Source: Escherichia phage JSE. Taken from it: 64,000 bases of DNA. Every line of letters starts with the position of its first letter. Positions within the stretch are counted from its first letter, which is position 1. The notes beneath the pieces were generated by a model. It worked only from the letters and a program-made list of their open reading frames with translations. It searched no databases and had not been told where the DNA came from. The DNA is taken from sequence record EU863408. The stretch is one strand, 5' to 3'. This document shows, piece by piece, positions 1-64,000 of this stretch. A program made the position numbers and the translations under genes.

Positions 1-774
1 GTCTTCTTGAAGGTCTTTAATCTTCTGGCGATCTTGCATTATTTCGTCCATCTTGTCAAGTGCTGCGATGAAATCATCGAAACGTTCAAAGGTTTTACCT
101 TCATTTGCTTCGCCAAATTTAACCATTGTCAGGCCGTAACGACTACTAAACAGACGTTTCAACTGTCCAACGATTTTAGAATCAGTGGTTATAACTTCCA
201 ATTCTTCTACTTCACGAAAGAATTTTCTATCAGAATCAATAAACCAGCTAGTTCCCTTATGGTCGCTATCTTCTGTTGCGCTCATTAGAGTATGGTCTTT
301 ACCATCAATTTCAATTACATCAATTTGCCCACATGGACTAACATTTTTAACAGTAAAAGGTCTATAATTTATTGCTCGTGCAATAACATAATTAAGGTTA
401 GATACGTTTTCAGCATAATGGCAGAAGTCTGTCATAGCATTCGCATCTTTCCAAGTATAAGTTTTACCAACTTCCCATTTCTGGGGAACTTCTTCAACTT
501 CACGAAAGAATTTTCTATCAAATGGACTAAAGAAATATGTTGCAGTCCAAATGTCTTTTCCTGTAGCAGTTTTCGCCGTATGATAAACACCGTCTAGCTC
601 TATTGCATCAATCCAACCGTTACCCTCGATCTCGATGATGGTAAATGGCTTGTCACCAATAGCTGCACTAATATCGCTGTTAAGTGGAGAAAGAACACCT
701 TCTCCGTTAGTAATAAACTCAGTTTTAGCGTTTTCGTCTTTCCAGGTGTAAGTTTTACCAATTTCCCATTTCAT
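1..774 (-). CDS. Paralog family A protein, 3' end runs off window start; contains two copies of the KWE(V/I)GKTYTWKD module
   Basis: Minus-strand ATG at 774 with AAGGGGA RBS; translation MKWEIGKTYTWKD..., second PQKWEVGKTYTWKDAN repeat near 440-480; no stop before position 1. Confidence 0.55.
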   Translation of the reverse strand, partial: MKWEIGKTYTWKDENAKTEFITNGEGVLSPLNSDISAAIGDKPFTIIEIEGNGWIDAIELDGVYHTAKTATGKDIWTATYFFSPFDRKFFREVEEVPQKWEVGKTYTWKDANAMTDFCHYAENVSNLNYVIARAINYRPFTVKNVSPCGQIDVIEIDGKDHTLMSATEDSDHKGTSWFIDSDRKFFREVEELEVITTDSKIVGQLKRLFSSRYGLTMVKFGEANEGKTFERFDDFIAALDKMDEIMQDRQKIKDLQED

Positions 775-786
775 AATATATTCCCC

Positions 787-1251
787 TTAACCGATTTTAT
801 CAAGTTCGTTTAATGCTTTCTCTGCTTCCTGTATAGCTTGCACCCTTTCCGGCATTTTGTCAAGAAAATCTTTCAACTCTTCAAAACTGGAGATATGACG
901 CAAGGCGTTAGCACCGATAGCCGCATGTGATTTGCATTCAAAGCGGATTTTATAATTATCCATCGCCAATTTGAGAAGATCAATTAATTTAGATTCTTCT
1001 GGAATAATAATTTCTTCAAATCTGCTACGGTCATGATCCAGAAACCAACAAGATAGACCTACATCGGTTGAACTCATATAAGTTCCATCATGAAGATAAA
1101 CAGACCGCACGTATCCTTTTTTCGCATCAACCGACGCAACTTTAAACGGTAATCTCAGATATTTCAAATAATCAACATCATACCATTTAAAAAATTGGTT
1201 TGCATCTTTTACATCTTTCCACGCATAGGTCTTACCAACTTCCCATTTCAT
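787..1251 (-). CDS. Paralog family A protein (N-terminal MKWEVGKTY, PFKV...DGTY beta module, C-terminal helical region)
   Basis: ORF track 787..1266; start moved to ATG 1251 which follows the stop of the upstream gene; shares motifs with 1..774, 1256..1783 and 6382..9020 genes. Confidence 0.55.
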   Translation of the reverse strand: MKWEVGKTYAWKDVKDANQFFKWYDVDYLKYLRLPFKVASVDAKKGYVRSVYLHDGTYMSSTDVGLSCWFLDHDRSRFEEIIIPEESKLIDLLKLAMDNYKIRFECKSHAAIGANALRHISSFEELKDFLDKMPERVQAIQEAEKALNELDKIG

Positions 1252-1255
1252 AATA

Positions 1256-1783
1256 TCATCTCTCATTTTTGATACGTGATTCTAATTGGATCATACGGTC
1301 GCGCGTTTGCTTGTATTCGCGGATAGCACCGATCCGGCTAGGCATACCATCAAGCACGCTCTTAATACCTTCTAGGGTAGTAATTTTGGCAATGCTATTA
1401 TGTAACCCCATCTTATCGATCAACTGAATGTCGTAGGCTTCCATAAGCAGACCCAGGCGTTCTAAAGTTAGGTCTTCTTCTTTTTCTTCCGATTCTGGAA
1501 TCTTAGGTTCAATAGTAACTTCGGTAAAGAAACGACGCTCACCCGACCAAAACCACACACCGGAACAGCCAATAGGGGATTCTTTTAACGTCATAGAGTC
1601 GAAATTACTACCAATAATAGTAATTTCTCTAACATCACCATCATCGTCAAGGTCTTCTACCCTAAACGGGCGACCAGCCAACAAGTCCACAATACATCTG
1701 TTAATAGACGACGAAAATTTAGTCAGTTCGGCTTTCGACGCTTCGCATTCAATCTTGTAAGTTTTACCAACTTCCCATTCCAT
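1256..1783 (-). CDS. Paralog family A protein (MEWEVGKTY N-terminus)
   Basis: ORF track 1256..1792 begins at GTG; ATG at 1783 preceded by GAGGTGA RBS. Confidence 0.55.
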   Translation of the reverse strand: MEWEVGKTYKIECEASKAELTKFSSSINRCIVDLLAGRPFRVEDLDDDGDVREITIIGSNFDSMTLKESPIGCSGVWFWSGERRFFTEVTIEPKIPESEEKEEDLTLERLGLLMEAYDIQLIDKMGLHNSIAKITTLEGIKSVLDGMPSRIGAIREYKQTRDRMIQLESRIKNER

Positions 1784-1793
1784 AATAATCACC

Positions 1794-2297
1794 TCAAATA
1801 ATTTTCACTGGAATACTATTAACAATCTTGTATTGTACTTGATTGTCAGACCCCCGCCACGGCTTCTTCGTTGGCATATCTTTAATATAACGCCCATCGA
1901 TGAACATGTCAACTGATTCTACAATTTTTCTTTGCTCATCATTCAATTGGTCAAGGGTATAACCGGACCATAGCCAAATATCTTTATTTGGCATCCATGA
2001 TTTTACTTCATCGATGATCCGCTGTACACCCTTTAAATTGCGTTTATACAACGGATCACCACCTAAGAATGTTAGCCCCTGAATAAAATCAGGTCTAAGC
2101 AGATCCAGAATCAATCCCATTGTATCATCGGTGAATGGTTCCCCGTTCTTAGGATTGAGTAGGCTAGCATTAAAGCAACCATCACATGCGTGTGAACATC
2201 CGGTAACGTAAAGGGAGACTCTCACTCCCTCACCGTTAACCATATCACAATCTTTAATATCGGCATAGCGTAGTTTGCCGTATGTATCAGAACTCAT
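1794..2297 (-). CDS. nrdG: Anaerobic ribonucleotide reductase activating protein NrdG (radical SAM-type activase)
   Basis: GCSHACDGCFN cysteine cluster and GGDPL motif as in T4 NrdG; ~167 aa; directly downstream of nrdD as in T4. Confidence 0.85.
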   Translation of the reverse strand: MSSDTYGKLRYADIKDCDMVNGEGVRVSLYVTGCSHACDGCFNASLLNPKNGEPFTDDTMGLILDLLRPDFIQGLTFLGGDPLYKRNLKGVQRIIDEVKSWMPNKDIWLWSGYTLDQLNDEQRKIVESVDMFIDGRYIKDMPTKKPWRGSDNQVQYKIVNSIPVKII

Positions 2298-2439
2298 ATT
2301 CAATTACCCCGAACTCGTTTACAATCTGCGCTTTATAGTAACCACCGCGAGATGCTAATAGATAAGCTGGGCTTAGGTATTCGTATTCACGGATTTCTAC
2401 TTGTGCGTTTTCAGTTTCCCAAATCAGTAAAGTCCACAT
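2287..2439 (-). CDS. Small hypothetical protein (~50 aa)
   Basis: ATG at 2439 preceded by CAGGAGAATCAAAT leader and promoter cassette; longer ORF-track start runs through the promoter. Confidence 0.4.
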   Translation of the reverse strand: MWTLLIWETENAQVEIREYEYLSPAYLLASRGGYYKAQIVNEFGVIEYEF

Positions 2440-2481
2440 ATTTGATTCTCCTGTAAAGTTGTATCTCGTCTTGATGAATAT

Positions 2482-2510
2482 AGTATAGGGGATCTCGCGA
2501 TCCCCGTCAA
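2482..2510 (-). promoter_or_regulatory. Sigma70-like early promoter cassette (TTGACG-17-TATACT) with palindromic GC-rich spacer GGGGATCGCGAGATCCC
   Basis: Read on minus strand; followed by conserved leader and GGAGAATCAAAT-ATG. Confidence 0.6.
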
Positions 2511-2514
2511 GCAT

Positions 2515-3063
2515 TTATTTAAATTTTTCGAGAGATTTCAACCACAGGCGGCCTGGTAGGTACTCTCCGGCAAACATGAAATTGTCATCTGGATAAGAAC
2601 GCAGCATATTCAAAATAAACTTCCGGCACTCTTCGTAATCTTTACGTTTAAGATAAATCACATTCTCGCCAGTACCGATCACACCTTTTCTGTATCCATG
2701 CTCTTTACGCACAGACCATTGTACAGTATCTTTTTTAACCCGAATCACAACAGGTTCCCAATACCCAGCGCATCCGGCTACACCACACGAACAGGTGAGG
2801 AAGTATTGACCTTTTGCTTTGTTTTCCTCCCACCCGATATTAACCGGATGCCATTCGTGAAACAAGGCTAAAGCATCGTGTGTCTCTTCGATCTGTTTAT
2901 TGTCAATTCTTACCGTAACCATCCATACAGGGATCTTATTTGTTGGTTCATCATCATAACATGAATCATCATCAATATGTTCTAATGTCATGTCAACATT
3001 AATTGATTTTGCGTGTTCCATGTGTCGTTGTGCTTTACGCTTACGATTCAATAATTTAGACAT
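2515..3063 (-). CDS. Hypothetical protein (183 aa, cysteine-containing CSCGVAGCAGYWEP segment)
   Basis: ORF with GAGGTG RBS before ATG at 3063; no recognisable family. Confidence 0.5.
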   Translation of the reverse strand: MSKLLNRKRKAQRHMEHAKSINVDMTLEHIDDDSCYDDEPTNKIPVWMVTVRIDNKQIEETHDALALFHEWHPVNIGWEENKAKGQYFLTCSCGVAGCAGYWEPVVIRVKKDTVQWSVRKEHGYRKGVIGTGENVIYLKRKDYEECRKFILNMLRSYPDDNFMFAGEYLPGRLWLKSLEKFK

Positions 3064-3075
3064 ATTCACCTCACA

Positions 3076-3612
3076 TTATAAACGAAATTGTACGCCATCA
3101 AAATGAGAACTTGCATTACAGCTATTATAGATAATAAATCCTGTATCTGGCGCTTGTACTACAAATTGACTTGCATTAACAGCGGCAACAGTAAAAATAC
3201 GATCCGTGAGACTATGTTTAATTTCTGTCCCAACTTCCAATGGGATGTACTCTTCCTCTTCGACCCCAACACCAAAACAGCCTTCTTCATGGTACGCCTG
3301 AATCTTTTTATCACAATTACACAGTTTAGCAAAATCAAGCGTATACAATTCACGAGAGTTGTCGGTATAAACCAACACAGATTGATTATGATAGCGAATC
3401 ACATACAGGTTATTATCTTCGTCAACGACACAAAAACTACGGATTTGTGTGCCTTCGCCTTTACTCCAGCAGATATTAACAACCGTTCCCATAATAAAGA
3501 AACTTTCTTTTGTACCAAAGCTAGCCAGTGTGCTAGCGTGCATTTTAACAACTACACCATCACCAATTTCTAACTTGCGAATTTTAATTTCTTTATTCAA
3601 TATACAAAACAT
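3076..3612 (-). CDS. Hypothetical protein (178 aa)
   Basis: ATG at 3612 downstream of TTGACA-16-TATAAT promoter and AGAGAGGA RBS. Confidence 0.5.
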   Translation of the reverse strand: MFCILNKEIKIRKLEIGDGVVVKMHASTLASFGTKESFFIMGTVVNICWSKGEGTQIRSFCVVDEDNNLYVIRYHNQSVLVYTDNSRELYTLDFAKLCNCDKKIQAYHEEGCFGVGVEEEEYIPLEVGTEIKHSLTDRIFTVAAVNASQFVVQAPDTGFIIYNSCNASSHFDGVQFRL

Positions 3613-3643
3613 AATGTTGTCCTCTCTTGTTTTCGATGTGAGC

Positions 3644-3671
3644 ATTATACACGAGCTAATCCGGTTGTCAA
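3644..3671 (-). promoter_or_regulatory. Sigma70-like early promoter TTGACA-16-TATAAT
   Basis: Minus-strand read of 3644..3671; directly downstream of terminator hairpin. Confidence 0.6.
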
Positions 3672-3682
3672 CACCCCAAAAC

Positions 3683-3710
3683 GAAAAAGCCGACCCTTTC
3701 GGATCGACTA
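3683..3710 (-). terminator. Rho-independent terminator after nrdD (CGAUCC-GAAA-GGGUCG stem-loop followed by U run)
   Basis: GNRA-loop hairpin with G-U wobble followed by GCUUUUUCGUUUU on minus strand. Confidence 0.6.
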
Positions 3711-3714
3711 AAAA

Positions 3715-4707
3715 TTACATGTGCTTAACGCGGTTTACCATCTCGGAGTGTTTCCCGTGGTTAAATGGACGCAGATCAACAGATCCAAGATATCCACTAA
3801 CGCGACGGATAACATTCATCTTTTCCAGATTGTCATTTCCGCAATCAGGGCAAACAAAACCAGACTCGGTCGCTCTCATTTCCTTATTAGATCCGCATAC
3901 ATGACATACATCAGAAGGAGTATTAACACCGAAGTAGTGCAATTTATCCATTGCATAGTCTACTACAGTTTCAAGACCTTTCAGGTTGTTTTTCATGTCT
4001 GGGAACTCAACATAAGAGATCATGCCACCGGACGCCAGCCAGTGATAATCTTTCTCAAAGTCGATTTTCTCAAATGGTGTGACTTTCCGGTCTACGTCAA
4101 GGTGGAATGAGTTGGTGTACCAGTCTTTATCGGTAGCACCCTTAACAATACCAAATTGCTCTCTGTCCAGTCGATTAAATCGATAGCAAAGGCTCTCGGC
4201 TGGCGTACCGTAAAGACTAAACCCAAGTCCGGTTTCGTCCTTCCATTTTTCAGTATAATGACGCAAGATCTTAAGAATATGTTTACCGTATCGCTGCGCA
4301 TCTTCCGAATCAAACGGATGAACACCAAACAGGACGCTCAATACCTCATGTAAACCAATATATCCAAGAGAGATACTAGCGCGACCATCTTTCAGCACTT
4401 CCAAAATTTCATCGTTTTGATGAATACGGAAAAATGCACCTTCTGTATACAGTACAGGAGCAACATTGGCTTTAGCCCCTTTTAAAGCGTCTACGCGACT
4501 CATAAGCGCATCAAAGCAAATAGGCATACGATTAGCTAGCTCTTGTTCGAATAGCTCAATTCTGCGCATTACAGACGCTTTACCAGCACGACGCGCGGCA
4601 ATAAGAGCAATACGCGGAAGATTCAGAGTCACAACACCCAAGTTATTACGTCCGTCTAATACTTCCTCGCCTTTCTCGTTATGCCACACACCCAGGAAAC
4701 TTCTACA
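3715..4707 (-). CDS. nrdD: Anaerobic ribonucleoside-triphosphate reductase NrdD, exon 2 (C-terminal half)
   Basis: Begins CRSFLGVW...; C-terminal RRVSGYLGS glycyl-radical motif and CHVCG...CPDCG zinc site; ORF-track ATG at 4708-4710 reinterpreted as intron 3' end. Confidence 0.8.
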   Translation of the reverse strand, partial: CRSFLGVWHNEKGEEVLDGRNNLGVVTLNLPRIALIAARRAGKASVMRRIELFEQELANRMPICFDALMSRVDALKGAKANVAPVLYTEGAFFRIHQNDEILEVLKDGRASISLGYIGLHEVLSVLFGVHPFDSEDAQRYGKHILKILRHYTEKWKDETGLGFSLYGTPAESLCYRFNRLDREQFGIVKGATDKDWYTNSFHLDVDRKVTPFEKIDFEKDYHWLASGGMISYVEFPDMKNNLKGLETVVDYAMDKLHYFGVNTPSDVCHVCGSNKEMRATESGFVCPDCGNDNLEKMNVIRRVSGYLGSVDLRPFNHGKHSEMVNRVKHM

Positions 4708-5467
4708 CATTATTTGTTCAGGGTAGGTCGCTAATCTACCCCCGCCTTTCGGCTGCTACATGTCGCCATGCAGATCAGACTATATCTTCTATCTTTCGAT
4801 AGTCTACCATTTCGGATCGCTTGATCCTACGCCGCTACATTCATCACGGCTAGTCGTTAGGCATTTCATAGCGGAACTCATATTCATAAGTATTGGTTTT
4901 TCTACCATCAAGAATTGCAGATACATTTTTACGATGCAAGCCCAATGTTTCAGAAAGACTTCTCACGCTTTTAAATGTCTGCTCTTGTCCGGTTTCTTTA
5001 TGGATCGCAGTAACCTTATATGAACGACGTTTGAACTTATAGCACCCGTTTTCGTAACCTTCTTTCGTGTTTTCGCTGTTAGTCCCCCACTCAAGGTTAG
5101 ATGCATCGTTTATAGTTTTATCGTCGTTTTTATGTTTCACATATCGATAGCCGTTAGGATTCGGAATCCAACATTCAGCCACAATAACATGAACACGCAA
5201 ACATAAAGGTTTCTTGTCTCTCCTTACCCTTACTAATGTATATCCGGTATTGTTTTCTATCCAGGTACTCAACTGTTTACCTTTAGGAGAAAACACCCGT
5301 CCATCTTTCGATACCATATATTCGGTATCACGAATTTTTCTAAGTTCCATAATATATCCTCTTATACACATTGGCGTAAAGAGAATATGACCGCTATGTT
5401 TAGCACGGGATTGTCTTCTAGAGAGTTCCCCCGTTTAGGCAGATTTTAGATGAGCTGTTTAAAGTTT
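4708..5467 (-). mobile_element. Group I self-splicing intron (T4 td/nrdD-like core) in nrdD carrying an HNH endonuclease ORF
   Basis: 760 nt between NrdD halves; 5' segment AAUCUGCCUAAACGGGGGAACUCUCUAGAAGACAAUCCCGUGCUAAA and 3' segment with AGAUAUAGUCUG resemble T4 group I intron core; exon 1 ends in U, intron ends in G. Confidence 0.75.
4850..5350 (-). CDS. Intron-encoded HNH homing endonuclease (166 aa)
   Basis: HVIVAECWIPNPNGYRYVKHKNDDKTINDASNLEWGT HNH motif; ATG 5350 with AAGAGGA RBS; located inside intron. Confidence 0.8.
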   Translation of the reverse strand: MELRKIRDTEYMVSKDGRVFSPKGKQLSTWIENNTGYTLVRVRRDKKPLCLRVHVIVAECWIPNPNGYRYVKHKNDDKTINDASNLEWGTNSENTKEGYENGCYKFKRRSYKVTAIHKETGQEQTFKSVRSLSETLGLHRKNVSAILDGRKTNTYEYEFRYEMPND

Positions 5468-6337
5468 ACCCATCGGGCTAACCGGAACACTAGATCCAGT
5501 GATGCTACGGTTATTCTTCGCAGAGATATAATCAGGGTAAAGACGCTTACTAGAACATTCCAATGCAAGTTGCTTAATGTCGTAGTTCGGATCTTCCGGT
5601 TTAAGGTTTAATCCTTCTTCTAAGAACATCACCAGCTTAGGAAACACCGGAGTTATACCGTCTTTACCTAAACCTTTAGTTCGAACTTTCAGGATCGCTT
5701 TCTGAATCAGTTTTTCTTCCCAGCTAGTACCCATACCAAAGGTTAAAGTCACAAAAGGTGTTTGACCGTTGGTAGAGAACAAAGTGTTGATCTCATATTC
5801 CAACGCCTGATATCCGTCTAACGTTTCTTTTTCTGTTTTCTCTTGTGCATAGAGAGTATCAGCTTTGATTCCGTAGGTTTCGGCATCAGCAAGGTGTTTA
5901 TGATATGTTTTCTTAACATACGGCGCTAACACCTGGTCGATGTTTGCAATTGTGGTCCCGCCATATTGATGACTTGCCACCTGTGCGATAATTTGAGCGG
6001 TTACAGCACATGCAACACCGATCGATTTAGGACTTTCGATTTGTGCGCTACCCAATTTAAAACCATTCTCTAACATGTCTTTGAGATTAACAAGACAGCA
6101 GTTAGTAAACGGCATAGCTGGTGCATAATCCATATCATGATAATGAATATCACCGTCTACATGCGCTTTATAGATGTGCTCAGGTAACACGGTTTTAGCA
6201 ATATGTTTAGACACAGCGCCAGCAATCAGATCTCGACGTGTCGGGAATGTTCGCGCGTCTTTGTTCGCGTTCTCTTTGCTTACTTCGTTTTCTTTACCCG
6301 TTGCGATCTCTGTAATGTCTTTGATTAGTTTTTCCAT
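5468..6337 (-). CDS. nrdD: Anaerobic ribonucleoside-triphosphate reductase NrdD, exon 1 (N-terminal 290 aa)
   Basis: ATG 6337 with AGGTGA RBS; ends ...VPVSPMG; ORF-track stop 5459-5461 lies inside the intron. Confidence 0.8.
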
Positions 6338-6348
6338 TGTATCACCTA

Positions 6349-6371
6349 TGAAAAAGCGGGATTTCTCCCGC
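6349..6371 (-). terminator. Terminator-like hairpin (GCGGGA-GAAA-UCCCGC + UUUUUC) 12 nt upstream of the nrdD start codon
   Basis: Perfect 6 bp GC stem, U run overlaps nrdD RBS region. Confidence 0.5.
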
Positions 6372-6381
6372 TCGTTGATAG

Positions 6382-6876
6382 TTATTTTACCAGTTCTGCT
6401 AATTCTTTTTCTTTAGCTTCTAGTTCAGCTTTAAGCTGTTTAATCTCTTGTCGCTTCTTATTAGCGGCTTCCTGCTTACTATTTCGGATAACCTGATCTA
6501 GATACAACTCCCAATCCTGAATATTTTTGATAATGTATCCGTCAACATTAATTGGTCGGAGATTCAGTACAGCTTCCAGTTTAGTTGCAAAAACTTTAAT
6601 TGCTGGGGTGAAGTATTCATATTCGTTATCTTCAAACCAATAACCTAGACTTGCATTCTCAATACGAAGATGAAGTTTAAGATCAAGGTCTTTATCATCG
6701 GTATATAGGTCTTTTACACACCCCATAGAATTAACAACAACTTTAAAACGAATTTTATCTACACCACCAAAAACATCTTCAAGAATATCAGCAATTGAGC
6801 TATTAGCGCAAGATTGGTCGCTGAATGCGTCAAGGTTTTCTTTAGTTACAGTATACCAAACATCTTGTACCCACAT
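6382..6876 (-). CDS. Paralog family A protein (164 aa) with C-terminal coiled-coil
   Basis: ATG 6876 after promoter cassette; IRFKVVVNSMGCV and RPINVDGYIIKN modules. Confidence 0.5.
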   Translation of the reverse strand: MWVQDVWYTVTKENLDAFSDQSCANSSIADILEDVFGGVDKIRFKVVVNSMGCVKDLYTDDKDLDLKLHLRIENASLGYWFEDNEYEYFTPAIKVFATKLEAVLNLRPINVDGYIIKNIQDWELYLDQVIRNSKQEAANKKRQEIKQLKAELEAKEKELAELVK

Positions 6877-6906
6877 AATATAATCCTCTCGTTGTTAAGT
6901 GGGAGT

Positions 6907-6934
6907 ATTATAGCATACTCCCTTCGCATGTCAA
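6907..6934 (-). promoter_or_regulatory. Early promoter cassette TTGACA-16-TATAAT; -10 sits in loop of GGGAGTA/TACTCCC palindrome
   Basis: Minus-strand read; leader ...GAGAGGATTATATT-ATG. Confidence 0.6.
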
Positions 6935-8109
6935 GCACTAACTTTTTTCTTTACTGCTTTCACCTTCTGGCGAATTACTCGAATCTCTTCGATCTCTTTT
7001 TCAGTCTCTTTAACAATTTCTTTGCGATTCTGAATATCTGTATCGAGATTATCATCAAGTTTAGGCAGCATGTCAATCAAGAACTTTTTAAAGTCTTTCA
7101 GGTTTCGGATAACAGCACCTTCACCCATTACCGCCACACCAACACCATCCGGCAGATCACCAAACAGTTTAACCAGTTCAGACAGATGATCATGGTCTTC
7201 TAATGCTTCCTCCGGTTCAGATGGCAGTTCAACAAAGTTATAACGTTCATCATTGCTGATCAAGTGATACCAGCAAAGCCCGAAAGATTTCGGTGTATAT
7301 TCTACACCATCAATTTCAACCGCGTCAACACTTCCATAATCATCTACTTTAGTTACCTTAAATCCTTGTCCCAGCTTTTGAACAATTTCAACAACATGAC
7401 TTGATACAGTTTCAGCGGTAAACCAATATGGCAAATTATGCTGATTTGGCTTGTAGCGTTCACCTACTTTAAATCTCTGACCATCCGCTTGCATAGCATG
7501 AAATTGTTGTTTCGTGATTTCCGCGAAGTATTCAAATTCGCCACCATCAAACACACAAGCCCATTGATCACAAAAACGATCTGCCTTAACAGTTTCACCT
7601 TTCGCGGTGATCATGGTAGCTGATCCGTGCAATTCTTCTTCAACTAAAAAGCCATATTCGACAAAATCAACAAGTTTCATAGCTTCTTTGTGATCTGGAT
7701 CATGCTCTCCCCAGAATCGCTTAAATTCTTGCAAACCTTCTGGTGTAAACGAATAACATTTACCTTTTTCAAAGTAAGTCGGCATTGCATCCTCTTTCTT
7801 GTTCATCGCTTCGTATGCCTCTTTTGAGATGCGTTTAAAGTATTTACGCTCATCGTGCATAATCATAGTAGCCCAATAATAAACGATATCCTCAGCGGAA
7901 TAAACTACATCTCCAGCTTCAATAGTAATAACATGACCGTTGTCATCTTTTTCTAATACTTTAAAGCCCTTTTCGACGATTTCAGCAACCCGAATATGAC
8001 CACGGCGCGAAGCATCGGTCAGAATAATTGAATAGCGAGAAAAGTCTAGAAACTCATCTTTACCACCTTCACGGAATGCATAGTAATGACCTTCAAAGAA
8101 TTTAGCCAT
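6931..8109 (-). CDS. Paralog family A protein (392 aa) with duplicated GFKV...ERKYFKRI module
   Basis: ATG 8109; motifs EKGFKVLEKDDNGHV...ERKYFKRISK and GQGFKVTKVDDYGSV. Confidence 0.55.
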   Translation of the reverse strand: MAKFFEGHYYAFREGGKDEFLDFSRYSIILTDASRRGHIRVAEIVEKGFKVLEKDDNGHVITIEAGDVVYSAEDIVYYWATMIMHDERKYFKRISKEAYEAMNKKEDAMPTYFEKGKCYSFTPEGLQEFKRFWGEHDPDHKEAMKLVDFVEYGFLVEEELHGSATMITAKGETVKADRFCDQWACVFDGGEFEYFAEITKQQFHAMQADGQRFKVGERYKPNQHNLPYWFTAETVSSHVVEIVQKLGQGFKVTKVDDYGSVDAVEIDGVEYTPKSFGLCWYHLISNDERYNFVELPSEPEEALEDHDHLSELVKLFGDLPDGVGVAVMGEGAVIRNLKDFKKFLIDMLPKLDDNLDTDIQNRKEIVKETEKEIEEIRVIRQKVKAVKKKVSA

Positions 8110-8140
8110 AATATAATCCTCTCGTTGTTTAAATGGGAGT

Positions 8141-8169
8141 ATCTTACTACTCCCGTTTCATCATGTCAA
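8141..8169 (-). promoter_or_regulatory. Early promoter cassette TTGACA-17-TAAGAT within GGGAGTA/TACTCCC palindrome
   Basis: Minus-strand read. Confidence 0.6.
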
Positions 8170-8172
8170 GCG

Positions 8173-8733
8173 TTAAATGACTTTTTGGATCTCTTTCAGT
8201 TCAGCTACTTTATCGGCGCTGAATTTAGCGTAGGTATCATGTCGAATAATTTCACTTTCAAGAAAGGTTTCCAGCCGAGATCTATTTTCAATAAGGAACT
8301 CTTTCAGGTCTTCCGCGTTCTTGATAAAGATTTTATTGTCAGTAATGTCATCTTCAATCGCAAAGGAGATAGAGCGAACTTTACCAAACAAGTTAATCAG
8401 ATCTTCCAGCGATTCTTCTTTCTTAACTGGTTTCATTTCTTCAAACTGCTTTTTAGTGATGCGTTTAAAGTATTTGCGCTCGCTTGCATCAATCATGATT
8501 GACGCACCCTCATAATCATGAGTTTCTACCAAATACACTTTACCCATAACATTAACCGTAAGAACTTTAAAGCCCCTGTGAAGCACACCATACAGGAACT
8601 TGTTATGTTGTGGATAGCGTTTAACAAATTCCTCTGCGGACTCAGCATTACGGAAAGTGTAATAACGACCTCGTTCAAAAACAGCATCATTTGAAGACTT
8701 AGCTGGATACAATTTATACGTTTTCTGTACCAT
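8173..8733 (-). CDS. Paralog family A protein (186 aa)
   Basis: ATG 8733 with GAGGATT RBS; HRGFKVLTVNVMGKV...ERKYFKRITK module. Confidence 0.55.
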   Translation of the reverse strand: MVQKTYKLYPAKSSNDAVFERGRYYTFRNAESAEEFVKRYPQHNKFLYGVLHRGFKVLTVNVMGKVYLVETHDYEGASIMIDASERKYFKRITKKQFEEMKPVKKEESLEDLINLFGKVRSISFAIEDDITDNKIFIKNAEDLKEFLIENRSRLETFLESEIIRHDTYAKFSADKVAELKEIQKVI

Positions 8734-8747
8734 AATATAATCCTCTA

Positions 8748-9020
8748 TCATTTCACTAATTGAACAGCACGAAACAGAATGCGGTCACACGGAAGAAGCA
8801 TAAATTCCCAACGCGGATCAAAGTCTTTAGCGGTATATGTTTTCCCATCAACCGAGATTTCACTTACATAACCAATAGGTGACACTTTAAGAACAGTAAA
8901 CCCATTCTTGATGACTTCGTAGGTATCTTTCAATCCTTCGTAGTCATCCTCTAGGAAGTCTTTACGTGCTTGCTCAGATTTAAAAACATAGGCCACACCG
9001 GATTTAAACATCTTACGCAT
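8748..9020 (-). CDS. Paralog family A protein, short (90 aa, single beta module)
   Basis: ATG 9020 after GGAGAATCAAC leader; KNGFTVLKVSPIGYVSEISVDGKTY module; ORF-track start 9080 is a TTG inside the -35 box. Confidence 0.5.
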   Translation of the reverse strand: MRKMFKSGVAYVFKSEQARKDFLEDDYEGLKDTYEVIKNGFTVLKVSPIGYVSEISVDGKTYTAKDFDPRWEFMLLPCDRILFRAVQLVK

Positions 9021-9051
9021 TGTTGATTCTCCTTCTTGATTAGATGGGAGT

Positions 9052-9080
9052 ATTTTACTACTCCCATTTCTTATTGTCAA
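9052..9080 (-). promoter_or_regulatory. Early promoter cassette TTGACA-17-TAAAAT within GGGAGTA/TACTCCC palindrome
   Basis: Minus-strand read. Confidence 0.6.
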
Positions 9081-9083
9081 CTA

Positions 9084-9557
9084 CTATCTTAATCTTTGTA
9101 TAAATTGTTTCTTATACTTCTTCGTGATCTCTTCTCTTGTATCAGCGTCACAGTAATCGAAACCTTCTGCGTCCATAATAGCAACCATCTCCGCGCGTGT
9201 CAAGCGTGAAAATCGTTTTACTTTATCAACAGCATATTGAGGATGTAAATGATTGTTGGTGTAGTCTCCTTTGATGTAATTAACATAGTTTGTAGCCCAA
9301 ACAACGAAATCAGCACCTAAAGCACCAACACCAAACCGTTTAAAGTCTCCGGTCAACGATCCTTCTAGGCGGTTGCAACACGAATGAAGCAATCCCCTTA
9401 CACGGCCTTGCCCTTTCCCATCTAGATCGTGGTCGTGGTCAAGATGGTTTTTGCTCATATCCTCAAAAAGTGGCAATTGACAAAGGGGGCAAATACCCCC
9501 CTGTTTTTCGAATAGTTCTTGTTTGTACTCTTTAGCACTCTTAGCAGTCAGTAACAT
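9084..9557 (-). CDS. 49: Endonuclease VII (Holliday junction resolvase, 157 aa)
   Basis: HLDHDHDLDGKGQGRVRGLLHSCCN and C-terminal ...FSRLTRAEM match T4 gp49 as recalled; length identical to T4 endo VII; GGAGGGTGA RBS. Confidence 0.9.
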   Translation of the reverse strand: MLLTAKSAKEYKQELFEKQGGICPLCQLPLFEDMSKNHLDHDHDLDGKGQGRVRGLLHSCCNRLEGSLTGDFKRFGVGALGADFVVWATNYVNYIKGDYTNNHLHPQYAVDKVKRFSRLTRAEMVAIMDAEGFDYCDADTREEITKKYKKQFIQRLR

Positions 9558-9581
9558 AAATTCACCCTCCAAAGAAGGTAT

Positions 9582-9863
9582 TTAACCATGAATCTTGTTT
9601 TTGACTACAAAGGATCGGAACTCATCAAAGCCACCAATATAATCACCATCATAGAAAATCTGCGGCATGGTGGCAATAACTTCTACCCCTGCGCGATCCT
9701 GAATGTCGGCAATGATAGAATCAATCTTTACAGGGCGACCGTTTTCGTCCACACCATCATTGACAGGAATATAGATGTAAGGGATCTTACGCGATTCACA
9801 AAGGCGCTTTGCATTCTGGCAATACTTACAGTTGTAACCTTCAAAACCAAAAATTTCTACCAT
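9582..9863 (-). CDS. nrdC: Glutaredoxin/thioredoxin NrdC
   Basis: CKYCQNAKRL active site (T4 has CVYCDNAKRL) and MPQIFYDGDYIGGFDE; 93 aa; GAGGTA RBS. Confidence 0.85.
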   Translation of the reverse strand: MVEIFGFEGYNCKYCQNAKRLCESRKIPYIYIPVNDGVDENGRPVKIDSIIADIQDRAGVEVIATMPQIFYDGDYIGGFDEFRSFVVKNKIHG

Positions 9864-9871
9864 GTTGTACC

Positions 9872-10684
9872 TCAATCTACGTTAGTTACATAAACTTCTT
9901 GTGTATCAGAAGACTTACCACCTGAACGATCTAGGCAATAGGTCTTATTCAACAGGACGCAGTTTAAATCATTCCGCTTGATAAAGTCAAGGAGATGATC
10001 ATTTACCTTTCCCTTATGATGTGTGACATTACTGATACCAAACCGAAAACCACGCTCCATAATAGATTCTACCCACTGATAGAATTTAATCTCTTCCTCG
10101 TCACTCCAGAACTTATTGTATTCCGCAGAAGTGATAAGGTACGGCGGGTCCAAATAAACGAAATCACCTGGCAAGATCTCGATCTCGTCATAGCGACCAG
10201 ACGTAAAACTGATTCGACCGTCTTTGTTTTCTTCCTTAAAATTCAGGACACGCTCTACCGCGTTTTCGTTAAAAGTCCGGCGACCAAAATTAGCATTAAA
10301 TTCTCCCTTCCTGTTATGGCGGTTAATGTTGCTAAAACTGTGCTGAATCAGAACAAACAGAGATAGCGGATCTGGATTCTCATTATACTTCTTACGGAAT
10401 GCCATGTAAGCGTCTTTATCTTCGCGAGACAAACCATTCTCGGCAATAATCCGCTTGATCGTAGAAACCGGGTCAGGACACTCGTCAATCGCTTTGTACG
10501 CGTCAATTAAGCGGTGATCATAGTCATTAGCCAGCACATCCCCTTCGACGTACAGAGACACGCTCAAGCCGCCACAAAAGGCATCAACAAAGCGGTTATA
10601 GTGCTTAGGGAAATACTTACTAACACCAGGCAATAACTTTTCCTTATTGCCAGTATAGGGAATTAAACCTAATGCTTTCTTCAT
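9872..10684 (-). CDS. dam: DNA adenine methyltransferase Dam (alpha-class, DPPY)
   Basis: NRFVDAFCGGLSVSL motif I and DFVYLDPPYLIT motif IV, YNKFWSDEEE, matching T4 Dam as recalled; start at MKKALG with GAGGAAGGG RBS. Confidence 0.9.
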   Translation of the reverse strand: MKKALGLIPYTGNKEKLLPGVSKYFPKHYNRFVDAFCGGLSVSLYVEGDVLANDYDHRLIDAYKAIDECPDPVSTIKRIIAENGLSREDKDAYMAFRKKYNENPDPLSLFVLIQHSFSNINRHNRKGEFNANFGRRTFNENAVERVLNFKEENKDGRISFTSGRYDEIEILPGDFVYLDPPYLITSAEYNKFWSDEEEIKFYQWVESIMERGFRFGISNVTHHKGKVNDHLLDFIKRNDLNCVLLNKTYCLDRSGGKSSDTQEVYVTNVD

Positions 10685-11115
10685 TATCCCTTCCTCAAAT
10701 AAGTTCTCTCGATCTCTACCAGTTCGAAAAATTCTTGCCAATCACACGGAAAATTGCAGTTTCCGAAATGATCCTCTTTGTAAAGTTCTTTACCGGATGG
10801 CAGCTTAATATCTGTTACGCTGTAGTATCCGCAACAATCGCAATCACCATCTGTATATTCTGTTTTAGTCGGAATATCCATCATTGCCAGATACAAAGGT
10901 ACATCGTCTTGCTCAAAGTTCATGTAACCTTCATGGTCGAATGAAACAAAGTTATCATCACCACCGAAAGGGATATAATGGTCATAATCGGTTACAGGGT
11001 GACCGTGTAATTCCCATTCTACAATTTTAACATTACCACTAAACTTTATACCCATAATTTCAACAAGAAAATGAGTATCGTCAATGTAAATCTTACTAGG
11101 GGTTGGATAAACCAT
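10684..11115 (-). CDS. Hypothetical protein (143 aa, acidic, CDCCGYY cluster)
   Basis: ORF with GAGGATT RBS; TAATG overlap with dam start. Confidence 0.5.
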   Translation of the reverse strand: MVYPTPSKIYIDDTHFLVEIMGIKFSGNVKIVEWELHGHPVTDYDHYIPFGGDDNFVSFDHEGYMNFEQDDVPLYLAMMDIPTKTEYTDGDCDCCGYYSVTDIKLPSGKELYKEDHFGNCNFPCDWQEFFELVEIERTYLRKG

Positions 11116-11125
11116 TATATAATCC

Positions 11126-11419
11126 TCATATCTCAGAGAATAGAATCTCTGTTAGCTTCACTGACTGCTCTCTGAATGTTAGCGTATACTCGAAAGGAAA
11201 GTCAATACCCAACTTCAAAAGAGAATAGCCTACCGCCTCTTTATGCTTATCGGTTAGGGCGATCCTAACCAATTCCCGTTGAATCTCTTTAGGCGGTGAA
11301 TGGATAGTAACACGGGTATCATGCAATGTCCAGTCACCATTACGAATCAAGATTAACGGTTTATCGTCATTGAAGATCACCGACCCCTTTCCGGTCGGTG
11401 AGTGTTTTATACTAATCAT
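11126..11419 (-). CDS. Hypothetical protein (~97 aa)
   Basis: ORF; ATG 11419. Confidence 0.4.
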   Translation of the reverse strand: MISIKHSPTGKGSVIFNDDKPLILIRNGDWTLHDTRVTIHSPPKEIQRELVRIALTDKHKEAVGYSLLKLGIDFPFEYTLTFREQSVKLTEILFSEI

Positions 11420-11633
11420 CAAATTCTAAGAAATATTCTGGAACGATATAACCGTTAAAGTCATTACACTTATAAAAATGTGGTGCATTTAATGCTGGAT
11501 GAGCATTAGTAAAGAGTTTACCCTCTAGAAACAGAATGTAATTAATAGGTCTAATACCTACAGAATCAGGGTCTAAACCTTTTTCTTTCAGTTCAGCCAG
11601 CGTTAAAACTCGTCCAGATCGTAACTTAGCCAT
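11412..11633 (-). CDS. Hypothetical protein (73 aa)
   Basis: ORF in operon-like array. Confidence 0.4.
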   Translation of the reverse strand: MAKLRSGRVLTLAELKEKGLDPDSVGIRPINYILFLEGKLFTNAHPALNAPHFYKCNDFNGYIVPEYFLEFDD

Positions 11634-11919
11634 GATTTACCCCCAATTCATCAAGATTATGTCGCAGCATTTCAGAGTATTTTTCTACTTCCTTAATCTT
11701 AGTGTGGATCTCCACGATCTCATCTTCACTATCAGAAAGTTTAATGGCAATAGCGGTACTTCCTTGACCCGTCTTGATCGCTTCTTTCAGTTCAACCAAC
11801 ATGTCCGCGTGTTTCAATAGCAATTCTTCACGTCGAACATAAGCGACGGTCAAAGCCTCATCAGCGATTTCTAAAGCATTTTCAGCAACACCAACAACCA
11901 TTTTACGAGTAGACAGCAT
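11626..11919 (-). CDS. Hypothetical protein (97 aa, helical)
   Basis: ORF in operon-like array. Confidence 0.4.
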   Translation of the reverse strand: MLSTRKMVVGVAENALEIADEALTVAYVRREELLLKHADMLVELKEAIKTGQGSTAIAIKLSDSEDEIVEIHTKIKEVEKYSEMLRHNLDELGVNHG

Positions 11920-11933
11920 AAATTCACCTCACA

Positions 11934-12242
11934 TTATTTCACGTTAACGCCGTCATCAATCCAGCCGACGCTATTTGGTTTAACAGTTTTACCATAGGAT
12001 GCATACTTAATCAAGCATGGTTTAACATCATTATCAAATCTTCCTAAACGTACTCCCAAATCAGGAATATCCATGTATGCGGCTTTATATCCCCATGTAC
12101 CGTATTCAGAATCAATCTCAACCGGACGGCCTTTAAAAGCATACACTACACCGTGACGGTCAACGATAACATAGCGATAGCCAGCCGGAAGATACACAGT
12201 TTCGCCGTAAACTTTAACTGGAGTAGCAGAAGAGATAAACAT
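11934..12242 (-). CDS. Hypothetical protein (~102 aa)
   Basis: ATG 12242 with GAGGATTATATT leader downstream of promoter cassette. Confidence 0.45.
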   Translation of the reverse strand: MFISSATPVKVYGETVYLPAGYRYVIVDRHGVVYAFKGRPVEIDSEYGTWGYKAAYMDIPDLGVRLGRFDNDVKPCLIKYASYGKTVKPNSVGWIDDGVNVK

Positions 12243-12277
12243 AATATAATCCTCACATCGTTCATTTGATGCGGTCA

Positions 12278-12305
12278 TTATATGATAACCGCATTTTCAT
12301 GTCAA
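12278..12305 (-). promoter_or_regulatory. Early promoter cassette TTGACA-16-TATAAT inside GCGGT/ACCGC palindrome, AT-rich UP-like region upstream
   Basis: Minus-strand read. Confidence 0.6.
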
Positions 12306-12312
12306 CAGTTTT

Positions 12313-12622
12313 TTAAAAATCTTCTTCCGGTTTATATCGACCGTCATCGACTGGTTTTGGACTGAATCCTTTATGCGTGCGCGGCTTCGCTTCCGGTTTA
12401 CCAGCAATCATCAAACCAAAACATTTCAGCCCCTTATAACACATAACATTATCAACCACGGTCCACGTTATAGGCCATACGATTGCAGCAATACAAAATG
12501 CTCCTGTATCGACCTCTTTGGTGTCCTTGTCGAATCTGGCGTACAAGCAGAATACTAGATACGAGATCATTGCACCAGTAGTCCAGATATAAAGCACATT
12601 AACAATATCTTGTGTTGTCACA
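12313..12622 (-). CDS. Small membrane protein (~100 aa), probable GTG start
   Basis: AAGGAGGA RBS 6 nt before GTG at 12622; hydrophobic segments; ORF-track start 12735 overlaps upstream gene. Confidence 0.4.
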
Positions 12623-12631
12623 TTATCCTCC

Positions 12632-12910
12632 TTACATGTCTTGCAGTGCATAAAAGCATTTTTCTTCATAGTCATAGAAAATGTCAAAGTATGCTTTTTC
12701 CACATACTCGCCATTAATCCAAGCGGCAGTAACAATCAGAGTGGTCCAGTTAGATCCGCTCTCAACGGTAAAGGTTTTAATACCCAGCTTCGCTGCCAAG
12801 TCGAACGCAAACCGGACGCAACCACGGCAGGAAGTGATATTGGAAGTTTTGATTTTAAAGCCACCGCGAGTTTTAGAAATTTCTACTTTAGCGAAAGACA
12901 GGTTGCTCAT
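12632..12910 (-). CDS. Hypothetical protein (92 aa)
   Basis: ATG 12910 after promoter cassette and conserved leader. Confidence 0.45.
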   Translation of the reverse strand: MSNLSFAKVEISKTRGGFKIKTSNITSCRGCVRFAFDLAAKLGIKTFTVESGSNWTTLIVTAAWINGEYVEKAYFDIFYDYEEKCFYALQDM

Positions 12911-12952
12911 TTTGATTCTCCTTAAGAAAGTGTGTTTCGTTTTGATGTGTGT

Positions 12953-12981
12953 AGTATAGGGGATACGTGATCCCCTGTCAA
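12953..12981 (-). promoter_or_regulatory. Early promoter cassette TTGACA-17-TATACT with palindromic spacer GGGGATCACGTATCCCC
   Basis: Minus-strand read; leader ACACACATCAAAACGAAACACAC...GGAGAATCAAA-ATG. Confidence 0.6.
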
Positions 12982-12989
12982 CAAATTTT

Positions 12990-13319
12990 TTATGATTTTA
13001 GTGAATTAACCACTACATCAAAATGATGGACAGAGCACACCTTATTAAACACATACTCATCGTGTTTAGGAATAGCGCCTAACCGCTTTATTTCGCTCGC
13101 TGACACGATAAACCGTTTATCCGGTGCATTTACCTTACATGCTTCAACAACGCACGGGAAACGCGTTTCAGAGAGTTCTGGATAGTTTTCTGAATCCATC
13201 AGGACAATGAATACCCTGTTACATTGATTGTAGAATCCTGTTTTTGATTTCATCAAGTTTTCTTCTCTGTACAATTCGTGCAATCTTCCTTTCATGATTT
13301 CGTTGGTTCTTGTCTTCAC
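12990..13319 (-). CDS. Hypothetical protein (<=109 aa)
   Basis: ORF; 5' end overlaps upstream ORF so true start is probably internal. Confidence 0.35.
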   Translation of the reverse strand: MKTRTNEIMKGRLHELYREENLMKSKTGFYNQCNRVFIVLMDSENYPELSETRFPCVVEACKVNAPDKRFIVSASEIKRLGAIPKHDEYVFNKVCSVHHFDVVVNSLKS

Positions 13320-13560
13320 AGTTTACCCATTCAACAAGATCTTTACCCAACTCGAAAGCCCATTCTCGGTCTTGCTTTACGTTTTGTAGGTATGGACTTT
13401 CTGACACTCTACGAAGTGATGTTGTCGTAACAAGAATGATCCCAGGAATGGTCGGATGTTCCTTTCCATATACAATAGGACGCGAGTCACTATCAATACC
13501 TTGTAAGAAGGTGTATCCTGAATCACTTAGAATCATATACTTTTTCATTTCACACATCAC
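13219..13560 (-). CDS. Hypothetical protein (113 aa)
   Basis: ORF. Confidence 0.4.
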   Translation of the reverse strand: MMCEMKKYMILSDSGYTFLQGIDSDSRPIVYGKEHPTIPGIILVTTTSLRRVSESPYLQNVKQDREWAFELGKDLVEWVNCEDKNQRNHERKIARIVQRRKLDEIKNRILQSM

Positions 13561-13814
13561 AGTTTCCTCAACCAGTTATTAAAGCGAGCAAACCATGACG
13601 CTTTTCGTGCTTCTTTTACTTTATGTGCACGAAAACCACTGAAACACCATTCATAATCATCACCGAAACATGATTCAACAGGAACACCCGCATTTCGTAG
13701 TTCTCTGGTCTTTATCATAAATCCTTGACATAAGGGTCGACCTTCAACAATGATAGGAAGTTTAACTTTTTCCATGAAAGTATACCCAGCACGGTCAATA
13801 ATTTCAATTTTCAT
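13557..13814 (-). CDS. Hypothetical protein (85 aa)
   Basis: ORF, 4-nt overlap with neighbours. Confidence 0.4.
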   Translation of the reverse strand: MKIEIIDRAGYTFMEKVKLPIIVEGRPLCQGFMIKTRELRNAGVPVESCFGDDYEWCFSGFRAHKVKEARKASWFARFNNWLRKL

Positions 13815-14059
13815 TTTACATTATCTCCATAGATCTTTCCAGCAATATCAATTTCACCAGCGCGAACATCTAGGATAAGATGCGGTAGGTGTATGCAGTT
13901 TTCCCACCCCACTCGCTTCATTTCTGAAACCGTGACGTAAGCCCATCCGTTCGCTGTAATAAAGTCTACTTCAACCTTGAGAGGAAAGCAAGACTTTTCT
14001 ATGTCTTCAAATCCGATAATGTGTTTTGTCGTTGAATATGGAATATATCCGGTGATCAT
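13811..14059 (-). CDS. Hypothetical protein (82 aa)
   Basis: ORF, 4-nt overlap with neighbours. Confidence 0.4.
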   Translation of the reverse strand: MITGYIPYSTTKHIIGFEDIEKSCFPLKVEVDFITANGWAYVTVSEMKRVGWENCIHLPHLILDVRAGEIDIAGKIYGDNVK

Positions 14060-14517
14060 TTTGTGATCTCCTTATACTCAACACACCATAAGCAGGTAGC
14101 CCATGATAAACGCTCATAACGCTGGCAGAAATCGGACCATAGATATTGTGCACCGTTCGGCATAGTTGAAATATGCGTTTTCTCTCCAACTTTCACGAAA
14201 GAAGTATTCGATTTTGTGATCTCGACCGGAGTATATCCGAAAGCGGGTTCCAACTCAACATCTGAACTAAATGCCAATTTAACAGAATTTGTTTTTCTGA
14301 CCGCTGTCCGGTTTCCTTCTGGGTACAGCACAGCAGGTTTAGCGCCTAAGCGGATAAACTCAGTATTTTTAATGAACAGAATATCATGATAACCGTCATA
14401 TTCCGACACTTCCATAGTAACAGGAAAATCGACATGTGCTAAACCTGGTAGATCTCGCATATCATGAAAGGTCGCCATCAACTTTTTCATTCTATATTCC
14501 TCACTCTTCTGTTTCAT
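14056..14517 (-). CDS. Hypothetical protein (153 aa)
   Basis: ORF. Confidence 0.4.
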   Translation of the reverse strand: MKQKSEEYRMKKLMATFHDMRDLPGLAHVDFPVTMEVSEYDGYHDILFIKNTEFIRLGAKPAVLYPEGNRTAVRKTNSVKLAFSSDVELEPAFGYTPVEITKSNTSFVKVGEKTHISTMPNGAQYLWSDFCQRYERLSWATCLWCVEYKEITK

Positions 14518-14737
14518 TTCTTTTATATGGTACTATAACAGGATTAATACAGCAAGCACCAATTACGTTATGAGCACCACAAGTTAAACATTTATAGTCA
14601 TGGAACTTATTAAGGAATCGACCAAACTCATAACCGACTAGCGCCGCGTGTACTTGAGTCTCGATCTCATCCATATCAGCCAATGTTTTAACCTTCATAG
14701 TATAATCCTCAAATGGTAGTTTTGCGAAGATGGTCAT
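14501..14737 (-). CDS. Hypothetical small Cys-containing protein (78 aa)
   Basis: ORF; CLTCGAHNVIGACC segment. Confidence 0.4.
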   Translation of the reverse strand: MTIFAKLPFEDYTMKVKTLADMDEIETQVHAALVGYEFGRFLNKFHDYKCLTCGAHNVIGACCINPVIVPYKRNETEE

Positions 14738-14999
14738 TACATGCTTTTAATGCATCAGTCGCGGTGTCATAGCGAGTATTATCATAGCACCAGTAACCAT
14801 CTGTCAACTGATAAATCAATCCGTCCTTTTTAGCTTCGATGAAAGACAATTCTTTGAAAGTTTCTACTTTCTTTGCTGATACTCCACGGTCACGGCGTTT
14901 ATAGAGTTTAGCTAAAATGCGTTCAGCTTGTTCCTCTTTATTGCCAGACAGATCCCAGATGATGTTTCTTATATGCTTGATTAATTGTTCAGTGGTCAT
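14709..14999 (-). CDS. Hypothetical protein (96 aa)
   Basis: ATG 14999 after promoter and GGAGAATCAAAG leader. Confidence 0.45.
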   Translation of the reverse strand: MTTEQLIKHIRNIIWDLSGNKEEQAERILAKLYKRRDRGVSAKKVETFKELSFIEAKKDGLIYQLTDGYWCYDNTRYDTATDALKACNDHLRKTTI

Positions 15000-15028
15000 C
15001 TTTGATTCTCCTTAGTTGGTATGCGTGC

Positions 15029-15056
15029 ATTATAGCATTGTGATTATCTTTGTCAA
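15029..15056 (-). promoter_or_regulatory. Early promoter TTGACA-16-TATAAT
   Basis: Minus-strand read. Confidence 0.6.
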
Positions 15057-15061
15057 CACCC

Positions 15062-15092
15062 AAAAACAAAAAAGGCTATCCCGAAGGATAGC
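15062..15092 (-). terminator. Rho-independent terminator after the Gly-rich gene (GGCUAUCC-UUCG-GGAUAGCC + U run)
   Basis: 8 bp perfect stem, UUCG-type loop, UUUUUUGUUUUU tail. Confidence 0.7.
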
Positions 15093-15100
15093 CCATAAAA

Positions 15101-15877
15101 TTACACGCGAGCACCGTAGATCGTGCCTACTTTATCCCAGCGTGGAGCATTACCAGTAACGGCTTTACCAGCAGCACCACCGTTATATTCTGTACCGTTC
15201 CCCTGAGTATTACATCTTCCTCCAGCAGCACCAACGTTACCGCCCGCACCGCCTGTATATGCACTAAGAGACCCCTCACCAACAGATCCTTTACCAGGAG
15301 CGGAAATAGTACCAGCAGTTGCACCGGAACTCATATGAGAGGAAGACCCACCAGCACCGAATGGGCGACCACCGCCACCACCAAATACTAGTCGACCCCT
15401 GTTACCGCCGCCACCGCCGCCACCGCCGCCAGCGATAGCACCGTTATTTGTAATTCGTAGACGTGTACCGATAGCGTTATTGATTGCGTTTCCACCAGCA
15501 GCGCCAGCAGCGTTACTACCACCATTACCCCCACGTCCGTAGACAGTCACACCGGAGTTAATGATCAATGTTACATATTCGTTTGTTAACGAGCTAGGGA
15601 AGTCAAGACAAGGAACGCCAGTAGATTGGGAAACAATATCACCAGTGATAGTAATTACTACAGGAGTAGATCCTTGTGCTTTCATCCAGTTAATAAGAGT
15701 GTCTTTATTGTAAGAGTTACTAGCACCAATGCTATAATGAATCTCTTTAGAGCGTCCGACCATTGCCGACATATACGCCGGACGACCTAAGCGTACAGCT
15801 TCCATTGCGGCACTCATCCACCGTTGACCAGTCTCGGACACAGCAGATGATCCTACCCATCCAGAAGATATTGCCAT
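15101..15877 (-). CDS. Glycine-rich low-complexity protein (258 aa) of unknown function
   Basis: GAGGAAA RBS; N-terminal ~115 aa ordinary, then poly-Gly tracts (GGGGGGGGGN, GGGGGRPFGAGG); flanked by terminators. Confidence 0.5.
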   Translation of the reverse strand: MAISSGWVGSSAVSETGQRWMSAAMEAVRLGRPAYMSAMVGRSKEIHYSIGASNSYNKDTLINWMKAQGSTPVVITITGDIVSQSTGVPCLDFPSSLTNEYVTLIINSGVTVYGRGGNGGSNAAGAAGGNAINNAIGTRLRITNNGAIAGGGGGGGGGNRGRLVFGGGGGRPFGAGGSSSHMSSGATAGTISAPGKGSVGEGSLSAYTGGAGGNVGAAGGRCNTQGNGTEYNGGAAGKAVTGNAPRWDKVGTIYGARV

Positions 15878-15896
15878 AAAATTTCCTCACAAGAAA

Positions 15897-15913
15897 AGCC
15901 CCATTTAAGGGGC
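15897..15913 (-). terminator. Terminator hairpin GCCCC-UUAAAU-GGGGC followed by UUUUCUUG
   Basis: Seen on minus strand between 15932 gene and Gly-rich gene. Confidence 0.5.
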
Positions 15914-15931
15914 ATTGATTGATAATATTAC

Positions 15932-16153
15932 TTAGATGATCTCTGCTTCACCATCCAAGAAGAAAGACCATGTTTTGTTAGGATAGCGAAGCGCCCATGA
16001 TTCGGCAGTTTTAACACCAGTTTCGAACAATTGACGGCTGGTCACTTTAGCCATACCATCTTCGATGGCAACGTTTTCAATAATCATCGGGTACTTAGCG
16101 CCACGCATGAAACCGAAGCCAGCGGAAGATTTGATAATTTTAACAGTTGCCAT
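15932..16153 (-). CDS. Hypothetical protein (73 aa)
   Basis: ATG 16153 after conserved leader AGGAGAATCAAAA. Confidence 0.45.
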   Translation of the reverse strand: MATVKIIKSSAGFGFMRGAKYPMIIENVAIEDGMAKVTSRQLFETGVKTAESWALRYPNKTWSFFLDGEAEII

Positions 16154-16192
16154 TTTTGATTCTCCTAGAAAGTGTCGTGTTTCGATGGGTGT

Positions 16193-16221
16193 ATTATGCA
16201 ATAACACCGGATCGCTGTCAA
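16193..16221 (-). promoter_or_regulatory. Early promoter cassette TTGACA-17-CATAAT, -10 inside GGTGT/ACACC palindrome
   Basis: Minus-strand read. Confidence 0.6.
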
Positions 16222-16240
16222 CACTTTCTAAGAAAAATTT

Positions 16241-16525
16241 TTAAACTAATCGAATATAGCCCAGAATTTCAGCACCTTTAGCCAGTCCTAAAACTTCCCA
16301 TTCAAGGTCGCCGTAGTCATAATTTGCAACCATCAACTGACCATTTTTCATGCAGCAATCATGAGAGAAAATTTGCCCCGCATAAACTACGATAGTAATA
16401 AACTTTCCTGATTCTGGCGGTGTGGAAGACAAAGCGACCATATGACCATTCAGCTTAGTAACCAGTGATGGAACAATAAAATTCGGGCTTACCTTAATAC
16501 CGTTAAATTCGTTTGTGTCTTTCAT
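16241..16525 (-). CDS. Hypothetical protein (94 aa)
   Basis: ORF. Confidence 0.4.
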   Translation of the reverse strand: MKDTNEFNGIKVSPNFIVPSLVTKLNGHMVALSSTPPESGKFITIVVYAGQIFSHDCCMKNGQLMVANYDYGDLEWEVLGLAKGAEILGYIRLV

Positions 16526-16872
16526 GCCAGACCTCGCAAAACACTAATAGCATAATCATGCTGGTTATTCATAATATCAATTGCATTGTGATAACGAGCT
16601 AAACCATCAAGGATAAATTCTTGTTTATCCTGTTTCAGTTTGGTATCACGCGCAGCCATAAGAGCATCAAGAACAGGTCCAAAGTGATTATCTAATTCAT
16701 CTTCGGTTGCAATGTTTCCTATTGCCTCGTCTATCCGTGATTCTAATGCTTGCTTTTCGTTGATCACTTGCTGGGTATATTCCAACACATCAAGAATATC
16801 GCGGGTAACGTCGCCATGATAAGGTATTCCCGCATGAAGATGATCAATTAGTCGTTGAATGTCAATGTTCAT
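16522..16872 (-). CDS. Hypothetical protein (116 aa)
   Basis: ORF with 4-nt overlaps. Confidence 0.4.
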   Translation of the reverse strand: MNIDIQRLIDHLHAGIPYHGDVTRDILDVLEYTQQVINEKQALESRIDEAIGNIATEDELDNHFGPVLDALMAARDTKLKQDKQEFILDGLARYHNAIDIMNNQHDYAISVLRGLA

Positions 16873-17207
16873 TTGTAACCCTCCTCTGAAAGCACATCCC
16901 AGATCGTTGAGTCAAGGTGCATTAAATTCCACATAATAGAGTCATAACTACCGAAGCCAGAAGTAAAAATTACATCACACTGGCGATATGTCTTATGAAA
17001 ATCGGTGGCTGTCTCTGCATCAATAGGCATATCGTCACCTGAAAGCACCAGACATTTAAGAATCATAACTCTGTTAGCCGTTGGCGCTTGCTTAGTCTTT
17101 TCAGCATATTTTTCGATGATCCGTTTTGCCTTTTCTTCTTTGATACGTCCAGACCAAATCCGGTTTCGGTATTGATTCATAATAATTTCAATCACATCAT
17201 TTTGCAT
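16869..17207 (-). CDS. Hypothetical protein (112 aa)
   Basis: ORF. Confidence 0.4.
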   Translation of the reverse strand: MQNDVIEIIMNQYRNRIWSGRIKEEKAKRIIEKYAEKTKQAPTANRVMILKCLVLSGDDMPIDAETATDFHKTYRQCDVIFTSGFGSYDSIMWNLMHLDSTIWDVLSEEGYK

Positions 17208-17406
17208 TCTTCACGGTCTCCATAATGGTTTTGTAAGCCAGTTTAAGATGATCACCGAAAAACTTTGCGGTGTTACCCTTCGGATCGCGGAGCATGGTTT
17301 CTACGATCTCATCGGCAGTAACAATTTCTCCTTTCTTTGCTGCATGTTCTACCATATACTTCAAAGTTTCTTCGGAAGCAAGTGCTGCGGCTACTGGATT
17401 AATCAT
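17197..17406 (-). CDS. Hypothetical protein (69 aa)
   Basis: ATG 17406 after promoter and GGAGAATCAAAA leader. Confidence 0.45.
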   Translation of the reverse strand: MINPVAAALASEETLKYMVEHAAKKGEIVTADEIVETMLRDPKGNTAKFFGDHLKLAYKTIMETVKNAK

Positions 17407-17437
17407 TTTTGATTCTCCTTTGTTGTCGATGTGTGCA

Positions 17438-17465
17438 TTATGCTATACCCTATTCCGGTTGTCAA
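17438..17465 (-). promoter_or_regulatory. Early promoter TTGACA-16-CATAAT
   Basis: Minus-strand read. Confidence 0.6.
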
Positions 17466-17470
17466 CACCT

Positions 17471-17500
17471 AAAAACGAAAAAGCCACCCTTTCGGATGGC
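17471..17500 (-). terminator. Rho-independent terminator (GCCAUCC-GAAA-GGGUGGC + U run)
   Basis: GNRA loop, G-U wobble, UUUUUCGUUUUU tail on minus strand. Confidence 0.65.
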
Positions 17501-17735
17501 TTTTTGATTATATTTTATTCACGTCCATTTGTATAGTAGTGTTTGAATCGACCTTTGCTAAACTAGTTAAACATAGTAACCAATTCACCATCCCTTTCCA
17601 ATGATAACCCTTCCTCGTCTTAGACGGGTCTTCCGATTCGGTAGTAATTGAACACGCGAAAGTATGAGGAAGCCAAATAGTTGTGTTAATGCTAGTATTC
17701 TTTTACTTCTGGTATGCATCCCACGGTGACTAACA

Positions 17736-18134
17736 TTAAGCCAGTCGAGTGAGTTTATAAATTGTTTTAAAGCATAGAGCTTTGATATCGTCTAAAACGC
17801 TCTGTAACGAGCTATCAACATCATTATAAATCTCACTAGCCATTTGCGTTAACTCTTGCAAATAGGCAATTTCGCTAATCTCCTTGCGGACGACCAACTT
17901 TGGCTGATAACGACCAGTGATCCCAATATTGGTTTCAGTGAAATTATCAACCAATTCTTGCATTTCAAGATAGAACTCTTCTAGAGCCTTATGTTTTGCA
18001 TAAGATCCAGGACCAGTTACCCCAAAATGCGCAGAATGCATATAAGTAACACTCATCAGACATTCACCGATAAAGCGGTCAACTTTATTAGCCTTTCCCT
18101 CTTCGGACGTCTTTAGAAAATCACTGAATTTCAT
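17736..18134 (-). CDS. Hypothetical protein (132 aa)
   Basis: ORF; followed by ~230 nt ORF-free structured region before terminator. Confidence 0.45.
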   Translation of the reverse strand: MKFSDFLKTSEEGKANKVDRFIGECLMSVTYMHSAHFGVTGPGSYAKHKALEEFYLEMQELVDNFTETNIGITGRYQPKLVVRKEISEIAYLQELTQMASEIYNDVDSSLQSVLDDIKALCFKTIYKLTRLA

Positions 18135-18423
18135 GTTCTAGATTCTCCATATTATGCAACAGAACAAATTGTTGTGCGGCATATCCCCCCATAATAAAAC
18201 ACTGCCTAGAATCCATACATTTACTACGAGCATACATCTTCATAATATGGGCATGAAATTTCTGGCTGGTTTCAATGGAAGGAGATATTTTGTTTACATA
18301 TACTATCATTGCGCCGTCGAAATAATCAGTAAAGTCACCAGTTGGATCATATTGATCAGCACCGACACTTCCGACCGCAGTCAAGCATATTGCCGCTGTT
18401 AGAGTTTTACGAATAAATGACAT
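18121..18423 (-). CDS. Secreted/periplasmic protein (100 aa, signal peptide)
   Basis: N-terminal hydrophobic signal-like segment; preceded by late-promoter-bearing hairpin. Confidence 0.45.
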   Translation of the reverse strand: MSFIRKTLTAAICLTAVGSVGADQYDPTGDFTDYFDGAMIVYVNKISPSIETSQKFHAHIMKMYARSKCMDSRQCFIMGGYAAQQFVLLHNMENLEHEIQ

Positions 18424-18432
18424 AAGTCATTC

Positions 18433-18472
18433 CCCCAGATTGAAAATATTCAGTTATATTTATAATCTGGGG
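18433..18472 (-). promoter_or_regulatory. Hairpin (9 bp stem CCCCAGAUU/AAUCUGGGG) whose loop contains T4 late promoter consensus TATAAATA
   Basis: Minus-strand TATAAATA at 18457..18464, ~35 nt upstream of ATG 18423. Confidence 0.5.
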
Positions 18473-18491
18473 CTTTATTTATGATTAACTC

Positions 18492-19088
18492 TTATTTGGT
18501 AGTACCGTCAATAAAATGTTTACGACACACAGAAACATATTTATCCTCTGCACCAACTTCTATTTGAGCACCATCGCGAATAACATTACCCTCTTTATCT
18601 ACACGAAGGACCATTGTTGCTTTCTTGCCACAATGACAAATACCCTTCATTTCGACCAGTTTATCAGCAAATGCCATTAATGCCGCAGATCCTTCAAATA
18701 GATTGCCCTGAAAGTCAGTGCGAAGGCCATAGCACAGTACAGGGATATTAGCATCATCAACAAGCGCACACAAGCCTAAAACATGCTCTTTAGTCATAAA
18801 TTGGGCTTCATCTACAAATACAGCATCAGGACGCCAGCGATCCGGTCTACGCTTACCTAACGATTCACGATAAACCAAATCGAAAAGATCATCCGATTTA
18901 GTGAAGGTGATCGCTGGGGCACTTAGGCCAATTCGGGAAACGACTTCACTTTCTGAATCTCGATTATCAATCGCTGGCTTAAGAATTAATACTCGCATAT
19001 CACGTTCTGTATAGTTATAAGCACTTTGTAACAGAGAAGTTGATTTGCCAGCGTTCATAGATGCATAGTAGAAATATAATTGCGCCAT
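18492..19088 (-). CDS. tk: Thymidine kinase
   Basis: P-loop MNAGKST, C-terminal CHCGKKA...CRKHF zinc motif; 198 aa as in T4 Tk. Confidence 0.9.
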   Translation of the reverse strand: MAQLYFYYASMNAGKSTSLLQSAYNYTERDMRVLILKPAIDNRDSESEVVSRIGLSAPAITFTKSDDLFDLVYRESLGKRRPDRWRPDAVFVDEAQFMTKEHVLGLCALVDDANIPVLCYGLRTDFQGNLFEGSAALMAFADKLVEMKGICHCGKKATMVLRVDKEGNVIRDGAQIEVGAEDKYVSVCRKHFIDGTTK

Positions 19089-19381
19089 TAATTAATCTCC
19101 AAAAATCCAACAAGACCTAAACCGATATAAGTCCAGATACCAATAAAAAAGATGTTAATGCTCATGGCAAGGATAAACCCTTTCAGCGTTTTGGGATACC
19201 CGACCCAATATTCCCGACCATCTTCTAACCGGATCAGTTTATTGCCTTGAGAGTCCATATCAACTACAACATGTTTATTTCGAGATTGCAATAGATATTG
19301 TTTTACAATCTCTACACCCGCCATAATAACAATAACGAAAATAAAAGTCCACACAACAAGATTAATGATAGTCTCAAGCAT
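19088..19381 (-). CDS. Small membrane protein (97 aa)
   Basis: Two predicted TM segments; TAATG overlap with tk. Confidence 0.45.
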   Translation of the reverse strand: MLETIINLVVWTFIFVIVIMAGVEIVKQYLLQSRNKHVVVDMDSQGNKLIRLEDGREYWVGYPKTLKGFILAMSINIFFIGIWTYIGLGLVGFLEIN

Positions 19382-19616
19382 TTTCTATCACCTCCACCCA
19401 ATCAGGTGTTTCCTGAAAGACTCCTTCTCCTTCATGATGGTCGCAACCTTTATTGCTACAATACATCCACCAATCCCACATTCCCCACGGTAAACGCTGC
19501 ATATCGTCGTTACAGCAAGTGAAGATAATAGGCCAACCACATCTAACACATCGGCAGTTTTCTTTCATGTGAGCGGTATTCGGCTTCTTCATAGATGACT
19601 CCAATATAATCGACAT
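19374..19616 (-). CDS. Small Cys-rich (zinc-binding-like) protein (80 aa)
   Basis: CRCVRCGW...CCNDD...CSNKGCDHH. Confidence 0.4.
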   Translation of the reverse strand: MSIILESSMKKPNTAHMKENCRCVRCGWPIIFTCCNDDMQRLPWGMWDWWMYCSNKGCDHHEGEGVFQETPDWVEVIENA

Positions 19617-19819
19617 TTACATTTAGGGCAATGCGGTTCTTTAATATAATACCCGTCTGTCTTTGGAACACTAACAGGAGCGGTTTTTATATTGTATTCA
19701 GTGAAACAACGAAAACAAGTTACGTTTTCTACAGACTGACGTTTCACCCAATCACCGGAATATAGATCATTTTTATTTGTCATATTCAACCACCACAATG
19801 TTAATGTCTGGAGTAGCAA
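19589..19819 (-). CDS. Small zinc-ribbon-like protein (76 aa)
   Basis: CFRCF...CPKCKC. Confidence 0.4.
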   Translation of the reverse strand: MLLQTLTLWWLNMTNKNDLYSGDWVKRQSVENVTCFRCFTEYNIKTAPVSVPKTDGYYIKEPHCPKCKCRLYWSHL

Positions 19820-20228
19820 TATTAATGATCTCTTCTACACATTCCCACTCAAGGCCACCGATACCGCAACCGATTTTAGGAATATAGAAAGGCTGTATAG
19901 CACCTTCAAAAACATCATTGATAGTCTCAAATCCTTTCAGGATAGCACCATATTCAGCATTTGGACCCGGTCGGAATTGGGTATATAGATTCACCCCGCA
20001 CCAGTTATAACCATTAACTTGATGCGTCCAGACACTAAACCCACCCAGCTTTTCTACCTTACCGCGAGAAGTTTGCTTGTCAATCTCTAACGCTTGCGGG
20101 AACTCTTTCGCGATCTTTGCAGCAATACCAGCACCCATAGTATGAAAACAATTACAACCATGAATTAAATGACCGTTTCCTTGTTTAAACAGGGCGATGA
20201 GATCGCCCTTTACAGTATCAATAATCAT
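19773..20228 (-). CDS. Macro-domain protein (ADP-ribose binding/processing fold, 151 aa)
   Basis: GDLIAL...GHLIHGCNC...MGAGIAAKI and PKIGCGIGGL resemble macro-domain motifs; GAGAGG RBS. Confidence 0.65.
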   Translation of the reverse strand: MIIDTVKGDLIALFKQGNGHLIHGCNCFHTMGAGIAAKIAKEFPQALEIDKQTSRGKVEKLGGFSVWTHQVNGYNWCGVNLYTQFRPGPNAEYGAILKGFETINDVFEGAIQPFYIPKIGCGIGGLEWECVEEIINIATPDINIVVVEYDK

Positions 20229-20243
20229 AATATAAACCTCTCA

Positions 20244-20603
20244 TTAGTCACGGGAAGACAACCCAGCCATAAAACGGCTTAACAGTGTGTCGCGATAAGC
20301 AAAGCATAATTGCTTATCAGGGGCAGTATCACAAAGGTTGCGTTTTGTTTTAGCAAAGCTGGCAATACTCAGATCCCACGCTCGATTTTTTCGTTTTTCG
20401 TCTCGACCTTGTTTGTATGCTTCGTCGAGTTCAAGTGCGATAAAATCACTACACATGTTATCATCATCACAGAAAGTTTTAATGATCTTTTTGTTGATCT
20501 CAAATCCTTTGTATTCGAACTTTGGATAAGGGCGCTCATTACTAGCAAGCGCACCAGCCGAGAACATCATAGCAATCATAGCAATTATTGTCAACTTTTT
20601 CAT
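20244..20603 (-). CDS. Periplasmic protein with signal peptide (119 aa)
   Basis: MKKLTIIAMIAMMFSAGALA signal-like N-terminus. Confidence 0.45.
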   Translation of the reverse strand: MKKLTIIAMIAMMFSAGALASNERPYPKFEYKGFEINKKIIKTFCDDDNMCSDFIALELDEAYKQGRDEKRKNRAWDLSIASFAKTKRNLCDTAPDKQLCFAYRDTLLSRFMAGLSSRD

Positions 20604-20610
20604 ATATTCC

Positions 20611-21201
20611 TCAATAGCGTTTAGTCTTAAGAATGCCTTTACTCTTTAGATGGTTAGCCTTTTTTAGTACATCATCAGCATAACCTAACCCGGCTTTATA
20701 GTTCCATCCAGCATTGTAAGAAGCTAGCGCGAGTCGGATATTACCGTTTCGAACATCCAGCCAGTATGCTAACTCATCCATCGCGTAGAATGCAGAAACC
20801 TCGCGATTCATGATAAAGTTGATAGTCTGGCGATCACTCATTTTAACACCGCGCTTTGCATTTTTCGCTTTCACCGTTTTAAGGTAATTTTGAAATAATC
20901 CATAAGCATGATGATTTTTCTTTGGTGCTAAGTTTGCACCCGCGCTTGATTCTTGCCATGCGATACCCGCCAGGATGTGACCTAAACCCTTTCCGTTATA
21001 GCGAATATTCGGATGGTCCTTTTTCAACTTACCGCTTTTCTCGAATTGCTCGCCGTATTGATAGGCGAAATGTAAATTATCTAGTTGGTGTGCTGTAAAG
21101 TTGTCTATCGGCGCTTTTTTGATCGGTGCGCTAGTCGATGCGTGTGTAGCACCAACGGCTAGTGACAGACTCAATACTATCGCTTTTAGAACTTTTAACA
21201 T
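20611..21201 (-). CDS. Secreted lytic transglycosylase (SLT domain) with signal peptide
   Basis: Signal peptide; GIAWQESS...YGLFQ...ASYNAG motifs typical of SLT family. Confidence 0.7.
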   Translation of the reverse strand: MLKVLKAIVLSLSLAVGATHASTSAPIKKAPIDNFTAHQLDNLHFAYQYGEQFEKSGKLKKDHPNIRYNGKGLGHILAGIAWQESSAGANLAPKKNHHAYGLFQNYLKTVKAKNAKRGVKMSDRQTINFIMNREVSAFYAMDELAYWLDVRNGNIRLALASYNAGWNYKAGLGYADDVLKKANHLKSKGILKTKRY

Positions 21202-21287
21202 TAATTTCTCCTGTTTGGCTTAACTTTCTGATTCCATAATATAGCCCTATCACCAGAAAGTCAAGCATTATTTTTAACCAATTTCCA

Positions 21288-21710
21288 TTATTGGTCTACC
21301 TTCAAAACAACCGCCGACATTTTACCCGCCAGTCGTTTTGGATTCTCTATAATCATTCGGCAGCATAGACCGTGATATGGCTTACCCTCTTCGATTAGAT
21401 CTACTGTCATCCCGATCCACATGTTACCGTCAGTAATTTCTAATCGATTCGGTCGGTCTTCCATTTTCAGGAAGTCGAAGATCTCCGGCAAACGAGTTTC
21501 TATCTTATTGAATAGTTCCATTGTCTTATGTTCATCGATATGACGATCGGTTAGACGGTCGATCATATGCGGACTAAAGCGAATGAAAATATACTCACCG
21601 TAACCATCATTCAAGCACTTTTCTTTGATCTGCGCATTGGTTTTGCGCATTTCGGTTTCGAAGAATCTACGCAGCTTACTACGGCGAACATGTACGTTAA
21701 TTGTTTCCAT
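21288..21710 (-). CDS. regB: Endoribonuclease RegB
   Basis: INVHVRRSKLRRFFETE, RLEITDGNMWIGMTV and CRMIIENPKRLAGK match T4 RegB as recalled; ATG 21710 with AAAGGATAA RBS. Confidence 0.8.
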   Translation of the reverse strand: METINVHVRRSKLRRFFETEMRKTNAQIKEKCLNDGYGEYIFIRFSPHMIDRLTDRHIDEHKTMELFNKIETRLPEIFDFLKMEDRPNRLEITDGNMWIGMTVDLIEEGKPYHGLCCRMIIENPKRLAGKMSAVVLKVDQ

Positions 21711-21714
21711 TTTA

Positions 21715-22050
21715 TTATCCTTTCTTAAACAAATTGCGAATCCAGTATACAAACGGGATTTCTTTAAACTTGAATTTCTCTATAGTTAATTCTTTAGTAG
21801 CAAGATGAATACCATAAGCATCATGTGTAACTATATGCCATTTTCTATAGCCCAAATGTGAACAACCGTCTGGATCTAGGTTAATAAGAGTTTCTCGCTC
21901 ACTAGGATTATTTTTCCACAATTTTGTAATAGGATCGCACATAATTCGACCTAGCGTACCATGAATAATCTCACAACGGTAAAGTTTTCCAGCAGTGAGA
22001 TAGGCGCACCCGTCATAGTCGGTATAAACAAACACTTCTTTAACACTCAT
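21715..22050 (-). CDS. Paralog family B protein (DGCSHL motif, 111 aa)
   Basis: ATG 22050 after promoter cassette; DPDGCSHLGYRKWHI. Confidence 0.45.
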   Translation of the reverse strand: MSVKEVFVYTDYDGCAYLTAGKLYRCEIIHGTLGRIMCDPITKLWKNNPSERETLINLDPDGCSHLGYRKWHIVTHDAYGIHLATKELTIEKFKFKEIPFVYWIRNLFKKG

Positions 22051-22081
22051 TTTAATACTCCTTTGTTGTTTCGATGGGGGT

Positions 22082-22110
22082 ATATTACTACCCCCGATCA
22101 TGTGTGTCAA
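22082..22110 (-). promoter_or_regulatory. Early promoter cassette TTGACA-17-TAATAT inside GGGGGTA/TACCCCC palindrome
   Basis: Minus-strand read. Confidence 0.6.
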
Positions 22111-22372
22111 CTACTTTTTCAAGATTTTTTTTGATTGCATTCCAAAGACCTTTATTTCCAGGTTGTTTTGGTTCTTCGATCAGTGTCCATGTTCGACCGT
22201 CTAAGTGTGCACAATTTTTAAGGCAAATAAAAATCTGGTGTCCCTTATCAGCACGGATATAACCACTATTCGCAAATCTTTCATGTGGTGTATATTCATA
22301 CAGTGTATTAGGTGTAATATACTTGCGGTTACTATAAGGTGTCATCACATACATCATGGTACTAACTCCCAA
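22088..22372 (-). CDS. Paralog family B protein (94 aa)
   Basis: NCAHLDGRTWTL motif. Confidence 0.4.
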   Translation of the reverse strand: MGVSTMMYVMTPYSNRKYITPNTLYEYTPHERFANSGYIRADKGHQIFICLKNCAHLDGRTWTLIEEPKQPGNKGLWNAIKKNLEKVVDTHDRG

Positions 22373-22548
22373 CGATCACCGCGAAGATGAGAACATCCAC
22401 CATCAAGAAGTATCGTAATACGATAACCTATATCATCTTTGATGTAACCGATTGTCGGTGGATTTTCGTCGTCTCGTGCCGGGGTAAAATCATACATCTT
22501 TCCGGGCGTAATATCTTGTCCTTTATTGCTATTGGTATAAACTTGCAT
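22354..22548 (-). CDS. Paralog family B protein (64 aa)
   Basis: DGGCSHLRGDRWEL motif. Confidence 0.4.
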   Translation of the reverse strand: MQVYTNSNKGQDITPGKMYDFTPARDDENPPTIGYIKDDIGYRITILLDGGCSHLRGDRWELVP

Positions 22549-22569
22549 TTTCTTAATCTCCTATATTAA

Positions 22570-23268
22570 CTAACCACGGGTATAGTGTTCCAGAACAACG
22601 GTCAGATGAATATATTCTAATAGATCTTTCCAAAAGTCAACATCTGGTTCTTCCGGCATACCGTTTTTCTTTGCCTCTTCACGCGCGAGTTTAACACGCT
22701 CGTAGAGATCTTTCAATTCTTCCCGCACATTATCAAAGGTTCTTTCTCCTAACTTACACGCTAAAATAGAAGAACGTCGCGCGAGCGGGAATTGTAGATC
22801 ACCTGTCTGATAGATTTCAAGTAGCTGATAACCAACACGCAGAGCATGAGAAAGATCTTTCCAGTTACTGAAATACTTTTCAGATTTGGCTACCTGCTTT
22901 TTGAGATAGCCAGACAAACCCCACATACCAACATGATAGAATTTATCTCGATGTGTTCGGATGTATTCCCATTCTCTGGAGGATTCAACCAACATGTTAC
23001 TAGGCGCGTGCACCATATCAATAGCGCCGATATCGCCTTTACATGCCAGATTGATAAACCGTTTTAGACTGAACATATTAACGTCAATATCGTCTTTGGT
23101 GTTCTTGATCCCTTGACCGCTAGTGCTTTGATCATAGTGTTCTTTCATCGATCCTAAGATAATTTCTTTCGCAGTCGGAACAAAGATACCACGATAATCT
23201 TTATCGGAATTTTCAGTATCAAGGCCGTATAAGTGAGATCCGAAGACCATTTTAACCATTGTATGCAT
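22570..23268 (-). CDS. Pol-beta superfamily nucleotidyltransferase (232 aa) with C-terminal helical domain
   Basis: FGSHLYGLDTENSDKD matches GS-x10-DxD nucleotidyltransferase signature, third acidic DDIDV; GAGGGT RBS. Confidence 0.6.
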   Translation of the reverse strand: MHTMVKMVFGSHLYGLDTENSDKDYRGIFVPTAKEIILGSMKEHYDQSTSGQGIKNTKDDIDVNMFSLKRFINLACKGDIGAIDMVHAPSNMLVESSREWEYIRTHRDKFYHVGMWGLSGYLKKQVAKSEKYFSNWKDLSHALRVGYQLLEIYQTGDLQFPLARRSSILACKLGERTFDNVREELKDLYERVKLAREEAKKNGMPEEPDVDFWKDLLEYIHLTVVLEHYTRG

Positions 23269-23281
23269 AATTAAACCCTCA

Positions 23282-23812
23282 TTAGTATTTTACGTTACGT
23301 CGAACGCCTTTTCGAATCTGACAAATAGCAGACGGTGAAACATTATATTTTCTTGCAAGTTCTACACCCTTCATATGGGGAGAAGATAAAATCTCTTCCA
23401 CTTGGTCGTCGGTAAGTTTTGCGTTTCCGTGGTTCTCTCCCCAATTTTTGTTTAATCCTTCTTCCTTCGCATGAACAAGATTTCGGGTATCTGTCGTCCA
23501 TTCAAGATTATAAAGGTCATAGTTTTGTTTGTTTCCATCCTTATGATTAACTACACGGTAGTTATTTGGATTCGGAATAAACGCAACCGCCATAGCTTTA
23601 TGCATGTTCACGGTTTTTCTAAATCCATCCGGCTTATAACATACTGTAAATTTAGAATAACCAGTTTTACCATAAACACTAATATAATTTCCGGTCTCCG
23701 TATTTCTAACCCTACCATGAGAGCTAATCTCAAATTGAGTGTAGGGCAACAGCGCATCAATCACTTTCCATTCTTCGACAGGATGGTCATCACAATATCT
23801 TTTAATCATCAT
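23282..23812 (-). CDS. Free-standing HNH homing endonuclease with C-terminal HTH
   Basis: FIPNPNNYRVVNHKDGNKQNYDLYNLEWTT HNH motif; C-terminal LTDDQVEEIL...ARKYNVSPSAICQIRKG helix-turn-helix. Confidence 0.8.
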   Translation of the reverse strand: MMIKRYCDDHPVEEWKVIDALLPYTQFEISSHGRVRNTETGNYISVYGKTGYSKFTVCYKPDGFRKTVNMHKAMAVAFIPNPNNYRVVNHKDGNKQNYDLYNLEWTTDTRNLVHAKEEGLNKNWGENHGNAKLTDDQVEEILSSPHMKGVELARKYNVSPSAICQIRKGVRRNVKY

Positions 23813-23830
23813 ATCACCTCATAAAAATAA

Positions 23831-23852
23831 AGCCAACCCTTTCGGATTGGCT
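23831..23852 (-). terminator. Terminator after grcA (AGCCAAUCC-GAAA-GGGUUGGCU + U-rich tail)
   Basis: GNRA hairpin with wobble, followed by UUAUUUUUAU. Confidence 0.6.
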
Positions 23853-23859
23853 TAAAAAT

Positions 23860-24276
23860 TTACATTGCTTCCGTAAAGGTGCGCGAAATAACGTCACGTT
23901 GTTGGTCTGGAGTCAGACTATTGAATCTTACGGCATATCCGCTAACGCGAATGGTTAGTTGCGGATACTTATCAGGATTAGCAACCGCATCGAGAAGAAG
24001 ATCGCGACTCATAACATTGATATTAGCGTGCTGACCACCTTCGACAACCGGAGCACCATTATCTACAATCACCGGACGGAAGCTAGTTGTGTGCAGTGCC
24101 AGAGAATCGACGTCTTCTGCGGTGATCACATGGTCTTCTGCGAAAGTTTTACTAACAATTACTTTAGCGCCGATCAGTGCTTTCGGTTCGGATACCAGAA
24201 TCATAGGCGCGAAGTGTCCACCAATAATAGTACCTTTATGCTCACCTTTCATGATTTGAATTGCTTTAAATTCCAT
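23860..24276 (-). CDS. grcA: Autonomous glycyl radical cofactor GrcA (YfiD-like)
   Basis: C-terminal GGQHANINV...[36 protein letters not shown] nearly matches E. coli GrcA as recalled (RVSGYAV glycyl-radical loop); AAGAGGTGA RBS. Confidence 0.9.
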
Positions 24277-24411
24277 AATTCACCTCTTATAGATCAGGAC
24301 GTTCGTCATTAATTTTACCAACCAAAACACCATAGAGTTTATCAGGTTGGACTTTACGATTCTTTTTAATTGTAGCACGGAATCGACGAGCTACGCTATC
24401 TTTATTTTTCA

Positions 24412-24897
24412 TTAGTTGATACCTAAGCCAATGAAAATAGGTTGGTCTTCTACATTACCCATCCCAACACTAAGTCGATTCAATTCTAAAAACTGCAATA
24501 CGCTGTCAGTAAATCCGCGCATGGTAGTATCTAGGATAAAAATTGTTTTGTCAAGACTACGACCTCGCCATGTGATCGGATTCAGGAAAGTTCGGATAGA
24601 TGTACAATCTACATCTGAAATATTTACATTTTCACCGCGACCGCGATCTCGGATCGTTTTGGCATGTTCCCGCGTCGTTGAAACGATAAAGACACTATAG
24701 CCTTTTCGCGTATAATGGTCATATAACTTGATTGTAGCGTCTGTATGCCCTGTCTGACGGCCTAAATTGATTGAGACGATGGAATCTAGGTCATCAGCAA
24801 AATTGCGTCGCTTACGGCGTTCTATGATGCCATTTACGGCAGATACACACGCAGCATAAATCAAATCTTTACTTTCTAATTTTACATCAATATTCAT
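24412..24897 (-). CDS. Hypothetical protein (161 aa), possible degenerate P-loop (GRQTGHT)
   Basis: ORF with GGAGAC RBS; weak P-loop-like and hhhhD motifs only. Confidence 0.4.
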   Translation of the reverse strand: MNIDVKLESKDLIYAACVSAVNGIIERRKRRNFADDLDSIVSINLGRQTGHTDATIKLYDHYTRKGYSVFIVSTTREHAKTIRDRGRGENVNISDVDCTSIRTFLNPITWRGRSLDKTIFILDTTMRGFTDSVLQFLELNRLSVGMGNVEDQPIFIGLGIN

Positions 24898-24959
24898 GGT
24901 AAAGTCTCCAGTGAACGGGGAGAGATCCTTAGATTGTCTCCCCGTTGATGGTTAATATT

Positions 24960-25535
24960 TTATTTTGGATCTGGGAAATTCAATAGAGCATATTCTCCAT
25001 AAAATTTCCTAGCTGCATTATCATAAGCGATTGCAGCTTCGATTTCTGTGTCATATTGTCCAAGAACATGTCTTTGTAGGTTGACCATTATACTAGCTCT
25101 CCATTTCTTACGCAAATCCTTCCTGTTACACTTACTAACACCCTTATACACACTAGAAAACTTTTTAGACTTCTTCTTTCTATTATGTTGATTTTGCGCG
25201 TCGGTTGCCTCCCTAAGATTTGGAGGATTGTTATTAGCAGGATTACCGTCAATATGATCAATTAATCTAACTTGCGTCCCATGTTCTAGAAACCAAACAA
25301 CCCTATGCACGAATAGATGAACTCTAGGAAGACCGTCATCTCTACTATGCCAAAATCTAAGATGACCATCTTTATTTGTTCTGACTTTAACTAAATCGCC
25401 GTGTTTATATCTACTCCCTAATGGTCGTCCTTTGATAGCTTTACTATCGACTCTATAATATAAGATACCCTCTATATGAGCATATCTAAGTTTTATCTCG
25501 TTTTGTAGGGATTCATCCCAATATTTAAAAGCCAT
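24960..25535 (-). CDS. HNH endonuclease fused to AP2 DNA-binding domain
   Basis: HRVVWFLEHG...IDHIDGNPANNNPPNLREAT HNH motif and C-terminal YKGVSK...WRASI...YDNAARKFYGEYA AP2-like segment. Confidence 0.75.
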   Translation of the reverse strand: MAFKYWDESLQNEIKLRYAHIEGILYYRVDSKAIKGRPLGSRYKHGDLVKVRTNKDGHLRFWHSRDDGLPRVHLFVHRVVWFLEHGTQVRLIDHIDGNPANNNPPNLREATDAQNQHNRKKKSKKFSSVYKGVSKCNRKDLRKKWRASIMVNLQRHVLGQYDTEIEAAIAYDNAARKFYGEYALLNFPDPK

Positions 25536-25580
25536 TTTATAATCCTCACAAAGCCAGCGATTAAGCTGGCTTTATTTTAG

Positions 25581-25970
25581 TTATACCGGGTCTGGATATA
25601 CCTTTTTATCGAGTTCCATATGCGGTCCGTCTTTAAAAGTAACCCAATCAACACCGCAGATAACAGGAACACCCAATTCTCGACCAGCTTGTTTAAATGC
25701 ATCAGCGATCATACGGTAGTATTTCATGTTCCATGTATCCTTATCTTTCGGATACGCTACAACGTCAACCGCGAAACCGTGAAGATGACGAGATTTCATA
25801 GTCTTAGATTTACCTTCCGCAACATATTTCTTTTGCGTTTCTAGACTACGTACACCTTCCGTAATACCAAAATCGACCGGAGTCAGTTCTAACGCACGAT
25901 GAACGACTTTTACCAGGTCTGGATGCACACCAACAAGCCGATCTTTGCTTCTTTGAGATAATTTAAACAT
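25581..25970 (-). CDS. Endolysin, L-alanyl-D-glutamate peptidase (peptidase M15, T5-endolysin type)
   Basis: SRHLHGFAVD and DGPHMEL zinc-site motifs and N-terminal HRALELTPVDFGITEG resemble phage T5 endolysin as recalled; GGGGGTGA RBS. Confidence 0.85.
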   Translation of the reverse strand: MFKLSQRSKDRLVGVHPDLVKVVHRALELTPVDFGITEGVRSLETQKKYVAEGKSKTMKSRHLHGFAVDVVAYPKDKDTWNMKYYRMIADAFKQAGRELGVPVICGVDWVTFKDGPHMELDKKVYPDPV

Positions 25971-25998
25971 TATTCACCCCCTTTGTGAGTGATAATAT

Positions 25999-26190
25999 TT
26001 AGATCCCGGCGATCCTGCATAGAGTTCTTGTATTAGCACCAATAAGGATAGCATTAACGACAACCATTCCCCAATCAACCCACTGATTATTATAAATGCT
26101 AAATCCGTTTGCTAGGCCAAATACAAGCATTCCGGTACACATACTCAGAGCAATAATCAACATCACGGTAAAACCAAATGCAAATCTCAT
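25999..26190 (-). CDS. Small membrane protein (63 aa)
   Basis: Hydrophobic ORF immediately upstream of endolysin. Confidence 0.4.
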   Translation of the reverse strand: MRFAFGFTVMLIIALSMCTGMLVFGLANGFSIYNNQWVDWGMVVVNAILIGANTRTLCRIAGI

Positions 26191-26191
26191 A

Positions 26192-26458
26192 TTATTTTCC
26201 TTTTCTCTGTTTACGTTTATAAAAGTAATACATTACCTCATCGCGTCCGGTGATCCAACATGCTAGGGCGGTAAACAGGTTTACAATTCCCAACACACCT
26301 ACTGACGCGGCGCTGTCAACAGACATAGGAACAGTAAAGGCCATAGCTAACATAGCAACGCCACAAATGACATTAAGCACCATTATAATAAGACCGAAGA
26401 AAACCATTGTCAATCCTCCGACACAAGAAAACCAACAATCACGCCAGTGATAAGACAT
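26192..26458 (-). CDS. Small membrane protein (<=88 aa)
   Basis: Hydrophobic ORF; start probably internal. Confidence 0.35.
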   Translation of the reverse strand: MSYHWRDCWFSCVGGLTMVFFGLIIMVLNVICGVAMLAMAFTVPMSVDSAASVGVLGIVNLFTALACWITGRDEVMYYFYKRKQRKGK

Positions 26459-26601
26459 GATGCGCCGCTAATCAGACAACCCGCACCAAGTGATTCCCAC
26501 CAGATCAGAGAAGCGACAATAACACAGAATCCCCATACTACCGCAATCACAACATAGGCAAGGGTCGCCCAAAACATATATTTGTTCATAATAAATCCCA
26601 T
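26410..26601 (-). CDS. Small membrane protein (63 aa)
   Basis: Two TM-like segments. Confidence 0.4.
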   Translation of the reverse strand: MGFIMNKYMFWATLAYVVIAVVWGFCVIVASLIWWESLGAGCLISGASCLITGVIVGFLVSED

Positions 26602-26774
26602 TCACCAAACAAATAAGAAAAAAGCCATATCAACAGAAACGAGGCAATTGATCCGGCAAGCAAAATGATATTAGAGAATCCGCCGTCTATCCAGGCGACA
26701 AAACAGAATACGCCAGTATAGAAGCATAAACCAATTACAAAGCATACTATAAGCAACCATAGATAAAACGCCAT
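26586..26774 (-). CDS. Small membrane protein (62 aa)
   Basis: GGAGGG RBS; two TM-like segments. Confidence 0.4.
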   Translation of the reverse strand: MAFYLWLLIVCFVIGLCFYTGVFCFVAWIDGGFSNIILLAGSIASFLLIWLFSYLFGEWDLL

Positions 26775-26835
26775 AGAAAGCCCTCCATCGAGATAAATTA
26801 GTGCGGGTAGTACATTACCCTACCCGCATTGTTAA

Positions 26836-26994
26836 TCATCGCAGAGCGTGTTCTAGAACGATTCCACACCAACCGCTAACCACACCCAAACACACAGCAA
26901 CAAGCAGATTCATTCGGTCTTTTGGAATCATCGCAAACAGAACAACACCCACACAGAAAGCCATTACCATTGAAGTTAACATTTGTTCAACCAT
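26836..26994 (-). CDS. Small membrane protein (52 aa), not in ORF track
   Basis: ATG 26994 with AAAGGTG RBS (TGATAATG overlap with upstream stop); translation MVEQMLTSMVMAFCVGVVLFAMIPKDRMNLLVAVCLGVVSGWCGIVLEHALR. Confidence 0.4.
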   Translation of the reverse strand: MVEQMLTSMVMAFCVGVVLFAMIPKDRMNLLVAVCLGVVSGWCGIVLEHALR

Positions 26995-26996
26995 TA

Positions 26997-27335
26997 TCAC
27001 ACCTTTAAAGTCATAGACGCATAAACATTAATGTCAGGCCAGTTAGGTTCGCAATTATACTCAACATCCCACAAATAAAGCGGTTTAGATGTATCAGCCA
27101 AGTTTTTAAAATCTTCTACCCACATTTCAAGGCTATATGATGGATAAACTAGGCTATCATATCCGCCGTAACGTTGGCCTACTGGTCGGTCAGTAAAAAC
27201 TACCTCAAGATCCGGTAATTCTTTTTCAAGGATAACCGCCAGCGCATAAATCAGACGGTCTTCCTTGTTACGCTGCCGAAGGACCGTTGTCAGTGGGTTT
27301 TTCTGGTTCACTAGCAAGCACCTCCACATTTTCAC
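26997..27335 (-). CDS. Hypothetical protein (<=112 aa)
   Basis: ORF; 5' end overlaps upstream gene. Confidence 0.35.
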   Translation of the reverse strand: MKMWRCLLVNQKNPLTTVLRQRNKEDRLIYALAVILEKELPDLEVVFTDRPVGQRYGGYDSLVYPSYSLEMWVEDFKNLADTSKPLYLWDVEYNCEPNWPDINVYASMTLKV

Positions 27336-27588
27336 AGAATGAAATTTTCACAGACACAATTTTACCATAAGTGAAGAATGAATATACATTATCGAGATAT
27401 TCAACGTCACCTACAATCACATCAAACTGCGGATCAGCAACCGCCGCAACATATTCTACCAGTTCATCAAGAGAATGCAACTTAATTTCATCAATTCGGC
27501 TGTATTTGGTTGCATCTTTGATTTTAAAACCACGTTCTTTCAGCTTATCAATTAGAATTTCACGCGGAGTTTCAAACAGTTTGCTCAT
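27268..27588 (-). CDS. Hypothetical acidic protein (106 aa)
   Basis: ATG 27588 with GAGGATTATATT leader. Confidence 0.45.
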   Translation of the reverse strand: MSKLFETPREILIDKLKERGFKIKDATKYSRIDEIKLHSLDELVEYVAAVADPQFDVIVGDVEYLDNVYSFFTYGKIVSVKISFCENVEVLASEPEKPTDNGPSAA

Positions 27589-27610
27589 AATATAATCCTC
27601 ACATAGTTAA

Positions 27611-27805
27611 TCAATGGTCAATAATCTTGCACATTATAACAGAAAGAACAAAGACCGCAACCCACATATAGATCCCAGCAATCAATGCAATTTCAATATC
27701 ACAATATCCAAGATATACAACAGGAATAAAAACAAACATACAGACCAGCGCAAAGAAACTAGCAAAGACGCTAGAAAATCCGATAGCAGTATTAGTAATA
27801 TTCAT
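27611..27805 (-). CDS. Small membrane protein (64 aa)
   Basis: Hydrophobic ORF. Confidence 0.4.
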   Translation of the reverse strand: MNITNTAIGFSSVFASFFALVCMFVFIPVVYLGYCDIEIALIAGIYMWVAVFVLSVIMCKIIDH

Positions 27806-27806
27806 A

Positions 27807-27989
27807 TTAACAATCCTCGCGGCTTAAGTCAACAGCAATTGCATACAGCATAATGAATATGCTAGCCGATCCGAGAATCAATGCACCCTCACATTTTGAA
27901 ACTCGCTCATCAAAATGTAACATTATCCATCCGAGGATGTTAAAGGCGCAGACCGCGCCTATGTTCGCTAACCAATTAATCTTTTTCAT
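27807..27989 (-). CDS. Small membrane protein (60 aa)
   Basis: Hydrophobic ORF. Confidence 0.4.
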   Translation of the reverse strand: MKKINWLANIGAVCAFNILGWIMLHFDERVSKCEGALILGSASIFIMLYAIAVDLSREDC

Positions 27990-27997
27990 AATATACC

Positions 27998-28324
27998 TTA
28001 GAAAGAAACAGTTTTCAAGAAATCCAGATTTTTAGTACCGAAAACAGAAAAGTAGTGTTTTCCTTTTTCGGTTTTAGAGAAAGCGATTGTCTTCTCTACA
28101 TGGTGACGGAAGCCAGACAGACGATCACCCAGGTCAAGGCGGCAAGCGTAAGTAGTGCCGTTTTCGAAAGTAACCTCGATTTGAGTTTTGTCATATTCGC
28201 TTTCATAGGCTTTTGCTGCCGCTTCCTGTGCTTTACGCTCGAAGTCTTCGAAGTGGAATACTTCGTTTGCGTTAGCGAATACAGAAGATTCAGAGAAGAT
28301 AACTTTAACAGATACTGGTTTCAT
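27998..28324 (-). CDS. Hypothetical protein (108 aa)
   Basis: ATG 28324 after promoter cassette and conserved leader. Confidence 0.45.
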   Translation of the reverse strand: MKPVSVKVIFSESSVFANANEVFHFEDFERKAQEAAAKAYESEYDKTQIEVTFENGTTYACRLDLGDRLSGFRHHVEKTIAFSKTEKGKHYFSVFGTKNLDFLKTVSF

Positions 28325-28367
28325 TTTGATACTCCTTAGTAGTTCGTGTTTCGTTTCGATGGGTGTA

Positions 28368-28395
28368 TTATGCTATACACCCTCTCTCGTGTCAA
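28368..28395 (-). promoter_or_regulatory. Early promoter cassette TTGACA-16-CATAAT inside GGGTGTAT/ATACACCC palindrome
   Basis: Minus-strand read; leader ACACCCATCGAAACGAAACAC. Confidence 0.6.
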
Positions 28396-28402
28396 CAACT
28401 TT

Positions 28403-28591
28403 TTAGTCTTTTTTCATAATTTCTAGAGCAGTTTCTACAGCACCTTTCCAACCTTCCCACATAATGGACATAGTAAGGAAGTTAAAGCACCCGCAGGAAT
28501 CAACCTTTTTAGAGATAAACCATTCTACAAACGCTTCGCTCATACCATGCTCTTTAGCGGATTCGCGTAATTGTTCAATTTGGTCTTCCAT
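28403..28591 (-). CDS. Hypothetical small protein (62 aa)
   Basis: ORF. Confidence 0.35.
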   Translation of the reverse strand: MEDQIEQLRESAKEHGMSEAFVEWFISKKVDSCGCFNFLTMSIMWEGWKGAVETALEIMKKD

Positions 28592-28613
28592 AGTATCACC
28601 TCAACACTTAACG

Positions 28614-28808
28614 TTATTCAAACTCAAACGGTCTATTCATCCTATTGTAAAAGTACATATAACAAGCATAGTTATGTTTTGGTTGTACCGTATCAGATAG
28701 ACACGCTTTTACAGCCTCGCGGTCCGATGGGTCTACACCCTCAGCTTTAAGTAATGCTAAAATCTGGTTATAGCGTACTCTTAGTTGTACTAATGGTTTA
28801 TCCCCCAT
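28614..28808 (-). CDS. Hypothetical small protein (64 aa)
   Basis: ORF. Confidence 0.35.
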   Translation of the reverse strand: MGDKPLVQLRVRYNQILALLKAEGVDPSDREAVKACLSDTVQPKHNYACYMYFYNRMNRPFEFE

Positions 28809-28817
28809 ATTACCCCC

Positions 28818-29039
28818 TTATAGTTGATCAGCGATGTAAGCGTGACAAGCGCGGAGTTTCATTAATGCACTACCTTTCACTTCGCCTACGATGTTCATAA
28901 CTTCTAAGCGGTCGGATGGATTCATCTTAGAGCACCAGATCTGGTTAGCCAATTCCAGTTTACTCATATTTGGTTCCATCTCAAACAGTTCACGCTCAAA
29001 GTCGATAATTTCTTTTGCTGCGTCTTTAAAGTTAATCAT
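28818..29039 (-). CDS. Hypothetical small protein (73 aa)
   Basis: ATG 29039 after promoter cassette. Confidence 0.4.
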   Translation of the reverse strand: MINFKDAAKEIIDFERELFEMEPNMSKLELANQIWCSKMNPSDRLEVMNIVGEVKGSALMKLRACHAYIADQL

Positions 29040-29068
29040 TTTGATTCTCCCGTTTCGTTGATGGTTGT

Positions 29069-29097
29069 ATTGTAGGGGAGTTATCCTCCCCTGTCAA
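29069..29097 (-). promoter_or_regulatory. Early promoter cassette TTGACA-17-TACAAT with palindromic spacer GGGGAGGATAACTCCCC
   Basis: Minus-strand read. Confidence 0.6.
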
Positions 29098-29105
29098 CAC
29101 TTTTA

Positions 29106-29291
29106 TCAGAAATATGCAATATAGTTTGCCAGTCCGACAGAGTCATCATTCGGCATTGCTTTTACTGCCAGTTCAAACCCTGCTTCAACTTTCTGTTTAG
29201 CGGATTCTTCGTTATAACCCCAGATTACCAGAATAGCTACTACGTTTTCTTTGCTTACTGCTTTCAGTGCTTTAGTGATGCGACGTGCCAT
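29106..29291 (-). CDS. Hypothetical small protein (61 aa)
   Basis: ATG 29291 after promoter cassette and conserved leader. Confidence 0.4.
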   Translation of the reverse strand: MARRITKALKAVSKENVVAILVIWGYNEESAKQKVEAGFELAVKAMPNDDSVGLANYIAYF

Positions 29292-29337
29292 AATTTGATT
29301 CTCCGTTTAAGAAAGTGTGTTTCGTTTCGATGGGTGT

Positions 29338-29366
29338 ATTATGCTATAGGCCGGATCTGGTGTCAA
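29338..29366 (-). promoter_or_regulatory. Early promoter cassette TTGACA-17-CATAAT with A/T-rich upstream region
   Basis: Minus-strand read; leader ACACCCATCGAAACGAAACACAC. Confidence 0.6.
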
Positions 29367-29395
29367 CAACTTTTTTTAAAAAAAATTTTTAGGCA

Positions 29396-29421
29396 ATAAA
29401 AAAGCCACTCCGAAGAGTGGC
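29396..29421 (-). terminator. Rho-independent terminator (GCCACUC-UUCG-GAGUGGC + UUUUUU)
   Basis: 7 bp perfect stem, UUCG loop, U6 tail on minus strand. Confidence 0.75.
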
Positions 29422-29570
29422 TTATAGGGAAGGTAGCGAATCTTCCTTGTCTCCAACCTGCTAGCGGCCTAGCAAGTGAATGCTTTAGCGTACCGGATCG
29501 CCCATACGCTGCAATAAATGCGGCTAGGTGACGTCCAAATCATTCTAACCGCGCTGTCTTTAGTTCACTA
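29422..29570 (-). ncRNA. Candidate structured non-coding RNA / long structured 3' UTR
   Basis: 149 nt with no ORF of >=60 aa between a stop codon and a strong terminator; at least four predicted hairpins (GCGGUUAG/CUAGCCGC, AGCGUA/UACGCU, UGCUAG/CUAGCA, GGAAG/CUUCC). Confidence 0.3.
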
Positions 29571-29789
29571 TTATTTATATCGCTTTCTCTCGCGACGTTT
29601 TTGATCTTCTTCCTTGATAGAGTTAAATGCATCAAAAAGACACATGACACTAATAATAAACATAACCGTATTTTCTACGATATCCCACGGCTTCGCATCA
29701 GTACAGATCCCCCAAACGGTAAGAAATGCAAATAGTGCAGAAGAGATCACAAGCATGATACTTGCTAAGATATAAAAAGTCATTTTCAT
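29571..29789 (-). CDS. Small membrane protein (72 aa)
   Basis: Hydrophobic ORF, basic C-terminus. Confidence 0.4.
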   Translation of the reverse strand: MKMTFYILASIMLVISSALFAFLTVWGICTDAKPWDIVENTVMFIISVMCLFDAFNSIKEEDQKRRERKRYK

Positions 29790-29980
29790 GGTTTTACCTC
29801 AATTCTTCGATATTCATCACACATCCACGCAGTAAGCAAGAATCCTAACACATAAGCAACAAAATACGTTAATGCTTCTTCTGGTTCTGTGCTGTGTATC
29901 ATCATTAAACCAGCTAGAACGGTCTTAACAATTACATTTAAAATAATTAGCCACGCAAATAATTTCATCGTTTGCCCCAT
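29786..29980 (-). CDS. Small membrane protein (64 aa)
   Basis: Hydrophobic ORF. Confidence 0.4.
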   Translation of the reverse strand: MGQTMKLFAWLIILNVIVKTVLAGLMMIHSTEPEEALTYFVAYVLGFLLTAWMCDEYRRIEVKP

Positions 29981-30204
29981 TTCGGTCGAGTCTTTTCAAA
30001 CTTATACATTCCGTAACAATCTCGAATCATCCACGTAACAAGAGCACCAGTCAACACAGACAATACACAGAAGAAGTAAAACGGTCCAGTTGCATTATCA
30101 ACATGAGCAAGCCATGTAAAGAAAACACATGCTAAGAATGTAAAGAACATCATAAAACACAAGAAAGCAAAATATTTTATGCTACTCATAGCGCCACCAT
30201 ACAA
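29965..30204 (-). CDS. Small membrane protein (79 aa)
   Basis: Hydrophobic ORF. Confidence 0.4.
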   Translation of the reverse strand: MYGGAMSSIKYFAFLCFMMFFTFLACVFFTWLAHVDNATGPFYFFCVLSVLTGALVTWMIRDCYGMYKFEKTRPKWGKR

Positions 30205-30292
30205 CAGATCATAAGAAAACCCAACGCAATAAGAATTGCATCAAATTTAGTGAACTCAGGTCCACCTATCAACATCATTCGTTCCTGTTCAT

Positions 30293-30490
30293 TCATAGAT
30301 CACAGAGCCATCTTACAGCACCACATAAAGCGATCAAAAGACTAGGTATAAACGAGATTACAACAAGTTTACAAAAATCATCTAAGGTAACACCGGAATA
30401 GCTACCTACTGTAACAACACCGATCATCAGACACAGAAAGAAAACAAATGCAATCAGAAACAAAGTATTGCTAAACAGTTTAGTGATCAT
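30293..30490 (-). CDS. Small membrane protein (65 aa)
   Basis: Hydrophobic ORF. Confidence 0.4.
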   Translation of the reverse strand: MITKLFSNTLFLIAFVFFLCLMIGVVTVGSYSGVTLDDFCKLVVISFIPSLLIALCGAVRWLCDL

Positions 30491-30684
30491 TAGACACCCC
30501 CACGACGATCAATTTCAAAAACTTTTTTACCATCAACGAAGCATGTCACAACTGCCTCGTTGACTTCCGCAAATTGTTGTGTCACCCACTTAAGGTCAGA
30601 GCGAAACAATGTTCTATTAATAACAAATGTTTTACCGCTCTTATCCTTACCCATAAATTTTGCTTTAACCATATCCAATTCCAT
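30490..30684 (-). CDS. Hypothetical small protein (64 aa)
   Basis: ORF. Confidence 0.35.
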   Translation of the reverse strand: MELDMVKAKFMGKDKSGKTFVINRTLFRSDLKWVTQQFAEVNEAVVTCFVDGKKVFEIDRRGGV

Positions 30685-30693
30685 ATTATCACC

Positions 30694-30852
30694 TTATTTG
30701 CTAATCGCTAAACCCAATCCGAAGAGAGCACCCGATGCTACAGTATACCCGAAAGTTTCAAATGCAGTAAAGATATCTAAGCCACCAGCTAACAGAGTTG
30801 CAGTAAACAGAGTACCAGCTACGAACATAAAAGTTTTACCGATAAATTTCAT
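30694..30852 (-). CDS. Small membrane protein (52 aa), not in ORF track
   Basis: ATG 30852 directly after promoter cassette and GGAGAATCAAA leader; translation MKFIGKTFMFVAGTLFTATLLAGGLDIFTAFETFGYTVASGALFGLGLAISK. Confidence 0.45.
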   Translation of the reverse strand: MKFIGKTFMFVAGTLFTATLLAGGLDIFTAFETFGYTVASGALFGLGLAISK

Positions 30853-30883
30853 TTTGATTCTCCTTTCGTTTGTTTGTGGGGGT

Positions 30884-30912
30884 ATCTTACTACCCCCGTT
30901 TCATGTTGTCAA
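30884..30912 (-). promoter_or_regulatory. Early promoter cassette TTGACA-17-TAAGAT inside GGGGGTA/TACCCCC palindrome
   Basis: Minus-strand read. Confidence 0.6.
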
Positions 30913-30918
30913 CTGTTT

Positions 30919-31293
30919 TTAAGAAAATTTTACTTCGTCTACAATGTCTTTCATGACATTGATTTCCATTCCGGTCAGAACACGTTGGAACATGTGCTGC
31001 ACATACGCTTTCAGGTATTCATTTGATGGCTTGCTATCGAAAGTCTTTTTAGTGTAGTAGTCATCACCGAAAGCTACTGTAATTACATTTTCGTCGTCGT
31101 TCCAAGCGATATAAGCAAATTTGCCGTTATCCCAGAAGCGAGCACTAATTGCTACTTTTGTTGAATCGAATCCTACTTCGCTGTGAGATTCAAGAACTAC
31201 TTGCGTACCAGTTTCTTTATGAATGTAGTAGCGGGATACTAAGTCAAAGTTACGGGTGTAGTGACATTCGAATTTATCTTTAAACATCATCAT
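30919..31293 (-). CDS. Hypothetical protein (~125 aa)
   Basis: ATG-ATG-ATG at 31293 after conserved leader; ORF-track start 31362 runs through promoter. Confidence 0.45.
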   Translation of the reverse strand: MMMFKDKFECHYTRNFDLVSRYYIHKETGTQVVLESHSEVGFDSTKVAISARFWDNGKFAYIAWNDDENVITVAFGDDYYTKKTFDSKPSNEYLKAYVQHMFQRVLTGMEINVMKDIVDEVKFS

Positions 31294-31330
31294 TTTGATT
31301 CTCCTAAGTGTGTTTCGTTTCGATATGTGC

Positions 31331-31360
31331 ATTATGCTATAGTCGTTTATGGTTGTCAAC
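31331..31360 (-). promoter_or_regulatory. Early promoter TTGACA-18-CATAAT
   Basis: Minus-strand read; leader GCACATATCGAAACGAAACACAC. Confidence 0.55.
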
Positions 31361-31365
31361 ACCTA

Positions 31366-31396
31366 AAAACAAAAAACCCCGAAAAATTTTCGGGGT
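31366..31396 (-). terminator. Rho-independent terminator after acb1 (CCCCGAAAA/UUUUCGGGG + U run)
   Basis: Palindromic GC-clamped hairpin followed by UUUUUUGUUUUU. Confidence 0.7.
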
Positions 31397-31402
31397 ATAA
31401 AA

Positions 31403-31867
31403 TTACAGTTTGGTCGTCCACTCCAGGTCTAGATCTTCGACATACTCATGAGATCGGACAATCTCTAAATCGAACTCTAGGTCAGTGCCAAATTTACGCG
31501 CACCAACATCATAAGAAAGCGTGATATGCGGTACATATTCAGGATAATCCCACGTCGCGCCTAAAGCAGTGCCGATATCGTGTCTGAATTGCATGTAGTC
31601 GCTTTCAAATGCCAACACAAGCGCATTAGTACCGGATTGAGTTTCAAACACTTTCAGATGGCATAGAGAGCCTAAAAACTTTTCACCCTCTTCTGGGATA
31701 AACGGAACATAGACACGAGAATATAAGATAGTGCTATGCAGTTTATCACGAGGAACGGCATTAGGCAGATCGTAGAACTCCTGCAATTTTTCAATGCGGT
31801 CTAGTGTATCCTCAGTGAATTTAACAGCCGCATATGTACCTTTAACGGATTCTCGAAACGGGGTCAT
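31403..31867 (-). CDS. acb1: 2H phosphoesterase, anti-CBASS protein Acb1 (T4 gene 57B position)
   Basis: Two H-x-T/S-x motifs (HSTIL, HITLS); 154 aa; immediately downstream of 57A as in T4. Confidence 0.75.
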   Translation of the reverse strand: MTPFRESVKGTYAAVKFTEDTLDRIEKLQEFYDLPNAVPRDKLHSTILYSRVYVPFIPEEGEKFLGSLCHLKVFETQSGTNALVLAFESDYMQFRHDIGTALGATWDYPEYVPHITLSYDVGARKFGTDLEFDLEIVRSHEYVEDLDLEWTTKL

Positions 31868-31869
31868 AA

Positions 31870-32130
31870 TCAAGCCTCCGTGATCAGTTCTACTTCCTCT
31901 TCTGCGTCTTCCGCTGCTTCGTCTTTAGGGAGAAGTGCTTTCACTTCTTCGACAATAGCATCAAGGGAAACAGTCCCGTTTTCGTCTGGCTGAATACCCA
32001 GAATGCGTACCAGTTCCATCAATACACGCTCACGATCTTTCAGTTGGCCTTCTAAGAATGCGGCCTTTTCTTGAGTGTCAAACAGACGTACTTTCAGGAC
32101 ATTAATCATTTGTTCATGCTGATTGGACAT
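31870..32130 (-). CDS. 57A: Tail fiber assembly chaperone gp57A
   Basis: 86 aa acidic coiled-coil protein at the T4 57A position; AGGAGA RBS. Confidence 0.65.
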   Translation of the reverse strand: MSNQHEQMINVLKVRLFDTQEKAAFLEGQLKDRERVLMELVRILGIQPDENGTVSLDAIVEEVKALLPKDEAAEDAEEEVELITEA

Positions 32131-32162
32131 ATTCACATCTCCTACTTGTTGATAACTTTTTA

Positions 32163-32819
32163 TTAAATGTTCGCGAGAATCGCGCTTTCAAATTCTTCTA
32201 ATGTACCATTATTTATGATAATGGTTTCACCGTCAATAGGCAAAATTCCTTTTTCGGTGGAGTGAGTCGATACAATACCAGTATCACGCTGAATATGCAA
32301 CACCTTAGCACCCATAGCACGCACGAGAGCAATTTCAATAGGCTGACGCACATCAACCACTACAAAATAACCTTCTTCATTTTTGCGCTTCATAAACTCA
32401 TTCACGAATAGATTACACCAATAAAGCGGATTGATCAAGTTAACCATTATATCAGTACCGAGAGTGGTTAACATGAGACGAATAGACCAGACGTTATTAT
32501 GTTTTTCGCCAATCTCATTAACGACCTTGTAAATCTCAGCCAGACGATCACAAGTAAAGGAACTACCGCCATACTTCGAATCTAGCATAAGCAGACACTG
32601 AATAAACCACTTATGCGCGGTATAGGTATCAATACCTAGATCGGCTTCTCTGTCACGCCCTAACCCGTCAAAGTCAAGATAAGTCAGACCTAAGTCTGGT
32701 TGACATTCGCACAATATTTCTTTGATCGGTGCTGCCAGTTGATAACTATGTCCATCAATGATTAACGCGGCAGTATCTTTTCCTACTCGCTTTTTACCAC
32801 AAAGTGCAATCAATTTCAT
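32163..32819 (-). CDS. 1: Deoxynucleoside monophosphate kinase gp1
   Basis: N-terminal P-loop LCGKKRVGKDT; syntenic with T4 gene 1. Confidence 0.8.
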   Translation of the reverse strand: MKLIALCGKKRVGKDTAALIIDGHSYQLAAPIKEILCECQPDLGLTYLDFDGLGRDREADLGIDTYTAHKWFIQCLLMLDSKYGGSSFTCDRLAEIYKVVNEIGEKHNNVWSIRLMLTTLGTDIMVNLINPLYWCNLFVNEFMKRKNEEGYFVVVDVRQPIEIALVRAMGAKVLHIQRDTGIVSTHSTEKGILPIDGETIIINNGTLEEFESAILANI

Positions 32820-32834
32820 TATATAAGCCTCTTA

Positions 32835-33425
32835 TTACTTTCTAAAAGCAGGGTGCATAGCTTTAATACCTTCCACCCTCTGACGATCCGCCGCCTGAAT
32901 TGCTGGGCGAGGAACGATCAGTTGACCATCACGTTCAATGCTCATTGTTTTAAAGGGAAGAATTGCAGTACACACCAGAGATTCATGCATATCATCGGTG
33001 TATGTTAACTCAAGTTCCCCCAATTGTGAACACCAACAACCATAAAAGTTAAAAGTGCACACAATGTTACGTCGTTCGTTGTCCATCATGTGAACTTGAA
33101 CGGCTTCCGGCATTGAATCCTTCCACGCAGTGGAGTTACCGTTATTGTAGTCTACTATAGAAAGCATCCATGTGTAAAGGTTTAGATAGCTTTCCAAATG
33201 CTCATCGACAATAAACCGGACTACCAACGGGTCAAACTCCACATGACTAGACGGATAATCAGCGACCGCCAAACCATATTGACCAGCAACTTGCTTAGTC
33301 GGTGGAATGGTTATAGCCGGAAGTGTAACACCTTGAGCATTTAAAGTAAAGCCTTTTGTTAGTTGTCCATCTGGAATATTGATCTGCCAGTTGCTGGGGT
33401 TAGCATAGTTAAAGAGATTAGACAT
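32835..33425 (-). CDS. 3: Tail completion/sheath stabiliser gp3
   Basis: 196 aa ORF at the T4 gene 3 position (between 1 and 2); GAGGAA RBS. Confidence 0.65.
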   Translation of the reverse strand: MSNLFNYANPSNWQINIPDGQLTKGFTLNAQGVTLPAITIPPTKQVAGQYGLAVADYPSSHVEFDPLVVRFIVDEHLESYLNLYTWMLSIVDYNNGNSTAWKDSMPEAVQVHMMDNERRNIVCTFNFYGCWCSQLGELELTYTDDMHESLVCTAILPFKTMSIERDGQLIVPRPAIQAADRQRVEGIKAMHPAFRK

Positions 33426-33615
33426 TACTGATTCCTCAAATGAAAATATTTATTAACAATTGTCGCTTTGCGACGTGCCGGAGGCACTGACTACTTTTTA
33501 ACCGAAACAAATTTTCTATTATTCTAAAGATCTTTCTTCGTTTTGGTTATGTTTTAACCAATAACTATATTTTTATACAGTAATAAATAAAACGGGTACT
33601 ATACGAGGACTTCTT

Positions 33616-33870
33616 ATGACAGAAGACATTTTGTTAAAACTCTATGATCGTCTGGATAACGAATTAGCAACATTGCGGGGTGAAGTTCTCTATTTGTCTA
33701 AATGCAATACAGATCTGCTTAAGCAGATTGCAGAAAGGGATGATCAAATAAAATCCCTTTCAGGTGCATTACGTGATCGCGACAAGGCATTAGAGATTTT
33801 ACAGCGTGTTACCAATAAGGAAGAATTAAAAGACTTCTTACATGGTTATGCTCATGCCATCGATCTATAA
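33616..33870 (+). CDS. Small coiled-coil protein (84 aa) encoded antisense to the surrounding operon
   Basis: GAGGAC RBS; heptad-rich sequence; convergent with 33901..35043 gene and sharing its terminator hairpin. Confidence 0.45.
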   Translation: MTEDILLKLYDRLDNELATLRGEVLYLSKCNTDLLKQIAERDDQIKSLSGALRDRDKALEILQRVTNKEELKDFLHGYAHAIDL

Positions 33871-33871
33871 T

Positions 33872-33894
33872 AAAAAAGCCCGTCATTGACGGGC
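33872..33894. terminator. Shared hairpin terminator between convergent genes (GCCCG...CGGGC), U6 tail on minus strand
   Basis: A6-GCCCGTCATTGACGGGC on plus; strong in minus orientation, weak in plus. Confidence 0.6.
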
Positions 33895-33900
33895 TTAATG

Positions 33901-35043
33901 TTAACTATTGATCATATCAATGACGTTTTGTAGCTCTGATATGGATAGCGTTTCTGTATATCCATCTGGCATATCTTCTTTACTAACATAGAAACCTTTA
34001 TACTTTTTCTTTATTGCACATTCCATAGAAAGAGCATCATCACCGTTATCGTATTTTTTATAAAATGTCAACTCATGACGAAATATAGATTTTGAAGATT
34101 GGTTTTGTATTCTTTTTATTAATCTGTTGTTGGTTATACCAAATTTTATAGCAACCGCAACATCTTCTTTGTATAAAGTTTGTACATAAATGTATGCAGG
34201 TTTATTCCTCTTAAATCCATGATTGCTACACATAGGGCAACCGCTATTTTTTGATACGTAGTCTCCTAAGTTTGGCGTAAATTCATGTCCGCTACTACAA
34301 CGCATTACCAATTTTGTTTTTAGCATTCCTCTATACTCACCGCCAACAAAATCAACAAATGTATCACCTTTATCAATCGCCTTATCTGTTATTTCCTTTA
34401 CTACTTGCTCAGTTGACTTCTTGTTTTTACCTGAACATAGTTTACATCTAGATCCATTAACTAAAAACGAGTGACCGGATGCAGTATATTCATGTCCATT
34501 AGGGCATTTAACTAAGATATTTCTTTCATAAAAATCTTTATAATCAGACACATAGCCAATGACTTCGTGGTCTTTTTGGTTATTCCTCATCTCTGTTAGC
34601 AACTCTTCGCTATTCCAGCGTTTACCCTTAACGCAGAGACAACCATGACCTTGATAAAGATATATAAATTTCTTAGTAAAGTTTTTGTTGCAATCAGGAC
34701 AATGCATTAGTAATTCTGTCATTTGACCTGTATATCCTTTAGGAATATCGATCAATGTGTATTTTCCGCATATTGTCTTTAATGCATCATCTATTCTTTC
34801 TTTGGTCCAGCGTAAGCGACCAGTGCATTCATGACATTTTACACCCAGTCTAAGAGTATCTAAACTAAATATAGTTGACGTATGTCCTTTATCACATTTT
34901 AACTTAAATCTAGTATCCTTTGCGTTGGTGTATTCTCCGACTAGACCATACCATTCATAACAACATGGGATATGTTCTTTTACCTTCTCTAGATATACAC
35001 CGAACGGTCTAGGAACTGAATTGGGTTTTCTTTCTTTAGTCAT
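33901..35043 (-). CDS. Putative endonuclease: four tandem zinc-ribbon repeats plus C-terminal GIY-YIG-like (T5orf172-type) domain
   Basis: Repeated C-x2-C...G-H...C-x2-C units; C-terminal KPAYIYVQTLYKEDVAVAIKFGITNNRLIKRI; inserted between genes 2 and 3. Confidence 0.5.
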   Translation of the reverse strand: MTKERKPNSVPRPFGVYLEKVKEHIPCCYEWYGLVGEYTNAKDTRFKLKCDKGHTSTIFSLDTLRLGVKCHECTGRLRWTKERIDDALKTICGKYTLIDIPKGYTGQMTELLMHCPDCNKNFTKKFIYLYQGHGCLCVKGKRWNSEELLTEMRNNQKDHEVIGYVSDYKDFYERNILVKCPNGHEYTASGHSFLVNGSRCKLCSGKNKKSTEQVVKEITDKAIDKGDTFVDFVGGEYRGMLKTKLVMRCSSGHEFTPNLGDYVSKNSGCPMCSNHGFKRNKPAYIYVQTLYKEDVAVAIKFGITNNRLIKRIQNQSSKSIFRHELTFYKKYDNGDDALSMECAIKKKYKGFYVSKEDMPDGYTETLSISELQNVIDMINS

Positions 35044-35099
35044 ATTTTTATATCCTGTAAATTAAAGCGCCGTCACCAGCGGCGCTATTTTTATAATCA

Positions 35100-35922
35100 T
35101 TAAAACAATTTCCACACCTTACGAGCATCATATTTCTTGTCTTTGCTCATAAACTGGTAGGTCGGAAGATACACAACCGTGCTCCAATCTTTTGGTGCGA
35201 TCTCAATCAGTTTTGTTTGGATGTGTCCAGGCAAATATGCTTTGATCATGTGGTCTGCGCCTCTCATACCTTTAACATCACTCCATTTAATTTTTAAACG
35301 AGTTTTATTACTAAGAGTAGGTGTACTCGCGTATTGTCGCAACAACGCTTCTAAGAACTGCTGGCGAGCTTTAGGTGGCGCATAGTGCAAGTTCAAACCT
35401 AGCATAATCTCGTTTCCCGCTTTAGATGTACCAAATCCTAGACAGATAATCAAGGGGTATCGGTCAAAGAATGGCAAAGAATCCCGATATTTTGGGTTAT
35501 ACGCATAAGTATAGATCCGTCCCACTTGTGGTTTTACTACCTGATGACCTTTTACACCATCCTTGATGGTCTTCATAAACCACTCCTGTGATTTTTCTTT
35601 AGGACGACTCTTTGATACAGCACGCATAGACGCACGAAAATCATTAATCATCATCATTGCGCGTTGCTGCTTATTGAGACCCTTTGCACCTTTCCCTTTT
35701 AGTTTTTCAACTTCTATTGCTGTTTTAATTTCGCTGGCATAACGAGACATACTTTTAGTGAAAGTCGCATAGGCTATTCCCTTAGAATCTGCAAATGCTT
35801 TAGCTGTCATGCCTTTGGCTTTTGCTTTCGCAAATTCTACACCCAATTCGACCCACTGTTTAGACTTTCGTTTTTGGGGTAGACGGCTTTTCGTCTTCTG
35901 TGATTATTTCAAATACGCTCAT
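35100..35922 (-). CDS. 2: DNA end-protector protein gp2, with apparent +1 frame discontinuity near 35871..35879
   Basis: RBS-supported ATG at 35922 (AGAGGATAATATT) opens a 20-codon frame that ends at 35860; long basic ORF continues in +1 frame from 35903; corrected length ~273 aa equals T4 gp2. Confidence 0.6.
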
Positions 35923-35933
35923 AATATTATCCT

Positions 35934-36407
35934 CTATTTGTTAAGCCCTTTAAAGCCAAACACTTTCTTTAATGCATGTTCGGTGATGATCTTAAACTCC
36001 ATGTTATGCTTTTGGCATAATTTCACGGCAGCTAACCATTTTTCAGTATTTTTTGTGTATGTCCATACTTCATGCATATATCGTTGCTTTGTCTTCGCGG
36101 TCATTCTTTTTGGCTTTTCCGGTGGCCTTGTCTCTTTAGCTGGTTTAACTTCCCATAAATGCTCCTTGCCATCATCAAACTTAACGTAAAAATCCATAAA
36201 GTATCTGTGTCTTTTTCCGTCTGTTGATGACTCATAAGGAATTACTACGGTCTCAGATCCCCATTTTGCAACTCTAGGATTGCGGTCTAGCCACTGCATG
36301 ATCCATCTTTCCCAGCTTGAACGGTATGTGATCTTACGTATATCCCCTTTATACTTTTCCTTATTCTCAGGAACATACTTGCCCTTATAAGTGTTAGATC
36401 CTCCCAT
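35934..36407 (-). CDS. 4: Head completion protein gp4
   Basis: 157 aa ORF divergent from gene 53, as T4 gene 4 (150 aa); AAGGGTG RBS. Confidence 0.65.
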   Translation of the reverse strand: MGGSNTYKGKYVPENKEKYKGDIRKITYRSSWERWIMQWLDRNPRVAKWGSETVVIPYESSTDGKRHRYFMDFYVKFDDGKEHLWEVKPAKETRPPEKPKRMTAKTKQRYMHEVWTYTKNTEKWLAAVKLCQKHNMEFKIITEHALKKVFGFKGLNK

Positions 36408-36423
36408 TTTAGCACCCTTTATT

Positions 36424-36431
36424 ATAAATAC
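36424..36431 (+). promoter_or_regulatory. T4-type late promoter TATAAATA upstream of gene 53
   Basis: Exact TATAAATA 32 nt upstream of ATG 36463. Confidence 0.7.
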
Positions 36432-36462
36432 ATAATACTATTTATCAATTGAGGGTGATAAA

Positions 36463-37017
36463 ATGCTCTTTTCTTTCTTCCCTGCCATTGAATACAACGG
36501 CAAGATGATTACTGACATTGTGCGCAATTACCGCGCATATTTCAACGCAATAATTTCTGATTATAACATACAAACATATTACATTCAAGGTAGTCCACGA
36601 CCGGAACAAGTTGCATATGAAGTATACGGAAACCAACAACTTTACTGGATCTTGCTGATGCTTAATGACGTATACGATCCGTTCCATGACTGGATCACCG
36701 ATCAAGAGACAGCATATGAATCAGCCGAACAACGATATGCAAATGTCGGAGGAAATCAAGTATTATACCACGTTGATATTGACGGAAACAAGTATTGGAA
36801 TCTTACCGAATATCCGAAAGGATCAAGCAATTGGTATGATAAAGGGGATATTCATCACCGTCATTTGCAGTTTCATGGTGCATTGTCGGCAGTGGACACA
36901 CTGGAAGATGCGATCCTCCGTAATGAGGAACGACGCAAGATCAAGATCATAGATCCTACACAAATTAAACAATTTATTAACGCATTCATTCGAGAAATGG
37001 AAAAGGCTGATGTGTAA
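36463..37017 (+). CDS. 53: Baseplate wedge protein gp53
   Basis: 184 aa ORF directly upstream of gp5; synteny and size with T4 gp53. Confidence 0.7.
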   Translation: MLFSFFPAIEYNGKMITDIVRNYRAYFNAIISDYNIQTYYIQGSPRPEQVAYEVYGNQQLYWILLMLNDVYDPFHDWITDQETAYESAEQRYANVGGNQVLYHVDIDGNKYWNLTEYPKGSSNWYDKGDIHHRHLQFHGALSAVDTLEDAILRNEERRKIKIIDPTQIKQFINAFIREMEKADV

Positions 37018-37028
37018 GGTGATTAATT

Positions 37029-38828
37029 ATGCTAATGTTTAATAACTCCGTTAAATGGTTTACCGGAATTGTAGAAAACAGGGAAGACCCATTAATGCTG
37101 GGGCGTGTTCAGGTTAGGATTCATGGTATACATCCCTCGCTATCCGCGCACGGTGACATTCAAGGTCTTCCAACAGAAGATCTATTATGGATTACGCCAG
37201 TACAAGATATTACAAGCGCGGCGATCTCCGGTATAGGTCAAAGCCCTACTGGTATTGTTGAAGGTTCAATGGTATTTGGTTTGGCTTTAGATGAACGTTA
37301 TTTAAACTGCGTTATTCTGGGTACTATTGCCGGACAATATACAGAGAAACCACTCACTACAGAAGGTTTTTGCGACCCTTCTGGTGCATATCCTCGTTAT
37401 ATTGGTAATGATGTTAATATTCTTGCTCGTGGCGGTATTAACCCAGAAACCGGACAAACAACAAAACCTGATAGTGTCTATATTCGAGATGAAAACACTG
37501 GAGTTGCAGTAAATCCAGACGACGAGCCATTAGACCAAATTCCGGTTGATGATAATCCTGATTTTACAATAGAAAAAATGCTGAGGGGCGATGAGGGATA
37601 TCGCGAGAAATGGTATCTTGATTCAGAAGGATATCCGACAATAGGCATCGGGCATTTGATCATTTATAAGAAAACCAGTGATCTGGGTATTATCAATAAT
37701 GAACTTTCTAAGCTGGTAGGGCGTGAAGTTACAAACGGAAGACTTACCGCCGAAGAAGTTAGTAAAGTATTTGCTGACGATATAGAAAAGACTCGTCGTG
37801 ATATGCGCAAACATCCACGAATTGCACCTGTCTATAATAAATGTAATGCCTCTCGTCGTATGGCATTAGAAAATATGGCGTTTCAAATGGGTGTTGGTGG
37901 ATTGGGTAAATTTAAGAATAGTCTTGCTGCGATGTTAGCGGAAGAATGGAAACAAGCCTATGATGGATTACGTCAATCTGTATGGGCTAATCAAACTCCA
38001 GGACGGTCAAGCCGTGTTTCTAAAATTATTCTTACTGGTAACTTAGAATCATATGGCGTAATTGCTCCAAAGAAAGAGGAATCTGTTTCTGATGATCCGC
38101 GAGCACGTTTGAGAAATGCCCGTATTGCTGCCTATAAGACGCAGAGAGCAGAAGAAGACCCAGAAGCACCGTTTACCCCACAAGACACACGAATCATGTT
38201 TAAAGAGCCTAAGAGTTCGTATTCTGCGAGGTATCCTTATAACCATGTGTACGAGTCAGAGAGCGGTCATATTATCGAGATTGATGATACTCCTTCTCAT
38301 GAGCGTTATCACCGCAAACATCCTTCTGGTACATTTGAAGAAACCAGACCGGACGGAACGAGGGTAGAAAAGATTGAAGGTGATGATTATCTAATCGTTA
38401 AACAAGGCCGGAAAGTAAACGTTAAGGGTAATTTGCAAGTTGTTGTTGAAGGTGACGCGCAAGTTTATTATATGGGTAATGTGATGCAAACCGTTGATGG
38501 TAACGTCACTGAATTTATTCGTGGCAATGTTAATCAGACCGTTGAAGGTACGGCTAACATGCATGTTGTAGGTGATGTTACCGCTCAACTTGACGCTAAT
38601 TTAACGGCTAATGTCAAGGGTAATGCTGAATTAATGATCGAGGGTAACACTACCGAAACAATTAAAGGTAACTATGATTTAACCGTTGAGGGTAATTTTA
38701 ATATGACCGTCAATGGCACTAAATCAGATCAGGTTAATGGTGACTGGTCCCGTAATTGTGGTGCAAGCGTTAAAGATATTGCATCTGGTACAGTTCAAAT
38801 TGATGGTAGCCGTATTGATTTTGGGTGA
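37029..38828 (+). CDS. 5: Baseplate hub/tail lysozyme gp5 (cell-puncturing device)
   Basis: Internal T4-lysozyme-like GYPTIGIGHLI motif; C-terminal beta-helix with VxGxxxxx repeats; 599 aa. Confidence 0.95.
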   Translation: MLMFNNSVKWFTGIVENREDPLMLGRVQVRIHGIHPSLSAHGDIQGLPTEDLLWITPVQDITSAAISGIGQSPTGIVEGSMVFGLALDERYLNCVILGTIAGQYTEKPLTTEGFCDPSGAYPRYIGNDVNILARGGINPETGQTTKPDSVYIRDENTGVAVNPDDEPLDQIPVDDNPDFTIEKMLRGDEGYREKWYLDSEGYPTIGIGHLIIYKKTSDLGIINNELSKLVGREVTNGRLTAEEVSKVFADDIEKTRRDMRKHPRIAPVYNKCNASRRMALENMAFQMGVGGLGKFKNSLAAMLAEEWKQAYDGLRQSVWANQTPGRSSRVSKIILTGNLESYGVIAPKKEESVSDDPRARLRNARIAAYKTQRAEEDPEAPFTPQDTRIMFKEPKSSYSARYPYNHVYESESGHIIEIDDTPSHERYHRKHPSGTFEETRPDGTRVEKIEGDDYLIVKQGRKVNVKGNLQVVVEGDAQVYYMGNVMQTVDGNVTEFIRGNVNQTVEGTANMHVVGDVTAQLDANLTANVKGNAELMIEGNTTETIKGNYDLTVEGNFNMTVNGTKSDQVNGDWSRNCGASVKDIASGTVQIDGSRIDFG

Positions 38829-38836
38829 GGTAACTA

Positions 38837-39403
38837 ATGGTTGAAATTCTTCCGATGAATTCAAAATTGGAGGATATCAGCGAGCGAGAAATCTTTGAGG
38901 TGGTGTTCTCTTATAAAGCAACGCCACCGGATGCAAATACCACATACACAATTAAAGAGTTTAAGATCAGCGAGTATCGCCCTAATAAGGGCGTTACCGT
39001 TGAAGAAACTAAAATATCTGGTGAGTATCGGGATAGTTTTTCGCTTGGCGCGGATTCTCTTAAATATATAACGAAAGATAGAATTAAAAAATCTGCCGGA
39101 AGTTTTGATGATTTACCAGATCCAACTACCGCAGATCTATATTATTTTAACGCTCCTACACGTCTACAGGAGGTTTATACTTATAAAGTAACCCTAACCT
39201 ATATCCAATCTGTTTCAGAGTCTTCTGGTGGTTCTGGTGAAGGAAATAGTGGTGGTTCCAATAGCCGAGAGGGTGCTGGTGAAACTAATCCTCCTCCGGT
39301 AGTAACCGAACACACAATAGAGAAAGTTTATACTCAAACCGTTTTTGGAAATTGGGATGTGTGGGCGCAGCAACTAAGAGATTATGTACATAGGGGTGTT
39401 TAA
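38837..39403 (+). CDS. Hypothetical baseplate-associated protein (gene 5.1 position), Gly/Ser-rich linker
   Basis: 188 aa ORF between gp5 and the PAAR protein. Confidence 0.5.
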
Positions 39404-39696
39404 TGGCTGGATTATCCTACGATAAAGCTAAAACTACAGGGCACGGAAACTACCCACCTACGGTAATTAATGCAACTCAATCTAAGGTATTTGTTGAGGG
39501 TATCCCTGTATTAGTCGAAGGAGACCCAATTACACCACACACAAAAACAACAAAGCCTTATGATACACACGGGGGAACTACGGTCGCCAGTACCCCGAAA
39601 GTATTTGTTACCGGAAAGAAAGCAATTCAAATGGCAGATCGTATTAGCTGTGGCGATACCGTCGCTATGGCATCACCGAAGGTATTCATAAAATGA
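39403..39696 (+). CDS. 5.4: PAAR-repeat spike tip protein gp5.4
   Basis: 97 aa, same length as T4 gp5.4; located between gp5 and gp6. Confidence 0.75.
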
Positions 39697-41597
39697 CAAA
39701 GCAAAAGATTACACAAATTCCTGATATTTTTAATGCTGCTACATTCGATGAAATTAAAAGCGCATTAACAGACTGGATGAGAAACCAGGAAGAATTTAAA
39801 GATTTTGATTTTAATGGTGCTGGTATTAACGTATTGATGGACTTGCTCGCATATAACACTCTGTATATTCAGCAATTCGCTAACGCCGCGCTATATGAAT
39901 CTTTTATCAGAACGGCAATTAAGCGTAGTTCAGTTGTTCAAGCCGCGCAAGATTTAGGATATTTGCCAGCAAGTAAAACTAGTGCATCGACTACAATTAT
40001 GTTGCACGTAACACATCCTCGAAATCCGGCAAGTATTCGAATCCCACGAGGAACTAAATTTATTGCAAGTGTGGATCGCCAGACGTCTTATCCGTTTGTG
40101 ACTACAGAAGACGTTGTGAGCGTTTTAGGTTCAAATGGTTTATATACGCCTATGCTTAAAGTCGCACAAGGTCGTATTGTTCGTACAGAAATGTTATTTG
40201 ATCCGAAGAAACAAATTCTGATCCGCGATCCTGATATTGACCGCGCTCAGGTTAAATTGTGGGTAGACGGTGCTGAATGGAAAGACTGGACACGAGAAAG
40301 CATTGTTAACGCAACTGGTGCAAGCAATATTTTCTATATGCGTGAAACCGTAGACGGTCATACAGAAATCTTCTTTGGTGAAGGTGAATCAACTTTATCT
40401 GCTGCTGGCGGTGCACTGGAAGCAAATTATATTGGTGGACTTAAGCCGTCAACTGGTGCTAATATTGTTATCGAATATATCAGCACTAAAGGCGCGGAAG
40501 CTAACGGATCTGTCAATTTCACATACGCGGATACATTGGCATCTATCTCTATTGTTAAAATTATTGAGAATCCGACAAATGATCGTGATTATGTCGGTGC
40601 AGATGGTGGTGGTGATCCTGAATCAATCGAACGTATCCGTGAACTTGCTCCGGTAATGCGTGAATCTCAGCGTCGTTGTGTTACTGCTTCTGACTATGAG
40701 GCTTTTGTATCTAGCCGTTTTGGTAGTATTGTTCAGGCGGTACAATGTTTCACCGACCGAGAAAAACCGGGTTATGCTTTTGTTGCTGTTAAGCCTAAAT
40801 CTGGCTTGCGTTTGACAACTGTTCAAAAAGAAGATATGCGGGATTATCTGGCAAAATATAATCTTGCCCCTATCACGCCGAGCATCATTGACCCAAACTA
40901 TCTGTATATTAAACAGAATATTAAAGTTTCCTATTCAATCAATGACTTGTCAGAATCAGAGCAGTGGTTGCGCGGTGCGGTTATTGATCAGATTGATGCA
41001 TATTATACCGACGAAGTGGAAATTTTTAACCAGACCTTTAGTAAGTCTAAAATGCTTGCTCGTATTGACAAAGCTGATGTATCTGTGATAGGTTCTAGTG
41101 CAGAAATCGAGATGGTGCGAGAGATCGACAACTTCTATAAAGCACCTATGGCTGGAATCAAGTTTTTAAACCAGTATAAGAGCGGAATCAAGTCTAGTTC
41201 ATTCAACTTCGAAAAGGACGACAAGCAATATCCGATCCATTATGTAAGTACAGAAATGAACAAAGAATCCGGTTTAGCTAAATTGCTGGTTGGACCTTTC
41301 CCTGTTGGTTCTGCAATCGCTTTACCGCACTATTCCGGCACTGATTTTGATAAAGAGGTTATCGACGGTGCGGACCTATACTTTGAGGTTGGAGAGGTTC
41401 AGCATTATGACGACCTTATTTCATGGGATCTGGGTAAACTGAATATCAATAGCGATCGCTTTACTGGTTCATATATTGAGTTGACAGCTAAACCGATTGC
41501 TGATAACATCTTTACTAAAGACGGTTCTTTGATCGTGTTTGAAAACGATCTCCGTCCTCAGTACACAACTATTAGTCTGGAGGCAATTGCTCAATGA
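39693..41597 (+). CDS. 6: Baseplate wedge protein gp6
   Basis: 634 aa; synteny and size (T4 gp6 ~660 aa). Confidence 0.8.
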
Positions 41598-44500
41598 TTA
41601 AAGCGCCTAGTGTAACTAGCTTGACAATAGAAAAATTGTCTGCTAATCAGGCGTATATCACATGGGATGACGTAGGCGAAAACTTCTTTTATTTTGTGGA
41701 GTTAGCCGAAACCAGAACACGAGACGGGGAGATCATCCCCGTCGATGAGTTAAGCTGGGTAAACCTGGGATATACTGCCGAACAAAACTGGTTTGAGGAT
41801 AAAAACCTTTTTCCAGAATATTATTACAAATTTCGTGTAGCAGTAGCCGCAGAAGGATTTGAACAAAGTAAATGGATTGAAACCGAAGAGTTTCAGACAT
41901 TTAAAACAAACGCATATAATTTTTCTATGATGCGAGAGTTCAACCTTGCAAACGAGTTTGTTAAGCAAAAGTTTACATATGATAATCGTGATTATATTAA
42001 ATTCAATACTGATTTAATTCAAGCATCATTGATGAAGGAAGATTTTGTCTTTAGTCCTGAATATGCAAACATGACAAATATCTCAAACTACATTGTAGTT
42101 GATGAGAACTTTCATGAAATACAGGATCACATAGAAAAAGTTTGTATTGATATAAACCGCACTATGTTAGCGGAAATGAACGGTGTTTTGTACCTTTTCG
42201 AACGGTTCCAGCCGATTGTGAAAGTGTCAAATGATAAAGGTCAATCATGGAAAGCATACAAGGCTTTTAATGACCGTGTAGGCAATCCGGTTTCCCGTAC
42301 ATGCGTTTATCAGTCTAAAACCACTACTTACGTTTTAGGATATGACCGAATCTTTTACGGACGACAAGCTAGAGATACTCGATGGAGCGCGGACGATGTT
42401 CGATTTAGTGATGATACGATCACTTTTGCAAAGGTTGGTGACGAGAACGATTTAGGCTTTGACGTTGAGGTCTTTGGTGTATTTTCCAGATTGACAGGTG
42501 ACACCACAAAATACGCCGAAGCTATGGCGTGCAGTGACGATTATTTGTGGGTTGGTGCTAAAGATGTTATTCGCCGGATTCGTCTTAAGAATACTCCTGT
42601 TGATACCGTACAGGGTTCGCCTACGTTTGGAGAAAAAATATTCGATCCTGATGTTATCCGAGTAACAGGAAATGATAAAGCTGTCATTCAGAAAATGGAT
42701 GTGATCGACGGTAAATTGCTTGTATTTGTTACGGGTGAAGTTAAACAGCGTTATCAAGATCCAACTAAACCAGAAAACGTTGTTCCGTCAGATGATGCGG
42801 GTGTATACTTAATAGGGAGTGATGGTCTGTCTTTTCAGAGAGTATTTGGCAACACTCCGCAGGAAAGGGAATATATTCAGCATGGGTTCAGTAATATGTC
42901 AACCAATGGTGATGAGGTGTTCATAAGCCATTATAATCATCACTTTGAAAGCATTTTACCTGATCCAGAAACTGCCGCGAAATATGAATTAGGCGAAGCT
43001 GTGAAATATTCTCAGGAGCCAACTTATCTAACTGATAAGAAAATACATCAAACTACTTTCAGAGCAAGTTATGATGATTTGCGTATTTGGGAGTTGGGAC
43101 CGCAAGCGTATTATAATGAGGCTGATTATACATGGATGCGTCGAAACGGTGTCCGTGTGTGGATCACAAATGATAATCGCCCGTTGGTTGTTTATCCAGA
43201 GGTTATCTATACTCAAGAAGTTGATACATCTGGCATTCTTGACCAAAATAGGGTCAACCGAGAAGTTTATGATAAAGGGACCGTGACCTGTTATCTTAAC
43301 AATGTTAAATTTGAAGGATTCAAACAATATGCATCCGGTGTAATGTTCCATAAAAACACGGGAGAGATCATAGGATTCTATCAATTTAATTATCGTGTTC
43401 GTGACCAAGTTGGTGTATATTGGAAACCTACAAATGTCGCATTTGTTGCTGAATTGCAAAATCAGGTTCGGGAGGTTCCCTGGGTTCCTGTTCATTATGA
43501 CAGAGAGCAAGATCCAGATTTGCGGCCTTTACTGAATAAGATGACGCCTGATAGCTTTTTACTTGAGAACGAAAATTTCAGAAAATTCTCTGAATATTAT
43601 CTGCAATTCTTAAGTGATGGTTCAGGAACATATTATAATAAACTAAAAAATCTGATTAAAAACAAATATCCACGCGAGCAAGATGCATATGAGTATCTTT
43701 GGTCAGAGATGAACAAACGAAACATCTATGCAGATAAAAACAAGCGAGATGCGGTCGTAAGATTCTTTGAATCCCGCAAATCAGATTTTTATTCCACTAA
43801 GGGCGTGGAGGCTTCTTACAAGTTCTTGTTTAAGTTACTTTATAATGAAGATGTGGAAATTGAGGTTGAATCACAAGCCGGACTAGAGTATGATATTGTT
43901 GTTAGTTCAACGAACATTGACGAGGATATCGTAGGACGCACGATCTATACTCCAACCGGACGGGCTAACGTGACTTATCTTGAAAGGGAATATGAAGGTG
44001 GACGTCTACGCTGGCGAGTAACCATTCATAACCTGATCGGGCGGTTTGAAGAAGGTCAAGTGATCAAATCAGAGAAAACAGCGTTTGAGGGGATGATCCT
44101 TGTTGGTGTACGTGGTAAAGAGTTGTTGAGTAGTTCAATCGACTATATCAACCGCTCACGAAGCCAATACACCATGAAGATTAAAAGTGCATTGCCAGTT
44201 TCGCGCTATGCAAATGATGTAATGCGATTCGTTCATCCTGTCGGCTTTGGTTTCATAGGTGTTACTCTTCTTACAATGTTTATTAATAGCGGGTTAAGTA
44301 TGAGACACGTAGAAACTATAATTCAATCTCTGAAAAATTATAAGTTTGACAGCGGATTGCCTAGCGTGTATCCTGATCGTGTTGCTGATCTTGATGTTGA
44401 TGGAAATATTAAGATTGACCCACTAACAGGGAAACCATTATACTTAACGTCACCGACAATTGGCGAAGAGTTCCCTGTTCCTCCTGAATATGATCAGGAG

Positions 44501-44680
44501 AACAGCGAATTGTTCCACGGACTTAAAGCAAGCGAACGAAGATTTGCAATGAGTCCACTGTTTGACCAGTCGGCGGTAACATTCTCTATGTTCCGTGAAC
44601 TTGTAGATAAACGGTTGAAGGATAATATAGGGAATCCACGCGATCCGAAGAATCCGACACAGAGGAAAATTAATGGCTAA
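41594..44680 (+). CDS. 7: Baseplate wedge initiator gp7
   Basis: 1028 aa; synteny and size (T4 gp7 ~1030 aa). Confidence 0.85.
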   Translation: MIKAPSVTSLTIEKLSANQAYITWDDVGENFFYFVELAETRTRDGEIIPVDELSWVNLGYTAEQNWFEDKNLFPEYYYKFRVAVAAEGFEQSKWIETEEFQTFKTNAYNFSMMREFNLANEFVKQKFTYDNRDYIKFNTDLIQASLMKEDFVFSPEYANMTNISNYIVVDENFHEIQDHIEKVCIDINRTMLAEMNGVLYLFERFQPIVKVSNDKGQSWKAYKAFNDRVGNPVSRTCVYQSKTTTYVLGYDRIFYGRQARDTRWSADDVRFSDDTITFAKVGDENDLGFDVEVFGVFSRLTGDTTKYAEAMACSDDYLWVGAKDVIRRIRLKNTPVDTVQGSPTFGEKIFDPDVIRVTGNDKAVIQKMDVIDGKLLVFVTGEVKQRYQDPTKPENVVPSDDAGVYLIGSDGLSFQRVFGNTPQEREYIQHGFSNMSTNGDEVFISHYNHHFESILPDPETAAKYELGEAVKYSQEPTYLTDKKIHQTTFRASYDDLRIWELGPQAYYNEADYTWMRRNGVRVWITNDNRPLVVYPEVIYTQEVDTSGILDQNRVNREVYDKGTVTCYLNNVKFEGFKQYASGVMFHKNTGEIIGFYQFNYRVRDQVGVYWKPTNVAFVAELQNQVREVPWVPVHYDREQDPDLRPLLNKMTPDSFLLENENFRKFSEYYLQFLSDGSGTYYNKLKNLIKNKYPREQDAYEYLWSEMNKRNIYADKNKRDAVVRFFESRKSDFYSTKGVEASYKFLFKLLYNEDVEIEVESQAGLEYDIVVSSTNIDEDIVGRTIYTPTGRANVTYLEREYEGGRLRWRVTIHNLIGRFEEGQVIKSEKTAFEGMILVGVRGKELLSSSIDYINRSRSQYTMKIKSALPVSRYANDVMRFVHPVGFGFIGVTLLTMFINSGLSMRHVETIIQSLKNYKFDSGLPSVYPDRVADLDVDGNIKIDPLTGKPLYLTSPTIGEEFPVPPEYDQENSELFHGLKASERRFAMSPLFDQSAVTFSMFRELVDKRLKDNIGNPRDPKNPTQRKING

Positions 44681-45668
44681 TGAAAATAGTGTGATCTATC
44701 GCTCAATCATTACTAGCAAATTCAGAACAGAAAAACTTCTGAACTTCTATAATTCTGTAGGCGATGGAGCAAATCAAATTACAATTTATGGAACGTTTGG
44801 ACGTTCGGAGCCGTGGTCAGAAAACGAAAAAGAGGTGGGCTTTGCCCCACCTTATCCGACCGATTCAACGGCTGGTGTTGTTGACATGTGGACCCATATG
44901 ATGGGGGCGGTTAAGATTAACAAATCACTTCTTGATGCGGTTATCCCTCGTAAAGATTGGGGTGATACCGGACAGGATAACCCGCGCACATTCTTTATCA
45001 ATGACATTGTTGTTGTCAACTCAGCACCATATAACCGAACTGATGTTGGTAGCGGCTGGATGGTGTATCGCGTAACCGATGTTCCTGAACGCGGTTACTG
45101 CTCGATTTCAAGCATTGACGCTAAAGTAGAGTGTTTGAAGTTGGGCGGAAAGTGGACCCCCACTCATGAATCAATTGCGCCACCTGTAGGAAAGGGCGAT
45201 TCTATTGATATGGGTGATGGGTATCGTTGGGAATATCTGTACACAATTCCACCTGATGCGGCGATCAACCGTTGCACCAATGAACATATTGTTGTACCGT
45301 TCCCCGATGAACTGCGACAAGATCCGGCGCGTTGGGGCTATGACAATGTGATCACATGGTATAATGACTATAATCTTCTTTATCGGCTGAAAGTAGTAAC
45401 TTTGCGTTTTCAGGCTTATATGGACTCTGCGCAATTCCCAACTACCGCGTTAGTGGGTAATACTGGTTTCCGTCAGTTAAGCATTATCCTTAACCCATTG
45501 GAAAAGAAAGCACGCCCTAGCGATCCAGACGTTAAAGCGGTCAAAGATAAGTACCGACCGCAAGACTTAGAGCCACACTCAGGCGAAATGATCTACATGG
45601 AAAACCGACAACCTATCGTTCGGTCATTAGATCAAACAGAACTTGTTTCTGTATTGTTTGAGTTCTAA
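44673..45668 (+). CDS. 8: Baseplate wedge protein gp8
   Basis: 331 aa; synteny and size (T4 gp8 334 aa). Confidence 0.85.
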   Translation: MANENSVIYRSIITSKFRTEKLLNFYNSVGDGANQITIYGTFGRSEPWSENEKEVGFAPPYPTDSTAGVVDMWTHMMGAVKINKSLLDAVIPRKDWGDTGQDNPRTFFINDIVVVNSAPYNRTDVGSGWMVYRVTDVPERGYCSISSIDAKVECLKLGGKWTPTHESIAPPVGKGDSIDMGDGYRWEYLYTIPPDAAINRCTNEHIVVPFPDELRQDPARWGYDNVITWYNDYNLLYRLKVVTLRFQAYMDSAQFPTTALVGNTGFRQLSIILNPLEKKARPSDPDVKAVKDKYRPQDLEPHSGEMIYMENRQPIVRSLDQTELVSVLFEF

Positions 45669-45683
45669 GTGTATGATTTTAAA

Positions 45684-45715
45684 AGCCAATTCGAGAGAGT
45701 TGGCTTTTTCCATTT
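45684..45715 (+). terminator. Rho-independent terminator after gene 8 (9 bp stem, GAGA loop, U run)
   Basis: AGCCAAUUC-GAGA-GAGUUGGCU followed by UUUUUCCAUUUUU. Confidence 0.7.
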
Positions 45716-45721
45716 TTGGTG

Positions 45722-45749
45722 TTGACAATCTTATTTGGTAAGGTATAAT
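45722..45749 (+). promoter_or_regulatory. Sigma70-like early promoter TTGACA-16-TATAAT on plus strand inside the late baseplate cluster
   Basis: Consensus hexamers; followed by ACGGAGGATAAATT-ATG. Confidence 0.7.
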
Positions 45750-45778
45750 ACACACATCTAAACAACGGAGGATAAATT

Positions 45779-46036
45779 ATGGCACGTCGTAAATTTACAG
45801 ATAATTGTGAAGCAATTCAGGTATCCCCTTGCGGTTGGGATGTGATCGCGAACGGTGAAAAGATCGGCGAGATCATCGATCATACTCATTCATCACTAGC
45901 CGATTACACCGATGAACTATGGGAGGGTATCAACTTCATGAATGACACTAAACGATTCAAGACTATCGACGAAGCTATCTATTTTGTGTATAATCCAACT
46001 TTCGGTATGTGGGGAACTAGAAAATGGCACGCGTAA
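45779..46036 (+). CDS. Hypothetical protein (85 aa), first gene of inserted early cassette
   Basis: GGAGGA RBS; no recognisable family. Confidence 0.5.
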   Translation: MARRKFTDNCEAIQVSPCGWDVIANGEKIGEIIDHTHSSLADYTDELWEGINFMNDTKRFKTIDEAIYFVYNPTFGMWGTRKWHA

Positions 46037-46356
46037 ATATTAAATTGCATTACACAATGAATAAAGCTAAGTTCCCAATGCAAAAGCATTACTATGGTCT
46101 ACGTGCACAAGATCCTAAACTCTATGGTACTCATTGGTTTTGTAAACATGATAACCAATGGCACACATACGAAGAAATGCATGAGATGATGAAACAGGGT
46201 ATTGAATTTAGTTATTCTAATTATGACCATCGTATAACTTGCATTCGAAAATTGAAACGATGGATTCGTAAGAATCCGCAATTTAAAAACTTTGTGTTCT
46301 TTATGTCTCATGTTTATTTGGGACATAGCGTTACCGTCACAGCAAAGGTTAAATAA
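46024..46356 (+). CDS. Hypothetical protein (110 aa, His/Trp/Tyr-rich)
   Basis: ORF overlapping neighbours by a few nt. Confidence 0.45.
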   Translation: MARVNIKLHYTMNKAKFPMQKHYYGLRAQDPKLYGTHWFCKHDNQWHTYEEMHEMMKQGIEFSYSNYDHRITCIRKLKRWIRKNPQFKNFVFFMSHVYLGHSVTVTAKVK

Positions 46357-47195
46357 TGGCACGACTTTCTAAACAAGAACAAAAATTACACGATCGGGTG
46401 ATGGAGTTGATTAATTCAGATCGCCCATTGACATATGAAGAAAAAGAATTTTGCTATAATAACTATCATGGCGATGGTCTAGGCGGTTCAGGTGCATTCT
46501 TTACCCCAGAAGGGCTTGCATGGGATTTTACCATCGATGCACATTGCACAGGAAAAGTATTAGATCTTTGTGCTGGGATCGGTCGCTTATCTTTTTGTAT
46601 GTTACATCGTTGTAAGCCAGAAAAGATCGTATGCGTCGAACTCAATCCAGAATTTGCGCGGATTGGCAAGAGACTATTACCGGAGGCAGAATGGATCACC
46701 AGCGATGTATTCGAATTTGAGTCAAACGAAAAATTCGATGTGGTGATCAGCAATCCACCTTTCGGGAAAATCAATACAACCGACACAAAGGATGTATTTG
46801 AGTACACTGGCGGCGAATTTGAATTTAAGGTTATGACATTAGGCCAGAAGTTTGCCGATGTAGGTTATTTTATTGTTCCTACTGGTTCCGCTGGTTTTGC
46901 TTATTCCGGCAGACCTTATTATGACGGGAGCATGAAGTCTAATAAATATCTAAAATGGAGCAAACAAACTGGTTTGGTGACTTACGCCGGATGTGGGATC
47001 GATACATCAATCTATCGCGATGAATGGCATAGTACCAACGTTTTAACAGAAGTGGTTGAGGTTCGGTATTACGAGAAAGAAGCTGTAGAAGCGCCTAAAT
47101 CACGTCCTAACGAACAAATAGAAGAAAGTAAGGAGATTACCTTACCGAAACAGGAAAGCGAGTCTGGGACGCTCTCAGATTTGTTTGACATTTAA
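46356..47195 (+). CDS. Orphan DNA methyltransferase, gamma-class (probable N6-adenine), 279 aa
   Basis: AFFTPEG (motif X), VLDLCAGIGRLSF (motif I), DVVISNPPFGK (motif IV) in gamma order X-I-IV. Confidence 0.75.
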   Translation: MARLSKQEQKLHDRVMELINSDRPLTYEEKEFCYNNYHGDGLGGSGAFFTPEGLAWDFTIDAHCTGKVLDLCAGIGRLSFCMLHRCKPEKIVCVELNPEFARIGKRLLPEAEWITSDVFEFESNEKFDVVISNPPFGKINTTDTKDVFEYTGGEFEFKVMTLGQKFADVGYFIVPTGSAGFAYSGRPYYDGSMKSNKYLKWSKQTGLVTYAGCGIDTSIYRDEWHSTNVLTEVVEVRYYEKEAVEAPKSRPNEQIEESKEITLPKQESESGTLSDLFDI

Positions 47196-47200
47196 TTATA

Positions 47201-47226
47201 AGCCGTCCTTGTGGGCGGCTTTTTTG
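47201..47226 (+). terminator. Rho-independent terminator after methyltransferase cassette
   Basis: GCCGUCC-UUGU-GGGCGGC + UUUUUUG. Confidence 0.75.
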
Positions 47227-47235
47227 TATGTATTT

Positions 47236-47243
47236 TATAAATA
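47236..47243 (+). promoter_or_regulatory. T4-type late promoter TATAAATA upstream of gene 9
   Basis: Exact TATAAATA 28 nt upstream of ATG 47271. Confidence 0.7.
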
Positions 47244-47270
47244 ATACATCATAACATGAGGAATTAAACA

Positions 47271-48125
47271 ATGGCACAAGTTCCAAAGAAAAGAATAGAC
47301 ACAGGTACTGTCGGCAATCCCAGCACCGGGGACATCCTCTATGACGGCGGTAATAAAATTAACGATAACTTTGATTCAATATATGACGCATTTGCTGATC
47401 AACGGTTTAAAGACGTAGACCACGGCGTAGGAAGAATGGTTATTCATGCAACCGGATACTATCAGAAACATCCACGTCAAAGCTACTCTGGTTCCGCTGT
47501 TGAGATTGGGAGTCTACACGATATCGATACAACTCAAGGCGCACTTATTGCTATTCTACCTAAAGCAAAGGTCGGTGAGGGTGTTGTATTCATAAATAGT
47601 AACGGTAGCCTTTCAACGACTACACCGCTCAATATTCGAACTCAAGCAGGTGATTCTATTAGCGGGTATTCCGGTGATGCTACAATAACACAACCATTTT
47701 CAAAAGTCACTGTTTGGTGTACTGCCGTTGAAGGTAGTCGCGTAACATGGCGATTGGGTATCGAAAGTATGTTTACCGATACAACAACGCCATTAGATAA
47801 AACAGTTAACGTAACTGGAGTAGCAACAAACGTTGCTATTGCCGCAAAAACAGAATACGTTTCCATCAAATTATTAACTACCGCTAGCAATACATCCGGT
47901 TCAAAAATGCGTTCAAGTGAAACGCTACTGATGATTGATTCTAAAGCCGGAAAAGTTTATGCGACGGAATATGCAGTTTTGCAGAAGACAGAAGACGAAT
48001 TATACACGGTTCGTTATTTCATCGGTTCCGGCGATAAAGTATATGCAGAGTATAAGGCTACTGGCGAAAATATTCGTTTAGCAGTTAAAGCCGTAGACAC
48101 TATTAAAATCGGGGTTGCTACATGA
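47271..48125 (+). CDS. 9: Baseplate wedge/long tail fiber socket protein gp9
   Basis: 284 aa; synteny and size (T4 gp9 288 aa). Confidence 0.8.
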   Translation: MAQVPKKRIDTGTVGNPSTGDILYDGGNKINDNFDSIYDAFADQRFKDVDHGVGRMVIHATGYYQKHPRQSYSGSAVEIGSLHDIDTTQGALIAILPKAKVGEGVVFINSNGSLSTTTPLNIRTQAGDSISGYSGDATITQPFSKVTVWCTAVEGSRVTWRLGIESMFTDTTTPLDKTVNVTGVATNVAIAAKTEYVSIKLLTTASNTSGSKMRSSETLLMIDSKAGKVYATEYAVLQKTEDELYTVRYFIGSGDKVYAEYKATGENIRLAVKAVDTIKIGVAT

Positions 48126-49924
48126 AACAATTAATTAATATCGGTAACGTTGTTGATGACGGTACAGGTGATTATCTAAGAAAAGGCGGTCAAAAGATTA
48201 ATGACAACTTTTCTGAACTTTATACTAAGCTGGGGGATGGTGATATCCCTCATGCATCCGGCGCGTGGAAAACTCACACACAACCAGTATTAAAACCAAA
48301 TTTTGGTGATGCATGGGCGATTAATACAACGAACAACGCTGTTTCTGTTGAATTGCCTAAAGGTGGAGTTGGTGATTATAACAAGACAATTAAACTTCGT
48401 GATGTTTGGCGCTCGTGGGCGTCTCATAACGTAACACTTAAGCCAGCACAAGGTGATACCATTAAGGGATCTCCAATCGACCGTGAGTTGTATAAAGATT
48501 TTATGGATGTTGAACTGGTTTATTGTGCGCCTGGACGCTGGGAATATATCGAAAACAAGCGAGTTGACACGATCACCACGTCTGACCTAAGCACAGTAGC
48601 TAAGGAAGTTTATATTGCCACAGAAGGGCAAACAGATTTCCCTAATGTATTTGGTTCTAACACATATAACACTCGAAATGTTGAAGTATATTATCGAGGA
48701 AACCTTTTATATTATGGCAAGTCTTTTAGTAATGACTCTAACTACGGTTCAATTGGTGAGGATGGATCACTTGTTGAACTTGATGGCAAAAGCATAAAAC
48801 TTCGTTTTCCTTGTTCGGCTGGGGATACCGTTCAAATTATTACATATATGGACGGAATTGCATCATTCCGATCTAGTTATATCACACACACAATTAGAGT
48901 GTATGATACCGGAATGACAGCACTAGAAACTATTCCTGGTGAAGTGTGGGTAGGTGATTTATCGACGAAAAAAGAATTTACCAATGCTGATTTGGGAGTT
49001 AGTAAACGTGATATAATTAACCCAAATTCATTTGAGTTATTAATAAATGGTACTCAAATGATTAAAGCTGGTGATGCTGATCTTCCTTCGTTTGTTTGTG
49101 AAGGTGCTGACGGAGAAACCGAAGAGAGTTGCGCACTTGCTGGCGGTCAGTGGGTACAGTCTGGAGAAGATTATTCACTGGTATTTGATGAGAATAGCAT
49201 TGTAACAGGGATTAAATTAGCTAAAGCGTTGGACAATAGAGATACTATAACAATTCGTTGGTTTAATAACGATATCGGAACTCTATTAGAATGGGATGGT
49301 GTCGGCGGAATTAAAGAAAAAGCAGACAAGATTTATCTCAATAACGAAGACGAAGTTAATTTAACAAAACAAATTGAATATACCGACTTCCAGAATCCTA
49401 GCCAGAAAAACACTCGTCCGGCGGAAGAGTATTCAGGTCGAATTATGGATATATATGCACTGTTTGATATTTTCCATCCGATCGGCACGATATACGAAAA
49501 CGCACATAACCCAGCTAACCCAGCGACATATATGGGTATTGGTATCTGGGTTCGGTATGCGGAAGGAGAATTTCTTGCTGGTTGGTCTTCCGATGCCAGC
49601 GACCAGAATTTTGCATTAAACAATAACGATCTTGATATTCATGGACAACCTACACACACCGCTGGTGGTACTGGTGGTGAAGTTGCCTATCAAATCAAGA
49701 AAGATATGATTCCTGAATTACAATCCAGCGATCGTGTTTTGGTGAAAGACGATACAGGGTCAATTATCATTGGTGGTTGTCAAGTTGACCCTGATGCGGC
49801 AGGTCCAGCGTTTACGAAATATAGAGAGGATATCGTAAAAGTTAATTCTGGAAATGCTGATCCATCAATGATGGGTATTCTTCCTCCATATCGCACCGTT
49901 CATCGCTGGTTAAGGGTAGGTTAA
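48122..49924 (+). CDS. 10: Baseplate wedge protein gp10
   Basis: 600 aa; synteny and size (T4 gp10 602 aa). Confidence 0.85.
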   Translation: MKQLINIGNVVDDGTGDYLRKGGQKINDNFSELYTKLGDGDIPHASGAWKTHTQPVLKPNFGDAWAINTTNNAVSVELPKGGVGDYNKTIKLRDVWRSWASHNVTLKPAQGDTIKGSPIDRELYKDFMDVELVYCAPGRWEYIENKRVDTITTSDLSTVAKEVYIATEGQTDFPNVFGSNTYNTRNVEVYYRGNLLYYGKSFSNDSNYGSIGEDGSLVELDGKSIKLRFPCSAGDTVQIITYMDGIASFRSSYITHTIRVYDTGMTALETIPGEVWVGDLSTKKEFTNADLGVSKRDIINPNSFELLINGTQMIKAGDADLPSFVCEGADGETEESCALAGGQWVQSGEDYSLVFDENSIVTGIKLAKALDNRDTITIRWFNNDIGTLLEWDGVGGIKEKADKIYLNNEDEVNLTKQIEYTDFQNPSQKNTRPAEEYSGRIMDIYALFDIFHPIGTIYENAHNPANPATYMGIGIWVRYAEGEFLAGWSSDASDQNFALNNNDLDIHGQPTHTAGGTGGEVAYQIKKDMIPELQSSDRVLVKDDTGSIIIGGCQVDPDAAGPAFTKYREDIVKVNSGNADPSMMGILPPYRTVHRWLRVG

Positions 49925-49925
49925 T

Positions 49926-50570
49926 ATGATTTCTAAAACACGTTCTAAAGCAAGCGTATTTTCTAGCGACGCAGCATTCATTTCATACGATCCGGGGTCT
50001 AAAGACCCCATTATTGGTGACATTCGCCCAATTGGTGGATTAAACGTAGACCAATCTCGCAAAGGTTCTTTTATTAACAACGTACAATCAGCCATTGATG
50101 ATTTGTATAGCATTTCTATGCTTAATGTCGGTGATGTATTGGTAACTACAAATTCAACTCCACCGGAAGCGGCGGGACAAATAGAAACTCTTTCTTTCAC
50201 TGGAACGGTAACAAATAAACACGATCCAGCCGCGAAAAAAGTTGTGATTGAAGTTTTGGGTTATCCATTTGTTGTTAATGTTGGAACATCGAATGTTGCA
50301 TTATGCGAAATGGTCACAACAAAATTTACTGAATTGAAAGACAAAAGCATCCTGTTCTCTAAAGTTCAGAGGAAAGGCACTGGCAACGATCAAATAGAGA
50401 TTCAGTATATTGATTCAAACGCACACGAAGCAACGGTCGTAGAAAAATATGGTATTAGCGTTCGTGGGGAAATAAATTCCCCTGCTCGTTATGGTTATGG
50501 TGCATGGTCCAGATTGGGAACGGAAGAAAAATTTGATTCAACACTATTTTATTTTAAGCGTATTGCGTAA
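49926..50570 (+). CDS. 11: Baseplate wedge/short tail fiber attachment protein gp11
   Basis: 214 aa; synteny and size (T4 gp11 219 aa). Confidence 0.8.
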   Translation: MISKTRSKASVFSSDAAFISYDPGSKDPIIGDIRPIGGLNVDQSRKGSFINNVQSAIDDLYSISMLNVGDVLVTTNSTPPEAAGQIETLSFTGTVTNKHDPAAKKVVIEVLGYPFVVNVGTSNVALCEMVTTKFTELKDKSILFSKVQRKGTGNDQIEIQYIDSNAHEATVVEKYGISVRGEINSPARYGYGAWSRLGTEEKFDSTLFYFKRIA

Positions 50571-50581
50571 GGTGTAAAATT

Positions 50582-51985
50582 ATGAATAACACTATTAATC
50601 ACGTAAAAGACGATGCACAGTATGTTAAGTTTGACCCTACCGGAAATTGGCCTAGCAATATAAAAAACGTACAAGCGGCATTAGCCGCTATTCAGGGATT
50701 TGCTATTGCAGGTCTTCCAACGGCAACCGAAGAAACAGCGGGTATTGCTGAAATTGCTACTCAACAAGAAGTAGATGATGGGTTGGATGGAACTAAAATT
50801 GTTACCCCCAAAACATTGGCTGTTAAGCTGTCAAGACCGGACGCAACAAAACTTGTCAAAGGGATCACTCGCTATGCTAATAACGATGAAGCTATGGGCG
50901 ATACTCCAAATATTGCAATTGGTCCTGATACATTAACCCATGTATTCGAGAATAAGAAAGCAACGGAAACCGTACAGGGTACAATTAAAATCTGTTCTAT
51001 GGATGCGGCAAAAATCGGTAGTGATGACACTATGGCGGTCACGCCTAAAAAGATGCACGCTGCTATTGCTCAGATTGTTCCTGGGTTGATTCCAGAACAA
51101 AACACGGCGACCGAGTCCCGTGAGGGTTTAGTTCGACTGGCGACAAGCCAACAAACGCTTGCTGGTACTATCAGAGAAGGATTTGCCGTTAGCCCATATG
51201 CATTTTCCAACGCAAGAGCCAATGAAAATCAGGCGGGTACTGTTAAAATTGCGTCATCCCAACAAATGATTGACGGTAATGACAACACAGTAGTAGTATC
51301 AGCACAAAAATTTGCGAACACTAAAGCAACCACTGGACAATTCGGTGTTGTTAAGCTAACAGATAACCCAGGATCAGGCGAGGCAAACACAGCACTGTCG
51401 GCAAACGCTCGTGTATTGCCTCTAAGTGGTGGTGTCGTTACTGGTGATGTGTATCGTCATAGTGGAGGCGACGGAAACCAGTTTATCATTAAAAATGAAC
51501 TGGATGGTCTTTGTATGCCTATTGGTGGCATCATTCTTACAGCATTTAACAGTTTCGACCACGCACAATTCAAAATCTGCAACGGTCAATGGTTAAATAA
51601 ACACCAATATCCAGTATTATTTTCACGAATCGGTTTCACTTACGGCGGAGATGGCGGAGACAACTTTGCTCTACCCGATATGCGAGGGCTTGTTGCTAGA
51701 GGATGCGACCACGGTCGAGGACTAGACCCAGGTCGTGGATTTGGTACTTATCAAGACGACACCATGCAACATATGACAGGTAACTTCCCTGTAGCCAACC
51801 GTTGGCGAGGTTGGACTGGTGGTGTATTTGCCATCACAGGCGGTCAATGGAGCACGAACTATAAAAACGGTGGTGGTGATGATTGGGGTAGTATTGTTAA
51901 CTTTGACAGCGCAAGACAGGTTAGAACGTCTGGCGAAACTCGCGTTAAAAGCCTTGCATTAAACTACATGATAAGGGTACAATAA
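50582..51985 (+). CDS. 12: Short tail fiber protein gp12
   Basis: 467 aa; N-terminal alanine-rich repeats, C-terminal His-containing head region; synteny. Confidence 0.8.
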   Translation: MNNTINHVKDDAQYVKFDPTGNWPSNIKNVQAALAAIQGFAIAGLPTATEETAGIAEIATQQEVDDGLDGTKIVTPKTLAVKLSRPDATKLVKGITRYANNDEAMGDTPNIAIGPDTLTHVFENKKATETVQGTIKICSMDAAKIGSDDTMAVTPKKMHAAIAQIVPGLIPEQNTATESREGLVRLATSQQTLAGTIREGFAVSPYAFSNARANENQAGTVKIASSQQMIDGNDNTVVVSAQKFANTKATTGQFGVVKLTDNPGSGEANTALSANARVLPLSGGVVTGDVYRHSGGDGNQFIIKNELDGLCMPIGGIILTAFNSFDHAQFKICNGQWLNKHQYPVLFSRIGFTYGGDGGDNFALPDMRGLVARGCDHGRGLDPGRGFGTYQDDTMQHMTGNFPVANRWRGWTGGVFAITGGQWSTNYKNGGGDDWGSIVNFDSARQVRTSGETRVKSLALNYMIRVQ

Positions 51986-53754
51986 TGATCGAACAGTTAA
52001 ACATTCGAAAGATCCCTAACGTCGATGGTGTCCCTGGAGAGGGACAGCATTCTATTAGCTGGATTAAAAATGGTGAATGTCTAAGCGCAGCAACCACAGA
52101 AACAGGACACGAGGGGACGCTTAACCGCGCCCCTTATGCGATTCAAGAAAATATTGTTCGTCTGGATGAAAATTCTAAGACAACGGTAACAAAAGTTAAC
52201 GAAGTTGTTACAGCAGTTAATGATATTAAAACTACTTTAGGCGCGGTTGCTGATGGTAGTATTATTGATATTGTCAATCAAACTATTGCAAAGGTTGATT
52301 CTGTAGAAGAAAATTTAGGAGAAACTTCAAGGATATTACAAACCACAGTAGATGAACTGGCAGAGACAGGAAAGAAAATTGGTGTTCGTCCGGCAGCAGA
52401 TCCGAGTACACGAACAATATATGATGATATTTCTTTCATCAAACAAGAATTGGGCGCTTTCCCTAACTTCAATATCAACGGTTCTCCAGATCCGGGTAGT
52501 TCCGGTTCCGGTATCAAATATCGAGTTATCCAGAATACGGAAGCATTAAACAACCACGGTCAGCGAATCCGCCAACTAGAAAACGACTGGCAAGATTCTG
52601 ACGTTGGAGAGCTAACAAAACAAGTTAACAAAATGCGAAGCGAGCTAGGCGATACATCACTAGCAACACAGGACAATGTTTATCTTCGTCTTCGCACAAA
52701 TACTCGCAATATCGCTAGTATATCAAACGAAGTTCAGGAAGTAAAGAAAGCGATTCTATTTGAATCAATTCCTGATATCGGGACTAAAGTAACTAAGCTA
52801 CAATCTGATTATACACAGCTTAATGATGAAGTCAACGGCGTTGACGCTGGTATCCGTCCTCGTTTAACTCTTCTGGAAAATAATATTGGCAATCCTCAAG
52901 CCGCTGGAAGTATTGATTATCGATTGACTAATCAAGAACGGGAATTTGTAGATCTTAAATCTGTTGTCGGTGTTAGTGGTGCTGATGGTCTACGTGGTGA
53001 GGTTGCACGAATCTCTAACACAGTTGGTACTGATAGTGAGCGTCATACTATCGCAGGTCGTCTAAAAATTGTCGAAAACACACAGGGACGACTAGAAGCT
53101 AGCGTACAGGATATCGAGCAAATGATCGGCGATCGAGATTCCGGTCTAACCGCCGGGGTTATTAAGCTGTCAAGCGACATGTACGGCAATCCAGAAGGAA
53201 GCACGCAGCTTGAACAAGATGGGATCGTGAAAACTGTTAAGGAATTGAGCACATCAAATGCAAGCAAGGTAACAGACGTTCCTGATGATGGTTTCCATTA
53301 TCTACGTAAGCACGGGGAATGGGTTCAGGTCGCATGGGCGGCTGGTGCATTTAAAAACACCGCTCAGATTGATATTACTCTCGACGGACAAGATCAATAC
53401 AAAGGAATCCCGCTAAACGATATGACCGAAGAAGTTCCTGCGCGTGGAATGGTTAAGAGCGAATCTCTTGTTACGGTTAACGACAAAGGCTTATTCCGTT
53501 GTGATTTCCGTTGTTCTGTAAATGCGGCACATAACGCTACTTTCGTAGTCGGTATTGCTAAAAATGGTCTGATTGTACATGAGGTACGAAATGGTCATTA
53601 TGGACCTGATGATTTAATTAGCTATTCTACCAGTGCTTTCCTAAATATTGAAAAGGGCGACCGGATCGATATTCGCATTAAGGGCGTATCCGAAGAAGCA
53701 TTAGCGCAACAGCTACAAATTAAAGAGTTCCTCTTTGGAATTTCTCCGGTATAA
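51985..53754 (+). CDS. wac: Fibritin (whisker) Wac with internal foldon-like motif and extra C-terminal domain
   Basis: Long coiled-coil; DDGFHYLRKHGEWVQV (53284..53331) resembles T4 foldon DGQAYVRKDGEWVLL; ~140 aa follow the foldon. Confidence 0.75.
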   Translation: MIEQLNIRKIPNVDGVPGEGQHSISWIKNGECLSAATTETGHEGTLNRAPYAIQENIVRLDENSKTTVTKVNEVVTAVNDIKTTLGAVADGSIIDIVNQTIAKVDSVEENLGETSRILQTTVDELAETGKKIGVRPAADPSTRTIYDDISFIKQELGAFPNFNINGSPDPGSSGSGIKYRVIQNTEALNNHGQRIRQLENDWQDSDVGELTKQVNKMRSELGDTSLATQDNVYLRLRTNTRNIASISNEVQEVKKAILFESIPDIGTKVTKLQSDYTQLNDEVNGVDAGIRPRLTLLENNIGNPQAAGSIDYRLTNQEREFVDLKSVVGVSGADGLRGEVARISNTVGTDSERHTIAGRLKIVENTQGRLEASVQDIEQMIGDRDSGLTAGVIKLSSDMYGNPEGSTQLEQDGIVKTVKELSTSNASKVTDVPDDGFHYLRKHGEWVQVAWAAGAFKNTAQIDITLDGQDQYKGIPLNDMTEEVPARGMVKSESLVTVNDKGLFRCDFRCSVNAAHNATFVVGIAKNGLIVHEVRNGHYGPDDLISYSTSAFLNIEKGDRIDIRIKGVSEEALAQQLQIKEFLFGISPV

Positions 53755-53762
53755 GAAATTAA

Positions 53763-53785
53763 AGGGGCGTTAAGCCCCTTTTTCG
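53763..53785 (+). terminator. Terminator after wac (AGGGGC-GUUAA-GCCCCU + UUUUU)
   Basis: Perfect 6 bp stem and U run. Confidence 0.7.
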
Positions 53786-53800
53786 TTTATAGGTGATATT

Positions 53801-54733
53801 ATGTCAGGATATGTAACCAATAACCCAAGAGAATTAAAAGACGCTATTCTGCGTCGTTTAGGCGCACCAGTAATTAACGTAGAAGTAACAGAAGACCAGA
53901 TTTACGATTGTATTCAGAGAGCATTAGAACTCTATGGGGAATATCATTTCGATGGTGTGAATAAAGGATATAAAGTATTTCGTGTTAGTGCAGAGCAAGC
54001 GCAACACGGGGTATTTGATTTAAGCGATTCTGGAGTATTCGCAGTAACTAAAATAATTCGAACAAACGTAGGTAGCGCGGCTACGATGGATGGTACTGCC
54101 GTTTATCCGTGGTTTACTGACTTTCTGTTGGGTTTAGCGGGTGTAAATGGCGGTTTAGGATCTGGCTGTAGTAAATTTTATGGACCAAATGCAATGGGCG
54201 GTGATCTAGGATATTTCGAACAGCTTATGAGCTATCGAGCCACTATGCAAAATATGCTTAATCCGCTGCCAGATTATTGGTATAATAGCGCAAACGGACA
54301 ACTTAAGATAACAGGAAACTTCCGAGAAGGTGATCTCATTGTTGTTGAATTATATGTTAAAAGTTATGTTGATGTACCTGATATGATCGGCGCGGTTGCT
54401 GGTTATGCTCATGCGGGAGGATGTTCTACCGCTGGCGGGATTAGCGCCGTTTATGATAACCCAACTGCTGGTTTAAGCGGGATTGTTGCTGGCATGGGAC
54501 CGATCCGTGATAACAAGCAGGGCGCATATAATAACCGTTGGGTTAAAGACTGCGCGACTGCGTTTACTCGTGAGCTATGGGGGCAGATCTTAGCTAAACA
54601 TCAAGGGTTGCAATTACCAGGTGGTGTCACTGTTGATGGTGTCAGAATCATCGAAGAAGCACGCGCGGATATTGAGAAATTGCGACAAGAACTACTTGAC
54701 TTAGATCCTCCGTTCGGCATCCTCATGATTTGA
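53801..54733 (+). CDS. 13: Neck protein gp13
   Basis: 310 aa; synteny and size (T4 gp13 309 aa). Confidence 0.8.
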
Positions 54734-54769
54734 TTTATTGGGGGAGTATTCCCCCATTTGGAGTAACAT

Positions 54770-55510
54770 ATGTTTAACAACACTCTTTTTGCTCGCCTTG
54801 AATCGCAAAAGGATTATGAGAATACACGACAAACCGAGATTCTCAATCCTTACGTAAATTTCAACCGTCATACAAACACCCAGACGTTAGCCGACGTTAT
54901 GGTCGCCGAAGCTATTCAGATGCGAGGTGTAGAATTATATTACATCCCTCGTGAATTTGTCAAACCAGATATGATCTTTGGTGAGGATGTTCAAAGCAAA
55001 TTTACTAAAGCATGGAAATTTGCTGCGTATATAAACTCTTTCGACGGGTATGAAGGTGCAGGAAACTTTTTTCAATCTATGGGTTATACGGCAAACGACG
55101 AATTAACGTTTACGGTGAATCCTAACCTATTCAAGCATCAAGTAGATGATCAAGAGCCAAAATCAGGTGACTTGATTTATATTCCAATGAGTAATGATCT
55201 CTTTGAAATTAATTACGTCGAGCCATATCAGCCGTTTTTTCAGGCTGGCAAAAATGCCATGCGTAAAATTATTGCAGAGAAATTTGTGTATAGCGGTGAG
55301 GAATTGCGACCAGAATTACAACGCAATGAGGGAATTAATGTTGATGAGTTTGCGGATCTGGATCTTGCACCGATCACTAATCTGGACGGGTTAACAGATA
55401 TCAACTTAGATCAGTACAAAGAAGATAAGCAATTCAGAAGCGAAGGACAAGATTTTATTGATCCGTTTGATCCTATTAATGGCAAGGGTTCACCTTTCTC
55501 CGATTTTTGA
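54770..55510 (+). CDS. 14: Neck protein gp14
   Basis: 246 aa; synteny and size. Confidence 0.8.
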
Positions 55511-55550
55511 TAAATACTTGTATTGATATAATATAAGGATCTAATGACTT

Positions 55551-56306
55551 ATGAAAAACTATTATCTATACGAAATAAAGAACAATATAAATGGTAAGAT
55601 ATATGTTGGCATTCGTGGGTATGATGGTGACATAAGTCAAGATCCTTATATGGGTAGTGGATTGACTCTTAAGAGGTCTATTAAAAAGAACGGGATAGAA
55701 AACTTCACAAAAACAATTCTCAAAACGTTTGACTCATGGAAAGAGGCAAGGAAAGCAGAAAGAGAAATAGTTACAGAGGAATTTGTAAAAAGAGAAGATA
55801 CCTATAATGTTTCGGTTGGTGGACAAGGTGGAAATACTCACGCTGGGATGAGCGAAGAACGAAGAAAACTTGCAAGCGAAAGACACGCAGAAGCAAACCG
55901 AAATAGAGTATGGAAGCAAGAATCTAGAGATAAGGTTAGCGCAAGATTCAAAGGTCATAAGCTATCACAGAAGCAGATAGACGCGCTAAAGAAGGCAAAC
56001 ACAGGAAGAAAGTTCACAGAAGAACACAAGTTCAAAATAGGTAAAACGTGGCGAGGAAAGAAACGACCAGATATAGGAGAGAAGGTTGCGGCAAAATTAA
56101 CAGGGAGAAAACTACCCCCAGAACATGTGGCAGCAATAACGCAAAATACACCGAGAGGAAAACAACACTTTAGGGCAAAAAGATTCTTCATCGACGATAT
56201 GGAATTTTATATTTTGAGTGATGCAGCTAAAATGTTTGGTATAAGTTATAAAACGGTTAAAGCTAGACTTCTCTCAGATAAGTTTCCTACATGGAGATAT
56301 GAATAA
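55551..56306 (+). CDS. Free-standing GIY-YIG homing endonuclease (Seg-like) inserted between genes 14 and 15
   Basis: N-terminal YYLYEIKNNINGKIYVGIRG GIY-YIG motif; basic repeat region; C-terminal HTH; stop overlaps gene 15 start (TAAATG). Confidence 0.85.
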   Translation: MKNYYLYEIKNNINGKIYVGIRGYDGDISQDPYMGSGLTLKRSIKKNGIENFTKTILKTFDSWKEARKAEREIVTEEFVKREDTYNVSVGGQGGNTHAGMSEERRKLASERHAEANRNRVWKQESRDKVSARFKGHKLSQKQIDALKKANTGRKFTEEHKFKIGKTWRGKKRPDIGEKVAAKLTGRKLPPEHVAAITQNTPRGKQHFRAKRFFIDDMEFYILSDAAKMFGISYKTVKARLLSDKFPTWRYE

Positions 56307-57140
56307 ATGTTTTCACATTTTTACAATTCGTCAATTAGAAGGTATATTGTATTGCTGGGTAATTTATTCTCCGGCGTACAAATTAAAAGGGTGCGTAGTG
56401 ACGGTGAGCGTTTTATTAAAGTTCCTATCACCTACGCAAAGAAAGAAAAATTCATGATGAGTCTGGACAAATATAACAATATCTTAAGCGAGGAAGACGT
56501 CGCAAAGGTAGAAACTATTTTACCTCGTATGTGTCTTTCTTTGATTGATATGACATACGCCCAGAACTTTAAAACCAATATTGCAAATAAGACAGTACCA
56601 AAATATACGGCTGATGGAATCAGGAGCGTAACACAATATAATCCTGTACCATATAAGTTTACTTTCGAGTTAGGGATTTATACGCGTAACGAAGATGATA
56701 TGTTTCAGATAATTGAACAGATTCTTCCTTACTTCCAGCCTCATTTTAACTGTAAGATTAAAGAACTACACGGTAATGATGTATGGATTGATCGAGATAT
56801 TCAGGTCACAATTAGTTCTATTACTCCAGATGAACAGGTAGGCGAAGATAAGTTTTCTCGTCGTCGTCTTGAGTGGACCATTATGTTTGAGTTCATCGGG
56901 TTTATCTATCCTCCAGCCACCGACGTTAAGGGGGAAATCAGAACGATTTATCTTGATTTTCATGCTAATTCTCGTGAATTAAATCCTAGCGGTAATTTTG
57001 AATCAGTGGATCATGAAGTTGTTAAACGTGATGTTGAGCAAGAAGAATGGGACGGAACTATCAAAGAATCATATTCTAGTGATATTCCAATACCAGTTGC
57101 ACCGACTCCACCGGGTCCACGTATTGTAAGAGAATTTTAA
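56307..57140 (+). CDS. 15: Tail sheath stabiliser/completion protein gp15
   Basis: 277 aa; synteny and size (T4 gp15 272 aa). Confidence 0.8.
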   Translation: MFSHFYNSSIRRYIVLLGNLFSGVQIKRVRSDGERFIKVPITYAKKEKFMMSLDKYNNILSEEDVAKVETILPRMCLSLIDMTYAQNFKTNIANKTVPKYTADGIRSVTQYNPVPYKFTFELGIYTRNEDDMFQIIEQILPYFQPHFNCKIKELHGNDVWIDRDIQVTISSITPDEQVGEDKFSRRRLEWTIMFEFIGFIYPPATDVKGEIRTIYLDFHANSRELNPSGNFESVDHEVVKRDVEQEEWDGTIKESYSSDIPIPVAPTPPGPRIVREF

Positions 57141-57153
57141 GAGGTAATTTATT

Positions 57154-59474
<2,321 letters not shown>

Positions 59475-59505
59475 CGATAATGCATAAAAAGATGAGGAAA
59501 TTCTA

Positions 59506-61509
59506 ATGACTCTATTATCACCGGGTTTCGAAACGAAAGAAACTACTCTCTCCACTACCATTGTGCAATCTGCGACTGGTCGCGCGGCGCTGGTAGGTAA
59601 ATTTCAATGGGGTCCAGCTTTCCAGATTGTTCAAGTAACTAATGAAGTTGAATTAGTTAATAAATTTGGTCAGCCGGATAATAACACCGCAGACTATTTC
59701 ATGAGCGGGGCTAACTTCCTCCAGTATGGCAATGACCTGCGTGTTGTTCGTGTACTCAATAAAGAAAAAGCAAAAAACGCAACTGCCCTAGCTGGTAACG
59801 TAGAGTTTGAAATCACAAACGAAGGTTCAAACTATGAAGTAGGCGATACCATCAAGATTAAACATAACCGTCAAGATATTGAAACGGCAGGTAAAGTAAC
59901 TAAAGTTGATGGTGATGGTAAAGTTAAGGGCGTATTTATCCCAACTGGTAAAATTATCGCTCACGCTAAAGCAATCGGTGTATATCCAGAACTTGATGGC
60001 GGTTGGACGGCAGAGTTCACTTCTTCGTCAGGTAACGGTAGTGCGGCGCTGTCAGTAACTAAAATTGTTACCGATTCCGGTCTTCTCTTAACGGATCTGG
60101 AAACTTCCCGAGCCAATATCACCAATCAAGATTTTTTGACTAAGCTCAAAAAGTATGATATGCCAGCGGTAAGTGCAATCTATGCTGGTGAGATCGGCAA
60201 CTCTCTGGAAGTTGAAATTCTGGCACGTAGCTCGTTCAGTGGCGCGGTAGCACCTGAATTAACTATGTATCCGTTCGGCGGAACTCGTGCCGCAGCACGC
60301 AACCTAATTCCATATGCACCGCAGAATGATAATCAATATGCGTTTATTGTTCGTCGAGATGGTGTTGTGGTAGAATCCTATGTACTGTCTACTCTGAAAG
60401 GGGATAAAGACGTATACGGCAATTCTATCTACATGGACGACTTCTTTGCTCGTGGTTCTAGCCAGTACATCTATGCAACCGCTCAAGGGTGGGTAGATGG
60501 TTTCAGTGGTATTATCTCTCTTGCTGGTGGTGTGTCTGCTAACGAAGCCAGTACGGGCGACCGTGGAAATGATCCGTTCATTGGTGCGATGATGCAAGGT
60601 TGGGATCTGTTTGCTGAACGAGAATCTATTCACGTAAACCTGTTGATTGCTGGTGCATGTGCTGGCGAAGGCGATGCGTTCTCTACCGTACAGAAACATG
60701 CTGTTTCCATCGGTGATGAGCGTCAGGATTGCTTAGTAATGGTTTCTCCGCCGCGTAGCACTGTTGTTAATATTCCGGTCACTACCGCAATCGATAATCT
60801 GATCGCATGGCGAGAAGGAAATAGCAATTATTCAGACAACAACATGAACATTAATACCACTTACGCGGTTATTGATGGTAACTACAAATATCAGTATGAC
60901 AAATACAACGACGTAAACCGTTGGGTTCCGTTGGCTGCTGATATTGCTGGTTTGTGCGCTCGTACTGATGCTGTATCCCAGCCGTGGATGAGTCCGGCAG
61001 GTTATAACCGTGGTCAGATCATGAACGTGGTTAAACTGGCTATTGAGCCTCGCAAGGCACACCGTGATCGTCTGTATCAGGCTGCAATTAACCCGGTGAT
61101 CGGTGCTGGTGGTGAAGGGTTTATCCTGATGGGTGATAAAACCGCTACGACTGTTCCTAGCCCGTTTGACCGCATTAACGTTCGTCGTCTGTTTAACATG
61201 CTGAAAAAGAATATCGGCGATTCAAGCAAATACAAACTGTTTGAAAACAACGATAACTTTACTCGCGCTTCCTTCCGTATGGAGGTTTCGCAATATCTCA
61301 GCACGATTCGCTCTCTTGGTGGCATTTATGACTTCCGAGTACAATGCGACACCACGAACAACACGCCGGATGTAATTGATCGTAACGAATTTGTTGCTAG
61401 TATGTTCATCAAACCAGCAAAATCGATCAACTATATCATGCTCAATTTCACTGCTGTTGCAACTGGTGCTGATTTTGACGAAATTATCGGTCCAGCTAAC
61501 CAGGCATAA
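59506..61509 (+). CDS. 18: Tail sheath protein gp18
   Basis: 667 aa; synteny and size (T4 gp18 659 aa). Confidence 0.9.
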   Translation: MTLLSPGFETKETTLSTTIVQSATGRAALVGKFQWGPAFQIVQVTNEVELVNKFGQPDNNTADYFMSGANFLQYGNDLRVVRVLNKEKAKNATALAGNVEFEITNEGSNYEVGDTIKIKHNRQDIETAGKVTKVDGDGKVKGVFIPTGKIIAHAKAIGVYPELDGGWTAEFTSSSGNGSAALSVTKIVTDSGLLLTDLETSRANITNQDFLTKLKKYDMPAVSAIYAGEIGNSLEVEILARSSFSGAVAPELTMYPFGGTRAAARNLIPYAPQNDNQYAFIVRRDGVVVESYVLSTLKGDKDVYGNSIYMDDFFARGSSQYIYATAQGWVDGFSGIISLAGGVSANEASTGDRGNDPFIGAMMQGWDLFAERESIHVNLLIAGACAGEGDAFSTVQKHAVSIGDERQDCLVMVSPPRSTVVNIPVTTAIDNLIAWREGNSNYSDNNMNINTTYAVIDGNYKYQYDKYNDVNRWVPLAADIAGLCARTDAVSQPWMSPAGYNRGQIMNVVKLAIEPRKAHRDRLYQAAINPVIGAGGEGFILMGDKTATTVPSPFDRINVRRLFNMLKKNIGDSSKYKLFENNDNFTRASFRMEVSQYLSTIRSLGGIYDFRVQCDTTNNTPDVIDRNEFVASMFIKPAKSINYIMLNFTAVATGADFDEIIGPANQA

Positions 61510-61582
61510 TCAGTAAATTAGCATAGATTAAAAGTTAAATCAAGCGGGGATTTTCTCCCCGCTCTATTAAGGAATATCAATT

Positions 61583-62077
61583 ATGGCACTCGATTTGAAT
61601 GATATTACACGCGGTTTCGAGTCTGGCGATTTTGCTCGTCCTAACCTGTTTGAAGTTGAGATCCCGTATCTGGGGCAAAACTTTAAGCTGATGTGTAAGG
61701 CTGCGACTGTCCCGGCTGCTACCGTAGAAAAAATTGCTGTAGGCTATCAAAACCGTAAAATTAACATCGCTGGCGACCGTGTATACGACGACTGGACCAT
61801 CACTGTATTCAACGATGACGCACACAAGATCCGTGATGCTATCGTTGCATGGAGCGATCAGACACATGGCACAGGTTCGGCGATCACTGGTGCAACTCCT
61901 GCACAATATAAGAAACAAGCTATTGTTCGTCAACTTAACCGTAACACCGAATCAACTAGCGAAAAAACATTGTACGGTATTTTCCCGACCAACGTTGGTG
62001 AAGTAACCCTCGATTGGGAACAAAACAACGAAGTTGAAACGTTTGAAGTTACTTTTGCTATCGATTGGGTAGAATAA
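61583..62077 (+). CDS. 19: Tail tube protein gp19
   Basis: 164 aa; synteny and size (T4 gp19 163 aa). Confidence 0.9.
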   Translation: MALDLNDITRGFESGDFARPNLFEVEIPYLGQNFKLMCKAATVPAATVEKIAVGYQNRKINIAGDRVYDDWTITVFNDDAHKIRDAIVAWSDQTHGTGSAITGATPAQYKKQAIVRQLNRNTESTSEKTLYGIFPTNVGEVTLDWEQNNEVETFEVTFAIDWVE

Positions 62078-62135
62078 ATATATTATCATGCGGGGAGAAG
62101 TTCCCCGCTTAATTTCTCCCAATTCGAGGTGAATA

Positions 62136-63701
62136 ATGTTTAGTAGATTAAAAATGCTTGCGCGTTGGGCTGATTTTGACAACGACAAATACGAAGAACA
62201 AATTAAAGATAAAGCAGAGTCTATCGCCGCACCTAAAAACAATGATGGTGCTACGGAAGTAGAAATTAATGATAATTCACCTGCTAGCGCGTGGAACTCT
62301 ATTACCCAGCAATTTTACAGCACCGACCAGAAAATCAGCACAACTAAGCAATTAGTTAACACATATCGCGGTTTGATGAATAACCATGAAGTCGAAAACG
62401 CTGTACAAAATATCGTTAACGATGCGATTGTATTTGAAGAAGGTCATGAAGTTGTTTCATTAAATCTTGAGGCGACTGGCTTTAGTGAATCTGTAAAAGA
62501 GCGCATTCATGAAGAATTTAAAGATCTTTTAAACACTATCCAGTTTGATAAGCGTGGTCAGGATATGTTCCGTCGCTGGTATGTCGATTCGCGTATTTTC
62601 TTCCATAAAATCATCGGCAAAAATCCAAAAGATGGTATCGTAGAATTACGCCAGCTTGACCCACGAAATCTTGAATACGTTCGAGAGATCATTACAGAAG
62701 ACACACCGGAAGGTAAAATTTATAAAGCAACGAAAGAATATTTCATTTACACTGTAGGCAATAGCTCTTATTGCGCAGGTGGTCAAGTATTCTCTCCTAA
62801 TAGTCGCGTTAAAATCCCGCGTAGTGCTATTACATACGCTCACAGCGGCTTGATGGATTGCGATGATAAATATATCATTGGTTATTTGCATCGGGCTGTT
62901 AAGCCAGCAAACCAGCTTAAATTGTTGGAAGACGCAATGGTCGTTTATCGTATCACGCGTGCACCGGAACGCCGAGTGTTCTTTATTGATACCGGAAACA
63001 TGAACAACCGCAAGGCTGCACAGCACATGAACTCAGTGGCACAGTCTTTTAAAAACCGCGTTGTTTATGATGCATCGACTGGTAAACTTAAAAACCAGCA
63101 AGCAAATCTATCAATGACAGAGGACTACTGGTTACAGCGTCGAGATGGTAAAGCAATCACCGACGTTACTACTTTACCGGGTGCATCCGGTATGAGTGAT
63201 ATCGATGATATTCGCTACTTTAACCGTAAATTGTATGAAGCGTTGCGTGTGCCATTGTCACGTAGCAATCTCTCCGATGCTAATATGGTGATCGGTGGTG
63301 ATGGTTCAGAAATTACTCGCGATGAGTTGGAATTTTCGAAATTCATTAGAACTCTGCAATCACAGTTTTCGGAAGTATTGCGCGATCCTCTGAAATATAA
63401 TCTGATTCTCAAAAATGTAATTACGGAAGACGATTGGGATCGTGAAATAAATAATATCAAGGTGGTTTTCCATCGGGACTCTTACTATACAGAAGTTAAA
63501 GACGCGGAAATTTTAGAACGTCGAATCGGTCTAATCGAACGTATTACACCTTACATTGGTAAATATTTCTCTAACCAGACAGTGATGCGTGACATTCTGA
63601 AATATACCGATGACCAGATGGACACCGAGAAGAAACAGATCGAAGAAGAAGCGAACGATCCGCGCTTTAAACAAACTCCCGATGAAATAGAGGATTTTTA
63701 A
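62136..63701 (+). CDS. 20: Portal vertex protein gp20
   Basis: 521 aa; synteny and size (T4 gp20 524 aa); AATAAATA late-promoter-like box at 62073..62080. Confidence 0.9.
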   Translation: MFSRLKMLARWADFDNDKYEEQIKDKAESIAAPKNNDGATEVEINDNSPASAWNSITQQFYSTDQKISTTKQLVNTYRGLMNNHEVENAVQNIVNDAIVFEEGHEVVSLNLEATGFSESVKERIHEEFKDLLNTIQFDKRGQDMFRRWYVDSRIFFHKIIGKNPKDGIVELRQLDPRNLEYVREIITEDTPEGKIYKATKEYFIYTVGNSSYCAGGQVFSPNSRVKIPRSAITYAHSGLMDCDDKYIIGYLHRAVKPANQLKLLEDAMVVYRITRAPERRVFFIDTGNMNNRKAAQHMNSVAQSFKNRVVYDASTGKLKNQQANLSMTEDYWLQRRDGKAITDVTTLPGASGMSDIDDIRYFNRKLYEALRVPLSRSNLSDANMVIGGDGSEITRDELEFSKFIRTLQSQFSEVLRDPLKYNLILKNVITEDDWDREINNIKVVFHRDSYYTEVKDAEILERRIGLIERITPYIGKYFSNQTVMRDILKYTDDQMDTEKKQIEEEANDPRFKQTPDEIEDF

Positions 63702-63944
63702 ATGAAACAATTTATCGAAGCAATTAAAACTCGCGATCTAACGCTGATCGAAAAAGAATTTGATAAGATCATGGAGGCTAAAAAAGCCCAGATCATCGAA
63801 TCCCAGCGTGTCGAAATCGCATCCAGTATCATGATCGAAGGTGAAGAAGAAAAAGACCGCGATGATGAAGAAGATATGGAAGATGAAGATGAGGACGACG
63901 AAGATCGCAAAGACGATAAAAAAGACAAAGAAGACGACGAATAA
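63702..63944 (+). CDS. 67: Prohead core protein gp67
   Basis: 80 aa with highly acidic C-terminus, same size as T4 gp67; directly follows gp20. Confidence 0.75.
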   Translation: MKQFIEAIKTRDLTLIEKEFDKIMEAKKAQIIESQRVEIASSIMIEGEEEKDRDDEEDMEDEDEDDEDRKDDKKDKEDDE

Positions 63945-63956
63945 TAGGAAGCCAAC

Positions 63957-64000
63957 ATGATTAAAGATTTTACTCCTAAAGCTGACTTAGAAACTTTTCT
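63957..64000 (+). CDS. 68: Prohead core protein gp68, 5' fragment (runs off window end)
   Basis: ATG 63957 with AGGAAG RBS, MIKDFTPKADLETF...; position after gene 67. Confidence 0.55.
   Translation, partial: MIKDFTPKADLETF

Follow-up and report, generated by a model that had tools for sequence, protein, structure and literature searches.

In the DNA analysed here (64,000 nucleotides of Escherichia phage JSE, record EU863408, hereafter the window), the gene that follows gene 4 has a start codon with a strong Shine–Dalgarno (SD) sequence that is out of frame with its own body, which raises the question of whether the gene is recoded, begins further inside, has been broken by mutation, or is intact in the phage and faulty only in the record. 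On the minus strand, gene 4 (35934-36407; head completion protein, 157 aa, assigned from its ORF and the annotation of relatives) ends with TAG at 35936-35934, directly upstream of gene 2; its product matches the Pfam TnsA-like N domain, and an identical gp4 protein is present on many contigs. The SD sequence of gene 2, AGAGGA (35930-35935), overlaps this stop codon 7 nt 5' of ATG 35922 and is the same in all relatives aligned (G37-3, PTE-Eco09, AV108, and RB49), and the anti-SD duplex at this ATG, at -5.8 kcal/mol, is the best of three candidate starts. Frame 0 from ATG 35922 encodes MSVFEIITEDEKPSTPKTKV and then reaches TAA at 35862-35860, forming a 20-codon ORF (35860-35922), the 5' fragment of gene 2, in which codons 1-14 are authentic gp2 and codons 15-20 (TPKTKV) are out of frame. 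The body of the gene (35100-35879, gp2 aa 15-273) lies in the +1 frame, which is open from 35903 through TAA at 35102-35100 and encodes ...SRLPQKRKSKQWVELGVEFAKAKAKGM..., with TTG 35846 as its earliest possible start and 35810 as its earliest ATG. The window therefore has no continuous ORF of about 273 aa starting at the SD-preceded ATG, as frame 0 ends after 20 codons. A previous sequence-only reading had described the SD and ATG right after the gene 4 stop, the frame 0 stop at 35860, and the long +1 ORF open from 35903 with no ATG before 35810, and the sequence reads as it claimed. An intrinsic terminator hairpin (AGCGCCG...CGGCGCT then TTT, 35064-35086, minus strand) lies 3' of gene 2, and G37-3 has an annotated terminator at the equivalent position.

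The window is from an RB49-like Krischvirus (Straboviridae), with a best long match in the phage collection of 96-98%. Over gene 2 the closest genomes are G37-3, PTE-Eco09, and AV108 at 99.2-99.6% identity, with RB49 at about 85%. Every relative has, next after gene 4, a 273-aa gene that starts at the homologous ATG and carries the annotation gp2 DNA end protector, and in the window gene 2 immediately follows gene 4 on the minus strand, as in T4-type phages; homologues of gp2 were found in 1978 phage records. Once repaired by removal of a single base, the window gp2 matches PHROG 429, 'DNA end protector', over aa 78-271 (E 8e-70) and PHROG 32288, 'HTH', over aa 1-75 (E 4e-27), an N-terminal HTH followed by a C-terminal end-protector core, which is the same two-module layout as in T4 and RB49 gp2. 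The repaired protein is 56% identical across its full length to T4 gp2 (formerly genes 2 and 64), whose length of 274 aa had been given correctly beforehand, and 88% identical to RB49 gp2 (AAQ15384). Both share with the window the gene order (gene 4, gene 2, ... gene 3, gene 1), the SD, and the ATG, and the window differs from both in a frame broken at codon 15 by one surplus base. Phage gp2 shields injected T4 DNA ends from RecBCD (PMC3012670) and is of low abundance, perhaps two copies per T4 particle (PMC3012670); end binding and RecBCD protection by the window gp2 would be predicted from its sequence. We found no solved structure for gp2, and a literature search returned no papers on gp2 frameshifts or gp2 escape mutants.

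The first residues of the 20-codon ORF identify the start of the gene. The N-terminus MSVFEIITEDEKPS is the same in the relatives and aligns with that of T4 (MAIFQIINES in T4, MSVFEIITED in the window), with M1, F4, I6, I7, and E9 conserved. Because this N-terminus is common to the relatives and T4, ATG 35922 is, by sequence conservation, the ancestral gp2 start, and the 20-codon ORF is the real 5' end of gene 2. Alignment with the relatives also answers which frame is conserved upstream of 35846: it is that of ATG 35922, running on as a continuous 273-aa gp2. The proposal of a true start at ATG 35922, parted from the body by one base too many, is thus upheld, both by the conservation of the N-terminus to T4 and by the 273 aa of the repaired product. 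A different layout, in which gp2 naturally starts at ATG 35810 (or TTG 35846) below a short ORF that encodes a leader peptide with no relation to gp2, would agree with the distant gp2 homologues (Vibrio, Ackermannviridae, and cyanophages) that are without the N-terminal ~90-115 residues, and with the invariance of Met38 between T4 and RB49 types. However, codons 1-14 encode the same residues with which gp2 begins in all Krischvirus relatives and show conservation with T4, PHROG 32288 spans aa 1-75 as one module, the SD sequences at 35846 and 35810 are weak or misplaced, and the close relatives all annotate and encode 273 aa. We consider a natural internal start barely conceivable, and the earlier suggestion of an internal ATG below an unrelated upstream ORF fails on the codons that the relatives use as the gp2 N-terminus.

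The break itself is a single base. Alignment with G37-3, PTE-Eco09, AV108, and RB49 contains one gap, where the window reads TCT-A-CCCCAAAAACG and the others read TCT-CCCCAAAAACG. The surplus base (35880, A on the minus strand and T on the plus strand) causes a frameshift in codon 15, is private to the window genome, and sits between T and C, just 5' of the CCCCAAAAA run. As recorded, the minus strand reads TCTACCCC where the relatives have TCTCCCC, and with the surplus A removed positions 35883-35871 read TCTCCCCAAAAA. The C4 and A5 runs (35879-35871) are the same length in the window as in RB49, PTE-Eco09, and AV108; G37-3 has C3A6, a substitution, so three of the four relatives compared match the C4A5 of the window. 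Removal of one base from the run at 35871-35879 had been expected to merge the two frames, and removing one base does restore 273 aa, but the base in question is A 35880 and the run lengths are unchanged. A homopolymer error, as first envisaged, does not describe this change, which is a non-repeat A adjoining runs whose C4 and A5 lengths equal those of the relatives.

The shorter form is found throughout the relatives. The distance from the ATG to a downstream anchor is 71 nt in the window vs 70 nt in all 15 surveyed loci, which include eight independent metagenome or run-assembly contigs carrying identical gp4. Across the site, each of the 56 close Krischvirus records of the phage collection is 1 nt shorter than the window, the whole of gene 2 is one base shorter and intact in 40 of 40 among the matches listed, and a comparison of anchor distances against four genomes also places the surplus base at this site. 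An intact 273-aa gp2 is encoded from the homologous ATG in the 56 phage records and in eight other contigs. Without A 35880, the window gp2 is 273 aa and 100% identical to that of PTE-Eco09, with only three synonymous nucleotide differences, so the gene has not decayed; its body in the +1 frame is 99.6% identical to aa 15-273 of G37-3 gp2 (tblastn). A compensating second indel was considered and rejected, as the body keeps that 99.6% identity in one frame and has the length of the relatives once the A is removed. A 29-mer of the insertion allele had no matches in IMG/VR, JGI metagenomes, or GTDB genomes, though the wild-type 29-mer also had none in IMG/VR, so these nulls carry no weight. The 236-aa and 248-aa truncated gp2 products and the neighbouring 380-aa protein had no exact match in the protein-position index. 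The insertion is private to the window genome and, judging by these comparisons, very recent, and it may exist only in the record.

We then asked whether the two frames could be joined during expression, as had been raised in the form of programmed +1 recoding. The candidate slip site is C_CCA_AAA_A (35871-35878, minus strand), at which tRNA-Lys on AAA (35874-35872) could re-pair +1 on AAA (35873-35871). If programmed +1 frameshifting (or transcriptional slippage) at CCA_AAA_A normally made full-length gp2, the re-pairing of tRNA-Lys one base forward on AAA_A would be perfect, and the product would have 273 aa and be changed only at aa 15-16 (TP for PQ). Against this, the next 0-frame codon at the slip site is ACG, which is neither a stop nor rare, reading of the sequence upstream of the site found no SD-like element that could stimulate +1 slippage, and the two-frame layout occurs in none of the 56 phage records, eight other contigs, or 15 surveyed loci. 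The relatives also differ from one another across the site at synonymous positions of a continuous frame (CGA/AGA, AAA/AAG, CCC/CCT, and ACA/ACC), which argues that a single coding frame is under selection there. The transcriptional variant is further weakened by the length of the run, since RNA polymerase does not slip efficiently on as few as five A. A -1 frameshift at the heptamer C_CCA_AAA was also considered and rejected, as it enters a dead frame that stops at 35839-35837. The arrangement does resemble the +1 frameshifting of prfB (RF2), where a short 0-frame ORF is likewise followed by a main body in the +1 frame; unlike prfB, the window layout is not conserved in relatives, and it lacks both a stop or hungry codon in frame at the shift site and an SD-like stimulator upstream. 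Lack of conservation effectively refutes programmed +1 recoding on this comparative evidence, and we regard it as highly improbable; even taken jointly with a natural internal start, it accounts for only a very small share of the probability. The break in gene 2 is, from the same comparisons, a very recent mutation or a sequence error and not a programmed frameshift.

Between these two, the first of which the earlier reading had also offered, the most likely explanation in our view, at roughly an even chance, is a genuine spontaneous mutation in which an imperfect inverted repeat led to a template switch. Template switching is the source of mutations that make quasi-palindromes more perfect, an association first observed in T4 rIIB and yeast CYC1 (PMC7202029). 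The relatives carry an imperfect inverted repeat, TCTCCCCAA ... TTGGGTGTAGA, at this locus. In the window, arm 1 (35874-35883, minus strand; TCT[A]CCCCAA, TCTACCCCAA), delimited from DNA folds and a stem statistic, contains the inserted A, reading TCTAC-CCCAA vs TCT-C-CCCAA in the relatives, and arm 2 (35836-35846, minus strand; TTGGGTGTAGA) is the same in the relatives. The complement of arm 2 is TCTACACCCAA, which predicts the inserted A, one of two bases that arm 2 specifies; only one of the two arm differences is corrected. We suggest that the nascent strand briefly copied arm 2 (35846-35836), which specifies exactly the inserted A, and that the switch would have made the hairpin more perfect while breaking the full-length frame of gene 2.

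Folding of single-stranded DNA gives -6.9 kcal/mol for the window vs -3.5 kcal/mol for the wild type, the window forming a 10-bp stem with one bulge. The test was devised post hoc, with the sequence already seen, and the loop is long (27 nt). Read with that limit, 1.0% of 3387 random non-homopolymer insertions in the window place a base in such a stem (post hoc), and the minus-strand ddG of -2.4 kcal/mol (45-nt flanks) is reached by 3.3% of 1745 random insertions (likewise post hoc). On the plus strand the ddG is +0.1, with no gain, as a competing hairpin forms. A chance fit of the inserted A to the quasi-palindrome at about 1-3%, taken with a window that is otherwise clean, tilts slightly toward a real mutation and is suggestive only. 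As in the known quasi-palindrome-templated frameshifts (Ripley 1982, T4 rIIB; E. coli thyA and lacZ reporters, PMC7202029), an imperfect repeat is present in the unmutated sequence, the added base is specified by the other arm, and complementarity rises; the window differs from those systems in its 27-nt loop, in the correction of one of two arm differences, and in being known from the record alone with statistical support. A 4-nt direct repeat, GTCT(A), at 35884-35880 and 35865-35861 was also considered as the template for the A and rejected, since repeats that short are too common by chance.

The other explanation is an error of sequencing, assembly, or editing, with the A confined to the deposited consensus and a normal 273-aa gene 2 in the phage itself; we give this a substantial probability, somewhat short of even. 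It accounts for an insertion seen in no other sequence examined and for a remainder of gene 2 without any amino acid change from PTE-Eco09, and that absence of change counts against a real mutation in that it fits a pure record error equally well. Additionally, gp2 is needed on RecBCD+ hosts (PMC3012670); because it guards DNA ends against RecBCD, selection on ordinary E. coli should act strongly against a null allele. Frame breaks in essential genes do occur among the deposited relatives, gene 6 of the Krischvirus G37-3 being implausibly split. Yet the surplus A is not a change in homopolymer length and lengthens no run, which sets it apart from the commonest type of platform error, and about 97-99% of random insertions match a templated mutation less well than the A does. 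The record does not look error-prone either: by tblastn with ~110 G37-3 proteins, gp2 is the only disruptive frame break in the 64-kb window.

Apart from A 35880, the window-private indels located from anchor distances against four genomes are few; each alters a homopolymer that lies outside coding DNA or at the end of a gene. Three concern homopolymer lengths, T5 vs T4 at 16240, T5 vs T6 at 28402, and T7A8T5 vs T6A6T4 at 29382, and each could be a natural polymorphism or a small error in the sequence. Coding DNA is where most random errors would land, so private indels confined to non-coding DNA and gene ends suggest that the record is accurate, and their pattern is as would be expected for real polymorphisms filtered by selection. 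We lean slightly toward the view that the inserted base is present in the phage DNA rather than in the record alone.

If the insertion is real, the full-length frame is broken and any gp2 activity would need low-level events. One candidate restart is TTG (35844-35846, minus strand), which lies 14 nt past the TAA of the short ORF, has a weak SD-like GGGT (duplex -4.1 kcal/mol), and opens a 248-aa ORF, gp2 without aa 1-25. The other is ATG (35808-35810, minus strand), Met38 of gp2, with an anti-SD duplex of -3.2 kcal/mol at a spacing of only 1 nt; a product begun here would lack the first helix of its N-terminal HTH module. Ribosomes might reinitiate at either after the 20-codon ORF terminates, or tRNA-Lys might occasionally slip +1 on AAA_A; slippage at C_CCA_AAA_A would then serve as a leak and not as a programmed event. 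In T4 rIIB, translation that restarts downstream of an early nonsense or frameshift mutation was reportedly described by Sarabhai and Brenner and by Napoli, Gold and Singer. Like those cases, the window has a short ORF that ends early, with an in-frame TTG and ATG within 14-50 nt; it differs in that its restart is a candidate only and its SD sequences are weak. Since gp2 may be present at only about two copies per T4 particle (PMC3012670), leaky low-level expression might suffice, and since distant homologues are without the N-terminal ~90-115 residues, the C-terminal core may work alone.

An insertion that is real in a phage viable on RecBCD+ hosts would then mean that truncated gp2 (without aa 1-25 or 1-37) works, that about 1% of +1 read-through suffices, or that the hypomorph was selected as an escape from host defence; we think this unlikely. 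For the last variant, a hypomorphic allele would evade a host defence licensed by phage DNA-end-binding proteins. Licensing of Gabija by the DNA-end binders of other phages has been proposed, though not for gp2 (PMC12407980).

In the annotation of this genome, gene 2 is best marked as frameshifted (either a pseudogene or a sequence to be verified) and not given as a 236-248-aa protein or a recoding event. A real mutation would make it a natural hypomorph of a RecBCD-evasion protein, and would add a T4-like phage as a field case of frameshifting templated by a quasi-palindrome. Either outcome would leave current understanding as it is; gene 2 is well known, and the finding is ordinary.

We also observed that gene 2 is mosaic. 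Codons 1-115 (35578-35922) are near-identical across all Krischvirus, and codons 116-273 (35100-35577) hold all ~146 nucleotide differences between the type shared by the window, G37-3, PTE-Eco09, and AV108 and the RB49 type, which suggests a recombination boundary inside the gene. Genomes of the first type have a 380-aa CapR/DUF4379 zinc-finger gene (33901-35043) after gene 2, which is absent from RB49.

Two differences private to G37-3 (MK327941) were found in the same comparisons. In its essential baseplate gene 6, a 2-nt deletion (window 41332; L005 42565-42602) yields ORFs of 549 and 96 aa, and gene 6 (window 39693-41597) is an intact 634 aa in the window, RB49, PTE-Eco09, AV108, and phiS; the split is probably an error or a mutation in the MK327941 record. 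At window 1480, near the 3' end of a small hypothetical gene, G37-3 is without 2 nt (CT of a CTTCTT repeat) and has a changed C-terminus, and the window has the state common to PTE-Eco09 and AV108.

Elsewhere in the window, nrdD, which encodes the anaerobic ribonucleotide reductase (3718-6337, minus strand), carries an insert of ~760 nt (4708-5467) after codon 290 that is absent from G37-3, PTE-Eco09, and AV108. The insert has no Rfam match at the gathering threshold; its ends resemble what we take to be a T4-type group I intron core. Within it, an ORF at 4850-5371 encodes a 173-aa HNH/I-HmuI-like homing endonuclease, and the interruption appears to be common to the window and phiS.

Follow-up and report, generated by a model that had tools for sequence, protein, structure and literature searches.

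A predicted orphan methylase of Krischvirus phages with a polymerase-like C-terminal tail: a candidate sliding-clamp client in an early-promoter cassette between baseplate genes 8 and 9

Why should a phage carry, between two of its late baseplate genes, a group of genes headed by a consensus sigma70 promoter, and what might the enzyme encoded there be doing? The question is raised by Escherichia phage JSE (EU863408), of which a stretch of 64,000 nucleotides, here called the window, was analyzed. This DNA is that of a Krischvirus (RB49/Phi1-like). The features of the locus, together with the dam gene found elsewhere in the window, are as follows; PeSL stands for the promoter-early stem-loop cassettes of RB49/phi1 (Arbiol et al. 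2010; Comeau et al. 2014).

9872-10684, - strand: dam (Pfam D12-class methyltransferase, E 3e-30)
44673..45668, + strand: gene 8, baseplate wedge subunit, upstream flank (Pfam Phage-Gp8, E 1e-143)
45681..45718, + strand: intrinsic terminator 3' of gene 8, the stem-loop half of a PeSL-type element (12-pair stem and T-run)
45722..45749, + strand: early sigma70 promoter TTGACA-16-TATAAT (12/12 consensus positions)
45767..45771, + strand: Shine-Dalgarno sequence GGAGG of the 85-aa ORF, read from the sequence, 7 nt before the ATG
45779..46036, + strand: 85-aa ORF (Phi1 ORF140; phrog_16603), first of a two-gene module common with Vequintavirus
46024..46356, + strand: 110-aa ORF (Phi1 ORF142; phrog_12630), second of the same module
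46356..47195, + strand: predicted 279-aa orphan gamma-type amino-methyltransferase (Phi1 ORF143)
47200..47227, + strand: intrinsic terminator ending the early cassette (9-pair GC-rich stem and T-run)
47236..47243, + strand: T4-type late promoter box TATAAATA for gene 9, read from the sequence
47271..48125, + strand: gene 9, baseplate wedge/tail fiber connector, downstream flank (Pfam T4_gp9_10_N, E 4e-40)

Reading from gene 8 to gene 9 one thus meets a terminator, a perfect sigma70 promoter, three ORFs (85, 110 and 279 aa), another terminator and a late promoter. A preliminary description had claimed an insulated early-promoter unit at this place, and every element of it was found, with coordinates within a few bases of those claimed. 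The upstream terminator (stem 45681-45708, then a T-run to about 45718; -17.3 kcal/mol, z -5.1) carries a terminator annotation in the GEC-3S record, and its stem-loop ends 13 nt before the -35 box. Its downstream counterpart has a stem at 47200-47221 followed by a T-run (-15.9 kcal/mol, z -4.8). Six perfect-consensus sigma70 promoters occur in the window as against 0.14 expected; that of the cassette is the only one on the + strand, and it sits within the late structural block. Early promoters of Krischvirus correspond to the sigma70 consensus (PMC2839356). The three ORFs are translationally coupled through overlapping ends, the first pair by 13 nt and the second at TAATG, and the late box TATAAATA precedes the gene 9 ATG at 47271. 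The terminator behind gene 8 would halt late transcripts, while unmodified host RNA polymerase would read the consensus promoter, and with it the three coupled ORFs, right after infection; the second terminator would shield gene 9, which would use its own late promoter, from early transcription. The region is a self-contained transcription unit, presumably early in its timing, inside a late baseplate operon.

How widespread, and how old, is this arrangement? The cassette is present in 57 of 57 Krischvirus records at no less than 90% DNA identity, and its composition is unremarkable. Two more distant metagenomic relatives (L027 and L032; gp8 80-88% identical) also have the methylase between genes 8 and 9 and keep the frame of terminator, sigma70 promoter, methylase, terminator and TATAAATA, the late box lying at the equivalent position in both. 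In Tequatrovirus RB18, Tulanevirus Aes012 and Slopekvirus KP1 gene 8 directly abuts gene 9, with gaps of 9-63 nt. T4 had been described as having nothing between the two genes, and relative to these three T4-type phages, whose junctions are empty, the cassette is a lineage-specific insertion. The accompanying idea of a recent horizontal acquisition is contradicted by the comparison of the gene 8-9 junction across relatives, the same genes being found in all 57 Krischvirus records, and likewise by the shared junction in L027 and L032 and by the unremarkable composition.

Instead, the cassette fits the published PeSL promoter/stem-loop cassettes, and because it does so and occurs in all 57 Krischvirus records we do not regard it as a recent acquisition. 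As in those cassettes, a stem-loop terminator and a perfect sigma70 promoter lie 5' of variable ORFs inside a conserved module, and the cargo is exchanged modularly. The promoter and its adjoining stable stem-loop lie in intergenic DNA, with a Shine-Dalgarno sequence and a start codon downstream, and the cargo varies between close relatives (alleles of the 110-aa ORF; the cargo of L027 and L032). The stem itself (AAAAGCCAAUUC/GAGUUGGCUUUU) differs in that it is flanked by A/T (AAAAGCCAA...TTGGCTTTT), whereas the G-run/loop/C-run stem typical of RB49/phi1 PeSLs (PMC4122927) is absent. For other PeSLs promoter and terminator activity, and the formation of mini-circles by PeSL-PeSL recombination, have been demonstrated experimentally (PMC2839356); the gene 8/9 cassette is not discussed in the RB49/phi1 PeSL papers. 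It is already annotated in GenBank, and viewed simply as a moron with an orphan methylase inside a baseplate operon it is an ordinary finding.

The two small ORFs had been proposed as accessory or anti-defense partners of the methylase, a proposal which we reject. No ORF lies upstream of the methylase in L027, and in L032 an unrelated 154-aa ORF occupies this position. Homologs of the small ORFs are likewise missing beside the methylase in the RB43-like/KP15-like phages CfP1, KP15 and GAP161, and Vequintavirus HMD-6 possesses the pair with no methylase annotated next to it. In HMD-6 the homolog of the 85-aa ORF (69% identical) again overlaps the following gene by 13 nt. The 110-aa ORF exists as two Krischvirus alleles (100% and about 72% identity), and its Vequintavirus homologs show 58-59% identity. 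Neither small ORF gave a significant match to Pfam, NCBIfam or PADLOC; a search for homologs yielded only five close relatives, and AF2 modeled the 110-aa protein poorly (pLDDT 62). The pair is a separate two-gene module which rV5-like coliphages share. The constant cargo of the cassette is the 279-aa methylase, with exchangeable passenger genes upstream.

The features of the methylase gene bearing on its class and on the argument below are listed here; invariance of the motifs refers to an alignment of 23 homologs of the 279-aa protein.

46494..46508, + strand: motif X, AFFTP, aa 47-51, invariant
46557..46595, + strand: motif I, AdoMet-binding loop VLDLCAGIGRLSF, aa 68-80 (L71, C72, A73, G74, I75 and G76 invariant)
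46752..46763, + strand: motif IV, catalytic NPPF, aa 133-136, invariant
47088..47165, + strand: disordered acidic/Pro-rich linker, aa 245-270 (pLDDT < 50; length and sequence vary among relatives)
47169..47192, + strand: C-terminal peptide TLSDLFDI, aa 272-279, candidate gp45-clamp-binding motif (likeness to gp43; invariance)

The linear order X (FxTP), I, IV ((N/D)PP(F/Y)) is present in this protein, with DLCAGIG at aa 70-76 and DVVISNPPFGK at aa 128-138, and the motifs X-I-IV with NPPF are invariant in the alignment. Neither a restriction endonuclease nor a specificity subunit is encoded beside it, its neighbors being the two small ORFs, gp8 and gp9; the enzyme is therefore an orphan. Judged by its motifs, the protein is an orphan gamma-type (X-I-NPPF) amino-methyltransferase. 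The preliminary description had come to the same assignment and had pointed to a separate dam, which the D12-class match bears out. In the AF2 model the core (residues 1-244) is confident; the predicted fold is that of a class I Rossmann methyltransferase, superposable on M.TaqI, HsdM and MmeI, and Foldseek comparison with the PDB returned generic Rossmann matches. Some 95 structured residues (aa 150-244) lie C-terminal to the catalytic motifs; none of the known target-recognition domains was matched there.

DNA is most likely the substrate, to judge from the homologies. The Pfam Eco57I model is matched above its cut-off (28.6 versus 25.3 bits), N6_Mtase below it (16.7 versus 20.4); PADLOC gave mad2 and Type II methylase matches; and the N-terminal G-A-F-F-T-P motif together with alignments of some 210 residues matches HsdM, MmeI and PacII. 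Sequence and profile searches of the PDB gave E-values of 4e-4 or weaker throughout and did not tell DNA enzymes from RNA enzymes. HPLC/MS of the DNA of Krischvirus TB34 reportedly showed "no detectable modified DNA" (PMC13390438), which argues against bulk adenine methylation but not against rare site-specific marks; no Krischvirus methylome was found in the literature. That the enzyme may confer a second methylation specificity for anti-restriction, as previously suggested, is plausible.

The most informative feature of the protein, overlooked in the earlier reading, is its C-terminal tail. Residues 245-279 are modeled with pLDDT < 50 (AF2). In Phi1 the methylase ends ...SGTLSDLFDI* and the DNA polymerase gp43 ...ASLTDLFDI*; among 1264 stop-delimited Phi1 frames the methylase tail is the sole near-copy of the gp43 tail (score 32), the other 1262 frames having a mean of 0.4 (sd 4.7) and a maximum of 20. 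Over its last 40 aa gp43 is at least 99% identical among 56 Krischvirus records; this end aligns with that of RB69 gp43, and the tail is homologous to the peptide of T4/RB69 that binds the gp45 clamp. The tail of T4 gp43, EKASLDFLFG, binds the sliding clamp gp45 (PMC6212786), and the tails of gp43, gp55 and gp33, each on a flexible linker, can replace one another as clamp-binding epitopes (PMC2988020). The last 9 aa of the methylase are invariant while the linker varies; ends found in relatives are TLTDLFDI, SLSMFDI or TLDFVDFSEI. One thus finds here what marks the epitope of a gp45 client, namely a terminal hydrophobic and acidic peptide resembling the phage's own gp43 tail, carried on an unstructured and variable linker. 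No methyltransferase is among the gp45 ligands listed in PMC2988020 and PMC6212786.

At the DNA level the methylase gene and gene 43 finish with an identical stretch of 14 nt (TGTTTGACATTTAA), which in gene 43 overlaps the -35 box of a PeSL promoter. Some of the identity between the tails could consequently go back to PeSL-mediated recombination instead of selection. In the segment 5' of the shared 14 nt the likeness is seen in the protein (T/S-L-S/T-D-L) but not in the DNA (10/18 nt identical).

Are such tails found elsewhere in the family? Its members occur on phages (285 records), plasmids (183 records) and genomic islands, and one metagenomic homolog adjoins ParA and ParB genes. The bacterial beta-clamp motif is QL(S/D)LF (PMC9690074). 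Among 136 cluster representatives, tails of at least 8 aa are present in 95, and the last 12 aa of these tails were scanned. The pattern Q[LFIMV]x[LFIM]F was found in 20 of the 95, compared with 0.06 by shuffling of the tails (maximum 2 in 1000 shuffles) and with none in 31,710 windows from the cores of the family; the looser [LFIM]F was present in 48/95 tails (5.9 expected). Examples include a Rhizobium phage (...GQLSLFGDAA*) and a P. aeruginosa megaplasmid (...AQLSLFDAA*). The T4-type members have tails like those of gp45 partners, the examined plasmid and Rhizobium-phage members tails like those of beta-clamp partners.

Strict co-variation of the methylase and gp43 tails over the T4-type genera was borne out in part only: the two tails go together in Krischvirus and loosely so in Slopekvirus and Pseudotevenvirus, but not in Morganella phage Mm5, where the methylase ends KQINVLEGI, unlike the SLTDVFDI of its own gp43. 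In RB43-like and KP15-like phages the methylase gene is flanked by genes 41 and 61 inside the replication module, and its tail ...(D/N)LFTFTIE* resembles, without copying, their gp43 tail SLN(D/T)LFGD.W. A tail is missing from some T4-type members (Aeromonas phage 65.2) and from the homologs on enterobacterial chromosomes. In the paper on KP15/KP27 the homolog KP15_25 does not appear among the modification genes. A search of the literature, including reviews of clamp partners (PMC9690074), found no clamp-binding methylase of bacteria or phages.

We consider it probable that the cassette encodes a clamp-tethered, replication-coupled orphan DNA methylase. In the enzyme the catalytic core (aa 1-244) would be joined through some 26 flexible residues to the terminal TLSDLFDI, which, as a mimic of the C-terminus of the phage polymerase, would dock in the hydrophobic pocket of gp45. 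Made early, it would travel with the clamps that are loaded at forks and nicks, methylating phage DNA as replication produces it, so that progeny genomes, with their ordinary cytosine, would be fully protected from matching restriction systems on leaving the cell. A possible though doubtful alternative is that the methylase acts free of the clamp, protecting the DNA by diffusion, and that the gp43-like tail is a by-product of PeSL recombination. The shared 14 nt do contain the TTGACA -35 box with typical flanks, and PeSLs border gene 43 (PMC2839356); moreover several family members work without any tail, and in other T4-type genera the tail of the methylase is no copy of that of gp43. Against such an origin one may set the protein-level likeness beyond the shared 14 nt and the invariance of the last 9 aa next to a changing linker. 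Nor would it account for unrelated tails in the family converging on clamp motifs (20 of 95), or for the gp45-partner-like tail of T4-type members as opposed to the beta-clamp-like tail of the examined plasmid and Rhizobium-phage members.

Two other readings differ in what the protein would be for. Several GenBank records name it "release factor glutamine methyltransferase," and an RNA or protein amino-methyltransferase (PrmC/HemK-, RsmC- or METTL5-like) might reprogram host translation. This we think unlikely. The top Pfam match is indeed the generic model MTS (PF05175; 38.5 bits against a cut-off of 23, E 1e-9), the top NCBIfam match is PrmC, followed by RsmC, and NPPF is found in RNA and protein enzymes as well. 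The PrmC/HemK equivalog (TIGR03534), however, is matched over aa 64-137 only and with 37.5 bits, far under its cut-off of 199.1, and none of the NCBIfam equivalog models for RNA and protein methyltransferases is reached; furthermore the HsdM, MmeI and PacII alignments, the Eco57I and PADLOC matches, and the spread of the family over phages, plasmids and islands, in one case beside ParA/ParB, point to DNA, and clamp-binding tails would be sensible only on an enzyme that tracks along it. Very unlikely, in our opinion, is a role of the tail as a competitor or timer which, by occupying gp45 pockets early, would modulate the processivity of the polymerase or delay gp55/gp33-dependent late transcription, methylation being secondary. 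The near identity with the gp43 tail, the early promoter and the competition of interchangeable T4 epitopes for the same sites (PMC2988020) would suit such a function, but the whole family keeps its catalytic motifs unchanged and the combination of tail and methylase recurs on plasmids, which have no late-transcription switch. Since the clamp is a trimer with three pockets (PMC2988020), a tool-belt arrangement would also be possible without competition.

If the tail binds the clamp, as the tethered model supposes, this would explain how a virulent phage with unmodified cytosine could have every new genome copy methylated before packaging although the copies are made within minutes, and DNA methylation would join the tasks organized by prokaryotic and phage sliding clamps. 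For the family as a whole (phages, plasmids and islands) we lean, with some reserve, towards its being an unrecognized class of sliding-clamp clients, the tail of which may be retuned to the clamp of the element, QLSLF-type for beta and gp43-like for gp45. Were this true, the simple sequence rule of a methylase plus a clamp motif would flag anti-restriction enzymes coupled to replication on phages and plasmids, the large resistance megaplasmids of Pseudomonas among them, and such an enzyme could become a tool for marking newly replicated DNA.

Among known systems the protein shares the X-I-IV motif order with the gamma-class N6-adenine enzymes of the M.TaqI, HsdM and Eco57I-like type, but lacks a recognizable TaqI-type target-recognition domain, an S subunit and a nuclease partner. 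Like T4 Dam and other phage orphan methyltransferases it would be an orphan adenine methylase of a virulent phage, presumably serving anti-restriction; the Dam of the window, in contrast, is of the alpha class (D12 family) and ends ...VYVTNVD, without a clamp-type tail. In the gp45 clients gp43, gp55 and gp33 the C-terminus is likewise a hydrophobic and acidic peptide borne on a flexible linker that varies, whereas T4 DNA ligase contacts gp45 through an internal loop. With the clients of the beta clamp (Pol II/IV/V, MutS, Hda, transposases and others) it is the homologs on plasmids, islands and a Rhizobium phage, ending QLSLF, QLTLF, QLALF or QLDLF after long disordered linkers, that compare; the Krischvirus protein itself does not have the beta-type QL(S/D)LF motif. 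The closest functional analog of the proposal is Dnmt1-PCNA. Dnmt1 shares no homology with the phage methylase, being a C5-cytosine enzyme with an N-terminal PIP box for PCNA, whereas the phage protein is small, of the gamma type and has a C-terminal tail putatively aimed at gp45 (the beta clamp in homologs). It is nevertheless a DNA methyltransferase that by means of a short clamp-binding motif methylates newly replicated DNA (PMC9690074), and replication-coupled methylation in prokaryotic mobile elements, if it exists, would be its convergent counterpart.

The unit reported in the preliminary description between baseplate genes 8 and 9 of Escherichia phage JSE, a terminator, promoter, ORFs and second terminator, is present, as established by Pfam matches to the flanking genes, by folding and by the promoter sequence.

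Features of the gene 8/9 junction (record EU863408)
44673-45668, + strand: gene 8 (Pfam)
45681-45708 plus T-run: upstream terminator, 12 pairs, -17.3 kcal/mol, z -5.1
45722-45749, + strand: sigma70 promoter, 12/12 consensus positions
3' of the promoter and 5' of the ORFs: GGAGG ribosome-binding site
45779-46036, 46024-46356 and 46356-47195 (all on the + strand): three ORFs that overlap in series, 85, 110 and 279 aa long
47200-47221: downstream terminator, -15.9 kcal/mol, z -4.8
47236-47243, 3' of the second terminator: late box TATAAATA
47271-48125, + strand: gene 9 (Pfam)

Six perfect consensus sigma70 promoters were observed in the window, against 0.14 expected, and that of the cassette, which lies inside the late block, is the sole perfect site on the + strand. 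Another of these only six sites, TTGACA-18-TATAAT at 54934-54963 (- strand), is antisense within gene 14 (54770-55510, +), also in the late block; it may have arisen by chance or may give rise to antisense transcription. Genes 13 and 14 themselves adjoin in this phage (53801-55510, 36-nt gap), and in the corresponding stretch of Krischvirus Phi1 (82648-84964) a segC homing endonuclease lies between them.

The 1.7 kb around the cassette matches 57 phage records at 90-99% identity, all of them Krischvirus (RB49, Phi1, GEC-3S and others), the closest being phage kaaroe (98.8%). In Phi1 the three ORFs are named ORF140, ORF142 and ORF143, and the terminator/promoter/terminator frame is already annotated in the GEC-3S record. 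Since just 9-63 nt lie between gene 8 and gene 9 in RB18 (Tequatrovirus), Aes012 (Tulanevirus) and KP1 (Slopekvirus), the cassette is a lineage-specific insertion. A recent acquisition, as had been proposed, is argued against by two divergent metagenomic relatives (gp8 88% and 80%, gp9 77% and 56% identical to the window), both of which have the methylase at the gene 8/9 junction, framed by a terminator, a sigma70-type promoter, a terminator and TATAAATA, and by the unremarkable base composition of the cassette.

Nor do the two small ORFs behave as partners of the methylase, a role which had been suggested for them. Upstream of the methylase, one metagenomic relative has no ORF at all and the second has one of 154 aa that is unrelated. 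The pair itself, 13-nt overlap included, is also found in Vequintavirus HMD-6, preceded by a terminator and promoter that belong to HMD-6 itself and with no methylase annotated beside it. We therefore regard the methylase as the cargo that stays constant, and the two small ORFs as exchangeable passengers. The 110-aa ORF (46024-46356) exists as two Krischvirus alleles (100% and about 72% identity, RB49 having the divergent one), flanked by genes of about 95% DNA identity or more across both; its homologues in Vequintavirus, for example in MaxBurger and RudolfGeigy, are 58-59% identical.

The reading of the 279-aa product as an orphan gamma-type methylase within an early cassette is sound, though already known, and dam is indeed a separate, D12-class enzyme (9872-10684). 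The AFFTP, DLCAGIG and NPPF motifs are without variation across 23 homologues, and AlphaFold predicts a confident core for residues 1-244 (whole-protein mean pLDDT 82). The rRNA m6A enzymes METTL5 and PH1948 score similarly in fold comparison, so the substrate is not fixed by fold alone. DNA is the favoured substrate, to judge from the FFTP motif, an Eco57I match exceeding its cut-off, PADLOC matches to Type II methylases and mad2, the failure to find a partner nuclease, and the distribution of the family (285 phage records, 183 plasmids, and genomic islands). PrmC, the label of some GenBank records, fell below the model cut-off (37.5 bits vs 199). HPLC/MS detects no modification in DNA of Krischvirus TB34 (PMC13390438), and therefore any methylation must be sparse. 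Glucosylated hydroxymethylcytosine was reported in DNA of Krischvirus SAP, which is 99.96% identical to TB34, and none in TB34; neither has known pathway genes, and the authors offer no explanation of the difference (PMC13390438). A third Krischvirus "DNA methyltransferase", ORF189 (Phi1 NC_009821 117297-118013, outside the window; 238 aa), has an FPPC motif that recalls C5-cytosine enzymes and no Pfam match.

The methylase gene of RB43-like phages, KP15-like phages and Mm5 belongs to the replication module, where genes 41 and 61 flank it. The Krischvirus core is 55-61% identical to tail-less enterobacterial chromosomal proteins, as against 44-50% to other T4-type methylases. The homologue in Klebsiella phage KP15 (KP15_25, GU295964 17138-17914) is annotated as hypothetical and was left uncounted in a published search for KP15/KP27 DNA-modification genes, which gave just Dam and Dcm. 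Fusion members of 366-395 aa, such as that of Dickeya phage JA11 (MH389777 198163-199332) and proteins P0125, P0131 and P0132, end not in a short tail but in an additional C-terminal domain, about 115-145 residues long.

Residues 245-279 of the methylase are predicted to be disordered and end in TLSDLFDI; gp43, the DNA polymerase, ends in SLTDLFDI in Phi1. Over its last 40 residues gp43 shows at least 99% identity among 56 Krischvirus records, and this stretch can be aligned with the RB69 gp43 terminus; its T4 counterpart, the tail EKASLDFLFG, is a ligand of the gp45 sliding clamp (PMC6212786). When all 1264 stop-delimited Phi1 frames were compared with the gp43 tail, the methylase scored 32 and the other frames a mean of 0.4 (sd 4.7, maximum 20). 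The linker differs in length and sequence from one relative to the next, close and distant alike, and the end peptide is kept or similar (TLTDLFDI, SLSMFDI, TLDFVDFSEI); the match to gp43 is tight in Krischvirus only, and some family members have no tail. A terminal [LFIMV]DI is found in just four Phi1 frames: gp43, the methylase, gp33 and the DprA-like ORF164 (98177-98764, ending DLSWLDI). DNA ligase gp30 (gene 30, 124133-125629), fourth in the tail scan, ends in TVKEVFDV. From these ends, ORF164 and gp30 may be further C-terminal clamp clients; T4 ligase, unlike this candidate, contacts the clamp via an internal loop.

The methylase gene shares its final 14 nt with gene 43, at whose 3' end they overlap a -35 box, that of a promoter-early stem-loop (PeSL) promoter. 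Because of this overlap, the tail may have been acquired through PeSL-mediated recombination, in which case the identity would be partly historical rather than selected. At about 15960-15985 of Phi1 (- strand) the codons that close gene 43, TTT GAC ATT TAA, also provide the -35 box for a perfect sigma70 promoter (TTGACA-17-TATAAT) which serves the next gene; clamp-binding tail and PeSL promoter thus lie on the same bases. The PeSLs of RB49 and phi1 are mobile regulatory cassettes of a terminator plus a consensus promoter, which border variable ORFs and a few of which sit within the virion module (PMC2839356, PMC4122927). The gene 8/9 cassette, which is not named in that literature, fits the published description, but its stem is without the G-run/C-run composition.

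The wider enzyme family lends the clamp reading of the tail independent support. A full HMMER search in which only the core was used gave 740 relatives. Of the 136 cluster representatives whose core is complete, 95 have a tail 8 residues long or longer. The pattern Q[LFIMV]x[LFIM]F occurs within the last 12 residues of 20 of these tails, against 0.06 in shuffled tails (maximum 2), and in none of 31,710 core windows; [LFIM]F occurs there in 48 of the 95 (5.9 expected). On one plasmid-like metagenomic contig the methylase gene adjoins ParA, ParB and relaxase. In two reviews of clamp partners (one of them PMC9690074) the sole methylase is that of eukaryotic Dnmt1-PCNA, with none from bacteria or phages, and targeted literature searches found no clamp-binding one; the clamp-binding-type tail is a previously unreported feature. 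It supports a model in which an orphan methylase tethered to the clamp would methylate DNA in step with replication. The Q[LFIMV]x[LFIM]F pattern has the same form as QL(S/D)LF, the beta-clamp motif of bacteria (PMC9690074), as in the tails of a Rhizobium phage (GQLSLFGDAA), a P. aeruginosa megaplasmid (AQLSLFDAA) and a Labrenzia plasmid (EQLALL). By their sequences, then, the tails are of beta type on the plasmid and Rhizobium-phage members examined, and resemble those of gp45 partners on T4-type phages.

Follow-up and report, generated by a model that had tools for sequence, protein, structure and literature searches.

The RB49-type fibritin of Escherichia phage JSE retains an internal foldon and carries a predicted C1q/TNF-like head

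The wac locus

We analyzed a 64,000-nucleotide stretch of the genome of Escherichia phage JSE (EU863408; hereafter, the window), in which the fibritin gene, wac, lies between gene 12 and gene 13, the position expected of a fibritin gene. The local gene order, gp11-gp12-wac-gp13-gp14, is collinear with that of phage RB49. The following features were identified:

50582 to 51985, plus strand: gp12, short tail fiber, upstream neighbor of wac (Pfam Collar domain)
51985 to 53754, plus strand: wac, coding sequence of fibritin (neck whisker/collar fiber), 589 aa, stop codon within the coordinates (ORF list)
53761 to 53781, plus strand: terminator-like GC hairpin, then a T run, 7 nt past the wac stop (sequence reading and terminator scan)
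53801 to 54733, plus strand: gp13, neck protein, downstream neighbor of wac (collinear with RB49 gene 13)

Reading of the sequence places the TAA stop codon of gp12 over the ATG of wac (TAATG). No T4 late promoter (TATAAATA) was found directly upstream of wac, the nearest being at 47236, before gp9. The wac product matches PHROG 1056, "fibritin neck whisker" (E 2e-180, aa 1-581), and HMMER analysis of PDB sequences matched aa 7-430 to the T4 fibritin structures 2bsg and 3j2o (E 5e-52). The gene is 99.0% identical at the nucleotide level to that encoding the fibritin of phage phiS, and all of the phage records that match it (56/56) are Krischvirus-like. The gene thus belongs to an RB49-like (Krischvirus) phage of E. 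coli and its product is an RB49-type fibritin which, by homology, would form a parallel homotrimer on the virion neck; in T4, gp13 is the binding partner of the fibritin N terminus (PMC12929629). We regard the fibritin identity of the wac product and the domain architecture described below as close to certain.

Domain organization of Wac

Wac was divided into four segments:

51985 to 52134, plus strand: N-terminal neck-attachment domain, aa 1-50 (homology to T4 N-terminal fragments)
52135 to 53256, plus strand: segmented coiled-coil shaft, aa 51-424 (aligns collinearly with that of T4 fibritin)
53257 to 53337, plus strand: internal foldon, aa 425-451, with the hairpin part at aa ~430-449 (T4 foldon alignments and AlphaFold2 hairpin)
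53338 to 53751, plus strand: C-terminal head, aa 452-589, predicted ten-strand C1q/TNF-like jelly roll (AlphaFold2 and Foldseek)

Three parts of Wac, namely the N-terminal domain, the coiled-coil shaft, and the foldon hairpin, are homologous to those of T4 fibritin (PDB ID: 2bsg, 1aa0, and 1rfo). Wac aa 7-84 match the T4 N-terminal fragments 1ox3 and 2ibl (E ~2e-14), and the N-terminal domain (aa 1-50) has a mean pairwise identity of 76.8% in the family and a dN/dS of 0.05. The alignment with T4 fibritin extends over Wac aa 7-430 (T4 residues 6-435). Conservation is lowest at aa 368-424 (mean pairwise identity 57.5%), and the Pfam family Fibritin_C spans aa 368-450 (E 1.5e-24; score 86 bits, cut-off 21), starting at nt 53086. 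The order of parts in Wac is a neck-binding N-terminal domain, a segmented coiled coil, a T4-type foldon hairpin, and a predicted C1q/TNF-like jelly-roll head (aa 452-589).

The motif DDGFHYLRKHGEWVQV occupies Wac aa 434-449 (nt 53284-53331) and is followed by exactly 140 residues before the stop, so that the interval 53284-53754 singled out in the original prediction spans the motif to the stop codon. That prediction described a 589-aa wac product with a foldon-like motif followed by ~140 residues, which is borne out by the ORF and motif coordinates, and a T4 fibritin of 487 aa with a terminal foldon, in agreement with the PDB chains. The T4 foldon stands at the extreme C terminus, and the chain ends a few residues past it; in place of its last residues (STFL), Wac has a short link leading to a head of 138 aa, which starts ~4 residues past the foldon hairpin.

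The proposed likeness of the motif to the T4 foldon also withstood scrutiny, through the Fibritin_C match, the T4 foldon alignments, and the AlphaFold2 hairpin. HMMER aligns Wac aa 425-449 with T4 foldon residues 456-480 of the 487-aa chain, and a family profile recognizes the 27-aa foldon as an isolated peptide in the PDB (1rfo and 4ncv, conditional E ~3e-7). Counted on these alignments, Wac and T4 are identical at 10/27 foldon positions and at 10/17 in the core P-x-D-G-x-x-Y-x-R-K-x-G-E-W-V. AlphaFold2 places a hairpin on YLRK/EWVQ, with strands at aa 439-442 and 445-448, at a pLDDT of only ~60 for the foldon part of the model. The hairpin has the lowest entropy in the Wac C-terminal region, aa 439-458 (hairpin, linker, and first head strand) form its most conserved stretch, and the foldon segment has a dN/dS of 0.09. 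Serratia phages PS2 and 4S, whose C-terminal region is only 21 to 25% identical, still have the foldon Y, R, and W; a distant relative (P0019) has a degenerate foldon (no GEW) and retains the head. Judged by its sequence, the Wac motif is a genuine homologous foldon and not a chance likeness, combining the conserved residues of the foldon core with a predicted β-hairpin.

Predicted fold of the C-terminal head

A monomeric AlphaFold2 model has a mean pLDDT of 84.8, with values of ~90 or more over the head, which is modeled as an all-β domain of ten strands, in keeping with the β-rich tail noted originally. Foldseek analysis of the head against the PDB identifies ExsFA/BxpB, C1QL1/3, Cbln1, collagen X NC1, 4-1BBL, RANKL, and EDA, with scores for the C1q/TNF-like matches of E ~1e-6, probability 1.00, and TM 0.6 to 0.76. 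Further PDB matches are the receptor-binding protein (RBP) of phage 1358 and the phi812 knob, and Foldseek also pairs the head with collagen-repeat/C1q phage fiber proteins. The Pfam family BclA_C (PF18573) is matched below its cut-off of 38 bits, both by Wac (17.4 bits, E 0.004) and by a homolog (P0018; 27.9 bits, E 2.4e-6). Because the head falls under the gathering score, its membership of the fold rests on the predicted structure. On this basis, the Wac head very probably has a C1q/TNF-like fold, and the model supports the view, anticipated as an appended distal domain, that the residues past the foldon form a separate, folded, globular jelly-roll head on an otherwise T4-like fibritin.

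Sequence searches confine the head to one fibritin lineage. A search of PDB sequences with a foldon-plus-head profile returned foldon peptides as the only matches, and the head has no match in NCBIfam. A word-indexed search with two 110-aa head fragments found fibritins only, a profile built from seven distant heads recovered no further families, and an IMG/VR search yielded three loci, all fibritins. Exhaustive HMMER searching of 1.84 billion representatives returned only the Krischvirus cluster, a 591-aa fibritin (P0020), and a repeat protein (P0021). The repeat protein was dismissed as spurious, as its score sums low-identity matches over six repeats. An Ig-like fold was also considered, from PDB matches of a head-only profile that share a DxGxYxC-like motif and are insignificant (E 0.04 to 0.4); it was rejected on account of the size of the domain, its ten strands, and the outcome of the Foldseek search.

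Comparison with known fibritins and trimeric heads

RB49-type fibritin was reportedly described by Letarov et al. in 2005. RB49 gpwac (NP_891719) is, like Wac, 589 aa long, lies between genes 12 and 13, and has the same domain order with no indels. The two C-terminal modules are homologous, with 76 to 77% identity over all 139 aa of the head and 81% in the foldon. The two genes are nonetheless different alleles, at ~76% nucleotide identity and a dS of ~1.4, whereas the flanking genes are 97 to 100% identical. The class itself is already in print as "RB49-type" (Letarov 2005, 2013; PMC3797505, PMC9569957). There the RB49 C-terminal moiety is called "unrelated" to that of T4 (PMC9569957), and RB49 is grouped among fibritins with alien sequences in place of the C-terminal domain (PMC3797505); unlike these descriptions, our analysis finds the foldon retained in Wac and gives the extra part a predicted fold. 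JS98-type fibritins, which have two foldon-like motifs with a coiled-coil spacer between them (PMC3797505), provide a precedent for a foldon away from the chain end. Past the internal foldon, JS98 has more coiled coil and a second foldon, whereas Wac has a globular, predicted jelly-roll head.

Outside the fibritins, BclA and ExsFA/BxpB of the Bacillus exosporium, C1QL, cerebellin, and collagen X NC1 have a jelly roll of ~140 aa at the end of a trimeric stalk, as predicted for Wac. The stalk of Wac is made of an α-helical coiled coil and a foldon and not of collagen. With sequence similarity under the family thresholds, the resemblance of the Wac head is one of fold and not of family membership. 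C1q-type heads are the trimerization nucleus in collagen X, C1q, and BclA.

Among phages, the lactococcal phage 1358 RBP and the phi812 central spike knob are related to the Wac head at the same fold level. Both of these determine host binding from the baseplate or tail tip, whereas the Wac head is on a neck whisker and lacks RBP-like hypervariability. The tail needle of Sf6/HS1 carries a TNF-like knob where P22 has a small needle tip, and a role of this knob in host specificity was tested and not found (PMC3741392). The Sf6/HS1 needle and Wac follow a common logic, in which the small tip of a trimeric coiled-coil fiber is replaced or extended by a knob in some lineages, but the fiber is a different one and the knob belongs to a different family; Sf6/HS1 knobs are absent from the best 50 Foldseek PDB matches of the Wac head.

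Selection on the head and its exchange

The head has a dN/dS of 0.17, about twice that of the shaft (0.09). Its mean pairwise identity is 73.9%, near that of the neck-binding domain. No hypervariable apex loops were seen in the head (entropy 0.71 at the top, 0.82 at the bottom, and 0.59 in the strands, with loops assigned to top or bottom from the canonical C1q/TNF strand order and not from coordinates). Among the same phages gp37 is far more diverse than the Wac head, at only 34 to 63% identity. Being under purifying selection and having no hypervariable tip, the head is unlike a diversifying receptor-binding tip, of which we saw neither the hypervariable loops nor diversifying selection; a single exchange within the genus was seen.

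Identity profiles of the locus define two tracts, neither of which has an assigned strand:

48400 to 53725: cassette divergent from RB49, comprising the C-terminal part of gp10, gp11, gp12, and wac (300-nt bins)
53425 to 53724: head tract exchanged between Krischvirus lineages (60-nt bins)

The 5.3-kb cassette has 61 to 82% nucleotide identity to RB49 between flanks of 97 to 100%, with a boundary at the end of wac. In phage ECD7, wac is RB49-like up to ~53365-53425 and then 98 to 100% identical to the window. ECD7 therefore combines an RB49-type shaft and foldon with a distal head of the window type, and its gp34, gp35, and gp36 are 96 to 100% RB49-like, a combination which implies that head alleles 18% apart in protein function with the same tail-fiber proteins. 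In this case no fine-scale covariation of the head allele with gp34, gp35, or gp36 was found. As read from these alignments, the distal head has been swapped between Krischvirus lineages independently of the tail-fiber genes.

Possible roles of the head

Only the fibritins of T4 and JS98 fold via the small foldon, and that of RB49 requires expanded C-terminal domain sequences (PMC3797505). Since the foldon alone reportedly does not suffice for folding in RB49, the main trimerization element probably lies at the C terminus, genuine though the foldon is. The original prediction had allowed that alignment might reveal the motif as coincidental and the true trimerization element as C-terminal; the former did not hold and the latter probably does (PMC3797505). 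We consider it probable that the Wac head is this main element. The foldon and head would jointly form a C-terminal nucleus that sets the three chains in register and zips up the coiled coil, a step for which C1q-type heads on collagen stalks provide a model.

In T4, the C-terminal part of fibritin touches the knee of the long tail fiber (PMC3797505). The putative trimeric knob at the distal whisker tip of Wac could be the contact module for this knee, aiding fiber attachment and keeping the fibers retracted, as in T4, and its partner could be the enlarged gp36 of the same phages. RB49-type gp36 is 496 aa long, with a C-terminal half that is full-length only in Krischvirus and in T4-like phages of Serratia and Cronobacter, and RB49-type Wac heads also occur in some Serratia phages with such a gp36 (PS2, 4S, and WSPA). 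The gp36 of phiS, whose wac is 99% identical to that of the window, has 496 aa and is 86% identical to the RB49 protein (the gp36 of JSE itself lies outside the 64 kb). Because these Serratia phages seem to be the closest relatives that were found, phylogeny confounds the deep association between head type and gp36 type. The purifying selection on the head and its lack of a hypervariable tip are consistent with a conserved contact between proteins. A trimerization nucleus combined with a distal docking knob for the long tail fibers is, on balance, the most likely role of the head; taken by itself, long-tail-fiber docking as its putative ligand function is a tentative proposal, which we hold at somewhat less than even chances.

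Other points run counter to docking. The ECD7 case shows no fine-scale covariation of head and gp36, the retained Fibritin_C coiled coil and foldon could hold the fiber-binding site, freeing the head for another job, and wac shares its divergent cassette with the receptor-binding short fiber gp12.

We also considered that the knob could be an accessory lectin-like adhesin or sensor at the whisker tip, reversibly binding a host glycan or a small environmental ligand and so bringing the virion near cells or triggering release of the long tail fibers. The original prediction had raised a carbohydrate- or receptor-binding or sensing role, and the part that stands is the compatibility of the fold with ligand binding: it is common to the phage 1358 RBP (with bound GlcNAc), the phi812 central spike knob, and ligand-binding C1q/TNF domains. 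The exchange of the distal head independently of gp34-36, the position of wac at the close of the divergent cassette with gp10C, gp11, and gp12, and the twofold higher dN/dS of head over shaft would also suit such a role. Letarov and Krisch suggested adhesin-like roles for other enlarged fibritin C termini, and a 2026 preprint reports k-mers that predict LPS-sugar specificity in gp12 and the adjoining fibritin gene. However, a dN/dS of 0.17 denotes strong purifying selection, variability is not concentrated in the presumed apex loops, the contrast with gp37 is marked, and the head occurs in one fibritin lineage only. Linkage to gp12 can account for both the k-mer signal and the cassette, and T4 fibritin has no known host-binding role (PMC3741392). 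We judge an adhesin or sensor role rather unlikely, and it is doubtful that exchange of the distal head within the gp10C-gp11-gp12-wac adsorption cassette reflects selection on lectin or sensor binding by the knob. Alternatively, the head might be a pure folding and stability cap without a ligand, which has superseded the autonomous function of the foldon and left it as a structural neck. C1q-type heads seed trimers in collagen X, C1q, and BclA, one shaft and one tail-fiber set accept different head alleles, the decayed foldon of P0019 is accompanied by a retained head, and folding of RB49 fibritin needs the expanded C terminus (PMC3797505). But the T4 whisker tip touches the tail fiber, so that a partnerless knob would leave known wac functions without a carrier, and the head is about as conserved as the neck-binding domain (73.9% against 76.8%), more than a cap seems to need; we consider a pure cap quite unlikely.

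The two remaining readings concern the foldon and the fate of the head. That the foldon-like motif is a chance likeness or a functionless relic, leaving the C-terminal domain as the sole part that counts, could be argued from the reported insufficiency of the foldon for RB49 fibritin folding (PMC3797505) and from its degeneration in one distant relative, P0019. Yet the Fibritin_C match is continuous through the motif, the core identities with T4 and the predicted hairpin are those of a foldon, the segment is the most conserved of the C-terminal region, and it persists in Serratia phages at 21 to 25% identity, so that this reading is already largely refuted and highly improbable. The C-terminal domain could also be an intramolecular chaperone that is cut off after assembly, as in endosialidase-type tail spikes and RB49 gp37. 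The requirement for the domain in folding of RB49 fibritin (PMC3797505) and the self-cleaving C-terminal chaperone domains in gp37 of the same phages (PMC9569957) would agree with this, whereas Wac has no match to Peptidase_S74 or another protease family in Pfam (E up to 10), the predicted C1q/TNF-like jelly roll is not the S74 chaperone fold, and the conserved stretch that runs unbroken from the hairpin through the linker into the first head strand contains no recognizable cleavage motif. We give cleavage of the head almost no credence.

Implications for fibritin biology

The foldon-plus-head architecture is not new, having been known as the RB49-type fibritin since 2005, and because wac encodes a fibritin that is annotated and of a known type, the gene as it stands adds little. 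Our analysis contributes modest refinements, namely the fold assignment of the head and the retained foldon. The latter, under strong constraint, corrects the literature shorthand of an "unrelated" RB49 C terminus, and a C1q/TNF-like fold would explain the capacity of the head to nucleate trimer folding. Protein engineers who rely on foldon trimerization tags may also take an interest in a natural foldon directly before a C1q-like head. The head is still being exchanged within the genus, which tempers the published notion of fibritin C-terminal modules that have not moved since ancient times. If it is true that the knob binds host glycans or an environmental ligand, the "whisker sensor" of T4 would become a tractable ligand-receptor problem.

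Identity and genomic context of wac

By sequence comparison, the JSE ORF product is a fibritin of the already described RB49 type. Residues 1–581 of Wac match PHROG 1056 ('fibritin neck whisker') on a 582-position profile (E 2e-180), and residues 7–430 match the T4 fibritin structures 2bsg and 3j2o at E about 5e-52. The gene is 99.0% identical in DNA to the fibritin gene annotated in Escherichia phage phiS, its neighbors are gp11, gp12 (Collar domain), gp13, gp14 (T4 neck protein) and gp15, and the 56 phage records that match it are all Krischvirus (RB49-like). The relevant features are:

51985–53754, plus strand: wac (fibritin) ORF, 589 aa
53284–53331, plus strand: foldon motif DDGFHYLRKHGEWVQV, aa 434–449, with 140 residues C-terminal to it
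47200–47221: terminator-like hairpin, upstream of the late-promoter consensus
47236 (in the stretch 47200–47243): T4 late-promoter consensus TATAAATA, after the hairpin
53761–53781: second strong hairpin with a T run, 7 nt past the wac stop

Together, the two hairpins and the promoter consensus suggest that gp9-gp10-gp11-gp12-wac form one late transcription unit; no copy of TATAAATA stands immediately ahead of wac or of gp13. The gp12 stop and wac start share one base (TAATG, window 51983–51987), which suggests that the two genes are translationally coupled.

An internal foldon homologous to that of T4

The interval of interest runs from the foldon motif through the stop codon of wac. The original prediction of an internal foldon with ~140 further residues held, and the possibility that the motif is coincidental is contradicted by the fibritin alignments. 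Pfam Fibritin_C matches Wac residues 368–450 with E 1.5e-24 (86 bits against a cut-off of 21) over profile positions 2–91 of 93; because the profile is covered nearly end to end, homology with T4 is unbroken across the final coiled-coil segment and on through the foldon. HMMER aligned residues 425–449 with the T4 foldon (residues 456–480 of the 487-aa chain), and a PDB search using a profile of the family C-terminal region recovered the isolated 27-residue foldon peptides 1rfo and 4ncv as well as foldon fusions. Counted from the alignments, 10 of 27 positions are identical to the T4 foldon, and 10 of 17 in the core (P, D, G, Y, R, K, G, E, W, V). The AlphaFold2 monomer model places a hairpin at YLRK (439–442) and EWVQ (445–448), in the same place as the T4 hairpin, at a confidence of only about 60. 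Across 13 homologues (52–95% identity), mean pairwise identity is 77.5% in the foldon, comparable to the neck-binding N-terminus (76.8%), versus 57.5% in the coil before the foldon. The least variable part of the C-terminal region is residues 439–458, comprising the hairpin, the first strand of the head and the four residues that join them, and the foldon dN/dS against RB49 is 0.09. We conclude from the Pfam match, the T4 and PDB alignments, the predicted hairpin and the conservation that the JSE foldon is genuine. In contrast to T4 fibritin, it is internal and is followed by a head, with homology through the last coil and foldon kept.

Serratia phages PS2 and 4S encode fibritins (595 and 594 aa, respectively) of the same architecture, in which the Y..R....W core is retained at an identity of only 21–25% in this region. 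P0019, a 588-aa metagenomic fibritin (Logan ERR11042216, locus L011, 5001–6767) that is 31% identical overall, has a decayed foldon (QDGSYYIRDNVLTPMTV, no GEW) and a retained head domain; it is a wac orthologue in a locus with T4-like gp8–gp18 synteny. A 72-aa ORF lies between gp12 and wac at this locus. Separately, Wac residues 417–454 weakly match PHROG 26654 (function not known; E 0.004, profile positions 317–354 of 360), a hint that a second family of phage proteins carries a foldon-like motif at its C-terminus.

Predicted fold of the head

Outside this fibritin lineage, the head is nearly invisible to sequence methods. A tblastn search with the head gave matches in the 56 Krischvirus records only, and an IMG/VR search gave three loci, all fibritin. 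HMMER, run exhaustively against 1.84 billion representatives, returned only fibritins and one repeat protein, the latter judged probably spurious, and a profile built from distant heads gave nothing further. The sole family-level hint was Pfam BclA_C (E 0.004 for JSE Wac and 2.4e-6 for the homologue P0018, both under the gathering score). The four closest homologues (P0003–P0006) bear the precomputed Pfam accession PF28231 (PF28231.1), which may be a recently curated family over part of this fibritin type.

An AlphaFold2 model from a 13-sequence alignment (mean pLDDT 84.8, pTM 0.77, head about 90 or more) contains ten β-strands and one short helix. Foldseek against the PDB gave 232 matches at E ≤ 0.001, the best being C1q/TNF-like trimeric jelly rolls: ExsFA and BxpB, which are BclA-type exosporium proteins, C1QL1/3, cerebellin-1, collagen X NC1, 4-1BBL, RANKL, EDA and TWEAK. 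The list also holds phage knobs, namely the receptor-binding protein of lactococcal phage 1358, the central spike knob of phi812 and a tail protein of cyanophage A4; these matches lie at E about 1e-6 and TM 0.6–0.76 on the target. Top matches among predicted viral structures include a 594-aa protein, the length of the Serratia phage 4S fibritin, many phage fiber proteins annotated as collagen-repeat or C1q, and short proteins from other phages of the T4-like group. From these models we conclude that Wac residues 452–589 probably form a C1q/TNF-like head, in keeping with the distal domain originally proposed from the sequence. An Ig-domain fold was ruled out by domain size and strand count, the head-only profile matches to it being insignificant.

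Two small stand-alone proteins of other T4-like phages resemble the JSE foldon-plus-head model in predicted structure (TM 0.63–0.77): BFVD entries A0A1J0MHA5, 159 aa, from Klebsiella phage KPV15, and A0A192YAF6, the 141-aa 'fibritin' of Morganella phage MP1. They may be related to the T4-like phage knob homologues of PMC3741392.

Allelic divergence and exchange of the head

In two stretches, gp53 to mid-gp10 and gp13 onward, the window is 97–100% identical to RB49. Regions that differ from RB49 include:

~48400–53725: divergent allele cassette (gp10 C-terminal part, gp11, gp12, wac), 61–82% identical to RB49, its right edge at the wac end
55551–56306, plus strand: 251-aa ORF between gp14 and gp15 with an I-TevI-type DNA-binding domain (E 1.4e-7)
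33901–35043, minus strand: 380-aa ORF with CapR-homology, treble-clef zinc-finger and weak T5orf172 domains

The 251-aa ORF also has sub-threshold SegE GIY-YIG and NUMOD3 matches and so resembles a homing endonuclease of the seg type. RB49 lacks the insert at this site: only 26 nt separate its gp14 and gp15, and the blastn alignment breaks at 55518/56322. About 1.2 kb around the 380-aa ORF is likewise missing from the equivalent position in RB49 (gap 33903–35110 versus RB49 63224–63232), and the adjoining 35110–35709 is only 75–79% identical. The short stretch 45907–46206, which lies between gp8 and the gene for a DNA methyltransferase, is only 76% identical to RB49 in surroundings of 95–100%.

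Given its low identity and a dS of about 1.4 against RB49, wac belongs to an old divergent allele block along with the short tail fiber. Purifying selection acts on all Wac regions, dN/dS in the head (0.17) being about twice that of the shaft (0.09), and no concentration of variability was seen in the head loops placed apical by canonical strand order. In the Krischvirus phage ECD7, Wac residues 1–451 are 98–100% identical to RB49, whereas the head matches the window at 94% identity and RB49 at 82%. The DNA switches between 53365 and 53425 (residues about 461–481) and is 98–100% window-like onward to 53724; identity figures give the same mosaic pattern in ELT4, E26, PHB13, 011D4, JEP8, ELT3 and Makalu_002. 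These alignments place a recombination breakpoint within the head: in the ECD7 group, shaft and foldon are of the RB49 type and the distal head is window-type. Since ECD7 gp34, gp35 and gp36 are 96–100% RB49-like, head alleles travel independently of the tail-fiber genes, and head and gp36 do not covary on a fine scale in the ECD7 mosaic.

The RB49-type gp36 is 496 aa (RB49, L004 22157–23647; phiS, L005 7001–8491), and the phiS and RB49 versions are 94% identical over the first quarter of the protein and 79% over the last. Full-length matches to the C-terminal half of this gp36 are confined to Krischvirus, Serratia phages (PS2, Muldoon, 4S and SP1, with WSPA and 92A1 via a full-length search) and Cronobacter VP8. 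Some of these Serratia and Cronobacter T4-like phages also have the RB49-type Wac head, a co-occurrence that is confounded by phylogeny.

Proposed role and relation to published work

The analysis demonstrates the identity of the gene, the boundaries of its domains, the homology of the foldon, the predicted fold of the head and their conservation. Beyond this, we propose that foldon and head would jointly act as the C-terminal registration and trimerization nucleus, in line with the role of C1q-type heads on collagen stalks and with the report that RB49 fibritin depends for folding on its expanded C-terminal domain (PMC3797505). In T4, the C-terminal part of fibritin contacts the knee of the long tail fiber; by analogy, the trimeric knob at the tip of the whisker may be the contact module for it here, a reading suggested by the 496-aa gp36, the narrow range of its C-terminal half and the partial overlap with the RB49-type head.

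The main rival is that the head is an accessory adhesin or sensor knob, to which the fold analogies, the head exchange event and the linkage with gp12 all point; however, the diversification typical of receptor-binding proteins is absent. The carbohydrate- or receptor-binding or sensing role raised in the original prediction is a candidate only weakly favored, and we think it unlikely that the whisker-tip head is a lectin or sensor knob. A second rival takes the head as a pure folding cap, while a vestigial foldon and a C-terminal domain that is a cleaved chaperone are both essentially excluded.

The architecture of RB49-type fibritin is already known. Letarov and Krisch (PMC3797505) described eight forms of the fibritin C-terminus, the RB49 type among them, with folding through a small foldon in T4 and JS98 fibritins only and two foldon motifs, one internal, in the JS98 type; Golomidova et al. 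(PMC9569957) called the C-terminal moiety of RB49-like Wac unrelated to that of T4. To these accounts we add that the foldon is retained and constrained, which the 2005 primary paper may have noted first, and that the extra module probably has a C1q/TNF-like fold. The exchange of heads in the ECD7 group tempers the published view that the C-terminal modules of fibritins are no longer mobile.
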